Assembly (NCBI GenBank): GCA_011524855.1
Contig: WTJK01000062.1
Span: forward strand, 10,983-66,087
Direction of reading: 5' to 3'
Length of the DNA stretch: 55,105 nucleotides
DNA from: Methanobacteriota archaeon
GTDB lineage: Archaea; Thermoplasmatota; Poseidoniia; Poseidoniales; Poseidoniaceae
Position 1 is the first letter of the stretch. Every line of letters begins with the position of its first letter. The notes beneath the pieces are model-generated. The model saw only the letters and a program-made list of their open reading frames with translations. It was not told where the DNA came from and made no database searches. The position numbers were made by a program, and so were the translations under genes. Below, piece by piece: positions 1 to 55,105 of the stretch.

Positions 1-1857
1 GACGGGCACTTGCTCCTCGACCAAACCACGTTGAGGAATTTAGAACTCACCACCACACTGGCCGGCGAATACGACGGCAGCTTGTTGTCGACCCTCAACC
101 GATGCCGTACGGCCATGGGCCGTCGACTGCTGAAGTCGTGGTTGCTGCAACCGCTGACGGACCTGGACGCCATTCAAGCGCGTCATGCCGCCGTCGGTTC
201 GCTCTCACGGTCTGCAAAACGGTTGGACGGTCTTCGAGCCACCCTCAACGGGGTGAGGGACATGGAACGCTTGGCCACGCTGCTGACCTATGGCCGAAGC
301 AACGCCAGGGACTTGCTCGCCACGGGTCTTGCGCTTGAACGAATGCCGGCGCTTGAACGATGGTGCATCGATGCCGATGACGCACTGCTCCACCTGCTCC
401 AGGACGGACTTACGCAACTTGACGAGACCGCCAAACTGATTCAAGCCACGCTCAATGAATCACCTCCGTTGGGACTGCGCGACGGTGGCTTGTTGAAGGA
501 CGGCGTTGATGAGGAGGTGGACCGCTTGCGATCCCTTACCGCCGAAGGAAAGGGTTGGTTCAGCAACTTGGAGGCCTCACTCAGGAGTGAACTGAACATC
601 CCCTCGCTCAAGGTCCGCATGAATCGCCAAATCGGCTGGTTCATCGAAGTGACCAAAACGAACGAGCATCGTGTGCCCGACGGGTGGCGACGTAAGCAAC
701 AAATGACCAACGGTTCAAGGTACGTCACGGACGAATTGGTCAAGCGCGACGATGAACTGTTGGGAGCCGATGCCAAACTGAAGGAACTGGAATACCGTAA
801 GTTCCTCGAGCTGAGGAACTACTGTGCCCAACAAGCACACACGCTCGCAGACATCGCTCGTCGGGTGGCCTCCATCGACGTGTTGCAGTGCTTCGCCACG
901 GTGGCCCGTGAGCGTGGTTGGACCAAACCGGAATTGACCGATCGCCCAACGATGTCCGTCCAAGGCGCTCGCCATCCCGTGCTGGAAACGATGGCTGGGT
1001 TTGTCCCCAACAACCTTGACATGCGGTCCAAACGCTCCTTTTTGCTCATCACGGGACCGAACATGGGCGGCAAGTCCACTTACCTGAGGACGGCTGCTTT
1101 GGTCACCGTGCTTGCGCAAGCAGGTGCTTACGTACCTGCCACCAAGGCCAAAATCGGTTTGGTTGATCGGATTTTTACCCGGGTGGGCGCCAGCGACGAC
1201 CTGCGTCGAGGACGCTCAACCTTCATGATGGAAATGATCGAGGTGGCCCATATTCTCAAACGGGCAACGCCCCGGTCGCTCATTCTACTGGACGAAATCG
1301 GACGGGGCACCTCAACCTTCGACGGCCTGTCCATTGCTTGGGCGGTGACGGAAGATGTGTGTCAGCGACTGGCAGCAAGGACGTTGTTCGCCACGCACTA
1401 CCACCAACTGGTGGGGCTCGAGGACCAGCTTCCTGAACTCGTCAACGTGCACGTTGAGGTGGCGCAGGTGGATGGCCAACTGCGCTTCCTCCACACCGTG
1501 GCAGAAGGTCCGTGCGATGATTCGTACGGTGTCCAAGTCGCTGCACTTGCGGGCTTGCCTCGCCATGTCGTCGAACGCGCGACCGACCTGTTGGCCTTCC
1601 TCGAAGCACAAGCGCAAGGCGCCAAAGCGGGTGAGGACGGTGCACCGACAGCACGGGACAAAGGCCAAGCCAGCCTGATGGGTTACTTCGCAGCGGCTGC
1701 TATGGGCGCTGCCCCAACGGCGGTTCCTGCCTCACTCTCAGAAAACGACGCACGAACCTTGGAGCGCTTGAAGGCGCTCAACCTCGACGACTTGAGCCCG
1801 AGGGATGCGTTGCAAACACTCTATGAGTTGAAAGCCGAAATGGAGGGCCCTGAATGA
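1..1857 (+). CDS. mutS: DNA mismatch repair protein MutS (5'-truncated by window edge)
   Basis: Frame open from base 1; LDQTTLRNLEL, T.MGRRLL, Walker A TGPNMGGKSTYLR, STFMMEM, Walker B LILLDEIGRGTSTFDG, ATHYH, SYG.QVA.LAGLP. Confidence 0.97.
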   Translation, partial: DGHLLLDQTTLRNLELTTTLAGEYDGSLLSTLNRCRTAMGRRLLKSWLLQPLTDLDAIQARHAAVGSLSRSAKRLDGLRATLNGVRDMERLATLLTYGRSNARDLLATGLALERMPALERWCIDADDALLHLLQDGLTQLDETAKLIQATLNESPPLGLRDGGLLKDGVDEEVDRLRSLTAEGKGWFSNLEASLRSELNIPSLKVRMNRQIGWFIEVTKTNEHRVPDGWRRKQQMTNGSRYVTDELVKRDDELLGADAKLKELEYRKFLELRNYCAQQAHTLADIARRVASIDVLQCFATVARERGWTKPELTDRPTMSVQGARHPVLETMAGFVPNNLDMRSKRSFLLITGPNMGGKSTYLRTAALVTVLAQAGAYVPATKAKIGLVDRIFTRVGASDDLRRGRSTFMMEMIEVAHILKRATPRSLILLDEIGRGTSTFDGLSIAWAVTEDVCQRLAARTLFATHYHQLVGLEDQLPELVNVHVEVAQVDGQLRFLHTVAEGPCDDSYGVQVAALAGLPRHVVERATDLLAFLEAQAQGAKAGEDGAPTARDKGQASLMGYFAAAAMGAAPTAVPASLSENDARTLERLKALNLDDLSPRDALQTLYELKAEMEGPE

Positions 1858-3848
1858 ACCCCAACCGGATTCAACAACTCGATGAGGAAACCATCGGGCA
1901 CATCGCCGCAGGTGAAGTGGTTGAGCGCCCGGCTCAGGTGGTCAAGGAACTGATCGAGAACAGCCTTGATGCCGGTGCAACTCACATCACCGTCCACCTT
2001 GAACGCGGTGGGTTCGAACGGCTCCAGGTGGACGACAACGGTTCGGGGATTCATCGTGACGACCTGTCCCTTGCGCTCGACCGGCACGCCACTTCGAAAT
2101 TGAAACACCGGGATGACCTTGCTGCCATCAACTCCCTTGGTTTCCGGGGCGAAGCGCTGGCAAGCATCGGGATGGTGTCCACCCTGGAAATCGCCAGCCG
2201 CCCCCGCGGTGAGGACGGAGCTGCCGTTCGCATGGTACAGGGAACGAAGTCAAAGGTCGAACCCATGGGGATGCAGCACGGCACTCGGATCACGGTTGAT
2301 CGATTGTTCGAAAACACACCCGCTCGCTTGGCCTTTCAGCGGCGGCCTGAAACAGAAACGGCGCGGGTGGTTGACGTGGTGGTGAGCCATGCGCTTGCCC
2401 ATCCTGAAGCAGCGTTCACCCTCAAGACCTCCCAAAGGGTGTTGCTCAACGTCCCTCTCGCTCATGACCCGATGGACCGACTCTATGACGTGCTGGGGGC
2501 ACAAGCCAGCGAACTGTTGCCGTTGAGCGCGCCGCCTCAGGACAGCGATGCCCCCGGTTCGGAGCGATGGTCCGGTCACATCAGCACACCGGACATCACC
2601 CGGGGAAAGGGCTCGGACATCCACGTGCTGATCAACGGCCGACCGGTCGCCTCCGGACCGTTTCACCAAGCGATTCGTCGAGGTTACAAAACACGGTTGA
2701 TGCAAGGACGTCACCCTGTTGCCGTCCTTCACCTCACCTGCCCCCCCGAAGATGTTGATGTCAACGTGCATCCCACCAAAAGCGAGGTGCGGCTTCGACA
2801 CTCTTGGCGGGTTCTGGAGCGGCTTGAGCGGTCCATCGCTCACTCGCTTGAAACGGTCCCGACCGAACCAGAAGCCGGTGGGGCACTGCCCGAATTGCGG
2901 GGTCTTGACGACCACCAGTCCAGTAAATCAGTACATGCTCACTTTGAGCCCTCAACAACATTGGCATCCGCCTCTGGCTTGAAGGAGCGACCCTCAACGT
3001 TGGGTCGCAACACAACACCGCCGCCGGCTTGGGCCGTGGCAGCGAGTGAACAACTGAACCTTGCAGGTCAAGCCGCCACTGCCCCAGAGCAACCCGACAA
3101 AGCACGACCAACGTCAGCTTCTCCACTCGGACAAACCGTGCTACCGACGGGCGTGGACAAACCCATGGCGGCTGCGCTTTCCTCGGCCGAGCGTGACCTG
3201 CACCGCCATGCCGGCACCGTGAGCAGCACCTCTCCGTCCTCTGAGCCACCCCTCGAGGGGGTGCTCAACGACTTGCCTCCTATGGAGCCGTTGGCCCAAT
3301 TTGCCGACTCCTACATCTTGGTCCAAGCCGAGGACGAACTGCTGCTGATCGACCAGCATGCCCTCCACGAGCGGATTCGATACGAGCGATTGAGGCATGC
3401 CGGTCAGGCATGGGAACCGCAAGCTCGACTTGAATCGCTTCATCTGGAATTGGATGCACGTCAAGACGCTGTTTTGGAAGCACAACACCAACGCCTTTGG
3501 GACCTTGGGTTCCACACCGAACGCCAAAACGGGGCGTGGCACCTCCTTGCATCACCACGTTTGTTGAAACCCGAGGCCATGCGCCCGTTTTTCTTGGATG
3601 TCCTCCAGGACGTGGCGGAAGACGGTGGCCCCATCGAGACGGTGGAGGACAAAATGGATCACATCGCGTTCATGACCGCTTGCCGAGGCGCAGTGAAAGC
3701 CAACGAGCGGCTCACCCTCCCCGAAATGCGACGATTGATTGACGACATGCGTCGCATCCCCAACCCCTGGGCGTGCGTCCACGGTCGGCCAACAGCACTT
3801 CGAATCCAAGTGGATGACCTGGACCACCATTTTGGACGACACGGCTGA
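1854..3848 (+). CDS. mutL: DNA mismatch repair endonuclease MutL
   Basis: IAAGEVVERPAQVVKELIENSLDAGA, GFRGEALASI, DVNVHPTK.EV; C-terminal endonuclease motifs DQHALHERIRYE, ACR, CVHGRP; ATGA overlap with mutS. Confidence 0.97.
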   Translation: MNPNRIQQLDEETIGHIAAGEVVERPAQVVKELIENSLDAGATHITVHLERGGFERLQVDDNGSGIHRDDLSLALDRHATSKLKHRDDLAAINSLGFRGEALASIGMVSTLEIASRPRGEDGAAVRMVQGTKSKVEPMGMQHGTRITVDRLFENTPARLAFQRRPETETARVVDVVVSHALAHPEAAFTLKTSQRVLLNVPLAHDPMDRLYDVLGAQASELLPLSAPPQDSDAPGSERWSGHISTPDITRGKGSDIHVLINGRPVASGPFHQAIRRGYKTRLMQGRHPVAVLHLTCPPEDVDVNVHPTKSEVRLRHSWRVLERLERSIAHSLETVPTEPEAGGALPELRGLDDHQSSKSVHAHFEPSTTLASASGLKERPSTLGRNTTPPPAWAVAASEQLNLAGQAATAPEQPDKARPTSASPLGQTVLPTGVDKPMAAALSSAERDLHRHAGTVSSTSPSSEPPLEGVLNDLPPMEPLAQFADSYILVQAEDELLLIDQHALHERIRYERLRHAGQAWEPQARLESLHLELDARQDAVLEAQHQRLWDLGFHTERQNGAWHLLASPRLLKPEAMRPFFLDVLQDVAEDGGPIETVEDKMDHIAFMTACRGAVKANERLTLPEMRRLIDDMRRIPNPWACVHGRPTALRIQVDDLDHHFGRHG

Positions 3849-3849
3849 G

Positions 3850-5277
3850 TTACCAAGGCTGGTGAAGCACCGTTTCCACACGGGCGCCCACCTCTTGCCA
3901 CCGCTCAACAGCGTTGGGATCGGCAACGGAATACAACGCATCTCCAAGGAGAAGCACCTCCTGACGCAACCCCATGCTCAGTACCAACGCAGTCATGTGC
4001 ATGCGATGATCACCCCACGTTTGGACCGGTTCTGTAGGCTGCTGGAGGGTCTGACCGCCCTCGATGCGTACCCCGTCCGGGGTCACCTCACCCACCAAAC
4101 CGAACTGGGCCAACAAATCCACCGTCCGGTTGAGACGGTTGCTTTCCTTGTGCGCTGCATGGGCGGCACCCCGCACAACGCCCCCACCCGAAAGCGCAAG
4201 CAGCGCACAGAGCGGTGTGATGAGGTCGTTGCCATCCCTCAGATTCACATCGCAAGGTGTCACGTGGTCGGGGGACCAACGCCATGACCCTTCGGATACC
4301 GACAACCCCAGCGAAGGAGCAAGGTCGAGGAGCAGTTCATGGCCGAGCGAATCGTCCTGTGAAGGGGGATTCAGCAGATGGACCCTTGCACCCGTTGAGG
4401 CTGCCGCCAGGAGCGGGAAGGCCATCATCGAAGCATCGGACACCACGTCGACTTCCAGCGCACGTGGTTCAGGGGCCCACGGATGAATCGAATAGGACCG
4501 TTCATCTTGCTCCACTTCTGCTCCAAACCAGCCACAGAGGTCCGCTGTAAGGGCTGCGTGACGGGTCGACACCGCTTCACCTTCAAGCTGGATGGAGAAG
4601 GGAACGGTGCGTCCAGCGCTGGCGATCAACAGCGATGTGATCGGTTGACTCGATGCCGTGGCATCCAGGGCGACCGATTCTGCTTCGAACGGGCCTTGAA
4701 TCAGGACCGGGAGGTGTTCGGGTCCAATGCCGTGGGAGACGGTCACGCCGGCTTGTTCCAGGGCGTTCAACATGACCTTGAATGAACGACGGCGAAGATT
4801 GGCATCACCGTCAACCATCACCGGGACATCCCATCTGCTCGCCAGGCCCATCAGAACACGAAGCGTGGTCCCCGAGTTGCCAGCATGGAGCACCGTCCCC
4901 GGTGGTCGCCATTCCTCTGGCTTTCGCCCGTGAACCTTCCAAGAGACGGCACGGTGGTCCGGAATGAAATCGGCATTTTCGGCAGACGGAAGGGCCCGTC
5001 CCTCAGCATCGAGGTCGGTGAATTGGATGCCGCATTGCATCAAACATCGGCGCATGGCAAGAACATCTTCACCTGCGGTGCTCATGCCATGCAGGACCAT
5101 GTCAACATCGGTCTGAGCGGCAAGTGCCACCCAGCGAATGGCATGGCTTTTGGACACGGGCAACGTCCACTCCATCTGATTCAGTTCAGCAGGTGGATGG
5201 ATCTTTATGGCAGGCACGAGGCTTCCCGGTTGGCCAGCGGGCGCCGGGTCCCAGCGTTCCACCCACTTGCGGGCCAT
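3850..5277 (-). CDS. aroA: 3-phosphoshikimate 1-carboxyvinyltransferase (EPSP synthase), divergent
   Basis: PVSKSHAIR, GNSGTTLR, SSQ, KESNR, GDHRM motifs. Start moved to ATG 5277 because the longer ORF extension is antisense to moaA. Confidence 0.85.
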   Translation of the reverse strand: MARKWVERWDPAPAGQPGSLVPAIKIHPPAELNQMEWTLPVSKSHAIRWVALAAQTDVDMVLHGMSTAGEDVLAMRRCLMQCGIQFTDLDAEGRALPSAENADFIPDHRAVSWKVHGRKPEEWRPPGTVLHAGNSGTTLRVLMGLASRWDVPVMVDGDANLRRRSFKVMLNALEQAGVTVSHGIGPEHLPVLIQGPFEAESVALDATASSQPITSLLIASAGRTVPFSIQLEGEAVSTRHAALTADLCGWFGAEVEQDERSYSIHPWAPEPRALEVDVVSDASMMAFPLLAAASTGARVHLLNPPSQDDSLGHELLLDLAPSLGLSVSEGSWRWSPDHVTPCDVNLRDGNDLITPLCALLALSGGGVVRGAAHAAHKESNRLNRTVDLLAQFGLVGEVTPDGVRIEGGQTLQQPTEPVQTWGDHRMHMTALVLSMGLRQEVLLLGDALYSVADPNAVERWQEVGARVETVLHQPW

Positions 5278-5337
5278 GATTCGAAAGGCATGCTGCTTCC
5301 TAAGAACCCTTACAATGGGCCGTTGGCAGGAATCCAT

Positions 5338-6354
5338 GTGCAACGGTTGCCCGTGGTGGATGTGTTGGAGCGCCCCGTGCGTGACCTTCGAATCTCCGTG
5401 ACCGACCGGTGCAATTTCAGATGCCGATATTGCATGCCGAGGGAGCATTTTGGCCAAGATCACGTGTTCCTTGACCGACAACACCTCTTGACGTTTGAAG
5501 AAATCCTTGTGGTGGTCAAGGCTGCCATGGGTGCGGGTGTGACGAAAGTGCGCATCACGGGAGGGGAGCCTCTTCTGCGGCGCGACATCACGACCTTGAT
5601 CAGCATGATTCGAGAAGAAGGACCTGATTTGGACATCGCCCTGACAACGAACGGCGCGTTGCTGGCTCAACACGCGCAATCGTTGAAAGCAGCAGGATTG
5701 AACCGAGTGACCGTCAGTTTGGATGCGGTCAACCTCCAAGTGTTCCAAGCCATGGCTGACACGGACCGGTTCACCCCCACCGACGTGCTCAATGGCATCG
5801 CAGAGGCGAGGCAGGCGGGTTTGGGCGTCAAGGTCAACGCCGTGGTCAAGCGGGGCGTGAACGACAACGAAGTGCTCCCGTTGGCCAAGGCTCTGGAACA
5901 ACACCGAGTTCCGCTTCGATTCATTGAATTCATGGACGTCGGTAGCACCAACGCTTGGTCCATGAAGGAGGTGGTGAGCGGCGCCGAACTCCGACAGGTG
6001 CTCTCAAACGCCTACGGACCGCTTGAAGCCCTCCCCGCAAAACAGGCTGGCGAGGTGTCCAAACGGTACGTGACAGCCGGCGGGAGGGAATTCGGATTCA
6101 TTGAATCCGTGACCGCCCCCTTCTGCGGAGGCTGCACACGGCTTCGCCTCTCCGCCGACGGCGCCCTGTTCACCTGTTTGTTCGCCTCAAAGGGCCACGA
6201 CCTGAAGGCCATGCTTCGATGGGGAGCGGACGTCACCGCCATCCGCGAAGCGATGACGGGCGTATGGCAACAACGCAGGGACCGTTACTCGATGGATCGG
6301 ACAGAAGAAACGGCGACCGAACCAAAGGTCGAGATGTCCTACATCGGTGGATAA
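5338..6354 (+). CDS. moaA: GTP 3',8-cyclase (molybdenum cofactor biosynthesis protein A), radical SAM
   Basis: LRISVTDRCNFRCRYCMP (CxxxCxxC), TGGEPLLR, RFIEFM, FCGGCTRLRLSADG.L..CLF, C-terminal MSYIGG. Start is GTG 5338 or ATG 5290 (uncertain). Confidence 0.95.
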   Translation: MQRLPVVDVLERPVRDLRISVTDRCNFRCRYCMPREHFGQDHVFLDRQHLLTFEEILVVVKAAMGAGVTKVRITGGEPLLRRDITTLISMIREEGPDLDIALTTNGALLAQHAQSLKAAGLNRVTVSLDAVNLQVFQAMADTDRFTPTDVLNGIAEARQAGLGVKVNAVVKRGVNDNEVLPLAKALEQHRVPLRFIEFMDVGSTNAWSMKEVVSGAELRQVLSNAYGPLEALPAKQAGEVSKRYVTAGGREFGFIESVTAPFCGGCTRLRLSADGALFTCLFASKGHDLKAMLRWGADVTAIREAMTGVWQQRRDRYSMDRTEETATEPKVEMSYIGG

Positions 6355-6846
6355 TCACGACATCGGGGGCAAGCGAACGTCGACGAGCAAGACGTTGGCA
6401 GTCTCCTCAACAAGCCTGAAACTCCAGGTGCCATCGTCCGCTCCAAGCGTTCGTGAATCGACCACAAAATAGTCACCCTGGGTGACCGAATAACCTGCGT
6501 CACGGTCGTGGAAGGAAACGTTGGCCCCGATGACGCCGTACACATCAGCATCGTTCACGTGACCACGGATGGGGTTGTCAGCACTCAAGTTACCGGGAAG
6601 AAGATCGAATTGAAGCCGAGCAGGATCGATGGACTGGTCCAAGCTGGTGATGCGAATCACGTGGAACCCGTTGTCGAGGGCTCGAACGCTGACCGTGGCT
6701 TGTGGTGGTGCTTTTTCGACGGTGGTCAACGAGCCTTGAATCAGCACAAACACCATGCTGGAGAGCATCACGGTGATGGCGAGCAGCAGCACCGTAGCAA
6801 TCACGGGGCTCACGGCCTCGTCATCGCCCTTCAGGTGTGCTCCCAT
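6355..6846 (-). CDS. Archaeal type IV pilin-like protein (class III signal peptide, Pilin_N/DUF1628-like)
   Basis: DDEA/VSPVIATVLLLAITVMLSSMVFV is a class III signal peptide plus hydrophobic helix; start ATG 6846 is preceded by TTCAAG at about -24 to -29. Confidence 0.85.
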   Translation of the reverse strand: MGAHLKGDDEAVSPVIATVLLLAITVMLSSMVFVLIQGSLTTVEKAPPQATVSVRALDNGFHVIRITSLDQSIDPARLQFDLLPGNLSADNPIRGHVNDADVYGVIGANVSFHDRDAGYSVTQGDYFVVDSRTLGADDGTWSFRLVEETANVLLVDVRLPPMS

Positions 6847-6909
6847 GGGACGGGGTGGGGCTTGAATCACTTGAACACACCGCTGAAACCCGAGGGAAAG
6901 AGATGAAGT

Positions 6910-8055
6910 TCACAGAATCCAGACGGGCCGGTCGCATTCCATCGCCCGCTTGATGCCACCGATGGGCCCCAGAATCCTCAGCAGCACCTCTGTGATGGCA
7001 TCGTTGCGGAAAAAGGCGTACCCCATGTTCTTGGTGCGTAGAGAGTTCTTGAGTGCCTTGCCCATCGAGGCCCTCACCCTCGTTTCGTAGGTTGCCAACG
7101 GCGTCCCTGACTCCAGGTGAGCCACGATCGCCTCGGCAGCAAAACAACCCGAAATGATGGCTTGGCTGATGCCGCCACCGTTGCTGGGCATCACCAAACC
7201 CGCTGCGTCCCCCACGGCAAGGGTTGTACCGTCCACCATGCGTTTGACGGGCCCACCCATGGGAATCCAACCGCCGCCGTACGAGAGAATCTCAAGTCCC
7301 AAATCATCGCAAAACCGCTTCAGGTGCTCCTTGATGTTGCCTTCGAGTTTCCCAGCACGAACCCCCAGCCCTACGTTGGCTGTGTCGGGGCCTTTGGGGA
7401 TGATCCACGCATACCCGGACGGTGCCACCGACCCGAGAAAGACATCGAAGGTTTCCGGCACCTTGCCCCGCACCTGAGCGTACATCGTCGGCACTTGGTC
7501 GTCGGGCCGTACAGCAGGGTCCTGTCCATGTCGCAAGCGGGCGATGTGCGCAAGGCTTCCGGAGGCGTCGATCAAAAAGTCACAGGAGAAGCGACCGTTC
7601 GTCGTGACGAGCACGTCACGACCGGCTTTGCTTTGGTGTTGTATTCGTTTCAACGCCGTGTTCACGCGCAGTTCGGCACCGGCTTGCACGGCTTTGTCAG
7701 CCAGGTATCCATCGAATTGCAAACGGTGACCAGCGAAGGCGTCGAGTTCAAAATCAAAGGATTTGCCTGATGGAAGGAACACGCGCATGTTGTCGAGACG
7801 GTGCAGTTGCAGTCGTTTTGGAAATTCGAAATATTGTTTCAACCACGCATGGTCGTCCAGGTGTTTGAACGTGCCCACCACCTCACCCCAATGAGGAATG
7901 CATTCGCCGCATTGTGCTGGGTTCCCAACCACCGTGCGCCGCTCCAGCATCAGCACGTCCAAACCCGACTCTGCCAGCCGTTGCGCACATGCACTTCCGG
8001 CGGGTCCAGCACCCACCACAATGACTTGGCGATGCTCAACGGTTTTGACGACCAT
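6910..8055 (-). CDS. Geranylgeranyl reductase family flavoprotein (digeranylgeranylglycerophospholipid reductase-like)
   Basis: VVGAGPAGS, CGE, APSGYAWIIPKG...ANVGLG, VGDAAG.V.P.NGGGI; immediately downstream of a polyprenyl synthase. Confidence 0.9.
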   Translation of the reverse strand: MVVKTVEHRQVIVVGAGPAGSACAQRLAESGLDVLMLERRTVVGNPAQCGECIPHWGEVVGTFKHLDDHAWLKQYFEFPKRLQLHRLDNMRVFLPSGKSFDFELDAFAGHRLQFDGYLADKAVQAGAELRVNTALKRIQHQSKAGRDVLVTTNGRFSCDFLIDASGSLAHIARLRHGQDPAVRPDDQVPTMYAQVRGKVPETFDVFLGSVAPSGYAWIIPKGPDTANVGLGVRAGKLEGNIKEHLKRFCDDLGLEILSYGGGWIPMGGPVKRMVDGTTLAVGDAAGLVMPSNGGGISQAIISGCFAAEAIVAHLESGTPLATYETRVRASMGKALKNSLRTKNMGYAFFRNDAITEVLLRILGPIGGIKRAMECDRPVWIL

Positions 8056-8064
8056 GCCCTTCCC

Positions 8065-9048
8065 TCAGACGTGACGGTTCATCACGTACTCCGTGATGTG
8101 AAGCATCAATCGCTTGGCATCGCTTTCGGGGAACACCTCAAGCTCCGCTCGAGCGCGCTCGATGTGGGTCCGGACCAGCAATTCAGCGTACTCCATGCTG
8201 GTCGAGCGATCCAAGAGAGCCATCAATTCATCAAAATCATCGTCGCTGAAGTCCTCAATGAGTTCGGACAAGCGCTGACGGTGCGGGCCGTGGGATAGCG
8301 TGAGGGCGTGGATGAGCGGAAGGGTCATTTTTCCCTCGTGTACATCCGCACCTCGCGGTTTCCCCATTCGCTCGTCGCCGCGAAGGTCAAGCAGGTCATC
8401 GACCAATTGGAATGCAATTCCCAATTCCATCCCAAAGCGCTCAAGTCCCAGCGCTTGGGATTCGGATAAACCTGCAATCAGCCCTGCAGCCTGACAACCT
8501 GCAGCGAAGGGTCCCGCAGTTTTGCCCTTCACGATGCTGAAGTAATCTTCCGGCGTGGTGGCCAAATTCAACACATGGTCGAGTTGATGAAACTCCGACA
8601 CGGCGATGTTGGCACAGCAACGTGCGATGATGTCAACGATTTGCGCGCTGTACCGGCCGCCGAGACCGAATCCTTGGACAAACAGCCAATCGCCTGCAAT
8701 CACCGCTTTGGCTTGTCCGGAGGTGGCGTGAATGGTCGGGATTCCTCGACGTTGTTCCGCTTCATCGTTGATGTCATCGTGGACCAGCGTGGCGGTATGA
8801 ATCAACTCAAACGCCAACGCCAGTGGCATGGCATGCTCATCGTTGTCGCCTCCTGCCAACCGGTAAGCCAGCATGAAAAGGATGGGGCGGAGGCGTTTTC
8901 CGCCGGCGTTTAACATCCGACCGGCTTCGCGTGCCACCTCGCCAGCGCCCAGGTTCAGTTCGTCCTGAATCAGTGACTCAAGGGCTTTGTTCACATCCAG
9001 ACGCAAACGGTCGAGGGTTTCAGCGAACACCTCCACCTCGCTGTGCAT
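8065..9048 (-). CDS. Polyprenyl (probably geranylgeranyl) diphosphate synthase
   Basis: GGKRLRP, first Asp-rich motif LVHDDINDE...RRG, GKT, second Asp-rich motif FQLVDDLLD, GK.TLP. Confidence 0.93.
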   Translation of the reverse strand: MHSEVEVFAETLDRLRLDVNKALESLIQDELNLGAGEVAREAGRMLNAGGKRLRPILFMLAYRLAGGDNDEHAMPLALAFELIHTATLVHDDINDEAEQRRGIPTIHATSGQAKAVIAGDWLFVQGFGLGGRYSAQIVDIIARCCANIAVSEFHQLDHVLNLATTPEDYFSIVKGKTAGPFAAGCQAAGLIAGLSESQALGLERFGMELGIAFQLVDDLLDLRGDERMGKPRGADVHEGKMTLPLIHALTLSHGPHRQRLSELIEDFSDDDFDELMALLDRSTSMEYAELLVRTHIERARAELEVFPESDAKRLMLHITEYVMNRHV

Positions 9049-9099
9049 GCTCTTCCCACGGGGGTGGGCTTCTTAACCCGTCGTCACCGCCCTTGGTTT

Positions 9100-9116
9100 G
9101 TGAGGGGTCCCCTCAC
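9100..9116. promoter_or_regulatory. Perfect 8-1-8 inverted repeat GTGAGGGG-T-CCCCTCAC in a divergent promoter region
   Basis: Read directly from the sequence; lies 12 bp before the HemC-like start, between divergent genes. Function is inferred. Confidence 0.4.
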
Positions 9117-9128
9117 CGAGGTGTTTGG

Positions 9129-10253
9129 ATGAACGAGGGTGAACGCTTGGTTGTGCTCACCACGTCCTCCCAACAAGACGGTGTGCGAAGCCAGATTGAG
9201 AAAGCCGTCGGAACGCACGGAAAACACCGAGACCTGTTGATGAAGCAGGTTCCCCACGTATCCTCGGCTTTGCAGGCACTCCGGGACGGCCACGGCGACA
9301 TCGTGGCCTTGAGCGCTTTTGATTGGTTGAAAGAAGACACAGAGGGCCTGATGGTGGCTGGAGTCTTGCCTCGCAAGGAACCCACATGGGTGTTGGTTGG
9401 GCCCGACAAACCCGAATACCTCCCACTTGAAGCGGTCGTCGTCTGTGAACACGAACTCCTACGGCGCCAACTTCGAAGGTTGCGAGCCGATGTGGTGACC
9501 GTTGACAGGGAAGCGCTGGCCGAACAATGCGGCGAAATGGAACACTACAACACGCTGGAACCGCTCGAACGTTGGCCCTGGGTTGAAGAAAAGATGCAGC
9601 AAGGGCACATCTCCGGCTTCATTGTCCCTCGAGCCGTCCATACGGACGCCCGGATGAAATCACGACGCCACACGCTTGGCCTTCAGCGAGACCCTACGGA
9701 GCAAGACCGAGAACGGTTTGTCCCGCCTCCGCTTCACGGCTTTGCCTTGCTGGTGACGCGCCAAGGATTCCCTGCAAAGACGCTGGCTGACATGGCCGAC
9801 CCGAGTGCTTACCTCGCTTGGCGAATGGAGAGCAGCATGCGAGAAAGCATGGACAGCGACATGACCGAACTGGTGGGCATCCACGTCGAGCAACGCAAAC
9901 TTCGAACCATTCTCAAGAGCGCAAAAAACGACGGCGACGAGATGGTGCTTGATGCGCTTGTTGACCCCGAGCACCCCAACAAAAAGGTCCTGCGAGGCGG
10001 CCCACGCCTTGAATTCATGATCGAAACCCTTTCCCCTGACGGCGCCGTGACCGCATCTTGCCATCGAATCGTCGCTTCGGAGGACGGCCACATGGGGATG
10101 GTGAACGTGCTGAAGGAATTCACCCAACTCTTGGCCTTGATGACCACCGACCACGAAGCCATGAAGCGTGGCGTTCCGGGAATGCCACCAGCGTTCATGG
10201 ACCCTGCACCGCGCATGCTGAGCCTTCAAGACCAGCATCCGAGGGACGAATGA
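9129..10253 (+). CDS. Porphobilinogen deaminase (HemC)-like protein, probably catalytically degenerate
   Basis: ALQALRDGHGDIVALSAFD resembles LEVALLENRADIAVHSMKD; LPRKEP..VLV, LP..AVV, RRQLRRLRAD and FVPPPLHG follow HemC order; no cofactor Cys motif. Confidence 0.7.
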   Translation: MNEGERLVVLTTSSQQDGVRSQIEKAVGTHGKHRDLLMKQVPHVSSALQALRDGHGDIVALSAFDWLKEDTEGLMVAGVLPRKEPTWVLVGPDKPEYLPLEAVVVCEHELLRRQLRRLRADVVTVDREALAEQCGEMEHYNTLEPLERWPWVEEKMQQGHISGFIVPRAVHTDARMKSRRHTLGLQRDPTEQDRERFVPPPLHGFALLVTRQGFPAKTLADMADPSAYLAWRMESSMRESMDSDMTELVGIHVEQRKLRTILKSAKNDGDEMVLDALVDPEHPNKKVLRGGPRLEFMIETLSPDGAVTASCHRIVASEDGHMGMVNVLKEFTQLLALMTTDHEAMKRGVPGMPPAFMDPAPRMLSLQDQHPRDE

Positions 10254-10337
10254 AGGGCGAGAACCACGGCGTAATCGCTCGCTGGACCGAGAAGACATAT
10301 ATGCCTCGGAGCGTGAAAAACAATCAGCGGTGAGCCA

Positions 10338-12089
10338 ATGATTGACAAATCAGCCTTGCTCGGTCGCTTGTACCAAGCAAGGTTCGATGAGTTGAAGGCC
10401 ATCGCCGGCGAACACGCGGTCGCAAAAAACGGGTCGGTTGAAACGCTTCGCGCTCGGTTGATTCGACACGTCATCTTGGACGAGTGGGACCTCACGCCAG
10501 AGGCCATCCGAGCCATTGCGAACGCAGATTTGGGAGAGATCTTGGGTGTCTTCGGCATCAAAAAATCGGGCTCCATCAAGGCTCGGAGGCAGCGACTCTA
10601 CCTCCACCTGAACCATGACCCAAAACAGCTCAACCCCGAGAGTCTTGACGCCATGAACAAGGAGGAACTGCACGCGTTGTGCAAAGCGCTCGAACTTCCC
10701 CTTTCAGGTAGCAAACAAACCCTCCTTGTGCGGGTGGCGGGCGTTCTCTCAGCCCAAGAGCAAGGTTGGGGGAAAGTCAAGAAAAGCTTGCGCAGGCCAC
10801 GCGGTGCGTTGACCCTTCCGAAGATTCACACCCCCGACATCTCAGCGAAGGCTGAAGAACGGGCCGAGCCCGAGCCGACCGTGGCCTCGTTCGTTGAAGA
10901 CAACGACGAAGGCTGGTCGTTTGAAGAGGAGGTGGCGTTGAAAGAGGCCTTGTCGGACGACGCCCAAGCACCCTCACTTTCGGAAATCGACGCCATGCTT
11001 GTAACGGCGCGTCCCGATGCAACCACCTCGCCCGTGCCACCCATGGTTCAACACCCAACGATCGAGCCGCATCACAGCCTCGAAGTGGAGACAGCCCTCA
11101 TGGAAGTGCGCAGCCGAATGCCAGAGATTCACGCCTTTGCGCGTGATTTCTTGAGCGTCAGCACCACGACCAACGTGGACGATTTCAGAGCGTTCATCGG
11201 CTCGCTTCGCCATCATGGTTTTGCCACCGACCTGGCCCCTGTTCACGATGAAATCGCTCAAGCCATCATGAACCTCGACCACCAAATTCAACAAGAAAAA
11301 GGCGCCGCTGTGGCCCTGCCACGGTCATGGAGCGAGCGAGAAGCACTCCGACGTTTTGAGGACTTACGTGGGACGTTGCGAGAGCGAATGGAGGCTTCAC
11401 TCGCCCTCCATCCGACGGACACCGTCAAGGCGCGTATGGCGTTCGAAGCCGAGGCTCGTTCGCTGGGTTTGGACCTCCGTTTGCCCAGCATCTCTGGCCG
11501 ATTGCACGCGTTGTTTGATCTCCATGTTGAAATCAACGAAGCGCAAGCCTCCAGCAGTCCCGATGCGCTGCGTCGCCAGCGCATGCTTCGCATCCTCCAC
11601 CGCGGCGCAGTGCACCTCGCACACGGTGAACGCCTCACCGTTGAGCGAATCGAACGCAACCTCGTGTCCTTTGAGGAGTTGGTTCAAACCGTCCTTGAGC
11701 ACAGCGAAGATGGGTTTGGCGAAGCACAACAAGCGTTGGTCATTCGCTTTTTGGAAGGAAAGGGGTACGATGTCAACACGCCCAACCTCCGTCCTAGAGT
11801 CCTGGCATGCGCAGGAATCGTGGGGGCCGAGCTGGGGTACCTCTCGCCCAGTGAGATTCCAAAACTAGCACCAGGCATCCTCATCAGCGAAACAGAAGTC
11901 GACGCCATCGTCACCGAACTCAAGCACTTGGCTGCTTCCTTCAAGCCAACGACGGAAAACAACGAGACCGCTGAGGCATCAGAAGCCGATCACCAAGACG
12001 AAGCCGCCATCGAGGCAGCCTCGACGGTAGAACGCGTTCGAGGAACCATCGATCACATCGACGACCTGTTGAACCGATTGAAAGGATGA
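10338..12089 (+). CDS. Protein with three tandem SAP/HeH-like motifs and a long helical C-terminal region
   Basis: ELKAIAGEHAVAKNGSVETLRARL; DLGEILGVFGIKKSGSIKARRQRL; MNKEELHALCKALELPLSGSKQTLLVRV. Confidence 0.75.
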   Translation: MIDKSALLGRLYQARFDELKAIAGEHAVAKNGSVETLRARLIRHVILDEWDLTPEAIRAIANADLGEILGVFGIKKSGSIKARRQRLYLHLNHDPKQLNPESLDAMNKEELHALCKALELPLSGSKQTLLVRVAGVLSAQEQGWGKVKKSLRRPRGALTLPKIHTPDISAKAEERAEPEPTVASFVEDNDEGWSFEEEVALKEALSDDAQAPSLSEIDAMLVTARPDATTSPVPPMVQHPTIEPHHSLEVETALMEVRSRMPEIHAFARDFLSVSTTTNVDDFRAFIGSLRHHGFATDLAPVHDEIAQAIMNLDHQIQQEKGAAVALPRSWSEREALRRFEDLRGTLRERMEASLALHPTDTVKARMAFEAEARSLGLDLRLPSISGRLHALFDLHVEINEAQASSSPDALRRQRMLRILHRGAVHLAHGERLTVERIERNLVSFEELVQTVLEHSEDGFGEAQQALVIRFLEGKGYDVNTPNLRPRVLACAGIVGAELGYLSPSEIPKLAPGILISETEVDAIVTELKHLAASFKPTTENNETAEASEADHQDEAAIEAASTVERVRGTIDHIDDLLNRLKG

Positions 12090-12119
12090 ACCGCACATCG
12101 GCGTCAGCATCGTCTGGGA

Positions 12120-13376
12120 TCAATGCCCTTGACGTGCGTAGAAATTCTGGATCACGGAGGTGACCGTCTGAATGTCGCTGATGCCACGAGCGCACAAGTC
12201 CTCGATGATGGCTTGCCGTTGCGACACGTGGCGTTCGAACACGTCGGGTGTCACACCTGCTGCGTTGCAAATGGTTTCTCGAAGTTTGGAGGGGATGCCG
12301 GTCTCCTCGATCTGGTCCGTGGCCGCGTTGTACTTCCAGATGGCGTTCAGACGAGGCTTTTCACCCTCCATACCGGCGATTTCTGCTACTTCCGTGATCT
12401 TCCTCGCCGTTTTCCCGTTTACGTGAAGTCGTGCTTGAATGATGATCAGGTCAAGCCCGCTGAGCATGATCGGAGGGACGTTCATGGGGGGATTGATCAT
12501 CCTCGTGACCGTCTCCTGAGCCGTGTTGGCGTGCAAGGAACCGAACGAACCGTCGTGACCGGTGTTCATCGCCGTCAAAAGGGTCGCACACTCAGGTCCA
12601 CGGACCTCACCAACGATGATTCGGTCGGGTCGCATGCGCAAACTGGATTTCAAACAGTCGTTCATGTCGACCTCAGGGGTCCCGTCGGGCCGTTCTCGGC
12701 GGGTTTCCATGCGCAGCCAGTGGTCGTGATACACCTGCAATTCAGCCGTATCTTCCACGGTGAGCAAACGTCGCGACCAAGGAATGTACATCCCAAGGCA
12801 GTTGAGTGTGGTGGTCTTACCGGAGCCTGTACCTCCTGCGATAACAAAGTTGGCTGGTCGACTGTCCAAGCCTTCAATCCAGACCCACATCATGGCTGCC
12901 AGGCGTGAATTCACGGTTCCAAAGTTCACCAAATCAATCATCGTCAGAGGGTCTTCCTTGAACTTACGAATGGTTAGGGTTGGACCGTCCGGTGACACCG
13001 GGGGGATGGTACCGTTGACACGAGAACCGTCGGGCAAGCGACCGTCGAAAATGGGAACCAAACCCGGTCCGTCACCCAACGGGACGTTGGTGAACGAAGC
13101 GATGTTCTTGGCGATTTGAAGACCGGAGTCGTCGTCAATCCAAATGTTTGTTCGGCACATGCCATGGTTGCGGTGCGCCACCTTCACGCATTGCGTGCCA
13201 CCGTTGTACATCACTTCCTCAAGAGCATCGTCCTCAAACAGCGCGGCCAGGTCACCGTAGGGGTTCGGCTCAATGTTCCCGTCCACGTGGTAAATCGGCG
13301 AGGGGTGGTTCGCTTCCGTGTAGATGGTCACGCGACCGTATTGTTCCAAAATTTGTTCCGACATGTCAACCACCAA
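12120..13376 (-). CDS. Type II/IV secretion (VirB11/TadA/ArlI family) assembly ATPase
   Basis: DGRLPDGSRV, TIRKF, Walker A GGTGSGKTT, Asp box VEDTAEL, LRMRPDRIIVGEVRG, His box TGH...LHAN. Start 13376 (GTG) or 13364 (ATG). Confidence 0.95.
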   Translation of the reverse strand: MVVDMSEQILEQYGRVTIYTEANHPSPIYHVDGNIEPNPYGDLAALFEDDALEEVMYNGGTQCVKVAHRNHGMCRTNIWIDDDSGLQIAKNIASFTNVPLGDGPGLVPIFDGRLPDGSRVNGTIPPVSPDGPTLTIRKFKEDPLTMIDLVNFGTVNSRLAAMMWVWIEGLDSRPANFVIAGGTGSGKTTTLNCLGMYIPWSRRLLTVEDTAELQVYHDHWLRMETRRERPDGTPEVDMNDCLKSSLRMRPDRIIVGEVRGPECATLLTAMNTGHDGSFGSLHANTAQETVTRMINPPMNVPPIMLSGLDLIIIQARLHVNGKTARKITEVAEIAGMEGEKPRLNAIWKYNAATDQIEETGIPSKLRETICNAAGVTPDVFERHVSQRQAIIEDLCARGISDIQTVTSVIQNFYARQGH

Positions 13377-14097
13377 CCAATTTCACAGCACCAAGATACA
13401 AGCCCATGGAGAGTGCCATCCACATGGGAAGCCACCAGAGCACGTCCTTGAGACGACCCATCATGCGGCCAGAGACCCCCACGCCGATGGCCGATGCAGC
13501 AGCGAAGAACAGCGCGAAGGTGTTGTTGAAGGCGGTGATTTGGTAGCCTTGACTGGCGGGTGCAAACAACCCCACAATGAACGCAATCAAGACGGGAAGC
13601 CCGACGCTCACAAAGAGAATGATCAGAATACCTCGGCCCTGAAGCTCGCTCTCTCGTCGATTCATCAAATCGTTGAGACGCTCGTAATCCATGCTGAGGT
13701 CGGAAAGAATGTCACGCAGTGAGGAGTCCTGCTGAATCGCCGTTTCAAGCAAAACCATCACCCGCTGGACCTGACTGGACCTGGATTTGGCAGCAAAGGA
13801 GGCAAGCGATGCTTCAAAGGACGAAGCATGGCTTTCCTTCAGGGTTTCAGCGAGGAGTTGAGCAAGGGGTCCGTCGTTCGCAGTGGATTGCTCCATCATC
13901 GCTTCCTGAAGACCGCGGCCTGCGCCCACCGAATCGGAAAGGGCCTCGAGGAACGAGGGCAGTTCGTTTTCGATGGTACGACGTCGAGACCGTTCCCGCA
14001 TGGGCGGGATGCCACCGCCCGCAAACCCCAATCCCAGAACGAGCAAAAACAGCAACAACGGTGTGTCGTTGAAGGATTCGATGATGCCAAAAATCAC
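13366..14097 (-). CDS. Type II secretion system F / TadB-TadC-like membrane platform protein
   Basis: TM-RRR.IENELP.FL..L...V.AG.GL.EA pattern followed by three TM segments; overlaps the ATPase start. Confidence 0.85.
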   Translation of the reverse strand: MIFGIIESFNDTPLLLFLLVLGLGFAGGGIPPMRERSRRRTIENELPSFLEALSDSVGAGRGLQEAMMEQSTANDGPLAQLLAETLKESHASSFEASLASFAAKSRSSQVQRVMVLLETAIQQDSSLRDILSDLSMDYERLNDLMNRRESELQGRGILIILFVSVGLPVLIAFIVGLFAPASQGYQITAFNNTFALFFAAASAIGVGVSGRMMGRLKDVLWWLPMWMALSMGLYLGAVKLVGG

Positions 14098-14106
14098 GAC
14101 AACACC

Positions 14107-14697
14107 TCACAAACCCGGGTCTTTGGTGTGAGCTTTGAGCCCGATGAAGAACATGGCCACCAGCGTCATCACCAGCCCCATGTTGACAACGCCAGCGATC
14201 ACCGCTGGGTCTGGCAGCGACATGAACGAACCCAAATCACCCGACATCAACTGGGGGACAAGCCCAACGATGGACAAGATGATGGGGCCAATCATGCCAA
14301 TGGAGAGCAAGGTTTCAGGAACACCTCCCAATTCTTCAATGTACTTCTCCACGGCTTCGCTGCGCTCTTCTTCCATGCGCGTGCCTTGTTTCTTGAGGGT
14401 CTCAACCAAGTCGGTGTTCTGTGTCACGTTGGTGTACAGCGTGTTCAAGAGACGCTTGTAGCCCGGTGATTCAGCACTCTTCATGAGCTGTTTGAGCTGC
14501 TTGTCAAGACCGCCTCCGGATCCCTTTCGTAGCCGCTTCATCAGTCCCGCGAAATCCTCCGAAATGATGCCGTACCCGCCTTGACCGATGGTGTGGATGG
14601 CTGCCTCAAGACCCACACCCGAGGACATCAAGACGTCGAACGTGCGAATCACGTAGAGCAATTCTCGCTTTTCATCAAGCAGCCGCATGTTGCTCAC
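14107..14697 (-). CDS. Type II secretion system F / TadB-TadC-like membrane platform protein
   Basis: ELLYVIR.F.VLMSSGVGLEAAI..I..GGYG.IS..F and EKYIEEL followed by two TM segments. Confidence 0.82.
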   Translation of the reverse strand: MSNMRLLDEKRELLYVIRTFDVLMSSGVGLEAAIHTIGQGGYGIISEDFAGLMKRLRKGSGGGLDKQLKQLMKSAESPGYKRLLNTLYTNVTQNTDLVETLKKQGTRMEEERSEAVEKYIEELGGVPETLLSIGMIGPIILSIVGLVPQLMSGDLGSFMSLPDPAVIAGVVNMGLVMTLVAMFFIGLKAHTKDPGL

Positions 14698-14701
14698 CGG
14701 T

Positions 14702-15055
14702 TCAAATCACGTCTTCCAGGAGTTCAAAGTGGAACGATTCGTTCGAGCTGTCGTATTCCATCACGGCAAAGATGACTTTGACATCTCGCTCTTCGAAGGG
14801 GTCGTGAATGTAGGGCTGACCCGTTCGGAACATGGCGACAATGCGCTTGTATTCATCAATGGTCAATTCGCCATTGATCGTGTACATGGTCGACTCCGAG
14901 CCTTCATCGTGAAGGTCGTCACCCTCCTGACCACGAACCACGGTTCGGGTGAGTCTGCGTGTCATGCGCACCTTGATGTCTGCGTTCGCAATACGAATCC
15001 AGTCTGAACTGGATGTCCCGGTCGCTGGTCGAATAAAGAAATCCATTCCGGCCAT
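14702..15055 (-). CDS. 117-aa hypothetical protein resembling the phage tail-tube-like GpU / DNA-circularisation N-terminal fold
   Basis: GGGGTT RBS-like element upstream, 4-bp gap to the next gene; RRLTRTVVRGQEGDDLHDEGSES..YTINGEL...MFRTGQP...FHFELLED. The fold call is by eye only. Confidence 0.6.
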   Translation of the reverse strand: MAGMDFFIRPATGTSSSDWIRIANADIKVRMTRRLTRTVVRGQEGDDLHDEGSESTMYTINGELTIDEYKRIVAMFRTGQPYIHDPFEERDVKVIFAVMEYDSSNESFHFELLEDVI

Positions 15056-15110
15056 GGTGTAACCCCTGCTTCTCCGACATGTCCATCGGGACTTGAATGT
15101 GTTGGCACCC

Positions 15111-16028
15111 TCAATCGGCAGCAACGGCTCTGAACCATCCGAAACGTGGCTCCTCAAGTTGACCGGCTTCGACCATTTCGTCCAGAACCTGCTCAGCCAC
15201 CTCGCGGGCATGGCCTCGAGAAGCGGCATTTTTCAGCACGGTGTCAAAGTCAACGCCTTCGCCCTGGTCGAGTTGTCGAACGGCTTGAAGCAGGAAGGTA
15301 CGGAGGCCGTCACTGCCCGTGGCATCCCCGCTATCATCGCCTTCTTCTGGAAGAGACATCATCGGTGGCGGCGTTGTGGCTGCCTCAAGGCGACCTTCGG
15401 CGATGTCCAACGCTTGCATCAGGTTGAGTTTGAACGGTTCAACGTCCACTTCCCCGTAGTGATTGCGAGCCAACAACAAACTCTCCGGGAGTTCGGCTCG
15501 ACGGTAGGCGTCCATCGTCGGCTCAACCTCCATGGAAGCCGTGAACTGGTTCATTCGCTGCATGGTGGCATCGCATGCATCCAACAGCCAATTGGCGTAC
15601 ACCTCACGCGTGACGATCGATGCCTCTTCGGGGCGCAGCGACGTGTACACCGCACCCTCATCGGTTTGGTACCAACGGCTTTTGGCCACCATCATCACCA
15701 GCAACGGCTCCCCGTCGTCCAATCGCTCGGCCCAATCGTGGGCTTGTTCACGGATGACCTCCGAGTTGTAATCGCCGATCGAGAAGTAATGCAAACCGGA
15801 CGGGTCTCGAATCTGCCCTTGGAACATGGAGGCTCCGGAACTGGTCTCTCTCAATTCCATTCGCTCGAGCAAACCGGCAGCTACCAAACGGTTGACCTTG
15901 GCTCCAAGTTTGGTGATGATAAACGACGGATCGTACTCTCCTGAGCCTTTCTCATGAAGGGTGGCGCTACCAAACTCAGCCGCCAACAAGAGGTGAGCCG
16001 GTTGCCGCTGGATGCGAGGGCGCTCCAT
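15111..16028 (-). CDS. RPA-associated protein / RPA small subunit (OB fold + C-terminal winged helix)
   Basis: RQPA..LLAAEF, P.FIITKLGAKVNRL..AG, IRDPSG, SLRPE; C-terminal wHTH-like LDEMVEAGQLEEPRFGWFR; TGATG coupling to rpa. Confidence 0.88.
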   Translation of the reverse strand: MERPRIQRQPAHLLLAAEFGSATLHEKGSGEYDPSFIITKLGAKVNRLVAAGLLERMELRETSSGASMFQGQIRDPSGLHYFSIGDYNSEVIREQAHDWAERLDDGEPLLVMMVAKSRWYQTDEGAVYTSLRPEEASIVTREVYANWLLDACDATMQRMNQFTASMEVEPTMDAYRRAELPESLLLARNHYGEVDVEPFKLNLMQALDIAEGRLEAATTPPPMMSLPEEGDDSGDATGSDGLRTFLLQAVRQLDQGEGVDFDTVLKNAASRGHAREVAEQVLDEMVEAGQLEEPRFGWFRAVAAD

Positions 16029-17719
16029 CACGACCACCCCCACTGGGTTCGAAGCTCAGTCGCACGAAGTTGGGCATCGCCCCCGACCAAAGCCACGGCA
16101 TCGGCCAAAATCATCGCTCCTTGATCGTCCACGATGCTCCGGCCGTTGACCGTGAGGTTGCGGCCAAGCAAGCGCTCACGAACCGCCTGAACAAAACCGA
16201 CTTCGCCCATTTCATCAACTTGTGATCGCATCGCAGCCTCGTTCATTTCCAACACCGCCAATGAGGCATCTTTGTTGACCAAAACCGCTGCAGTGGCCGA
16301 CCCAGCAGCATCAACCACCAAACGAAGACGAACGTCTTCGGTCCCTTCGTTCACACCGTGATCGAAACACGCACCGTCCCTCAGCACACGTCGACATTCG
16401 GTGCAACGACGGATGAACCCTGAATCTTCGCGTACGCTCACAACCATGCCCTCCGTTTTGAGACCCACACGACTCGGGCCTGCAACAACATCGGTCAGGG
16501 CCACCTCAACGGCGTGATTGCTTAGATCAACCGCTTCGTCCCATGGCGGGGCGGCCAGCACCTCAACCTGAGCAGCGGTGTCCACCGTAATGTCGGGGAT
16601 ACCTTGCCAAGCACGTACACGGACACCTTTGAGCCGCACCGTGACGGGTAAATCGGCTGATTCGATGGGCAGTTCTTCCCAAGCGCTCATGCGGCAGCGT
16701 CCGGAAGGGTCTGCGATCTGTCCGGACCACAGGAATTTCTCGACCCCGTCCCTTGTGAAACTGCGCTTGTTCCACTCAAGGATTTGAACGACCGTATCAA
16801 CGTCCCGAGACCCGTCCCTGAGTTGAGCCACGGTCTGCACGGTCTGTTCAGCCAGTGTACTCAAATCAGCGAACTGAGCATCATGGTACACCTCGATTCG
16901 GGTGGTGCGTCCGAAATTCAGCTCAGGCGTGTCCCGGAAGGAACGAACCTGCGCACCGTCGATCTTGAGCAACGCCCCTACTTCGTGGTCAAACGGCTCC
17001 CATGACAGGAATCCAATGGTTCCCGTGGCGTCAGCGATTCGGCCCCGAACAACGTCGATGGAACCCGAACCGTCCTTGCGGTGAATCTGATCGGGTCGCG
17101 ACGCCAGTACACGGCCGACGACACACACGTAACCGTCGGCGGGGAGGTCGACGACATCCACAGGGTCGTTGGTCGCCATCGTCGTACCGGTGCCTTCCTT
17201 CAAAACCACCACACGCGTGGATTGGTTGATGTTCAAGGACATTTTTCCGTTGTACTCGTTGACACTGGCGCCTTCCAAGCGAACAATGCTCCCTGCGGTG
17301 AGTTGAGGGCTGGGCCCCCAGTCTTTGTAGTCCCAGCGCGTCCCGGGCGTTCCCTCGTTCCACGGGTCGTCTTCCAGCATGCCAAACACGATTTGGCGTT
17401 CTTCGCCGCGAATCAACTGGTCCCGAACGTTGTGTGTGATGATTTTCACTTCAACTTCAACATCACGATCGCTGCCCGAAAGTTCGCTGAGAGCGCTGAC
17501 CTTCTTTGTCGGTGTTGAAGTTCGGTTGTTCGTGGTGGATGATTTGCCGGGCGAGGTCCCCGATTGGAACCGACGCACCACCGAGCGCATGGCGTCCTGA
17601 GGAGGAATGTAGAACTCCTCTTCGTACTTCTTGAACGCTTCAGCCACCTCACCGGGATCGGCATCGGCACATTCCTTGATGACAGCGGCGACGTAATCCG
17701 CATACTTTTCTTCAGACAT
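16028..17719 (-). CDS. rpa: Replication protein A large subunit (multiple OB folds + Zn finger)
   Basis: Repeated OB motifs (GRIADATGTI.F..W; GQIADPSGRCRMSAW), SGFIRRCTECRRVL..G.C..HG, D.RLRLVVD. Confidence 0.9.
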   Translation of the reverse strand: MSEEKYADYVAAVIKECADADPGEVAEAFKKYEEEFYIPPQDAMRSVVRRFQSGTSPGKSSTTNNRTSTPTKKVSALSELSGSDRDVEVEVKIITHNVRDQLIRGEERQIVFGMLEDDPWNEGTPGTRWDYKDWGPSPQLTAGSIVRLEGASVNEYNGKMSLNINQSTRVVVLKEGTGTTMATNDPVDVVDLPADGYVCVVGRVLASRPDQIHRKDGSGSIDVVRGRIADATGTIGFLSWEPFDHEVGALLKIDGAQVRSFRDTPELNFGRTTRIEVYHDAQFADLSTLAEQTVQTVAQLRDGSRDVDTVVQILEWNKRSFTRDGVEKFLWSGQIADPSGRCRMSAWEELPIESADLPVTVRLKGVRVRAWQGIPDITVDTAAQVEVLAAPPWDEAVDLSNHAVEVALTDVVAGPSRVGLKTEGMVVSVREDSGFIRRCTECRRVLRDGACFDHGVNEGTEDVRLRLVVDAAGSATAAVLVNKDASLAVLEMNEAAMRSQVDEMGEVGFVQAVRERLLGRNLTVNGRSIVDDQGAMILADAVALVGGDAQLRATELRTQWGWS

Positions 17720-17833
17720 GTGCCGAACCCCCGTTCAGCGCGTTCGGTTGCCATCGCATGGAAACGACGGTGTTGGGCTTTTGTGCGGTTTGGTGAAGAC
17801 AATACACTCCCTTTGACCTCCTTGGGCCTTTCA

Positions 17834-17862
17834 ACTCCCGACGACGGGGTATAAACAATCCC
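17834..17862 (-). promoter_or_regulatory. TATA-containing 29-bp element upstream of rpa, shared with gyrB
   Basis: Minus strand GGGATTGTTTATACCCCGTCGTCGGGAGT; 24/29 identical to 35219-35247. Confidence 0.6.
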
Positions 17863-17880
17863 ACAGGAGGGTTTGTGAAC

Positions 17881-19290
17881 TCAAGCAGGGTTGATACGGA
17901 GGCCTTCGGCAATGAGGACATCGGGAAGGTGCATTCGACCCGATGAGTAGGAACCTTGTTGACGGACCGTTTGACCCAGCACGACCTGACCGGTCATCGC
18001 TTGGGCCAGGTTGCCCGACAAGCCAGCTTGTTTGAGGGCGCCGACCACCTCCCCGTCAATGACTCGAAGAATGGAACTGGTGGTCACTGAAAAATCACCG
18101 CTGGTGGGGTTGGCGGTGTGGGCCCCCATCACGCTGTTCACGATGAAGCCGCTGTCCAGCCTGCCGACCAAGGCATCCCAGTCTTCGGTGGGCGCCGAAC
18201 TGGTGAGCATCAACTCCGTGCACCCGGTCCCCGGGGGCGACTGGTGACCACCTGCGGTGGCAGAACCCGTGGATGCGGCATCGGTTGTCCGTCCCTCGGC
18301 GATTTGCTGGGCTGCGTCCCTCGTTGACCAGAAGGCGCCTTTGAGCACACCGTCTTGCACGAGTGTTTGGACGCGCCGAGGGACCCCCTCGCCATCGCGC
18401 GAACCGCTCGACATGCCTCCCTCGAGTCGTCCGTTGTCCGTAAGGGAGAGGTGATCGGCCAGCACCTGCTTTCCTTGTCTATCGGACCAAAACGATTCAC
18501 CACGAACGAGTTTTTCACCGGTCATGGCGGGTGGCACCACCATGGAAAACAGCGGCGACATCCCCTCGCTCGTAAACAACACGGGGGCTTCAACGGCGCC
18601 ATCGTCCGATGACACGGTGTGCTGTGTCACCTGGGCCCAATGCACGGCCCGACCGACGCACGAAGGTACATCGTCCATGAGGGTGCGGCTGGATTGACCT
18701 TGATAGGCACTGGTCAAATGGCCGTCGACGTCAATCGTGACTTGAACACCGAGGCCGTGGTTGGTCGTCACACCGCTGGCGAGGACGCCCTCGCTGCTCA
18801 TCAGCACCGAGGCGGTGGCAGAAACACCAAGGCCACCTCCCGTGACCACCGCTCGCTCATCTTCGCTTGCCACCGAAGCAATGACGGCATCGGCTTGAGC
18901 CAGCAAGGTTTCCGGTTGGACGTCAAGCACGTTGGCGTCATAAAGTCCGGCCACCGGATCGGCATGTTGTTCGCTGGGCAACACAAACCCATCAATTTGG
19001 GGCGACATGTTCGCGATTTTGAGGGCCTGCGCAACAGCGTCGTCTGCTCCGCTCACATCAACCATGTGGGCGAAACCAAACCGGCCGTTTTCGACCACCC
19101 GAACGCCGAATCCGCCTTCGCCACCTCCCGCAGCCATCGTGACTTTGCCTGCTTCAATGTCCACCTGCTGGCCGTAGGCTTGGAAGCCAACGAGGTCCCA
19201 TTGTTGGACGCCGGCTGCTTTGCAGGCGTTCGCCAAACGCTGGGCGTTGCCCATCAAGCGGTCTTCTGCACCGTCAGGGAGCATGTTCAT
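17881..19290 (-). CDS. pmbA: TldE/PmbA family protein
   Basis: GFGVRVVENGRFGFA, DGEGVP....LV.DGVL, GAHTANPTSGDFSV, GNL; ATGA overlap with tldD. Confidence 0.9.
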   Translation of the reverse strand: MNMLPDGAEDRLMGNAQRLANACKAAGVQQWDLVGFQAYGQQVDIEAGKVTMAAGGGEGGFGVRVVENGRFGFAHMVDVSGADDAVAQALKIANMSPQIDGFVLPSEQHADPVAGLYDANVLDVQPETLLAQADAVIASVASEDERAVVTGGGLGVSATASVLMSSEGVLASGVTTNHGLGVQVTIDVDGHLTSAYQGQSSRTLMDDVPSCVGRAVHWAQVTQHTVSSDDGAVEAPVLFTSEGMSPLFSMVVPPAMTGEKLVRGESFWSDRQGKQVLADHLSLTDNGRLEGGMSSGSRDGEGVPRRVQTLVQDGVLKGAFWSTRDAAQQIAEGRTTDAASTGSATAGGHQSPPGTGCTELMLTSSAPTEDWDALVGRLDSGFIVNSVMGAHTANPTSGDFSVTTSSILRVIDGEVVGALKQAGLSGNLAQAMTGQVVLGQTVRQQGSYSSGRMHLPDVLIAEGLRINPA

Positions 19291-20729
19291 CCCACCAGTG
19301 CTTCGCGGATTCGCATGATGGGTCCACCATCGCCAACCGGGACGGTTTGCCCTTTGCCGCAAAACCCTGGAGATGCCAGCCGAGCATCCTGCGTCAGGCC
19401 GTCCACGTTTTGGAGGATTTCAAGGGTCAGGCCACTGACGCTGACGTCTTTGAGCGGCGTGGTCAATTCCCCGTTCTCAATGAGCCACGCTTCCTGAGCA
19501 GCGAACTGGAACGAACCTCGACCGGTGTCCACCTGCCCGCCGCGCGTGCCGCAAGCGAAGACACCGTGTTCGATGTCCTCCATGAGTTCGTCCATGTCGG
19601 CGTGCGAGCCTCCCTGAATCATCGTGTTGGACATGCGGACCATGGGGTGGTGCAGACCGTCTTGAGCGCGTGCACCGGCGTTGGGATCCACCCCGAAGTG
19701 GTGGGCTGTTTCGCGATGGTTGAGGTATTCCGTCAACACGCCATCCTTGATGAGCACCTTGGCGCGTGTGTTCACGCCTTCATCGTCGATGGGGTAGGCA
19801 CCGTAACCACCCATCATCGTCGGGTCGTCCACCACGGTCACGATGTCGTTGCCAATTTTTTGGCCCAGCTTACCGTCCAAACACGAATCGCCGGCGGCCA
19901 CAAGGTCGGCTTCACAGGGGTGACCGAGGGCTTCGTGAATGTACACACCGGTGAGGTCTCGGTCAGCGATGAGGGGGAGTTTTCCCGAGGGGGCACGCTT
20001 TGCTTTCAGGAGTCGCAGAGCGGCTTGCTGAGCGTTCGCCCCGAGCCCTACCGTGTCGCAGGCCTCGATCAACTCAAGACCGCCTTGGCCACCGTGACGC
20101 GTCCGGTACGAGACCACCTCACCGTTCTCACGAGCCGTGACGGTCCCGTGCATCAACGTGCGTTGGAAGGACCACACGCGGTCCATGCCTTCCGTGGTCA
20201 TCAATTCGGTGTGAATGTGCTCGTCGCTCCAACCCGTACGGACCGACACGATTCGCTCGTCCCCCACGGCACCCGAGTGAAGGTCGTTCATGTGCGCAAT
20301 TTTTGTCTCCAAATCCACGTGACGAACATCGATTTTCGACGCCCAATGGACCTCATCTTCGATCACGGGGACCGGGGCGAGACCGATGGGCCTGTCCGAT
20401 GAAGCACGACGCTTCGCCACCGCTTTGGCCAACCGTGTGGTGGATTCAATGTGGTCGTGCAGTGCGTGCACATCGGTCGTGGAATGAACGCCCCAAGAAC
20501 CATCAGCGAGGACACGCAACGTCATGCCAAGTTCTTGACCGGGGATGGCGCGCTCGAGCGCACCGTCTCGCATGGCGATGGACGTCTCGCTGAGAGCGAC
20601 GAGACGAACTTCTGCATAGGTGGCACCCAAGGCCTCTGCGTGGTCCAATGCTCGTCGGACTTTGTCCTGATCGAGGTAGCGTCCGGTCTGCGGGCGGTGG
20701 CTCGTGCCGGGCTTTTGTGCAACAACCAT
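19287..20729 (-). CDS. tldD: TldD family metalloprotease
   Basis: HEALGHPCEAD (HExxxH), VVDDPT, DDEGV, RMSNT, GGQVD...G.FQF, CGKGQ.VPVGDGGP. Confidence 0.94.
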   Translation of the reverse strand: MVVAQKPGTSHRPQTGRYLDQDKVRRALDHAEALGATYAEVRLVALSETSIAMRDGALERAIPGQELGMTLRVLADGSWGVHSTTDVHALHDHIESTTRLAKAVAKRRASSDRPIGLAPVPVIEDEVHWASKIDVRHVDLETKIAHMNDLHSGAVGDERIVSVRTGWSDEHIHTELMTTEGMDRVWSFQRTLMHGTVTARENGEVVSYRTRHGGQGGLELIEACDTVGLGANAQQAALRLLKAKRAPSGKLPLIADRDLTGVYIHEALGHPCEADLVAAGDSCLDGKLGQKIGNDIVTVVDDPTMMGGYGAYPIDDEGVNTRAKVLIKDGVLTEYLNHRETAHHFGVDPNAGARAQDGLHHPMVRMSNTMIQGGSHADMDELMEDIEHGVFACGTRGGQVDTGRGSFQFAAQEAWLIENGELTTPLKDVSVSGLTLEILQNVDGLTQDARLASPGFCGKGQTVPVGDGGPIMRIREALVG

Positions 20730-20767
20730 GGCTCCTTGCGTGGCATGGCGATTCTTGAACCCTCGCC

Positions 20768-21325
20768 TCAACGGTGAGCAGCGCTTTGGTCGTCCGCCAT
20801 CAAGACGTGCGCAACGCAGGCCTCACTCCATCGGGACATGTCCCATCCTTCCGCATCGATGCCCAACCGGCTCATTCCTTCTATAGAAGCAGCAACAGGT
20901 CGTTCATCGTGATGCCAATTGAGCGAGGCGATGAGTTCGTTCATCGCCGATGGAACACCCTCTGACGAACCGGCCACCGGCTGAGAAGGGTTGTCATCCG
21001 AGGGCGTGGCATCGGCCAGGTGCACCACCCAAGCCTTGCGTTCTTCGCCCTGAAGGCCTGTTCGTCGAAAAGCTTCGGCGATGTGATGGGTGCCGGCCAG
21101 GTAGCGCAGGAATTCAGCGTCCACCGAACGAGCGACCATGTTCTGGCGGATTTCTTGACGTGCGGCTTGGGTCCATGCGGCTTGAAGTTGGTGCATGGAT
21201 TGAACCGCATGGTCGGCAAGCAAAACCCACCGATCGCTTGGACGATGGGCGAGGAACGACTGGACGGGCGATGCATCATCGTCCCTCACTCGCACGCCGT
21301 GTACCATCACCGACCACGCTGCCAT
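20768..21325 (-). CDS. cgi121: KEOPS complex subunit Cgi121
   Basis: ARSVDAEFLRYLAGTHHIAEAFRRTGL motif; directly downstream of hel308, a linkage known in Euryarchaeota. Confidence 0.8.
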   Translation of the reverse strand: MAAWSVMVHGVRVRDDDASPVQSFLAHRPSDRWVLLADHAVQSMHQLQAAWTQAARQEIRQNMVARSVDAEFLRYLAGTHHIAEAFRRTGLQGEERKAWVVHLADATPSDDNPSQPVAGSSEGVPSAMNELIASLNWHHDERPVAASIEGMSRLGIDAEGWDMSRWSEACVAHVLMADDQSAAHR

Positions 21326-21349
21326 GGCGGGGCCAGACGCTGGCCAAAT

Positions 21350-23941
21350 TCAATGGTTGTCCTTGCGCTCCCCGGCCAACGGGGTGTCGTCCCAGCGTGA
21401 AGCGGGTTCGGAAGAAGGCGATGTGCGAACCACTCGAGCGACCTCGCGCTCAATCTTGTCCATCAAGACGGGCCCCCATCCACGAAGATCCAGCAATTTT
21501 CGGCGGGTGGCAGGCGGCATGTCGAGCACCTGTTGCGGGGTTCGCACACCGTGGTTCGCAAAGACACGAGCACGCTGGCGACCAACGTGCCGGATGTTGA
21601 CCAAGGGCAAGAGATCAGCTTTGCATCCGTGACGGACACGCTGTTGAGCGATGCTCAGCATCGCCACCAAATCAGCGATGACGGGGGCGTGGTCTTCGGC
21701 GAACACATCATCGGTCAGCAGCACGTGTTGTGCACCGGTCAGCAACCATCCCATCAAGTCCACACGATGATGAACATCACCCGGTGTAACATCCAACCGT
21801 TCTTCCAAATCGCGCAACGTGGTTTCTTCCATCCACTCTTCGACCATCCAAGCGCTCTTGACATCGCCGATCATGGCTTCTGCATAGGATTTTTCGAGCA
21901 AAAATTCCTGCTCGTGGGCGTTGGCTTTCAACCACGCCATGGAGTTCGCTTCGAGGTCCGACCCTTTGGCCCACAAGGAATTGAAATCCGGCGTTGTCAC
22001 CGCCATGTGAAGCAAACCAAACAACGTCACAGGACCGTCCTCCCGGACCAAGCGGCGCACGGCGCGTCGCAGCCCTGTTCGCATCATGGACGCCGAGAGG
22101 GGGTCAAGGTAGAGTTGGGTCACGCGCTCACCCATGGTGGTGGCTTCGTACATCGTGTTCTCAGGGGCAACGGCATTGACCTCAACCGGTGGTGACGCCC
22201 CACGGATGTGCCTTGCGTTGGTGAACCCGAAGGTTGCAGGTGCTGAGCTCGAAGGGGCAGGGCTACGCGGTGCGGATGTGGGCAGCGGAGACCAGGCCAC
22301 GCCATCGGCCACCTCTGCGACGCTCGCCCATGTCGGCCGGGTGTCATCCCACGATGCTTCATCTTCGTCCTGCGCGGCGGACAGCGGCAGCGTGTAGTGT
22401 TCATCCAACCCCCTCACCCGAATGAACCGCTCCTCCACCAACCAGTCCAGCATGTTCGCAATGCGTTCGTTCAACTCAGAACGGGGCATGGTGGACCCAA
22501 GGAACGTCGACTGGAAGAACCGCTCAATGGAACCTTTGTGCACGAGGCCGCCGGTCGCAATGCTGGCCAGGACGTGCATGCGCAACGCAGGTTCGCTGGC
22601 CAGTTTGGAACTGATGTCCTCCACGGAGCCGAAAAAATAGCGGTCTGCAACCGCATCGGCTTCTTCCCAACCGTCCGTCCCCTTGCAGTACACCCATGCT
22701 TCGCCGCGTGTGTCGTATTTCGGTCGGCCCGCCCGGCCGAGCATTTGCCTCACCTCCATGACGGGCAAAGGCCGGCTCATGCCGTCGTCCCACCGCTTCA
22801 GGTCTCGCACCAGCACCCGTCGGGCAGGCAGATTGACCCCTGCCGCCAGGGTCGGGGTGGCGGTGAGCGCCACCAAATCTCCCGATTTGAACGCCGCTTC
22901 CACGTCCTTCCGTTGGGCATGGGTGAGGCCTGCGTGGTGAAAACCCACGCCGCCTGAGAGGCACGCAACGAGGTCGTCCGAAAGACGAGATTGCCCGCGA
23001 CCGGAGAGTCGCTGCGTCAGCTCCCTCAGCCGCACGAGGCGGTCAGGGTCCTCCTTTTCCAAACGCTTTTTCACCCGCTTGGCCAAGTTTCGTGCTTCGG
23101 ATTGGGCACCTCGTCGGGTGCCCACGAACATGAGAACCTGAGCACCTTGGTCCAGACCGTCGTCCACGACGCTCCACACGGGGTGGCTTTTCAGTCCGAC
23201 CAAGTCACGCGGCGGACTCAATTGGAACCGTTCATCATCCGATGCTGGGGCCTGTACCGTACGCGGCTCGACGTGAAAATCATGGAAGGTAGCGTATTCC
23301 AAAGCGACCGGTCGCCAATCGGACTGGACGAGGTCCGCATCCAACCAGGTCGCCAATTCGCCGCAGTTTCCGACCGTGGCGGAAAGGGCCACCAATTGGG
23401 CTTGAGGACGGACATGACGAAGACGCGTGAGGTTGATTTCGAGGGTTGGCCCTCGTGATGCATCGTTGAGAAGATGAAATTCATCGGCGACCACCACCTC
23501 AACGTTCGCAACCAATTCAGACCGGTGGCGCAGCAAGGAATCGAGTTTCTCGGACGTGCAAACCAAGATGTTGCATTCGTCGATGTTTTTCGCTTCTGAC
23601 GTGGCATCTCCGACGCCAAGGCCAACGGTGTACCCCATCGCTCCAGCAATGGCTTGGAGATCTTCGTACTTCTCCATGGCGAGTGCCTTCAACGGGACGA
23701 TGTACACCGCTTTTGCCCGATCGTGTGACTGTGACAAACGGGCGATAATGGCCATGTAAGCAAGAAGCGACTTACCTGATGCCGTTGGAATGGCCACCAG
23801 TGTGTTTCGTCCTGCAAGGAGCCCCGGTGCGGCTTCCGCTTGGGGGGGATGGAGGTGAGTGATTCCCCACTCTTCAACAAGGAAGGAGGCAAACCGGGAT
23901 GGAAGGTTGAGCGCTTCAATGCGCCGTTCATGAACCTCCAT
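21350..23941 (-). CDS. hel308: Ski2-like ATP-dependent DNA helicase Hel308
   Basis: LHPPQAEA, PTASGKSL, DEFH, SAT, FHHAGL, TPTLAAGVNLPAR, QMLGRAGRP, LYLDP, C-terminal HhH (VGRQRARV). Confidence 0.95.
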   Translation of the reverse strand: MEVHERRIEALNLPSRFASFLVEEWGITHLHPPQAEAAPGLLAGRNTLVAIPTASGKSLLAYMAIIARLSQSHDRAKAVYIVPLKALAMEKYEDLQAIAGAMGYTVGLGVGDATSEAKNIDECNILVCTSEKLDSLLRHRSELVANVEVVVADEFHLLNDASRGPTLEINLTRLRHVRPQAQLVALSATVGNCGELATWLDADLVQSDWRPVALEYATFHDFHVEPRTVQAPASDDERFQLSPPRDLVGLKSHPVWSVVDDGLDQGAQVLMFVGTRRGAQSEARNLAKRVKKRLEKEDPDRLVRLRELTQRLSGRGQSRLSDDLVACLSGGVGFHHAGLTHAQRKDVEAAFKSGDLVALTATPTLAAGVNLPARRVLVRDLKRWDDGMSRPLPVMEVRQMLGRAGRPKYDTRGEAWVYCKGTDGWEEADAVADRYFFGSVEDISSKLASEPALRMHVLASIATGGLVHKGSIERFFQSTFLGSTMPRSELNERIANMLDWLVEERFIRVRGLDEHYTLPLSAAQDEDEASWDDTRPTWASVAEVADGVAWSPLPTSAPRSPAPSSSAPATFGFTNARHIRGASPPVEVNAVAPENTMYEATTMGERVTQLYLDPLSASMMRTGLRRAVRRLVREDGPVTLFGLLHMAVTTPDFNSLWAKGSDLEANSMAWLKANAHEQEFLLEKSYAEAMIGDVKSAWMVEEWMEETTLRDLEERLDVTPGDVHHRVDLMGWLLTGAQHVLLTDDVFAEDHAPVIADLVAMLSIAQQRVRHGCKADLLPLVNIRHVGRQRARVFANHGVRTPQQVLDMPPATRRKLLDLRGWGPVLMDKIEREVARVVRTSPSSEPASRWDDTPLAGERKDNH

Positions 23942-24029
23942 GAGGCCCAACCGGCGGCACGGGTCCAAAAGGACAACGCTTTCGTTTCCTCGCCGACATC
24001 CATAAGTCCCGAGCGCTCGTGGTTAAACC

Positions 24030-24644
24030 ATGAGCGATGACATGGACGCGATGGTTGAAGAACGCTTGGCGGTCTTTGATGACGAGCCCGATTTGAACGA
24101 CTGGGTCGAGGTGATGTGCGGCGCTGCCATGGCCGTGCTGGGCATCTTCCACCTCGTTGAACCCGGGAACCTCGTCGACCCCGATGTCATGCGATGGTTC
24201 GCAGCTGCTGTCGTCGCAGCGGGTGCCGTCTGGGCCGGCCATGGCCTCAAGGACATGGCTGTCAAAGAGGTCCGACGTTCGATCGCCGTGTTGGAGACCG
24301 CCGATGCTGACGCTGGAGGCATTGACACCGGCCTGATTCGAGACGTGCTCCTCAACCAAGATGCGTACAAGGACTTCCTGGTCCAAGCCTACGAATCAGC
24401 GTGGGAAGACGGCGTGATTTCGGAAGAAGAACTGGCTGAGTTGAAATCGTTCCAAGAGGCATTGGGCATCTCCGACGAAGAGGCTGCTGGCATGAGTGTC
24501 AAGGCCGCTATCAAATCCGCTGCATCCGACGGTGAAATCTCGGCTGAAGAAGCCAAGGCCATTGACGAAGCCGCTCGTGAAGCCAAGATGTCCCCCAAGG
24601 ACGTCAAGGAAGCGTTGGACGAAGAATTGTCCAAAAAGGATTGA
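24030..24644 (+). CDS. Two-TM membrane protein with C-terminal TerB-like repeats
   Basis: Two hydrophobic helices, then AWEDGVISEEELAELKSFQEALGIS and AASDGEISAEEAKAI. Confidence 0.65.
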   Translation: MSDDMDAMVEERLAVFDDEPDLNDWVEVMCGAAMAVLGIFHLVEPGNLVDPDVMRWFAAAVVAAGAVWAGHGLKDMAVKEVRRSIAVLETADADAGGIDTGLIRDVLLNQDAYKDFLVQAYESAWEDGVISEEELAELKSFQEALGISDEEAAGMSVKAAIKSAASDGEISAEEAKAIDEAAREAKMSPKDVKEALDEELSKKD

Positions 24645-24650
24645 GCAGGT

Positions 24651-26672
24651 TCACATCCAGCCGTTCTCGTTGGCCATCCCGTACTCAGCCGCCATGGTTT
24701 TCGCCTTCACCCACCGGCGTTGCTCGACCACCACCGCAAGGAACGCCACGGAGATTCCCAACAACGTAAGGTGCCCGGCGTACGGCGTGAGGCCTTCGGC
24801 CGAAGCAATCCCCCATCCAACCGGAACATCATCGACTCCAAAACCCTCGGATTCAAGCAACCGGACGTCCATCAAGTCCAAATCGCAGTCGCACAAAGTG
24901 ATGGAGATGCGCTCTGGAAACAGCGACTGCTGCAGGGTGACCCATTCCGCATCGGACACGGCGTCGGGACGTGTGGACCACGCCGGTGCTGTGGGTGAAC
25001 CAGCTGCTTTGGTCGCTACCATTTCCGTATCGATGTGCACCACGGAGGATGTAGGCCGTTCATCCACCACCAGCATGGCCTCGAGCATCATGAAATCAAG
25101 CAAGAGGGAACGGCCGGCGAGCAGCACAAACCGCACGGTCTGGTCTTCCAACATGCCGTCCGACGTAAACGATGCTGCGCGCCCGACTTGGCTGAAGATG
25201 GCTTGGTCCATTCGAAAGTTTTCAAGTTGAGGAACGACCAGTTGCCATCGCCCGTCCTCCGTTGGCACGGCCTGTTCCACTTCGAGACGCAGGGTCAACC
25301 GTTCACCGCTCAACAAGCCCCATGTTGCACCCGTGTGCGTGACCAAGGTTTGTTCCGGCACACCAGGGGCAGAGACGTCCCACAGTTGCTGGAGGCGCAT
25401 CTCAACAAGGTCCTCAAAATCGATCTGGTTTGAACCCTGCACCTCGTTGCCGATGGCCACCAACGGATGCAGGATGCCGCCGACCAGCAACAGCACCATA
25501 CCGGGAACGAGCCCACCGTAGCGCCACCGCATGGAAGTCGTGGGCCGGATGGACAGCACCAACAACACGGCCGAGAACATCACGGCCATGAACAAGCCGC
25601 TGTACCCCTGCCGCTCGAGGGCCACCGCATCACCCGCAGCCTCGACGCTGCCTGCTCCCTCCGGGTAGAAGCTCTGCCCGTCGAAGCCGGTGGGATCCGT
25701 TGGGCCAAGACTTTCGTAGCCGAAAACGCCCGACCATGCATAGGCCTGAAAGCGGTCAGGCGAGCCACCCATGCAGAGGCTGTAAGCATCGGGATCCAAT
25801 GCACGCCAGCGGTAGGTGATCTGCGTTGAGGAACCATCCGACTCAGCAATCACCTCCGGCGACGGGGCTCGGCGACCAACCTCGTTGACGAAGTCAGGCA
25901 CCCCGTGTGGTTGTTCCAATTCAATGGGCACCTCGTACCAGGTGACCATGAGCCTCAGAATCTCGTGTTCTTCCACTTCGAACCGCCAACAATCACGATC
26001 GGCGCCCACCAGTGCACCTCGATGAACATCTTCGAAATCCGTGTTTACCGGTTCGGTGGATGAGGAAGGTTCGTCCACGTTTTGAGCATCGGGGTTCACC
26101 GACCACGGAACATCGATGTCCAGGAAGGAGGCACCTCGCATGTTCAATGCCCAGTTCCCGGGTCGGTCCAAGGTGATGGTGAGGATGACACGTACGGGAT
26201 CGTCCACCCACACCACCCGCCCGCTGTCAAGGTTCAACCGCTCGTCCTCAAGGGTGAACGGTTCAAAGGTCGCACCCGTTGGGATGAGGTCCGCTGGAAA
26301 ATTCCATTCGTTGACGCTCGGACCCAAGATCAAGCGCACGTCAACCTCAGGGCGCAGCAAACCACCCGATTCGGTTTGTTGACGCACGTCAAGTTCCAAC
26401 GCCGTCAACTGTTCGGGCAGCAAGGCCACGTGGTGTTGACCAGGATCGGCGTTGAATTCGAAGACGACCGTCTCGGGTTGAAACGATGTGGCGGTGGTTT
26501 GACCGCCCACGAACTCCTCGCCGACGGGAGTTGGCGTCAGGACGCAGTCGTTGTCCGAGCGGCAAGAAAAGTGCAGCGTTTCGGTTCCCTCTCCCACCAC
26601 CAGCGCAGCTGTGACCGGCTGTGGAACCGCCAACGTCGCCAACAGCAAGGAACACACGACGAGCCAACGCAC
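24651..26672 (-). CDS. Hypothetical secreted/membrane protein (673 aa)
   Basis: Signal peptide, acidic beta-rich region with a PPC-like DRDCWRF motif, internal TM pair, C-terminal TM. Confidence 0.7.
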   Translation of the reverse strand: MRWLVVCSLLLATLAVPQPVTAALVVGEGTETLHFSCRSDNDCVLTPTPVGEEFVGGQTTATSFQPETVVFEFNADPGQHHVALLPEQLTALELDVRQQTESGGLLRPEVDVRLILGPSVNEWNFPADLIPTGATFEPFTLEDERLNLDSGRVVWVDDPVRVILTITLDRPGNWALNMRGASFLDIDVPWSVNPDAQNVDEPSSSTEPVNTDFEDVHRGALVGADRDCWRFEVEEHEILRLMVTWYEVPIELEQPHGVPDFVNEVGRRAPSPEVIAESDGSSTQITYRWRALDPDAYSLCMGGSPDRFQAYAWSGVFGYESLGPTDPTGFDGQSFYPEGAGSVEAAGDAVALERQGYSGLFMAVMFSAVLLVLSIRPTTSMRWRYGGLVPGMVLLLVGGILHPLVAIGNEVQGSNQIDFEDLVEMRLQQLWDVSAPGVPEQTLVTHTGATWGLLSGERLTLRLEVEQAVPTEDGRWQLVVPQLENFRMDQAIFSQVGRAASFTSDGMLEDQTVRFVLLAGRSLLLDFMMLEAMLVVDERPTSSVVHIDTEMVATKAAGSPTAPAWSTRPDAVSDAEWVTLQQSLFPERISITLCDCDLDLMDVRLLESEGFGVDDVPVGWGIASAEGLTPYAGHLTLLGISVAFLAVVVEQRRWVKAKTMAAEYGMANENGWM

Positions 26673-26709
26673 CGAACCTTACCCCGGGTTTGCGACGTGT
26701 TTCTGTATA

Positions 26710-27246
26710 TTATGACCCGCCATTCGCCCTCACGTCCTGAAGCGGGACGGAACACGAGCGGCATTGATATCGCCCACGTGATGGTTTTTTTCTTGGGTAA
26801 CGTCCGTTGCAAGCGCTGCACACCCACCACCATCGTGCTTGCTCGGCACGCATGGCTTGCGTAAACGAGGGGCCAAGGGTTCGAGCTTCGGCGTCTGGCC
26901 ATGCCGATTCCAATGTTCTGAAGTCGCGGTCGTGAGCACGCCACCCCATGGCGTGCAGAAATTCGTGATAGAGGACAAACGCAGCGTAAGCAGACCAGAC
27001 CTCGTCCAGCAGGCGTGGATGAAGGTCAACCGTGAGCAGCTGCATTCCCCCCGCCTGACGACGCCAGCGCGTCGCCCCATGCCGCTGTGTGGCGTTCGAA
27101 CGCAGCAAGCCGAGCGGCACGTCTTCGAGCCGTTGGGTCGAGGTCTCGTCGAGGAGACGCAACGATCGCATGACCTCCAAGACACCATGCCGGAGGTTGT
27201 TCAACACGGCCTGTTGATCACCGTTGGGTCGAGCCACATCCACCAC
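26710..27246 (-). CDS. SprT-like zinc metalloprotease with C-terminal Zn ribbon
   Basis: YHEFLH....AHDRDF followed by CSAC...YQCRSC. Confidence 0.8.
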   Translation of the reverse strand: MVDVARPNGDQQAVLNNLRHGVLEVMRSLRLLDETSTQRLEDVPLGLLRSNATQRHGATRWRRQAGGMQLLTVDLHPRLLDEVWSAYAAFVLYHEFLHAMGWRAHDRDFRTLESAWPDAEARTLGPSFTQAMRAEQARWWWVCSACNGRYPRKKPSRGRYQCRSCSVPLQDVRANGGS

Positions 27247-27247
27247 C

Positions 27248-27715
27248 TTAGGACCATCGATGATAGGCGGGGTGCCCTTCCTTCACAGCCACAAACAGTC
27301 CCTCGCCACGAGCGCAGACCTTGCCCTCCGCCAGCAGTTCCATCTTAACCGTGGCCCGGTCCTCTCCGAGGTCCACCGTTTCTGCATTGACGGTCAACGT
27401 GGCCCCGAGCGGGGTCGGTCGGCGCAATTGAACGCTGTACGATGCCGTGACGGTGCAGGGCGGTTGGTCCAACCCTGCAGCGTCCATCAGGGCAATGGCG
27501 GCAGTCCAGTTGCCGTGGCAATCCAACAACGTACCAATGATACCGCCGTTGACCATGCCCGGGAAGGCTTGGTGATGCGGCTCTGGGGTGTAGGTCATGG
27601 TCAACCCGTTCGCTGTTCGATGCGAGTCAATTTGCAGACCATCCGCGTTTGCTGGACCGCATCCAAAGCAGATGGAATTGGGCGCATGCAAGCGTTGGAC
27701 ACCGAGGTCGTTCAT
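27248..27715 (-). CDS. PaaI-family hotdog-fold thioesterase
   Basis: CFGCGPANADGL, HQAFPGMVNGGIIGTLLDCH, VTA...V.LRRPTP; ATG 27715 preceded by GAGGT. Confidence 0.88.
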   Translation of the reverse strand: MNDLGVQRLHAPNSICFGCGPANADGLQIDSHRTANGLTMTYTPEPHHQAFPGMVNGGIIGTLLDCHGNWTAAIALMDAAGLDQPPCTVTASYSVQLRRPTPLGATLTVNAETVDLGEDRATVKMELLAEGKVCARGEGLFVAVKEGHPAYHRWS

Positions 27716-27796
27716 ACCTCGCAATTCAACCGACGCTTCATGATTGTTCTCACGGTCAGGCGCATGCTTCATGTTGACAGCGTTCCTCGTCGCGGC

Positions 27797-29092
27797 ATGG
27801 GCCAGCGCAAGCGGAAGGTTCGCGTGGCCCATGAACTCCCGAAACGACGGAAGAAACTCATCGACCAGGCGTTGAAGGAGCATCGGACCGAAGACCGACC
27901 CGAATGGGACCGCTCTTCGGCGTGGGGCGACATCCGATTTTTCAGAAAGCGCATCAAGCCGGGTGAAATCCGGACGGTCCACCTCCCGCTGTTGGACGTG
28001 AGCCTCGGTGACACGTGGCCCATCCCCGTCACGGTCATTCACGGTGCTCGTCCTGGCCCATGCATCACGGTCCTGGGCGGCATTCACGGTGACGAATTGA
28101 CCGGACCATCGGCGTGCACGCACCTGCTGAGCAACGCCTTCACCGACCCCGGCAAACCGTTGGATCCCGCAACGCTCGCAGGAACCCTGCGCATCGTCCC
28201 GGTGGTGAACCTTCCAGGCTACCGGTCCAAATCACGCTATTTTCCCGATGGGCGTGATTTGAACCGACAGTTCCCCGGCAATCCATCCGGTTCGACCACC
28301 CGCCGTGTGGCGGCACAAGTTTGGCAGCACTTGGTGGAGGACAGCGATGGCATCATCGACTTGCATGCGGCTGCGAAGGGCCGAATCAACATGCCACAGG
28401 TTCGCGTCAATCTCAGTCACACCAGTTCGTACCTGCTGGCCAAGGCGTTTGGTGTTGAGATCATCATCGATTCCATCCCACCCAAGGGAACGCTTCGGTT
28501 CGCAGGGAACCAAGAGGACATCCCCGTCATCACCTACGAAGGGGGAGGAGCAGACTTCCTCGGCGACCAATCGGTTCGCGTGGCCGTTTACGGCATCATG
28601 AACGTGCTTCGCTCCTTGAAAATGGCGCACGGCGCTCCGCAGCGTCCGAAGTTCAGGATCCTGGCGTCGGGTTCCACGTGGTTGAGGGCCGCCGAAGGCG
28701 GGTTGTTGGACATGTTCGTCTCCGCTGGCAGCGTCATGCGCGAAGGCGAAGTGGTGGCGACAATTTCCGACCCTGCCACACCCGGGATGACCGTTGACAT
28801 CGTGGCGCCCGAAGATGGACTCGTCATCGGAGCAGCCACCAACCCTTTCACCGCTGCCGGAATGCCTGTTGGCCATTTCCTGCCCATTTCGAAACATTTC
28901 GCCCTGCTCGAGGAGCAAATCGACGCCAACGGTCACTTCATCGTGAACGGGAGCCAGAAGGAAAAAATCTGGCGTGAAGAGCATGAGATCAACGAAATCG
29001 CCGTCGAGGGTGACTGGGGTTCCGGGGACATCGATAACGATTGGATGGAGGCGCAGGTCGCACCTGGCCCGGACGGGGAAGAAGAGGCCTGA
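27797..29092 (+). CDS. Succinylglutamate desuccinylase/aspartoacylase (M14-like) family protein
   Basis: GGIHGDE..G, VPVVN, DLNRQFPG, IDLH, TYEGG; basic N-terminal and acidic C-terminal extensions. Confidence 0.88.
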   Translation: MGQRKRKVRVAHELPKRRKKLIDQALKEHRTEDRPEWDRSSAWGDIRFFRKRIKPGEIRTVHLPLLDVSLGDTWPIPVTVIHGARPGPCITVLGGIHGDELTGPSACTHLLSNAFTDPGKPLDPATLAGTLRIVPVVNLPGYRSKSRYFPDGRDLNRQFPGNPSGSTTRRVAAQVWQHLVEDSDGIIDLHAAAKGRINMPQVRVNLSHTSSYLLAKAFGVEIIIDSIPPKGTLRFAGNQEDIPVITYEGGGADFLGDQSVRVAVYGIMNVLRSLKMAHGAPQRPKFRILASGSTWLRAAEGGLLDMFVSAGSVMREGEVVATISDPATPGMTVDIVAPEDGLVIGAATNPFTAAGMPVGHFLPISKHFALLEEQIDANGHFIVNGSQKEKIWREEHEINEIAVEGDWGSGDIDNDWMEAQVAPGPDGEEEA

Positions 29093-30349
29093 TCAGGCCT
29101 TCGCAAACGCTGCTACCGCAGCGTGAATCTCTTCGTCCAACATGTTCCGTTTCTGGGACTTTGCCACTTCGAAGAGGTGGGCCACCAAATCGTCGGTGGC
29201 TTCGATGCCGTGTTGTTCCAGCCACCAAATGATGTTCGACCGACCCGACATGTGACCGATGCGGATGACCTGCTTCAAGCCGAAGTCGCCCGCAGGTACG
29301 CCGGAATAGACACGGTCTGCAAGCCACTGGTCGCCCTTTCGCATGGCCTTGATCACGGCCGAGGCGTGTACACCGGTACCGGTTTCAAAGGCATCCATGC
29401 CAAACACGGGGTAATTTCGGGGAAGCGGGACTTCGATGTATTCGTTGGCTTTTTGCATGTAAGCATCCAGCAAGGTGAGGTCGTTGTCAATGACGCCCAT
29501 GAGCTTGAGGTTGACGAGCGTCTGGTCAAGCGGCGCGTTGCCAGCGCGCTCCCCGACACCCAGTGCCGTGCCGTGGATCACATCGGCACCGGCTTCAACG
29601 GCAGCGATGTTGTTGGCCACGCCCAAACCTCGGTCTTGATGTCCGTGCCAATTGACCTCGATGTCGCGGCGCTGATAGCCCGCGTCCTTGATGACCTCCT
29701 CGTCGATGAACGCGAGGAGTTTCTTGACGCCGTTGGGCGTCACGTGCCCGCAGGTGTCGCAAATGCACAAACGGCGCACGCCAAGTTCCATGGCTCGTTG
29801 ATAGATCATCTTCACATCGTTGGGGTTCGAGCGCGTCGTGTCCTCGGTAACAAACATCACGGGAACATCGTTGTCAACGGCGTAGGAAACGGCTTTTTCC
29901 ATCGTTGTCATGAGTTTCTCCATCGTCCAGCCTTCGGTGAATTGACGGATGGGGCTGGTGCCAAGGAACGCTGAGGCTTGAATCTCCATGTCGTGCTTGG
30001 CCTGCAAATCAACAAGCGGTTCAATGTCGCCCATCAACGTTCGAACTGCAGCGCCGGGACGAATCTGGTAGTCGTTCTCCTTGATGTGCGTCATCATGGC
30101 GTCGATGTGGTCGCGGTGGTGAGGCCCTGCGCCGGGCAGACCCAGGTCGACCTTCTGAAGGCCAAGGCGCTCCATGTAGGAAAGCAACTCGATCTTCTGT
30201 TCGATCGTCGGGTTGCGGGCGCTGGGGCTCTGCAAGCCGTCGCGCAGCGTTTCGTCATCAAACCACACGCCGTGAGGGTGATTGGCGGGATTTCGCGTAA
30301 ATTCATACTCTACCGTGTTCCAATCGTAAATCAACGATGAATCGTCCAT
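29093..30349 (-). CDS. LeuA-family (DRE-TIM) synthase lacking the C-terminal regulatory domain
   Basis: DETLRDGLQ, CDTCG, HGHQDRG, GVGERAGNAPL, GVHASA, SGRSN; ends about 418 aa in. Confidence 0.85.
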   Translation of the reverse strand: MDDSSLIYDWNTVEYEFTRNPANHPHGVWFDDETLRDGLQSPSARNPTIEQKIELLSYMERLGLQKVDLGLPGAGPHHRDHIDAMMTHIKENDYQIRPGAAVRTLMGDIEPLVDLQAKHDMEIQASAFLGTSPIRQFTEGWTMEKLMTTMEKAVSYAVDNDVPVMFVTEDTTRSNPNDVKMIYQRAMELGVRRLCICDTCGHVTPNGVKKLLAFIDEEVIKDAGYQRRDIEVNWHGHQDRGLGVANNIAAVEAGADVIHGTALGVGERAGNAPLDQTLVNLKLMGVIDNDLTLLDAYMQKANEYIEVPLPRNYPVFGMDAFETGTGVHASAVIKAMRKGDQWLADRVYSGVPAGDFGLKQVIRIGHMSGRSNIIWWLEQHGIEATDDLVAHLFEVAKSQKRNMLDEEIHAAVAAFAKA

Positions 30350-30458
30350 GGGATAACACCTGCTGAGAAGAGAGCCCAGCATTCCTGCACGGTCTGCCCT
30401 CCCGTTTCAATGCGTCGCTTACCGACGGTGGAGCGCGTTCAGCACACAGGATGGCAAC

Positions 30459-35178
<4,720 letters not shown>

Positions 35179-35218
35179 TCACGGCACCCGAGGAGGCTTG
35201 ATTCGCTCATCAAAAAAG

Positions 35219-35247
35219 ACTCCCTGCGAAGGGGTATAAACATACCC
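35219..35247 (-). promoter_or_regulatory. TATA-containing 29-bp element upstream of gyrB, shared with rpa
   Basis: Minus strand GGGTATGTTTATACCCCTTCGCAGGGAGT; 24/29 identical to 17834-17862. Confidence 0.6.
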
Positions 35248-35422
35248 ATAAACCACCCTCGAAAACGCATGATAGCGAGCCATTTCCGACCTCTGAAAAC
35301 CATGTTTCTACACCGCTGCGGCGCCCGCCCTCGGAGCACCGTGCCAAATGTGCATGCTTCTGGCTCAGCCCCGCCAAAAACAGAGGCGTGAGCGTTAAGA
35401 AGAGGCCGCAGTTGGACGACGC

Positions 35423-36220
35423 ATGGCTGAACCGAAAGTGTGCGTGACCCTTGAAGGAACCACCGTGAAGGAAATGGGCGATGAAGCGGCCCGGGCCAAC
35501 ATCGCTGGTGCAGAACTTGTCGAAGTCCGCTTCGACCGCCTGTACCTTGTGAAACCTCAACCCGTGGCACAAGAGGATGAGAACGGCGAAATCAAACACG
35601 TGATGCCGCCCGAGGACGAATGGCACATCAAGAACGCCGATGAAGTGGACGCTGGAGAAGCCATTGCCACGCTCAAGGAATCCATCCCGTTGCCCGTCAT
35701 TTTCACCGTCCGACCCACCGCTGAGGGCGGACATTTCCCCGGAACGGATGAAGAACGCATGACCATCCTTGAAGCCGCCATTGAATCCAACGTCAACTCC
35801 GTTGACCTTGAATTGTCCATTGAAGCGGACACCCGAACCCGTCTCGTCGAATTGGCTGCCGGCAAGGGCGTCAAGGTGATTTCCTCCATCCACAACACCA
35901 CGACCACACCCAGCGCAGAGGAATTGGTCAACATGGTCAAGGAACACGCCACCGAAGAGGCCGTGTTCAAGTTCTGTGGCACGGTCAACGACCACCAAGA
36001 TGCGCTTCAGATCGTCGAGGCTTGCTATGAACTGAAGAACACAAGCTACCTTTACGCCTTGATGGCACTTGGCAACGGCGGAGATTGGGGGCGCCTCCAC
36101 GCACCTGCCCTCGGCCAAGCCCTCGTGTACGCCACCCTTCGCAACGAGTTCAAACTCTCCAACAAAGGACTCGTCAACGTTAGGGACCTCAAGCGCGCTT
36201 GGACCCTGATGGAATACTGA
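35423..36220 (+). CDS. aroD: Type I 3-dehydroquinate dehydratase
   Basis: GAELVEVRFD, PVIFTVRP..EGG, VDLEL, SSIH (catalytic His), FK (Schiff-base Lys position), MALG...R. Confidence 0.85.
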   Translation: MAEPKVCVTLEGTTVKEMGDEAARANIAGAELVEVRFDRLYLVKPQPVAQEDENGEIKHVMPPEDEWHIKNADEVDAGEAIATLKESIPLPVIFTVRPTAEGGHFPGTDEERMTILEAAIESNVNSVDLELSIEADTRTRLVELAAGKGVKVISSIHNTTTTPSAEELVNMVKEHATEEAVFKFCGTVNDHQDALQIVEACYELKNTSYLYALMALGNGGDWGRLHAPALGQALVYATLRNEFKLSNKGLVNVRDLKRAWTLMEY

Positions 36221-36221
36221 G

Positions 36222-37277
36222 TCACTCGGCTTCTCGTCCGCCGGTGGCATCCGGAGGCAAACCGACGGATGCCTGCATCATTGTTGGCACCTGCTTGGCT
36301 TCATCGACGCGTGGCCCAAGCCCAGCGTCCATGTACCGTTTGTTGAGCAAAAATGGCGCTGCCACCGCCACTGCGAGAAGGGCGAAGAACACCAACGGCA
36401 CGGTCCAGGTGGGCAAGACCAGCGACCGTTCAACGGGCATCAACGTCACGTCGGCTACAAGCACCTCGCCCGTGCTCAAGGAATCGCCATCGTGACCGTT
36501 GTCCCAGTGGTCGATGACGATGTAGAAATCCTGCCAGTTCGCACCCCCAAGGAGCGAATCGTAAATTTCAGGCCCATCCAAGGCGACGGAAAACGTCACG
36601 TCCGTCACGCCCTCGTAGGCGTGGACATCGCGGTAGGTGGTCCACCCGTTGGGCGTCACGCTCCGCCATTCCGGTGGAATGTCGCTCAGCGCATCGTTGA
36701 TGTCACCGATGCCATCGTCACCCCAATACCCCCAAGATCCGTGCATCATGTCGTAATGGTTCTCGTAGCGATCGTGTTGAACCGTGGTCATCAGATACAC
36801 ATCGGCGGAAGCGGGTTGGGAGACGTTGTCCACCACGGTGAAGAGGTTGACACACACCGTGGTGCGGTGGGTGCTCGAGAGGTTGACACGAAGGGAACCG
36901 GTGCTGTCGTTGCCCACTTGGAGGGTCGTATACACACCGTCCGTGAGCGGGTCAAGCACGGGCAGAGGCCATGTAGGATTGTACATCCATGAAGCTTCAG
37001 GGTGAAGGGCATTGTCCACGGGCGAGCCGTCGCGGTTGGTTCGTGACGGTTGGTCGGCAGCAACCTCGTCCTCTGCGACATCGTCCCACTCGTTGTACCA
37101 AAATCCACCCGTGAAGAAGGGAACACTGGCGTGACGTTGGACGGATTCGTTCCATGCGGTGGGAAGCACCTCACCCTCGCAATCACCGTCCGCTGCTACC
37201 GACGAGGGCACGATCACAGCCCCCGCCAGCGTGGCGGCCAGCAAGGACATCACCGTGAGCAAAACATCAACGCGCAT
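36222..37277 (-). CDS. Hypothetical secreted protein with C-terminal membrane anchor
   Basis: Signal-like N-terminus from ATG 37277, Trp/Asp-rich body, C-terminal TM. Confidence 0.7.
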   Translation of the reverse strand: MRVDVLLTVMSLLAATLAGAVIVPSSVAADGDCEGEVLPTAWNESVQRHASVPFFTGGFWYNEWDDVAEDEVAADQPSRTNRDGSPVDNALHPEASWMYNPTWPLPVLDPLTDGVYTTLQVGNDSTGSLRVNLSSTHRTTVCVNLFTVVDNVSQPASADVYLMTTVQHDRYENHYDMMHGSWGYWGDDGIGDINDALSDIPPEWRSVTPNGWTTYRDVHAYEGVTDVTFSVALDGPEIYDSLLGGANWQDFYIVIDHWDNGHDGDSLSTGEVLVADVTLMPVERSLVLPTWTVPLVFFALLAVAVAAPFLLNKRYMDAGLGPRVDEAKQVPTMMQASVGLPPDATGGREAE

Positions 37278-37329
37278 CCTCAACCCTTGATTGCGAACCG
37301 TTCTCGGCGGCTTGAGAACCTGTCGGCGT

Positions 37330-40300
37330 TCACCGTCGTCGGAGTGGGCGAACATAACCGCTGTCATCGCTTCGACGCTCCTCTTTGGACAAGATTTTGG
37401 GCGCTGGCGGCGGTTGGTGATGGTCCATCCCCAACAAGCCACCTTGAGCTTCGACGGTTTCGAGATCCGTGTAGGCTTCAGCGGCTTGTTTGGCCTCCTC
37501 TTCGAGCTCGGTCGGCTGCCGCATCACCAGCCAGCCCAACACAAGAGCCACGACGATGAGGACAGCAAACGTGGCCATGTCCGAACCTGCGTCGGCCAGC
37601 CATGATTTCCATTCCTCAGCACTGAACTCGGACAGGGAAGGCGGCCCTTCAGGTTCAGGAACCACCTCCACTTCCGCGGACATGGTCGTGCATTGCCCCA
37701 TGCCATCGCAAACCTCGACCACGAGCGTGTAGTAACCGGGTTCATCGTAGACATGAATGGCGCGCTCCATGGACCCAGCGGTCGGCATAACCCAATCGTT
37801 TGCGGCATCACCGTCAGCATCTTGGTCGGTTTCAACGTCAAAATCCCAACGTACGGTGTATTCAGTCAGGATGCGCTCGTCCCTCTCTTCAATGGAGCCA
37901 TCGTTCACGTCCAGATCTCGATAAATTTCCACCTCACTCCCGAATTCACGGTCCGTGATGTTGGCGTCGTAGGACGATGACACGCCTGCAAAAGTGTCCT
38001 CTGGCAGGAACAGGTCGTTGATCATAGGGGGGTGATCGACGATGATTTCAAACGAAGCCCGCGTGACATCGCCCGTTCCAAACGCATCTCGCACGGTGAG
38101 CGTGACGGTGTAGATGCCTGGCAGCACATACGCATGCCTTGGATGTGCCTCGTGATTCAACGGCGTGGCATCGCCGAAATCCCACGTGTATTCCACCAAT
38201 CCGTTCCACTCATCGGACCCCGATTCAAACGGCACGTATCGGCCTTCGAACTGGCGGTCACCGTCTCGTGTCCCGGAGGAATCGAAGAAGACCATCCGAC
38301 CGGGGGCCGTGACGACCGATCCTTCATCCGTGAACGTGTGCGACCAAGCATCGGGCTCGGTGCCCTCCGGTAGCGCTGTTTCACTGGTGATGAGGGTCCC
38401 GTTGATCCATCCGTCAAGGATTCGCACCTGAACGATGGGCAGTGGGTTTGCGATGCGGACGGTCATCGTGCGTGGGTAACTGGCCTCGCCCTCAGCATCG
38501 ACGACAACGAGGGTCACCGTGTGCTCGCCCGGCGTGGTGAAGGTGTGGGTGACCTGGGGGCGGTCCCCGTAGGTTCCGTCAGAAAACGACCAATTCCACA
38601 CGGCGATGTCGGCGTCATCACCGATCATACCATCGGGATCTCTGCTCATTCGACCGTCGAACACGTACGCCTCATCCACCTGGCCGTCCTCAGCCCTGAA
38701 GTCTATCTCGCTGGACCCCAGTGCTGAGGAGGTGCGGACCTCAAAGGCAGCAAAAGGCAGCTGGTTCAGGACCACAACGTTCAGCACAGCGGTTCGCTGG
38801 CTTCCATCATCGTCCGTGACCGTCAACGTCACGGTTTTGTTCCCCGCCGTGTCCCAGGCCAAAATCGGGTTGGCGTTTGAGCCGCTCACCGTGGAAAAGT
38901 CATCGCCTCGAGCGGGAACACCTGAGCCGAGGCGAACGCCGTCGGCGAACAGCCACTCGTAGGCGACCAGTTCACCATCCAAGTCTTCGAACACGTCAGG
39001 CATGACGAGTGAGGTGTAGGTTTGCGTAACCAGCGTCTCGCTGAACACCTGGACGGGAACCCGATTGTTGATGGTGACCTGCACCTCCTTGGTACCGATG
39101 TTGATGCCGTCCGAAACGTTGAGAACAAGGGTATAGGTGATGTTTTCACCGTCGATTTCGCCCCACTCATGTTGTTGGGCGTACACACCTACGCCGGTAT
39201 CAGACGACCCATCGCCCCAATCCCAGTGGAAGTTGAGATGCTCGGTCGGGACGTTGTCGGAGGTTCGACCCGCTGAAAACAGGATGCGTTGGTTGGTGAG
39301 CAGGCTCAATTGGTCCTCCACAACGACGTTGTTGACCGTGATGATGGGGACGGGCGCCGAATCGTCGGAGATGTTGATGACATGCACGTCGCTCTCCGAC
39401 CAGGTCCCGCCCTGGTCCATGACTCGGAGGGTGGCGTTGTACGAACCAACGGCGGTGTACGATCGCAGTGGCGACTTCAAGTTGGAGGAGCCGTTGTCAC
39501 CAAAGGACCATGCGTAAGCGGCAGGCAGGTCAAGGTAAGGAAGGGTGTTGTTGTCCAAGGACAACCCCCATGCGTCGAAACCGCCGCCGATGAATTGGAT
39601 GTTCTCCCAGGTTTGTACCTCGGGAGTTGCCACCGTTCCGTTGGCGACCGGCTTCATGTTGCCCAACAACTGAGGGGCACTGGTTGCTGCGTCAACCGTA
39701 TCGCCGAGCATGTCCTTCATGACGAGGCTGAACGTGTACTGACCGGCTTGCGGGGCTGTGAAGTACACCTCGCCGTTGACCTCTTGGCCGCCGCCCGCTG
39801 CCACACGATCGGTCAGCATGTCCACCTGTTGGCCGTTGCTGTCGGTGACGGTAATCTCGACGTCGAGATCTTCGAAAAAGGCGTTGGAAAGGACCCCGTA
39901 ACTCAGCATCACCGTGTCGTCGATGGCATCCCCGTCACGGTCAGAGAGGGTCGTTGCATTCAGGGACAAGGTCGCGGGCGAGGTGATGCGTGCCGCCTCC
40001 ACGTCGACGGTCCCGGTCGGGTAGGAGGGGCCACAGGAGGTATAATCGCAATCAGCCACCGAACTGGCGTACCAGGTAATCACCCACACCTCATCGGTGA
40101 GGTTGCCAAACCCTGGCACGAGAGCAGTCGCCACGTTGTTGGTGAAGTCAAGGTCGGTTGCAGACCACAAACCGTCCGAGGTGGCTTTGCTCACCACCAC
40201 GCCGTCGAATTGCGAAACAGAACCGGTTGCGCGGATGGTCAGCGGGGCAGGCGCAGCGCCGCCGGGGGTGAACTTGAATGAGCGGATCCCCCATCCCTCG

Positions 40301-41532
40301 ACGGGGTTGCCTGTTGATGACCAAGGTGCGAGCCAGTCGCTGTTGGTTTCGGTGGGCTGAGCCGTGCAGAAGGCGCCTCCCGTGCACACAGGGTTCAGAT
40401 CGAGGTTCGGGTAACCGTAGATGCCTTGGTCCGAATCGAGGGTCGCTGCGATGCTGAAGTTGGCGTAAATTTCTCCCATGGTCCGGCCCAACAACCCCAC
40501 TTGACCTGCTTGTGGGGAGAGAGCGAGGTTCTCCACACCCAGCCCGCCTGTGGCGGTGTCCTGTACCAGTTGGCGAACAGCAGGACCCCCGCCGAGGTGC
40601 TCGGCAAGGTACATCGTGAACATGTAACCCGCACCGTAGTCAGCGATGCGTTGGTTCCACCATCGCACCGATTGCTCGGGGCTGCCGGTCCACGCATTCA
40701 CGTGGCTGACGAGCGTTGAATCCGCTCCAAAGCAGAGATAAATGGCAACATCAGCGTTTCCTTCGTCGATCCACAGATTTTCGTAGGGGTCCAAGGCGTT
40801 GTGGAGCAAGTGCTGCAGTTCGTGGGCAAGGATGGATTTGCCCCAGGACAGGGTGATGTCAGCGAAGTCCACGAAGACCGCCTCCCGAGACGAGGCGTAG
40901 GACGGTGCGAAGTAACCACCCGTCCCGTAAGCGCCGTCCATTTGATAGATCACGATTTGGACTTGACAGTTGTTGTCAACATCGGGGGGGGCAAGCCCAC
41001 GCCCATCGAGGTAATCTTTCCCATAATAGGTGGTCATGGTAGGGTAGATGGTGGAATCCCATGTGCTGGCGAGGTTGTTGAGCACCGTGGAAGACAGCGT
41101 TCGACCCGATTCAACAAGAAACGCCACGGTGTTGGTGGTCTTGGCCACGTAGACGCTTTTGGTGCCATCGGCCGTGTTGGACGACAGCGTGTCACCCACG
41201 GTGTGGGGCGTACATGCTCTGGCGGAGCGACCCGAGGTGGCGGGTGTGTAGGTCATGTCATCAACGCCGGGGCGCCCTGCGTCAATCCACGCCTGCCGCA
41301 TGAAGCCGGTCGCTGAAACCACGGGCTCTTCCTCGTGAATGAACAGGTAAGCTGAACCTTCGTCGGGATGAAAATCATCCAAATCGCCGACGATTTCGCC
41401 AAGTTCACCGGCGTATTCAGCAGGTGCCTCCTCCTCGACAGAGGCCATGGCCGAACCCGCAAACGGTGCCCATGCCATGAGCACCATGAGGAGGGTCAAC
41501 GCCAAGGCAGAAGTGGAGCGCCGTTCCGACAT
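37330..41532 (-). CDS. Large surface-anchored zinc metallopeptidase (HExxH...E) with about six PKD domains
   Basis: Signal peptide; AHELQH...WIDEG.A; PKD cores WSFGD, WDWGDG, WLFADG, WSFSDG, WDFGD, WDFD; C-terminal TM. Confidence 0.85.
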   Translation of the reverse strand: MSERRSTSALALTLLMVLMAWAPFAGSAMASVEEEAPAEYAGELGEIVGDLDDFHPDEGSAYLFIHEEEPVVSATGFMRQAWIDAGRPGVDDMTYTPATSGRSARACTPHTVGDTLSSNTADGTKSVYVAKTTNTVAFLVESGRTLSSTVLNNLASTWDSTIYPTMTTYYGKDYLDGRGLAPPDVDNNCQVQIVIYQMDGAYGTGGYFAPSYASSREAVFVDFADITLSWGKSILAHELQHLLHNALDPYENLWIDEGNADVAIYLCFGADSTLVSHVNAWTGSPEQSVRWWNQRIADYGAGYMFTMYLAEHLGGGPAVRQLVQDTATGGLGVENLALSPQAGQVGLLGRTMGEIYANFSIAATLDSDQGIYGYPNLDLNPVCTGGAFCTAQPTETNSDWLAPWSSTGNPVEGWGIRSFKFTPGGAAPAPLTIRATGSVSQFDGVVVSKATSDGLWSATDLDFTNNVATALVPGFGNLTDEVWVITWYASSVADCDYTSCGPSYPTGTVDVEAARITSPATLSLNATTLSDRDGDAIDDTVMLSYGVLSNAFFEDLDVEITVTDSNGQQVDMLTDRVAAGGGQEVNGEVYFTAPQAGQYTFSLVMKDMLGDTVDAATSAPQLLGNMKPVANGTVATPEVQTWENIQFIGGGFDAWGLSLDNNTLPYLDLPAAYAWSFGDNGSSNLKSPLRSYTAVGSYNATLRVMDQGGTWSESDVHVINISDDSAPVPIITVNNVVVEDQLSLLTNQRILFSAGRTSDNVPTEHLNFHWDWGDGSSDTGVGVYAQQHEWGEIDGENITYTLVLNVSDGINIGTKEVQVTINNRVPVQVFSETLVTQTYTSLVMPDVFEDLDGELVAYEWLFADGVRLGSGVPARGDDFSTVSGSNANPILAWDTAGNKTVTLTVTDDDGSQRTAVLNVVVLNQLPFAAFEVRTSSALGSSEIDFRAEDGQVDEAYVFDGRMSRDPDGMIGDDADIAVWNWSFSDGTYGDRPQVTHTFTTPGEHTVTLVVVDAEGEASYPRTMTVRIANPLPIVQVRILDGWINGTLITSETALPEGTEPDAWSHTFTDEGSVVTAPGRMVFFDSSGTRDGDRQFEGRYVPFESGSDEWNGLVEYTWDFGDATPLNHEAHPRHAYVLPGIYTVTLTVRDAFGTGDVTRASFEIIVDHPPMINDLFLPEDTFAGVSSSYDANITDREFGSEVEIYRDLDVNDGSIEERDERILTEYTVRWDFDVETDQDADGDAANDWVMPTAGSMERAIHVYDEPGYYTLVVEVCDGMGQCTTMSAEVEVVPEPEGPPSLSEFSAEEWKSWLADAGSDMATFAVLIVVALVLGWLVMRQPTELEEEAKQAAEAYTDLETVEAQGGLLGMDHHQPPPAPKILSKEERRSDDSGYVRPLRRR

Positions 41533-41618
41533 GAGATTCACCGTGAGAATCAAGTGACAGATTCCCATTTCTCCGTCCGCAATGGAGGTATTTAAGAGTC
41601 CGTGGTTCGGGCGTCATC

Positions 41619-42797
41619 ATGATGTCGCGACTTGCCGTGCGTGCGCTGGCGTTGATGGCCTGTTTGGTGCTCGCAACCTGTTCGGTCGCAGGCCAACAAC
41701 CGATGCCATCAACCCTCGAGGATGCGGCATGCGATGTGTCGTCCACGCTGTTGTTTGACGGCACAGCGGCCAATCGATCGATCAGTGAACAAGTGGACCT
41801 TGGCCCGAGGTTGCCCGGCTCAAACGCTTCCCTGGCCCTTCGAACCATCATGTTGGAAGCTGCCGAAGCGAACGGCTGGACCGCAGAAACACAGGTCCAC
41901 GAGCGCCACGGCATGAACCTCACCAACGTGATCTTGACGCTGAACGGCTCCGCTGCCACACCGCGAACTGCTGTTGTACTGAGCGCACACTATGACTCAC
42001 GCAACATTGCCGACCAGGACCTCAACGCTTCCAACCGCAGCCTCCCGGTGCCCGGGGCAAACGACGGAGCCAGCGGAACAGCCGTGCTCCTTCAATTCAT
42101 TTCCATCGCACCCCAGTTGAACCTTGAACACGACCTTGTGTTGTTCTTCAACGATGCAGAGGACCAAAACCAGAACTACACCGAAGGAGCAGAAGCGTGG
42201 GCGGACAACCTGACGGACGAAGATGTGGAGCGCATCGAATCCTTCCTTTTGCTTGACATGGTTGGCGACGCCGACCTGCACCTTCACAACATTGAACCAG
42301 GCAATCAAACGTTGAAACAGCGCTTGCTGGCGCTGGGAGCCGCCCTCGGCATGGTCGCCGACCAAACCGATTGCGCCGGTGAACTTGGCGAAGACATCAT
42401 GCGCTACAACGTGACCACGGCCGTGATTGACGATCACATCCACCCCCACGCCCTTGGCATCCCAAGTGTCAACCTGATGGACCCGGTGTACGGTGAATCC
42501 AAATCTGGCACGTTTGGATCTTACTGGCACACCATGGAAGACACGCCGGACAAGGTCAGCGCGGAATCGCTTGAACGCGTGGGTCGCTTGGTCGAAGTGG
42601 CGCTACGAACAGGTGCGTTGCTCGACGTCGACCCTCAGGAGCAACCCGAACCAAACGACCCCGGTTCCACAGCAACCGATGTCGAAACCTCGTCGGCCCC
42701 ATCACGCAACAGCGGTCTTTTGGCGCTTGGTCTCGTTGGCCTGCTTCTGATTTTGGGCCTCATTGGGACGGCTGAATGGTACTTGAAGCGCAGTTGA
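41619..42797 (+). CDS. M28-family peptidase / glutaminyl-cyclase-like, secreted and membrane anchored
   Basis: SAHYDSR, GANDGASG, DAED, LLDMVG, DDH, WHT.ED; signal peptide and C-terminal TM. Confidence 0.88.
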   Translation: MMSRLAVRALALMACLVLATCSVAGQQPMPSTLEDAACDVSSTLLFDGTAANRSISEQVDLGPRLPGSNASLALRTIMLEAAEANGWTAETQVHERHGMNLTNVILTLNGSAATPRTAVVLSAHYDSRNIADQDLNASNRSLPVPGANDGASGTAVLLQFISIAPQLNLEHDLVLFFNDAEDQNQNYTEGAEAWADNLTDEDVERIESFLLLDMVGDADLHLHNIEPGNQTLKQRLLALGAALGMVADQTDCAGELGEDIMRYNVTTAVIDDHIHPHALGIPSVNLMDPVYGESKSGTFGSYWHTMEDTPDKVSAESLERVGRLVEVALRTGALLDVDPQEQPEPNDPGSTATDVETSSAPSRNSGLLALGLVGLLLILGLIGTAEWYLKRS

Positions 42798-42863
42798 AGG
42801 CGCGCCCTGCGATGAAAGGGGTCTTATCCGCGCACGGGCTGGCTTTGCTCGGAGGGGCATGAA

Positions 42864-43709
42864 GTGGACGAAGGACGCGAAGAGCGGATGGCCGCCCTGC
42901 GTGCACGCGTCCAAGCACGCCTCGATGGCAACGAACCCTCGGACGAGGAGTTGGTCGTTCAAGCCTCTGCACTCACCGTCGAGACCCCACAGGCACGGGA
43001 TGAAGGCAACGATTGGTTGGCGATGCAGGACCGCGACATCGACCGCTGGCGGAACCTGGCGGCTGCGCTGATCTTGGTCGGCAGCATCCTCGGGATGATC
43101 AGCGGCGTCCTCATCCTCCAAGGCAACCCCACCAACCTGCTCGAAAGTTCATTGTTCAACAACGAGGCATCGGTGGAGATCACCGGATTGGTCTTGGACG
43201 AGGATGGGCGAGGCTTGGAGAACGTGTCGGTCGCACTTCAAGACGCCACGTCGGCCGCCGTGTTGCAGACCACCGTCACGGACCGAGATGGCTACTTCAC
43301 TTTCGAAAACATGGCCAACGAACCGCACGTGTTGGTGGTTGAAGCGGAAGGGTACACCACGATTGAACGGACCTTCACTCCGGACCGAGTGGAACTGCGA
43401 CCCGTGACCATGAAGACGGGAGAGGGCACGCAGGAAGAATCGGAAGGGGCTGCATCCACCGGTTGGACCCTCGACGACGCCGTGGGACTCTCCAGCATCA
43501 TCGGTGGCTTGACCGTCATCACGGCCTTCGCAGGCGTCCAAGCTGCTGTTGAATCACGACGCGGCGCAAAGTACCGTCGAGCACAGTACCTTGCTGGCGT
43601 GTCGTTGCTCAGCCGGGGCCTCATCATCATCGGACCAACGCTGATCTTGTTCGGGATGATCATCAACGTGCTCGCACGTTCCGACTACGACGACATGAGA
43701 GAGGACTGA
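42864..43709 (+). CDS. Membrane protein with carboxypeptidase-regulatory-like (prealbumin fold) domain
   Basis: ITGLV.DEDG..L.NV.V, TDRDGYF.F, VEAEGY between TM segments. Confidence 0.75.
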   Translation: MDEGREERMAALRARVQARLDGNEPSDEELVVQASALTVETPQARDEGNDWLAMQDRDIDRWRNLAAALILVGSILGMISGVLILQGNPTNLLESSLFNNEASVEITGLVLDEDGRGLENVSVALQDATSAAVLQTTVTDRDGYFTFENMANEPHVLVVEAEGYTTIERTFTPDRVELRPVTMKTGEGTQEESEGAASTGWTLDDAVGLSSIIGGLTVITAFAGVQAAVESRRGAKYRRAQYLAGVSLLSRGLIIIGPTLILFGMIINVLARSDYDDMRED

Positions 43710-43711
43710 AC

Positions 43712-45079
43712 ATGTACCTCATCACCGTGGAGGGTGGGGACGGTTCTGGGAAGGGCGAGGCAGCGAGGATTCTCGGAGAATTGCTCCAAGATTTTGCTTT
43801 TCCCGAGGTCGCCATGACCCACGAACCTCGACGTCACTCTGAATTGGGGAAGTTGGCGTTGTCCTCGGTGAAATTGGGGAACAAAACACCCCTGGAGGAA
43901 GCCGGTTTGTTCGCAGCTGACCGGTTGGATCATTCCCATACCTTCATCCGACCGCTGTTGGAACAAGGCACCGTGGTGGTGTCGGACCGCAACATCCACT
44001 CCTCCATCATCTACCAGGGCGTTGTCGGGGCGTTGGGTGTTGAGCAAGTGGCCAACATGAACGCAGCAGCCATGGTACCAGACCTCGTGTTTTGGATCGA
44101 TTGCGACCCGGCCAAAGCCATGCGGCGCATCAACAGCGGCACCCTTCGCATGACCAGCGAAAAGCAGGAATACTTCGAAACCCAAGAGATCCAAACCACC
44201 ATTCGACAAGGGTTCCATGCCCTTTTTGGCGACCAACAGCGCGTCCCGCCGCCGTTTGACAAATGCCATGTGGTTGGTCCCATCATGAACGAGGGAGGGC
44301 TGGATGAACTCAGGCGAAAATTGCGAAAGGAACTGCGCCGGTTCTTCAACCGTAAGCCAGCGCCGCTCAACGTGGACAAAGACCGCGTGGACCGTCATCT
44401 GCTCAACCGATTGGTCCACGAGGTGAAGCAGCAGCAACGTCTTCCGGGGGCGCCTCAGGAACGCACCGCCATCCACACCGATTGGCTCGGGGGGGCTTCG
44501 CCGGCGCATTGGATGGCCGATGCAGAAGCCCACTGGCCGTCGACCTCCGCCGAAGCCAGCGATGTCCCCCTCACACCGATGGCGCACTCCGTGTGGTCGG
44601 TCCTTGGCACGCTTTCCCTGATGGTAGGATCATCCGAGGTCCCACGGCTCTACGCTTCGTTGGGACCGGTTCGGACGGTCACGCAACGCCACACGCAACG
44701 GTTGGTCCGGTGGTTGCTCAACGAAAACTGGATCCACAAGCAGCAAAATCACGTGCCGTTTGCTGACGCTCAATTGTTCAAACTTCGAGATGAACGCCTC
44801 GGCTTCTCTCGTCTGACCCTCGCCGTCTGGCCGCTGCGTTCAGCGTTGGCGTCCTGGCGACGAAGCCACCCGGACGCCCCGTGGGAAGACGCCATGGGCG
44901 ACGTGTTGTCGGTCAAGGAAGGGCGGACGTTGTCCGCTGCGTTGCAGAAAGCCGTTCGAGACATCAACGAGCGGTTGGCCATTTTGTCCAGCGGGCACGA
45001 AGGGTGCCCGTTGCCCGAAACCGCCGAGGAACTGATCGTTTGGTGGTCCATGGCCCCGCCAAATCACTCCGATTCCTGA
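43712..45079 (+). CDS. tmk: Thymidylate kinase with an approximately 240-aa C-terminal extension
   Basis: ITVEGGDGSGK, HEP, LFAADRLDH, VSDR...SSIIYQG, PDLVFWID. Confidence 0.88.
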   Translation: MYLITVEGGDGSGKGEAARILGELLQDFAFPEVAMTHEPRRHSELGKLALSSVKLGNKTPLEEAGLFAADRLDHSHTFIRPLLEQGTVVVSDRNIHSSIIYQGVVGALGVEQVANMNAAAMVPDLVFWIDCDPAKAMRRINSGTLRMTSEKQEYFETQEIQTTIRQGFHALFGDQQRVPPPFDKCHVVGPIMNEGGLDELRRKLRKELRRFFNRKPAPLNVDKDRVDRHLLNRLVHEVKQQQRLPGAPQERTAIHTDWLGGASPAHWMADAEAHWPSTSAEASDVPLTPMAHSVWSVLGTLSLMVGSSEVPRLYASLGPVRTVTQRHTQRLVRWLLNENWIHKQQNHVPFADAQLFKLRDERLGFSRLTLAVWPLRSALASWRRSHPDAPWEDAMGDVLSVKEGRTLSAALQKAVRDINERLAILSSGHEGCPLPETAEELIVWWSMAPPNHSDS

Positions 45080-45900
45080 GCGTTTGCACCGTCTTGCGCC
45101 AACACAAATCGGGACGAACCCGGCAACAGCACGTGCCCTGCGGTGGCGAACGCATCAGCTCGCGCAGCGAACATGGAACACATCAGGATGCCCAAACCGA
45201 AGCCAAAGGGGACCCCGGTCAAGACACGTTTAACGTTGGTGGATTCGTAAGGGGTGAGCAACTGCAGGAACCCATCCAAGATCAACGGCAGGCAGAGCAA
45301 GAGGCCAACGCCGAACCAAACAAGCGTTCGACGGTTGTTGGCATACACCGGCTGGAGCCACGTTTCCGGCAGCAAGGAGAGGCAGGTATCGCGCACCGTC
45401 CAACGGTTCCACCCACGGCGGTGAAACACGGCGCCACCGACGAACAGACCGAAGAAAATCCCCACATCTCGGGTGCAGACAGGCATTTGATTTCCGTTGA
45501 TTTCCAGCGAACGCTCATGCTTTTGGTGGCAGTTCAAGTCACCAAACCCGTACATGAAGGCTGCATAGGGATTCAAATCGGTCCATGCCAATTGCCCCGT
45601 GGCATGCAACCGGCCCTCGTCATCGATGTAGAGGTTGGTCGCATCGTTGCCAGCCGAGCCCCACCCGTTTTGCGTGGCGAAGTCAATGGCGTTGGCTCGT
45701 CCTTGCAGGTCGTTTACCGTGCCGGCCTCGAGGCTCCAAGGAGCGAGGAAAAACGAGGCGAAGAGAAAACCACACACGCCGAAGACCCAACGCCCAATGC
45801 GGGCTTCACGGTGCCGGTCGGCCAATCCGTTTCGCTCCACGTGGTGAACACAGGACGCAGCGGTAAAGACCTTGTGTGAAGGAAAGGCTTCAAGTTCCAC
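45064..45900 (-). CDS. DUF2085-type membrane protein
   Basis: CHQKHERS...GNQMPVCTRDVGIF, P..LDG..Q, YESTN..R..TG. The real start is probably GTG near 45840. Confidence 0.8.
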   Translation of the reverse strand: MELEAFPSHKVFTAASCVHHVERNGLADRHREARIGRWVFGVCGFLFASFFLAPWSLEAGTVNDLQGRANAIDFATQNGWGSAGNDATNLYIDDEGRLHATGQLAWTDLNPYAAFMYGFGDLNCHQKHERSLEINGNQMPVCTRDVGIFFGLFVGGAVFHRRGWNRWTVRDTCLSLLPETWLQPVYANNRRTLVWFGVGLLLCLPLILDGFLQLLTPYESTNVKRVLTGVPFGFGLGILMCSMFAARADAFATAGHVLLPGSSRFVLAQDGANAQESE

Positions 45901-45918
45901 TCACCCTCAAAATCACCC

Positions 45919-46551
45919 ATGAAGGAACCCGAGGTCCGACGCATCGGGCTGTTCACGGGGGTCCAAGCCGGGTTTGTGGTCGGCGTCTTCTTGGGATTCT
46001 CAATGGCGGTGGTAGCTGCCTTGACCCGCTCGGAGGATTTGCTGCTCGTCGCTCAACTGCTGTGCATCACCCCGCTGATCACCGCTGTCACGCTTGGTCC
46101 TGCTCTGGGCTGGCGCACCGTACCCGTTACCTTGCACCAAGACCGTTTGCAGGAAGCACGCACAGCCTTGGAACCGCTGAACGAAGGACGAGGCCGGTGG
46201 CGCGTGCTGAGTCATACCCGAAGCGACGGGCAGACGACCCGTGTGGACCTTCACGACTCGCGTGACCCACTTGCAATCGTCAAGACCGCTCTGGAGGCGG
46301 CCGGAGACCAACCGGTGCGATTTGTGGTGGGGCGAGGGCAGCCCAACAGTCGCGCCCCCTCGTTGCGGCCAACCGTGCTGAGCCACCTTGAGCGCACCGT
46401 CCCTGCTCACCGGCTGCGCAGCACGCGGTCCATGATCGAAGTCATGCCCGAGGCGTACATTGAACACCTGAACGCCACCCAGCGAATGCATCGACGGCTG
46501 CTGTTGTTGGTCCCCGTTGCCATGACCATGGTGTGGCTTGAACTTCGTTGA
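45919..46551 (+). CDS. Membrane protein containing an Smr-like domain
   Basis: Two N-terminal TMs; VDLHD...VRFVVGRG..NS....LR..V...L; C-terminal hydrophobic segment. Confidence 0.65.
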   Translation: MKEPEVRRIGLFTGVQAGFVVGVFLGFSMAVVAALTRSEDLLLVAQLLCITPLITAVTLGPALGWRTVPVTLHQDRLQEARTALEPLNEGRGRWRVLSHTRSDGQTTRVDLHDSRDPLAIVKTALEAAGDQPVRFVVGRGQPNSRAPSLRPTVLSHLERTVPAHRLRSTRSMIEVMPEAYIEHLNATQRMHRRLLLLVPVAMTMVWLELR

Positions 46552-46591
46552 ACGTCAGCAGGGCTTTGAAGGACGGCGTGTTGCTACGCCC

Positions 46592-47584
46592 ATGCCCACC
46601 GACCTCGGTCGAGCCATGCAGCGCTTGACGCACCGGGACATTCGGACCCGTCGCCGGGCGATTCGTGATTTGTACGAACACGACCGCCCTGAGGCGCTTG
46701 ACGGCTTCGTCACGTTGCTCGATGATGACGATCCTTGGTTTGTGGCGAAAGCCGTGGAAGCGCACCGAAAATGGGCGCCGTTGCGAGGCGTCGAAGCGCT
46801 TGAGCCCATGCTGAACCACACTGACGTGGGTGTTCGACAAGCGGGTGCAAACCTGTTGGACGAGTTTGGAGTGGAAGCCATGGACACCGCACACCGACTT
46901 CTCTCGGATGCCGATGCCACCGTGCAGCAGCATGCTGCACGCTGGCTCATCAAAAACGGCGACGAGGAAGCCCGTGCTGCATTGGCCAACCATCCCAATG
47001 TCGTCGTCCGCCGAGCCTTGTTCATGCGAACGAACTTGCCGACTGAACTGCTCGAAATCGGTTTGTCCGACGACCATGAGAGCGTGCAACGTCTGGCACT
47101 CCAAGGAATTCTCCGGTCAGGACGGCCCGTGAACAACGATGTCATCGAACCCCACCTCAACACAACCTCTCCTACGCCCGAGTTGGTCTGGTGGGTGGCT
47201 CAACACCACCCCTCGATGCTGGCACCGTTGCTTCCGTTGCTCACGGGACGCCCCCGCAAGGCCCTCGCCAACCTTTTGCGCGAAACGGTGAAATCGTCAG
47301 AAGATCTTCAGGTTGAGCGGTGGTTCGAAGCGAACGGTCACGATCTTGTGACCAAGTGGGTGCTCCACCGAGGTCCGGAGGAGGATGCGTTGCGGTGGTC
47401 GCTGATCAGCATGGAATCGGTCCCCGTTATTGAGCGGTCCATTTTGCTTGAACGCTTGATTGGGCGAGCCAACGACCCTTCCGTACGGGAACACGTGAAA
47501 GCGCTGTTGGCGAGCGACCTCCACCCTCTGCTTCGCGTCGCATGCGAGAACCTATCAACCGCCGCACTGGAACTGGACGCATGA
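46592..47584 (+). CDS. HEAT-repeat protein
   Basis: Repeats LLDDDDPWFV..AV, LNHTDVGVRQAGA, LLSDADATVQQHAA, HPNVVVRRA, LSDDHESVQRLAL. Confidence 0.8.
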   Translation: MPTDLGRAMQRLTHRDIRTRRRAIRDLYEHDRPEALDGFVTLLDDDDPWFVAKAVEAHRKWAPLRGVEALEPMLNHTDVGVRQAGANLLDEFGVEAMDTAHRLLSDADATVQQHAARWLIKNGDEEARAALANHPNVVVRRALFMRTNLPTELLEIGLSDDHESVQRLALQGILRSGRPVNNDVIEPHLNTTSPTPELVWWVAQHHPSMLAPLLPLLTGRPRKALANLLRETVKSSEDLQVERWFEANGHDLVTKWVLHRGPEEDALRWSLISMESVPVIERSILLERLIGRANDPSVREHVKALLASDLHPLLRVACENLSTAALELDA

Positions 47585-49392
47585 GTTCAACCTCGTCCGG
47601 AATGACCTTCACCCTCGATGCGACAAACGGTGCGGAGCACCGGCTTGAGGTGGGTCTGGACATCGAAGGACCGTTCACTTCACGCAACCTTCACCTCAAA
47701 TTCCCTCGCTGGGTGCCTGGCTCGTACATGATTCGAGAGCCCATTCAGCACATGTTCAATTTCACCGCCGTTGACCAGGCGGGTCGGCCACTGACCGCGA
47801 AACGGCTTGACGTCGACGGCATGGTCGTCCATCTGCGAGCCAACACCACGCAGGTCCGCCTCGCCTACGACCTGTTTGCACGTGAGCTGTCGGTGCGGTC
47901 CAACCACCTCGATGCTTCTCACCTTCACATGATGCCACCGTTCACGTGGTTTTGGCCGACCAAAGGGGTGGATCCTGAACGCTGCCATCTCGGGCACACG
48001 GTCGAGTTGATCGCACCCAAAACATGGACACCTGCCACCCAACTGCCCCCCGTCGAGGACATGGAGCAAGGCGACGCTGGCCACCGTTGGGTCTTTGCTG
48101 CGAAGAACCGCGACCACCTGCTGGACAGCATCATGGAAGTCAACCCCAACCCGATGATTTCCCGTGACATCGACGGTCGACTCCACCACCTGAAAATCTG
48201 GGACAGCGGAGGCCACGCCGTGCACCCAGAACGGCTGGCCGTGTTTGAGGATGACATGGAAAAAATCGTTCGAGAACACCACGCGTTGTTCGGCGTCCCC
48301 TCCTGGGGCGAATACTACACCGTCTTGCAACTCACCGACACAGGACGAGGGGGGCTTGAACACATGAACTCACAAACCTCGATGATGCCGAGGTCATGCC
48401 TGTTTCCGGGTCACGACGATGAATACCGTGACCTCGTGAGTTTGTTTTCCCATGAGTACCTCCACCAGTGGAACGTCAAGCGGTTGAAACCCACTTCGTT
48501 CCTGGATTATGACCTCCAACACGAGGGGCACACGGACCTTCTTTGGTGGTTTGAAGGAGGGACTTCGTGGCTGGGCGACATGATGTGTGTTCGGTCAGGT
48601 GCGTGGACCGAAGCGGATTGGCGCAAGGATTTCCTTCGAAAGATGAACCGGCACACCCGCTGCAACGGCTGCCACAGGGAATCGCTTGCGGAATCAAGTC
48701 ACGATGCGTGGATTCACCTCTATAGAAGCGGCCCCTACACGAGAGAAAGTCAAATCTCGTATTACCTTGAAGGCGAATTGGCGATGATGTGCTTGGACAC
48801 CGAGCTCCGCCGACGAAACGGCGACACCTACGGCGCCTGCAACTTGATGGCCGATGTGGTCGCTGCTCACGCCATGGACACCGATGCACCAAGAGGCCTC
48901 GGCGTGGACTACGCCGACTTGAGAAGCGCGCTTCAACGCGCCCCGGGCGGTGCTTCCATGGGTCCGTTCCTCGATCGGTTGGTCAAGCACCGTCAACCAC
49001 CGCCTGTGGAGAAGGCCATGCGGTTTTTCCGACTCAAATTGACCCCTGAACACGAACCAAAACCCGAAGCTGCATGGCTCGGCGTGGGCCTGAACGACAA
49101 CGGGAACCGCACGCGAATCACCACCTTCCACGCCGGCTCCCCCATGCGTCTTTTGGCCCAAGTGGGCGACGAAATCGTGGCCGTGGAAGGCCTGCGCGTC
49201 ACTTCAGCTGCCCATCTGAGCAAATTGCTTCAAGGCCGAGCTGACCAACCAACATCGTTGAGCATCGTCCACGAAGGGGTGCTCAGCGTCATCACGGTAA
49301 CGCCGAGTGCACCGCCGCAGCACGGTACGAAATTGACAGGAAAAGGCAACGACCGCTGGCGAGCGTGGATCGCATCTCGTCAGTCGTCTTGA
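47581..49392 (+). CDS. M61 glycyl aminopeptidase with C-terminal PDZ domain
   Basis: P.WVPGSY.IRE, GGLEH..S, HEYLHQWNVKR, LWWFEGGTSW, SYY..G, GDEIVAVEG. Confidence 0.93.
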   Translation: MSSTSSGMTFTLDATNGAEHRLEVGLDIEGPFTSRNLHLKFPRWVPGSYMIREPIQHMFNFTAVDQAGRPLTAKRLDVDGMVVHLRANTTQVRLAYDLFARELSVRSNHLDASHLHMMPPFTWFWPTKGVDPERCHLGHTVELIAPKTWTPATQLPPVEDMEQGDAGHRWVFAAKNRDHLLDSIMEVNPNPMISRDIDGRLHHLKIWDSGGHAVHPERLAVFEDDMEKIVREHHALFGVPSWGEYYTVLQLTDTGRGGLEHMNSQTSMMPRSCLFPGHDDEYRDLVSLFSHEYLHQWNVKRLKPTSFLDYDLQHEGHTDLLWWFEGGTSWLGDMMCVRSGAWTEADWRKDFLRKMNRHTRCNGCHRESLAESSHDAWIHLYRSGPYTRESQISYYLEGELAMMCLDTELRRRNGDTYGACNLMADVVAAHAMDTDAPRGLGVDYADLRSALQRAPGGASMGPFLDRLVKHRQPPPVEKAMRFFRLKLTPEHEPKPEAAWLGVGLNDNGNRTRITTFHAGSPMRLLAQVGDEIVAVEGLRVTSAAHLSKLLQGRADQPTSLSIVHEGVLSVITVTPSAPPQHGTKLTGKGNDRWRAWIASRQSS

Positions 49393-49805
49393 AGCAGCAT
49401 CAATCGGTCCAGCGGCACGTGAATGGGCGGCATGTCATCGGTGATGGCGTGACGGCTCGTTTTCGGGGGAAAAACTTCATCGGACAATCCCATTTCAATC
49501 ACTTCGCTTTTGGTGAGTGTTTCCCGTCCTGATGCTGGCCAAGCCGTTACCGTAATGCGGTCGTCCGTCAGGTAATCAACGCACACCGCAGGCACCCGCA
49601 TCAACCCCAGGTCAACCCCCACGTGGTAGCGGTGGTGACCGTCCAGAATAACACCCGTCCGTTTGTCGACAAGAAGCGGCTTGGTGTACCCGTTCCACCG
49701 TTGCGTCATCTCGAAGAGTTTGTCTTTGTTTCGAGGCTTGATGGCCTCGTGGGTTTTCAACCACGCCAAAGGGACCAACTGGATTTCATCCTCCTTCCAC
49801 TCCAT
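49380..49805 (-). CDS. Stand-alone ParB/Sulfiredoxin-fold protein (SerK-like motifs)
   Basis: LKTHE, PLLVD...ILDGHHRY, VPAV.VDY, FPPKTSRH. Confidence 0.8.
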   Translation of the reverse strand: MEWKEDEIQLVPLAWLKTHEAIKPRNKDKLFEMTQRWNGYTKPLLVDKRTGVILDGHHRYHVGVDLGLMRVPAVCVDYLTDDRITVTAWPASGRETLTKSEVIEMGLSDEVFPPKTSRHAITDDMPPIHVPLDRLMLLQDD

Positions 49806-49880
49806 TGTCCCTGCTCACGCATGTTCGTCATAATCCTTTTTCACCAAGGAGACTGACAGACCGCTAACTGGAGGAGGACG

Positions 49881-51272
49881 ATGATGAACGGTCCCACCGC
49901 ACCGCTTCCTTCCGCCGACCTTCCTGGTCAACCCCTTCCCGCCGAGATGGAGGGTTGGCTGGAAGAACTTCCCGACGATGTGATGGAGATCATCAAGACC
50001 TTGCAGGCCAACGGCTACCGAGCATGGCTGGTGGGCGGCTGCGTTCGCGATGCATGGTTGGGTGCACGGGGCGGTGACATCGACCTTTGCACGACCAGCC
50101 CTCCTCAGACCACTTTGGACATCTTTGGCGACCAAGCCATTCCCACCGGGATCGATTTCGGCACCGTGAGCGTCAAAGGCCAACATGGAATCTACGAGGT
50201 GACCACCTTGCGTACGGAATCGCTGTACAAAGACGGTCGAAGGCCCACCAACGTCGCATGGGGAACATCGTTGCGTGAAGACCTCAAACGACGGGATTTC
50301 ACCATCAACAGCATGGCAGTTGACCCGCTTGAACATCGATTGTACGACCCGCACAGGGGCGTGGACGACCTCATGAACCGTCGAATACGCGCCGTCGGCA
50401 GACCCATGGAACGGTGCAACGAAGATGCTTTGCGCATCCTGAGAGCTTACCGGTTTTGGGGCGTCCACGATGCGAAGGCTTGGACCATCGACGAAACCTT
50501 GCATCAGGCCTTGGTGCTGTTGCGGACGAGGTTGGATCTGATCGCCGTTGAACGGAAATGGGTCGAATTGCGGAAAATCATCCTCGGACCGTCGCCGGGT
50601 CACGTCTTGGCACAAATGCAACACGACGGCGTCCTGCACCACGTCGTGCGAGGATTGCGACCGGTTCCACCCCCTCAACTGACGATGCTGGATGGAACGG
50701 AGGCCAACAGCTGGGGGCTCCATCATCGATTGGCGACCCTCATGCATCACCATGCCATCGAGGACATCAACCCCGTGCTTCAAGGATTAACGGCGCCAAA
50801 ATCCGTGATTCAAGGCACGGTGAAGTTCGCTCAATCACTCGCAGCGGTCCCGAAAGCCAGCACACCGTCGTTACGCGTTTTCGCCCATGCCATGGGAACC
50901 GAGGCCCTTCATCATGCCACCTTCCATCGCCTCGGACTTCAATGCGGACTGCAACATCAAGCGAACGAATCGCTTGTCAATGCCTACCTGGATGCGTGGT
51001 CAGCGATACCGTACCGTCTTGAGCCCGTTGAAGCGTTGGTGGACGGCCGCTGGTTGATGCAACGAACGGGGTTGCCCAGCGGGCGCCGTTTGGGACGGTT
51101 GAAGGGGTGGGTGCACCGATTGCAAATCGAACGAGGATTGCGCACGGCGGCTGAGGTGGAGACGACCCTGAACACGCTCCCGTTTGTTCACGGCGACCCC
51201 GAAACATGGCCTCAGCCCAACTTCCCCACAGATGCAGGCAGTATCTTCATCACCACGCAAGGAGTGGATTAA
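49881..51272 (+). CDS. cca: Class II tRNA nucleotidyltransferase (CCA-adding enzyme / poly(A) polymerase family)
   Basis: LVGGCVRD..LG...DID, EVTTLR, RRDFTINSMA, EDALRILRA.RF, ERKWVEL.K. Confidence 0.9.
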   Translation: MMNGPTAPLPSADLPGQPLPAEMEGWLEELPDDVMEIIKTLQANGYRAWLVGGCVRDAWLGARGGDIDLCTTSPPQTTLDIFGDQAIPTGIDFGTVSVKGQHGIYEVTTLRTESLYKDGRRPTNVAWGTSLREDLKRRDFTINSMAVDPLEHRLYDPHRGVDDLMNRRIRAVGRPMERCNEDALRILRAYRFWGVHDAKAWTIDETLHQALVLLRTRLDLIAVERKWVELRKIILGPSPGHVLAQMQHDGVLHHVVRGLRPVPPPQLTMLDGTEANSWGLHHRLATLMHHHAIEDINPVLQGLTAPKSVIQGTVKFAQSLAAVPKASTPSLRVFAHAMGTEALHHATFHRLGLQCGLQHQANESLVNAYLDAWSAIPYRLEPVEALVDGRWLMQRTGLPSGRRLGRLKGWVHRLQIERGLRTAAEVETTLNTLPFVHGDPETWPQPNFPTDAGSIFITTQGVD

Positions 51273-51274
51273 GC

Positions 51275-52351
51275 ATGGCCGCCAACATCGTGCTGCCCAA
51301 AAAAGAAATTTTTCTGGCGAGGTCCCAAGCCATCGGTGCCAACGTCGACAAGATCACGAAAAGCAATCGCATGGCAAAATTGCTCGTCGACAACTTTCGA
51401 GGTTGGGTCAGCTCCGCCGCAGTCTCACCGTTGGAACTCACCGTGCGCATGGACAAAGACCAGAACGGTTTGATTTCAGGCGATGAATTCGCCGATCTGC
51501 TCGGGACCATGACCGGAGAGCGACCGCCCGGTTGGGTCACGGAACTGATGTTCTCGTTCGCAGGCGCTTCCCCTGACATTGGCATTGCGGTCGGAGAATG
51601 GCTTGCCTTGTTGGCAGCCCTCGGCGTGGAAGTCCCTGACGACCTCTTCGCTTCGGAAGTACCGCTCACCGGCGCCATATCGATTGAACCCGATGGACCG
51701 CATCGCGTTGATGAGACGTTAACCGTCAGGCTGTCGTTTTCGAGGCGTGTTGAAGGATACGACTTGGTCGTTGAGCAGGAGGGAGCGAACGATGTGGAGC
51801 GACTTTCGGTTCCCCCCACAGAGATGGACGGAGGAACCTTTGATGATTTGGAATTGACACCCGATGAAGCCGACCGCTACACCCTGCGTTTGATGCACGG
51901 TGATGTTTGTCTGGCGACCTCGGTGATCGATGTGCGAGGAGCCGTCTTGGAGCCCACCCCGATCGTTGCCGAGGAACCGGAACGTCCACCGACCCCGAGC
52001 GAACCTACCGAGGCCGTTGTGGAAGCACCCGTCGCACCCTCACCCAACACCCTTGCCGATTTGGTTGACCACCTGGCCGAATGCAAGCTGCGCAGCGAAG
52101 CCATTGGAGCAGCGAAGGCGGCGCCGTTGATGATGCTTCACGGCATCGTGACGGAAACGTCCACCACGCTCTTGGGGCCCGAAGGTTATCGAAACAGCGA
52201 AACGTTGGTCGTGCAAGCAGGTGCTCACTTGATTGAAGTCATGATGAAGACGGCCGAAAGATACCCTGAGATTGGCACAGAAGTGTCAATGACGGTTCAA
52301 CCAAGCGATTGGTCCCTGGCACGCCGTCGAATGATGGCGCTTGAGCACTGA
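51275..52351 (+). CDS. Hypothetical protein with an EF-hand, Ig-like middle region, Pro/Glu linker and OB-like tail
   Basis: Canonical EF loop DKDQNGLISGDE; 2-bp gap after the CCA gene. Confidence 0.65.
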   Translation: MAANIVLPKKEIFLARSQAIGANVDKITKSNRMAKLLVDNFRGWVSSAAVSPLELTVRMDKDQNGLISGDEFADLLGTMTGERPPGWVTELMFSFAGASPDIGIAVGEWLALLAALGVEVPDDLFASEVPLTGAISIEPDGPHRVDETLTVRLSFSRRVEGYDLVVEQEGANDVERLSVPPTEMDGGTFDDLELTPDEADRYTLRLMHGDVCLATSVIDVRGAVLEPTPIVAEEPERPPTPSEPTEAVVEAPVAPSPNTLADLVDHLAECKLRSEAIGAAKAAPLMMLHGIVTETSTTLLGPEGYRNSETLVVQAGAHLIEVMMKTAERYPEIGTEVSMTVQPSDWSLARRRMMALEH

Positions 52352-53524
52352 TCAATCCTTCAAGGCCCGAGCGATCACAATGCGCTGGACTTCTTGGGTT
52401 CCCTCGTAGATCTGGGTGATTTTGGCGTCCCGGAAGAAGCGCTCGACGGGGAATTCCTTGGTGTAGCCGTAACCGCCGAGAACCTGGATGGCGCGCTCCG
52501 ACACCCACATGGCGGTGTCACCTGCATACAGCTTGGCCATGCTGGCCTCCTTGGAGTGACGCGGCCCGTTGGCGTGGTAGTGCTGTTCTTTTGTCCAGGC
52601 GGCTTTGTAGACCAGATGGCGGGCGGCCTCGGTGCGGGTGGCCATGTCAGCCAAGTAAGCCATGATCATCTGGTGGTAAGCGATGGGTTTGCCAAAGGCC
52701 TCGCGCTCGTGGGCGTACTTCAGCGCCGCCTCGTACGCACCCTGGGCGATGCCAAGCGCTTGGGCTGCAATGCCAATACGGCTGTTGTCAAGGGCGTTCA
52801 TGGCGATGGGGAAGCCGTTGCCAGCGCCCTTGATGACGTTCTCAACGGGGACCTTGCAATTGTCAAGAATCAGCGTGCACGTGTCGGATGACCGAATGCC
52901 AAGCTTGTCCTCTTTCTTGCCCACGCTGAACCCCTCAAACGCCGACTCGACGATGAACGCCGTCGTCCCGCCGTGCTTTTTGGAGCCGTAGTCGGGGTGG
53001 TCGACGTCCTTGGCGAACAGCACCAAGATGTCGGCTTGGGCACCGTTCGTGACCCACATTTTCTCCCCGTTCAGCACGTAATGCGTACCGTCATCGGACA
53101 ACTTCGCCTTGCAGACCATGGCAGCTGCATCGGTACCAGCACCGGCCTCGGAGAGTGAGTAAGCACCAACTTCGCCAGCAGCGAGGCGGGGCAGGTAGGT
53201 GGATTTTTGATGCTCGTCCCCGTGGAGGGCGATGGTCATCGAACACAGACCAACATGGACGCAGTACATGACGGCGAAGGAGGGGTCGACACGAGCCAAC
53301 TCCTCGATGATGATGGCTTCCGAAACGTCGTCGATGGGTGAACCGCCGTATGCTTCGGGGATGGTCACCCCGTGAAGGCCGTACTCAAGGAACGACTGCC
53401 ATTCCTCAGAAGGTGGAATTTGTTGCTGGTCGCGGTGCTCCACGGTCGGTGCCAACACGCTTTCTGCAAAGTCCCGAACAAGTTCACGAATCATTTGCTG
53501 TTCTTCCGTTTCACCGTAGTTCAT
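52352..53524 (-). CDS. Acyl-CoA dehydrogenase (short/branched-chain type)
   Basis: YSLSEAGAGTD, LNGEKMWVTNG, KLGIRSSDT, REAFGKPI, GGYGY, IYEGT.EVQR. Confidence 0.96.
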   Translation of the reverse strand: MNYGETEEQQMIRELVRDFAESVLAPTVEHRDQQQIPPSEEWQSFLEYGLHGVTIPEAYGGSPIDDVSEAIIIEELARVDPSFAVMYCVHVGLCSMTIALHGDEHQKSTYLPRLAAGEVGAYSLSEAGAGTDAAAMVCKAKLSDDGTHYVLNGEKMWVTNGAQADILVLFAKDVDHPDYGSKKHGGTTAFIVESAFEGFSVGKKEDKLGIRSSDTCTLILDNCKVPVENVIKGAGNGFPIAMNALDNSRIGIAAQALGIAQGAYEAALKYAHEREAFGKPIAYHQMIMAYLADMATRTEAARHLVYKAAWTKEQHYHANGPRHSKEASMAKLYAGDTAMWVSERAIQVLGGYGYTKEFPVERFFRDAKITQIYEGTQEVQRIVIARALKD

Positions 53525-53638
53525 GCGCTCCCCAACACGGCGAACAAGCCGACTTTCTTAACCCGTTTCATCCAACCTCACGCACCGGCTCCTTAGGGTT
53601 CATATACCCCGTGTATGAGGCGCGTTTGAGGGAACACC

Positions 53639-54064
53639 ATGGACGACGATTACGATGAATTTGTGATTGCACAAGACCGCATGTACTCCACCGAACACCT
53701 TTGGTTCCAACAAAAGGAAACCAAGTTGATGATCGGCGTCAGCGAATTCATGCGTGTTGAAATCGGCGATGTGCTGCGGGTGATTCTCCCACAAGCTGAC
53801 ACCGAAGTTGACGAAGGGGGAAGCCTGTTTTCGCTGTGGACGGCCGACGAGAAAGTGTCCCTGGTCTCGCCGTTTTCGGGCGTGATTTCGGACGTGAACG
53901 GCGAAGTGGAAATTTCCCCCGACCTTGTCAACGAATCGGCCTACAACGACGGCTGGATCATTCTCCTCGAACCCCATGCCCTGCTGATGGACCCTGAAGA
54001 CAAGCAGCTTCTCGAGAACCTGATGGACCACGAGGAATACGTGGAATACCTCGCTGAGCTCTGA
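53639..54064 (+). CDS. Glycine cleavage H-protein-like protein lacking the lipoyl-lysine
   Basis: YS.EHLW, IGVSEF...IGDV, SP.SG.I..VN, PDLVN.S.Y..GWI; ESVK is replaced by WTAD. Confidence 0.85.
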   Translation: MDDDYDEFVIAQDRMYSTEHLWFQQKETKLMIGVSEFMRVEIGDVLRVILPQADTEVDEGGSLFSLWTADEKVSLVSPFSGVISDVNGEVEISPDLVNESAYNDGWIILLEPHALLMDPEDKQLLENLMDHEEYVEYLAEL

Positions 54065-54105
54065 GTCACATCAAGGCTCATAGGGCCCATGGTTCAAGCC
54101 GTGGC

Positions 54106-54675
54106 ATGACCGACGCTTTGGAGCGCCTTCGCACCAGTTTGTCCAATGCTCCGGTGATTTGGAAAGGCGACTACCCGTATTTCGTCCACCCCCTCACCGA
54201 CGGTGTACCGCGCTTGGACCCGGACGTGCTTGCTGCGGTGATCGACTTGGCCTCAGCGGCGATTGACTGGGAGCAGACCGACGTGCTTCTTGGCATCGAA
54301 GCCATGGGGCTTCCGTTGACGGCACCGTTGAGCCTTCGCCACGGCGTGCCGATGGTGGTGGCCCGCAAACGGTCGTACGCCATGGACGGGGAGGTCACCA
54401 TCGACCAAACCACAGGGTACGCTTCGGGTGCGATGCATCTGAACGACCTGCACCCCGGCGAGCGGGTGGCCATCGTCGACGACGTGATTTCAACCGGCGG
54501 CACGTTGGCGGCCGTGCTGCAAGGTGTTGAGCGGGCCGGTGCCAGCGTGACGAGCGTCGTGACCGTGGTCGAGAAAGGAGAGGGCATGACGACGCTGAAA
54601 GAACGGTTTCCCGAAACGGCGTTTACTTCCCTCGTCACCTTGCGCATGGACGGTGCGAACATCATCGTCGGTTAA
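54106..54675 (+). CDS. hpt: Archaeal hypoxanthine/guanine phosphoribosyltransferase (APRT-like)
   Basis: KGDYPYFVHPLTDGVP, EAMG.P, RKRSY, PRPP loop VDDVISTGGT. Confidence 0.9.
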   Translation: MTDALERLRTSLSNAPVIWKGDYPYFVHPLTDGVPRLDPDVLAAVIDLASAAIDWEQTDVLLGIEAMGLPLTAPLSLRHGVPMVVARKRSYAMDGEVTIDQTTGYASGAMHLNDLHPGERVAIVDDVISTGGTLAAVLQGVERAGASVTSVVTVVEKGEGMTTLKERFPETAFTSLVTLRMDGANIIVG

Positions 54676-54734
54676 CGTGTTCTTGGGGGGTGCCTTCATG
54701 AGGCATGGGTGACGGGCATCCACTGGGGAGCACC

Positions 54735-55105
54735 ATGGATTTGGACCGCCACGATTTCGAATTGGAAGAACTGATGGAGCGCATCCGCTCCAACGACCAT
54801 CGACTCATCGCTCTGCAAGTCCCTGAGGGGCTCAAAATGCAAGCGCTGGAAATGATGGACACGATCGAAACCGACACCAGCGCTCAAGTCGTGCTGGCTG
54901 CGGACCCTTGCTATGGCGCATGCGACCTCGTCCACGACAAAATGCAACTGATGGGCGTTGAACTTGTGGCTCACATGGGCCATTCCCAAATGAACATCGA
55001 TTCCGGCATGCCCACCCAATTCATCAACGTCACCTACGACGGCGACCCTGAGCTCAGCCCGGTCCTGCCTTGGCTTGAACAGCACCGCGCCATGGCCATG
55101 CAGCG
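54735..55105 (+). CDS. dph2: Diphthamide biosynthesis enzyme Dph2 (3'-truncated by window edge; absent from the ORF track)
   Basis: Manual translation: MDLDRHDFELEEL...IALQVPEGLK...ADPCYGACDL...VAHMGHS; follows hpt. Confidence 0.92.
   Translation, partial: MDLDRHDFELEELMERIRSNDHRLIALQVPEGLKMQALEMMDTIETDTSAQVVLAADPCYGACDLVHDKMQLMGVELVAHMGHSQMNIDSGMPTQFINVTYDGDPELSPVLPWLEQHRAMAMQ

Follow-up and report, generated by a model that had tools for sequence, protein, structure and literature searches.

A type IV pilus-like gene cassette of Poseidoniales begins with a small protein of predicted phage tail-tube fold

Described pilus motors and the Poseidoniales locus

In the euryarchaeal clade 1/2 pili (Epd of Methanococcus, PilB3-PilC3 of Haloferax), the ATPase/TadC modules carry no pilin gene and the pilins are supplied in trans (PMC4858521, section 11); two tadC-like genes are common at these loci, and assorted uncharacterised cytoplasmic proteins are linked to them (PMC4858521). 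The CdiP pilus of Cuniculiplasma divulgatum (Thermoplasmatales) has a platform split between CdiPFa and CdiPFb and pilins encoded about 500 kb away (PMC12448462, section 22), and is described as an adhesive, non-twitching filament with an AapE/FlaI-type ATPase and no AapX (PMC12448462). The core of the bacterial Tad system (TadA/CpaF, TadB and TadC) likewise combines one short ATPase with two single-domain platform proteins.

In surface seawater, Poseidoniales rank among the most abundant archaea; they are uncultured, and how they attach to particles has been deduced from genes alone. For this order, the relevant text of PMC6461757 covers only the 'flagella' operon, and Marine Group II lies outside the 168 genomes of PMC4858521, in whose supplement the term 'marine group' occurs 0 times. 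The locus analysed here belongs to a stretch of 55,105 nucleotides (the window; contig WTJK01000062.1, positions 10,983 to 66,087 of the forward strand), to which all gene coordinates refer. As an earlier note on this DNA had described, ORF calls and Pfam inspection revealed four tightly packed minus-strand genes, here called the cassette, which encode a 117-residue protein (small117), two T2SSF platform proteins and an ATPase. Within the four-gene operon, these means revealed neither a pilin gene nor genes for a peptidase or archaellum accessory proteins, in agreement with the same note.

The first gene, small117 (14702..15055), starts at an ATG at 15055 inside an ORF of 14702-15229 and encodes a soluble, acidic protein. 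It is followed, after 4 bp (14698-14701), by T2SSF_a (14107..14697; 196 amino acids) and, after a further 9 bp (14098-14106), by T2SSF_b (13366..14097; 243 amino acids), both encoding single-domain TadC/PilC-type platform proteins. The last gene (12120..13376) encodes a short ATPase of the TadA/CpaF/FlaI type, with 418 amino acids if translation starts at a TTG at 13376 or 414 from an ATG at 13364. The reported overlap of this gene with T2SSF_b holds for the TTG (11 bp) and disappears with the ATG, which lies 1 bp past the T2SSF_b stop and is favoured because orthologue alignments start at ATPase residues 4-8. Outside the cassette, a 55-bp gap separates small117 from the stop codon (15111-15113) of the gene for an RPA-associated protein (RPAP; 15111..16043, minus strand), next to that for RPA (16028..17719, minus strand; PRK07218 at 9.4e-76, under that model's cut-off); all three gap lengths agree with the earlier note. 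The convergent neighbour (10338..12089, plus strand) encodes a SAP-motif protein of 583 amino acids (SAP_new25 1.9e-7, SAP 6e-5), of whose three proposed SAP motifs one (residues 108-141) passed the Pfam threshold and the other two are recognised by eye only. The ORFs of the locus all have strong homologues across an archaeal order and are therefore not chance ORFs.

The two marks of a type IV filament core, an ATPase with a P-loop and a polytopic T2SSF platform, were both found. PF00482 matched T2SSF_a at 2.5e-9 (37.6 bits) and T2SSF_b at 9.3e-8 (32.5 bits), both above the cut-off of 25.2 bits; T2SSF_b also matched UpsF (NF046075) at 6.8e-9, under that model's cut-off. The two hydrophobic segments of T2SSF_a are C-terminal (126-153 and 163-189), the N-terminal domain being cytoplasmic, and those of T2SSF_b span residues 1-33 and 152-184. 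The ATPase matched PF00437 (T2SSE) at 1.5e-41 (142.8 bits, cut-off 24.9), and its P-loop, GTGSGKTT at residues 181-188, is unchanged in 10 orthologues. Sequence searches against the PDB retrieved 2oap (3.2e-63), CpaF 8rkd (6.2e-63; residues 39-350) and FlaI 4ii7 (1.7e-43), with no solved structure closer than afGspE and the Tad ATPase CpaF (about 1e-63). The protein lacks the first ~130-146 residues of FlaI and afGspE. Its identity of 72-87% across the order points to strong constraint.

Compared by description with CdiP, the cassette comes from the same phylum and shares a platform in two genes and remote pilins. CdiP has two ATPase genes (CdiPE1 and CdiPE2; PMC12448462) where the cassette has one; tandem ATPase pairs were also seen in two other Thermoplasmatota genomes (G210 and G220). 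The account of CdiP in PMC12448462 mentions no small tail-tube-fold gene, whereas the cassette begins with small117. With the euryarchaeal pili the cassette shares the pilin-less ATPase/TadC module with two tadC genes; its ATPase is shorter, and the cytoplasmic partners in section 17 of PMC4858521 are never called tube-like. The locus differs from bacterial Tad in its archaeal host, in having no TadZ/CpaE, secretin, Flp pilin or TadV, and in the extra first gene. The three-gene core is thus of a known kind, and the term 'undescribed membrane machine' goes too far, since pilin-less two-tadC modules (PMC4858521, section 11) and a split platform (PMC12448462, section 22) are on record. It is the pairing with a protein of predicted tube fold that is unusual: no tail-tube-like protein published with an archaeal pilus motor was found in the literature searched. 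It remains fair to describe the locus as a pilus- or adhesion-type core whose first component departs from the standard.

An archaellum identity was considered and rejected. The cassette ATPase reached 253.5 bits with the FlaI model NF058587 (positions 147-519), under the cut-off of 550, while the true FlaI of the genome, on contig C71, scored 597.5 bits; FlaH, FlaF/G and archaellin genes were not found in the cassette locus. FlaI and the cassette also differ in genus distribution, which argues against any archaellum link: two genera (g19 and g24) have FlaI and no cassette, and two others (g13 and g21) have the cassette and no FlaI above cut-off. The cassette gives these archaea a second, or even a third, filament motor. 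In an informal comparison, its genus pattern resembled that of a second, PilB3-like ATPase class (matches of about 1e-119).

Three Pilin_N matches above cut-off were obtained in the genome. One of them lies in the window (6355..6870, minus strand) and bears out the class III pilin gene noted before: it encodes a protein of 171 amino acids (Pilin_N 2.3e-9, TIGR02537 5.6e-8) with one hydrophobic segment (17-51), a candidate substrate in trans for the cassette motor. A six-frame search of the 84%-complete genome gave no match to Peptidase_A24 (PF01478) or Arc_PepC_II (PF06847). The sole peptidase candidate, found by tblastn at C65:4726-5697, is 38% identical to a 333-aa protein that itself matches Arc_PepC_II weakly (30.3 bits, cut-off 29.9).

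Predicted fold of small117

The small117 protein has no transmembrane segment and a net charge of -9, and matched nothing in Pfam, NCBIfam or PHROGs. Tail-protein families gave no match at E<=10 to the two sets of family members searched (0/21 and 0/14), and the best hit of a profile search against the PDB was an unrelated protein (E 0.43). An alignment of 21 sequences revealed the invariant residues R33, R34, R37, E44, G45, D46, D50, G52, E54, S55, F76, R77, P86, E114 and D115.

The AlphaFold2 model of small117 (pLDDT 88) matched 17 PDB chains at E<=0.001 in Foldseek, the top ones being monocin, diffocin and lambda tubes, and 47 of the 50 rows of the VIA alignment (best Z 10.2) were tail-tube, baseplate or Hcp chains. 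For the model of a distant homologue (pLDDT 93.4), all 50 VIA rows were of these kinds, the best with Z 11.3 and an rmsd of 2.3 A over 104 residues. The predicted fold, a beta-sandwich that also contains a single helix and a long hairpin, covers the whole length (Foldseek TM 0.6-0.66), although sequence identity to the tube-fold structures is only 5-15% in the structural alignments. In the ESM Atlas, the nearest named clusters, which serve as leads only, were P2 GpU (0.91) and DNA_circ_N (0.90). Both models thus bear out the tail-like nature ascribed to the first protein of the operon, as a predicted fold of the phage tail-tube, tube-initiator or Hcp type. The likeness extends to monocin MttP, diffocin, lambda gpV, T6SS Hcp and the N-terminal domains of Mu and Milano baseplate proteins; small117 differs from tail-tube proteins in being a cellular gene with no tail gene near it and no family match by sequence. 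To our knowledge, this fold is familiar from phage tails, tailocins, contractile injection systems and the T6SS, and not from type IV filament machines.

Conservation of the cassette, the small117 family and rival readings

Matches to small117 were found in 140 and to T2SSF_a in 129 of 201 sampled Poseidoniales genomes, and the cassette in 98 of 99 Poseidoniaceae and 28 of 99 Thalassarchaeaceae sampled. In 121 of the 129 cases small117 lies directly upstream of T2SSF_a on the same strand, and the median distance between match ends is 12 bp; coordinates showed 3 further adjacent pairs, which brings the count to at least 124/129. The order small-TadC-TadC-ATPase, T2SSF_b included, was kept without exception in the 10 cassette loci that were fetched, which represent three families. 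The small117 sequence has diverged to 37-50% identity within the order, and the gap to T2SSF_a is still about 4-40 bp. In five of five cassette-less relatives exactly the four genes are absent, and RPA-RPAP is followed directly by the SAP, IPPS and GGR genes. The linkage of the 117-aa gene to the T2SSF/ATPase genes, as examined by synteny, therefore holds in relatives.

The family nonetheless reaches beyond the cassette, so that the 'orphan' of the earlier note is one of a small family in Thermoplasmatota, of which lone copies occur elsewhere in these genomes as well as in other orders. Among the matches listed there were 29 lone copies, spread over 27 Poseidoniales genomes; T2SSF_a had no match in 6 of these genomes. 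In eight genomes of other orders with a homologue, no ATPase or T2SSF gene was nearby; in four of these the homologue lies directly behind the gene for a large protein that is secreted and membrane-anchored (PKD/NosD, subtilisin S8/CARDB or Big_13). These lone copies indicate that the basic activity of the family is independent of a pilus motor. Pfam scans of the neighbours revealed no recurrent partner of the lone paralogues. At one lone-copy locus (L054), a peptidase gene, KaiC genes and a pilin were seen, a set that other lone loci do not have. A search of representatives retrieved only 74 sequences at E<=0.001 among 1.84 billion; P0152 and P0177 were discarded as long multi-stretch matches of low-complexity repeats, and P0188 as a chance motif match. 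In the family tree, Poseidoniales copies stand apart from distant ones (support 100/99); the monophyly of cassette copies has a support of only 55/32, too low to order the duplications. Outside the order, the three-gene core was seen in 6 of 9 fetched loci, and no small117 homologue was detected in any of them (hmmsearch E>0.6). Two small ORFs upstream of such cores (L118, 138 aa; L119, 134 aa) gave no family match and were rejected, one as likely spurious in GC-rich DNA and the other as an unrelated helical protein.

An alternative reading places small117 outside the motor: the family would have a motor-free function of its own, maybe one that handles or regulates proteins of the cell surface, and the gene would have been captured into the unit in Poseidoniales. 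Such a function is suggested by the lone and distant homologues with no ATPase or TadC gene nearby, by the four loci behind secreted protein genes, by the cores of sister lineages that do without small117, and by the residues invariant in cassette copies, which are mostly present in lone copies too. Against it, the adjacency to T2SSF_a has persisted despite the divergence in sequence, small117 is lost with the motor genes as a block, and the neighbours of lone copies are inconsistent. We regard this reading as possible, though on the unlikely side.

The gap upstream of small117 contains a putative TATA-like element (15091..15105, minus strand), whose TTCAAG core (15092-15097) ends 36 nt upstream of the ATG, and a GGGGT Shine-Dalgarno-like run (15062-15066). 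The 15-nt element is kept, exactly or with one G-for-C variant, in 28 same-genus loci (L008-L035) in which the flanks vary; three more loci (L036-L038) keep a shorter core and distant loci keep A(C/T)xTT(C/G)AAG. Hexamers of the form TT[CGT]AA[GA] are 3-17 fold enriched upstream of 510 genes in the genome, with a peak at -30..-26. By this pattern in the DNA, the element is probably the cassette's own promoter element. The locus was also present in RNA libraries: contigs about 92% identical cover 12000-17800; they stem from 4 RNA libraries, all of seawater and all from the same study. One contig (12172-14296) spans the ATPase/T2SSF_b/T2SSF_a junctions and another (14267-15125) the T2SSF_a/small117 junction. 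Coverage of 15056-15110, a check proposed in the earlier note, was found in X1 (14931-17800) and X4 (14913-15321), which continue into RPAP; such contigs are not proof of transcripts, as DNA carry-over is possible, and stretches with no bridging contig are uninformative.

The bridged gap bears on the proposal of a machine for DNA uptake or exchange, made up of RPA, RPAP, the cassette products and the SAP protein, in which the tube-fold protein would be a DNA conduit or adaptor. Phage tail tubes do conduct DNA, and the seven-gene order RPA-RPAP-small-TadC-TadC-ATPase-(convergent)SAP is common to the cassette loci of three families. However, the region is syntenic as a whole, including the unrelated IPPS and GGR genes, and the SAP gene is syntenic with and without the cassette. 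RPA had a single match in the genome and is thus presumably housekeeping. Since RPA/RPAP abut SAP in the five genomes where the cassette is missing, the adjacency is positional and the DNA-handling role suggested earlier is unsupported. The cassette also has its own conserved promoter-like element, and orthologous cores outside the order are not beside RPA. A DNA machine is accordingly quite improbable.

Still less credence is given to a regulatory role in which small117, as a small beta-barrel of PilZ type, would bind a nucleotide second messenger and tune ATPase activity. A PilZ protein (3kyf_A, Z 7.4) does occur among the VIA rows. The PilZ motifs are RxxxR followed by D/N-x-S-x-x-G, and we take the invariant R33-x-x-x-R37 to resemble the first; the second is absent, Pfam PilZ gave no match at E<=10, and the PilZ alignment covers 85 residues against full-length tail-tube/Hcp alignments with Z up to 10.2 and 11.3. 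Finally, a remnant of a prophage or phage-tail-like particle beside pilus genes is hardly credible: the fold matches are indeed to phage tails, tailocins, GTA and contractile injection systems, in line with the ESM Atlas leads, but there was no PHROG match, no sheath, baseplate, capsid or terminase gene was found nearby (the 10 fetched cassette loci have RPA/RPAP and TadC/ATPase genes as neighbours and no tail, sheath or baseplate genes), and the chromosomal site is fixed across the order, with conserved residues and an unremarkable GC content (0.55-0.56).

Proposed role of the cassette and its significance

The reading that we prefer, with a probability of about one half, is that the four-gene unit encodes a type IV pilus-like motor core with small117 as an accessory subunit and pilins in trans. 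The cassette would form one transcription unit for the cytoplasmic and membrane core of the machine. A hexameric TadA/CpaF/FlaI-type ATPase would drive a platform of two half-size TadC/PilC proteins, which would lift pilins, processed by a peptidase encoded elsewhere, from the membrane into a filament that is most likely adhesive. The small117 protein would be a later addition, in the Poseidoniales lineage, to an older three-gene core; it would most likely be a cytoplasmic accessory with a docking site on the ATPase or on those platform domains that face the cytoplasm, and by analogy with its fold relatives it may form a ring. A complex prediction for the ATPase, T2SSF_b, T2SSF_a and small117 (10-row alignments) gave an ipSAE of 0.00 in two uncontrolled runs with four chains, a number outside the calibration, and is no evidence either way; with no verdict from it, we can only infer the accessory-subunit role.

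In a bolder version, small117 would be a hexameric tube-like ring that shares its axis with the truncated ATPase hexamer and rests either on it or between it and the split platform. In that position the ring would stand in for the N-terminal crown of FlaI/GspE-type ATPases, which the cassette ATPase lacks. We consider this version unlikely and put it forward tentatively.

If small117 is not a subunit of the motor, the locus points to a small, conserved and uncharacterised protein family of Thermoplasmatota. A role as a subunit would mean that such motors can build their cytoplasmic side in a new way and that cells have a new use for a 'viral' fold. Should the ring itself prove true, a phage tail-tube/Hcp block would for the first time be seen to serve a type IV filament motor as a structural ring, and Thermoplasmatota would have a family of cellular 'mini-tubes' with further partners.

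A four-gene cassette around a motor core of known kind

The source genome (G000; Poseidoniales, Marine Group II) is 84% complete, and the window forms part of its contig C62. Gene calls, Pfam searches and intergenic spacing confirmed the four tightly coupled minus-strand genes that the earlier note had described at 12120-15055, together with their products and flanks. The first gene encodes a protein of 117 aa (small117), translated from an ATG at 15055 within an open frame spanning 14702-15229; no match to it was found in Pfam, NCBIfam or PHROGs. It is followed, after gaps of 4 bp and 9 bp, respectively, by the genes of two membrane proteins, T2SSF_a (196 aa; 14107-14697; Pfam T2SSF, 2.5e-9) and T2SSF_b (243 aa; 13366-14097; Pfam T2SSF, 9.3e-8), and then by that of an ATPase of 418 aa (12120-13376; Pfam T2SSE, 1.5e-41). 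A TTG start of the ATPase at 13376 gives an 11-bp overlap with the upstream gene, while an ATG at 13364 lies 1 bp past its stop, and orthologue alignments favour the ATG. An RPA-associated protein gene (RPAP) is located 55 bp 5' of the cassette, with RPA beyond it, and a convergent SAP-motif gene (10338-12089) lies 30 bp downstream. The latter had been described as a triple-SAP protein; its type and orientation were borne out, and just one of the three supposed repeats reached Pfam thresholds.

Against the FlaI equivalog model, the ATPase scored 253.5 bits (cut-off 550) and matched positions 147-519 only, indicating that the first N-terminal part is missing. Among solved structures, it was equally near to Archaeoglobus GspE (2oap, 3.2e-63) and the Tad ATPase CpaF (6.2e-63), Sulfolobus FlaI being more distant (1.7e-43). 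Three further ATPase loci were found in G000: a true FlaI (597.5 bits) with a 600-aa FlaJ-like protein on contig C71, a PilB3-like ATPase accompanied by two tadC genes on C72, and a non-secretion ATPase with a KH domain. According to Makarova et al. (2016, PMC4858521), euryarchaeal ATPase/TadC modules often lack a pilin, the pilins being encoded in trans, and often contain two tadC genes. Gaines et al. (2025, PMC12448462) describe the CdiP pilus of Cuniculiplasma, a member of the same phylum, whose platform is likewise split in two genes and whose pilins are encoded about 500 kb away. In view of these two descriptions, the minimal, pilin-less layout with two single-domain platform proteins is not new in itself, and the three-gene core is of a familiar, ordinary type. 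In another Thermoplasmatota family, tandem pairs of cassette-type ATPase copies occur within open frames of 871-903 aa (G210, contigs C325 and C98; G220, contig C40), recalling CdiPE1 and CdiPE2 of Cuniculiplasma.

A Pilin_N protein is encoded at 6355-6870 of the window. On C71 of the same genome, a Pilin_N match (20742-20924) opens a 4603-aa open frame, which may encode a giant surface protein whose N-terminus resembles that of type IV pilins. Six-frame searches of G000 with PF01478 and PF06847 yielded no match; the gene at 4726-5697 of its contig C65 is a homologue (38% identical) of a FlaK-like peptidase at locus L054, and its product is a candidate prepilin peptidase. At L054 (G199, contig C1, 1492-7139), a small117 paralogue outside any cassette lies beside genes for UPF0147, the FlaK-like peptidase (Arc_PepC_II, 6.4e-7), an LTD-domain protein, two KaiC-like ATPases and a pilin 46% identical to that of the window; this was the sole paralogue locus seen with pilus-related neighbours.

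Linkage to the motor genes and the RPA/SAP neighbourhood

Matches to small117 were found in 140 of the 201 sampled genomes of the order (98/99 in Poseidoniaceae, 2/2 in family f2 and 39/99 in Thalassarchaeaceae), and matches to T2SSF_a in 129 (98/99, 2/2 and 28/99, respectively). A small117 match lay directly 5' of T2SSF_a on the same strand in 121 of these 129 genomes, with 7-42 bp between match ends, and coordinates revealed the same adjacency in G037, G041 and G061, giving at least 124 of 129 among the matches listed. The order RPA, RPAP, small117, two tadC genes, ATPase and convergent SAP was kept in all ten fetched cassette loci from three families, two of which were cut by contig ends. 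In five cassette-less Thalassarchaeaceae genomes of four genera, RPA and RPAP were followed directly by the convergent SAP gene and then by IPPS and GGR, and exactly the four cassette genes were absent (5/5), showing that the small117 gene is gained or lost together with the motor genes rather than with RPA. The cassette-less genomes are the decisive test: the small117 gene belongs to the cassette, and the linkage anticipated by the earlier note holds across Poseidoniales.

The comparisons of gene content and gene order yielded nothing that links the cassette to DNA handling. A single RPA match was found in G000, the synteny around the cassette reaches the unrelated isoprenoid genes, RPA and SAP stay neighbours in cassette-less genomes, and RPA does not adjoin the orthologous cores found outside the order; the adjacency to RPA is positional. 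In the cassette-less loci L111-L115, the match to the 583-aa SAP-motif protein (10338-12089) was limited to its first 150-190 residues, the SAP-motif part; the gene there is either shorter or diverged in its C-terminal part.

Within the 55-bp gap, a 15-nt minus-strand element (15091-15105; core TTCAAG at 15092-15097) lies 36 nt before the ATG. The 28 loci of the same genus keep it, differing by one G-for-C change at most, and three further family-level loci keep a shorter core, while the spacer on either side varies; distant genomes retain a shorter A(C/T)xTT(C/G)AAG. Across 510 genes of G000, TTCAAA, TTGAAA, TTCAAG, TTGAAG and TTCATA were enriched 3-17 fold at -60 to -20, and TT[CGT]AA[GA] peaked at -30 to -26 of start codons (39 hits, against 1-13 per other 5-nt bin). 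These hexamers look like the genome-wide TATA-box equivalent of G000, their position hints that many of its mRNAs are leaderless or short-leadered, and the TTCAAG element is probably the cassette's own TATA-like box. Seawater metatranscriptome contigs (four runs of a single study) covered all of 12000-17800 at about 92% identity and bridged every cassette gene junction as well as the gap to RPAP; such RNA-library contigs neither show single transcripts nor exclude DNA, and are compatible with cassette expression and some read-through from RPAP, no more.

The small117 family and its predicted fold

The AlphaFold2 model of small117, built with 21 homologues, reached a pLDDT of 88.0 and a pTM of 0.75. 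Foldseek searches returned 17 PDB chains at E<=0.001, headed by monocin, diffocin, lambda and GTA tube proteins (TM 0.6-0.66), and 98 viral proteins of BFVD at the same threshold, including major tail, Dit-like and DUF6046 proteins. In VIA-align, which is independent of Foldseek, 47 of 50 rows were chains of tail-tube, baseplate tube-initiator, Dit or Hcp type (best Z 10.2); the remaining three were a PilZ protein (Z 7.4), a flavin reductase (Z 7.3) and a hypothetical protein. For a homologue of about 30% identity from outside the order (pLDDT 93.4), all 50 rows were of tail-tube, baseplate, Dit or Hcp type; the best, to a phage Milano baseplate protein, aligned all 104 residues with its N-terminal domain (Z 11.3, rmsd 2.3 A), and the Mu baseplate reached Z 10.1. 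No link between the small117 family and tail families was found by sequence, and in the ESM Atlas the closest clusters with a name, P2 GpU (0.91) and DNA_circ_N (0.90), are leads only. Hydrophobic segments are absent from small117, which carries a net charge of -9, and its invariant residues (R33, R34, R37, E44-G45-D46, D50, G52, E54 and S55) map in the model to the outer part and tip of a long predicted hairpin.

The family is small: searching 1.84 billion representatives with its profile returned just 74 hits, including full-length proteins of about 100-105 aa and three longer ones (up to 142 aa), which share the motifs R...R, GDD..D.GR.S and a C-terminal ED. Among 401 genomes of the phylum, eight outside the order carry a small117-type gene, in no case with an ATPase or TadC gene nearby (0/8); four of these genes (L088, L090, L092 and L095; other Thermoplasmatota) directly follow that of a large secreted, C-terminally anchored protein (PKD/NosD, subtilisin S8 with CARDB twice, and Big_13). 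The phylogenetic analysis placed Poseidoniales copies apart from the distant ones (100/99) and did not separate cassette from lone copies.

Orthologues of the ATPase (49-54% identity) are also present beyond Poseidoniales, as in 7 of 10 sister-family genomes, and two single-domain tadC genes precede them in 6 of 9 fetched loci. The gene 5' of these cores encodes a conserved 232-aa multi-pass membrane protein (3/3 sister-family loci) or something unrelated, and no small117 family member was found at the fetched loci (hmmsearch E>0.6), indicating that the small117 gene was added to an older core in the Poseidoniales lineage. At the three sister-family loci (L116-L118; same class), the upstream membrane protein has 231-235 aa and is 53-65% identical among loci, and a conserved gene of 321-324 aa follows the three-gene core. 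Across Poseidoniales, the ATPase is 72-87% identical, and T2SSF_a (39-73%), T2SSF_b (36-72%) and small117 (38-74%) diverge much faster.

A putative accessory subunit of the pilus motor

By analogy with known relatives, a hexamer of the ATPase would act with the two half-platform proteins to build an adhesive filament from pilins encoded in trans. The small117 protein could instead have a separate function and be merely co-transcribed with the motor genes, an unlikely reading to which we give about one chance in four. It is favoured by the cores that exist without the gene and by lone paralogues: 29 listed copies of about 50% identity in 27 Poseidoniales genomes, six of them without a T2SSF_a match, with varying genes beside them. 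The strict, tightly spaced and long-lived first-gene position, the loss as a block with the motor and the predicted solubility argue for small117 as a cytoplasmic accessory subunit of the motor; moreover, its fold relatives form six-fold rings, whose size could match a hexameric ATPase without an N-terminal crown. In the portions of the literature available, no paper was found describing a tube-fold protein paired with an archaeal pilus motor. The first gene, with its predicted tube fold, is the new feature of the cassette.
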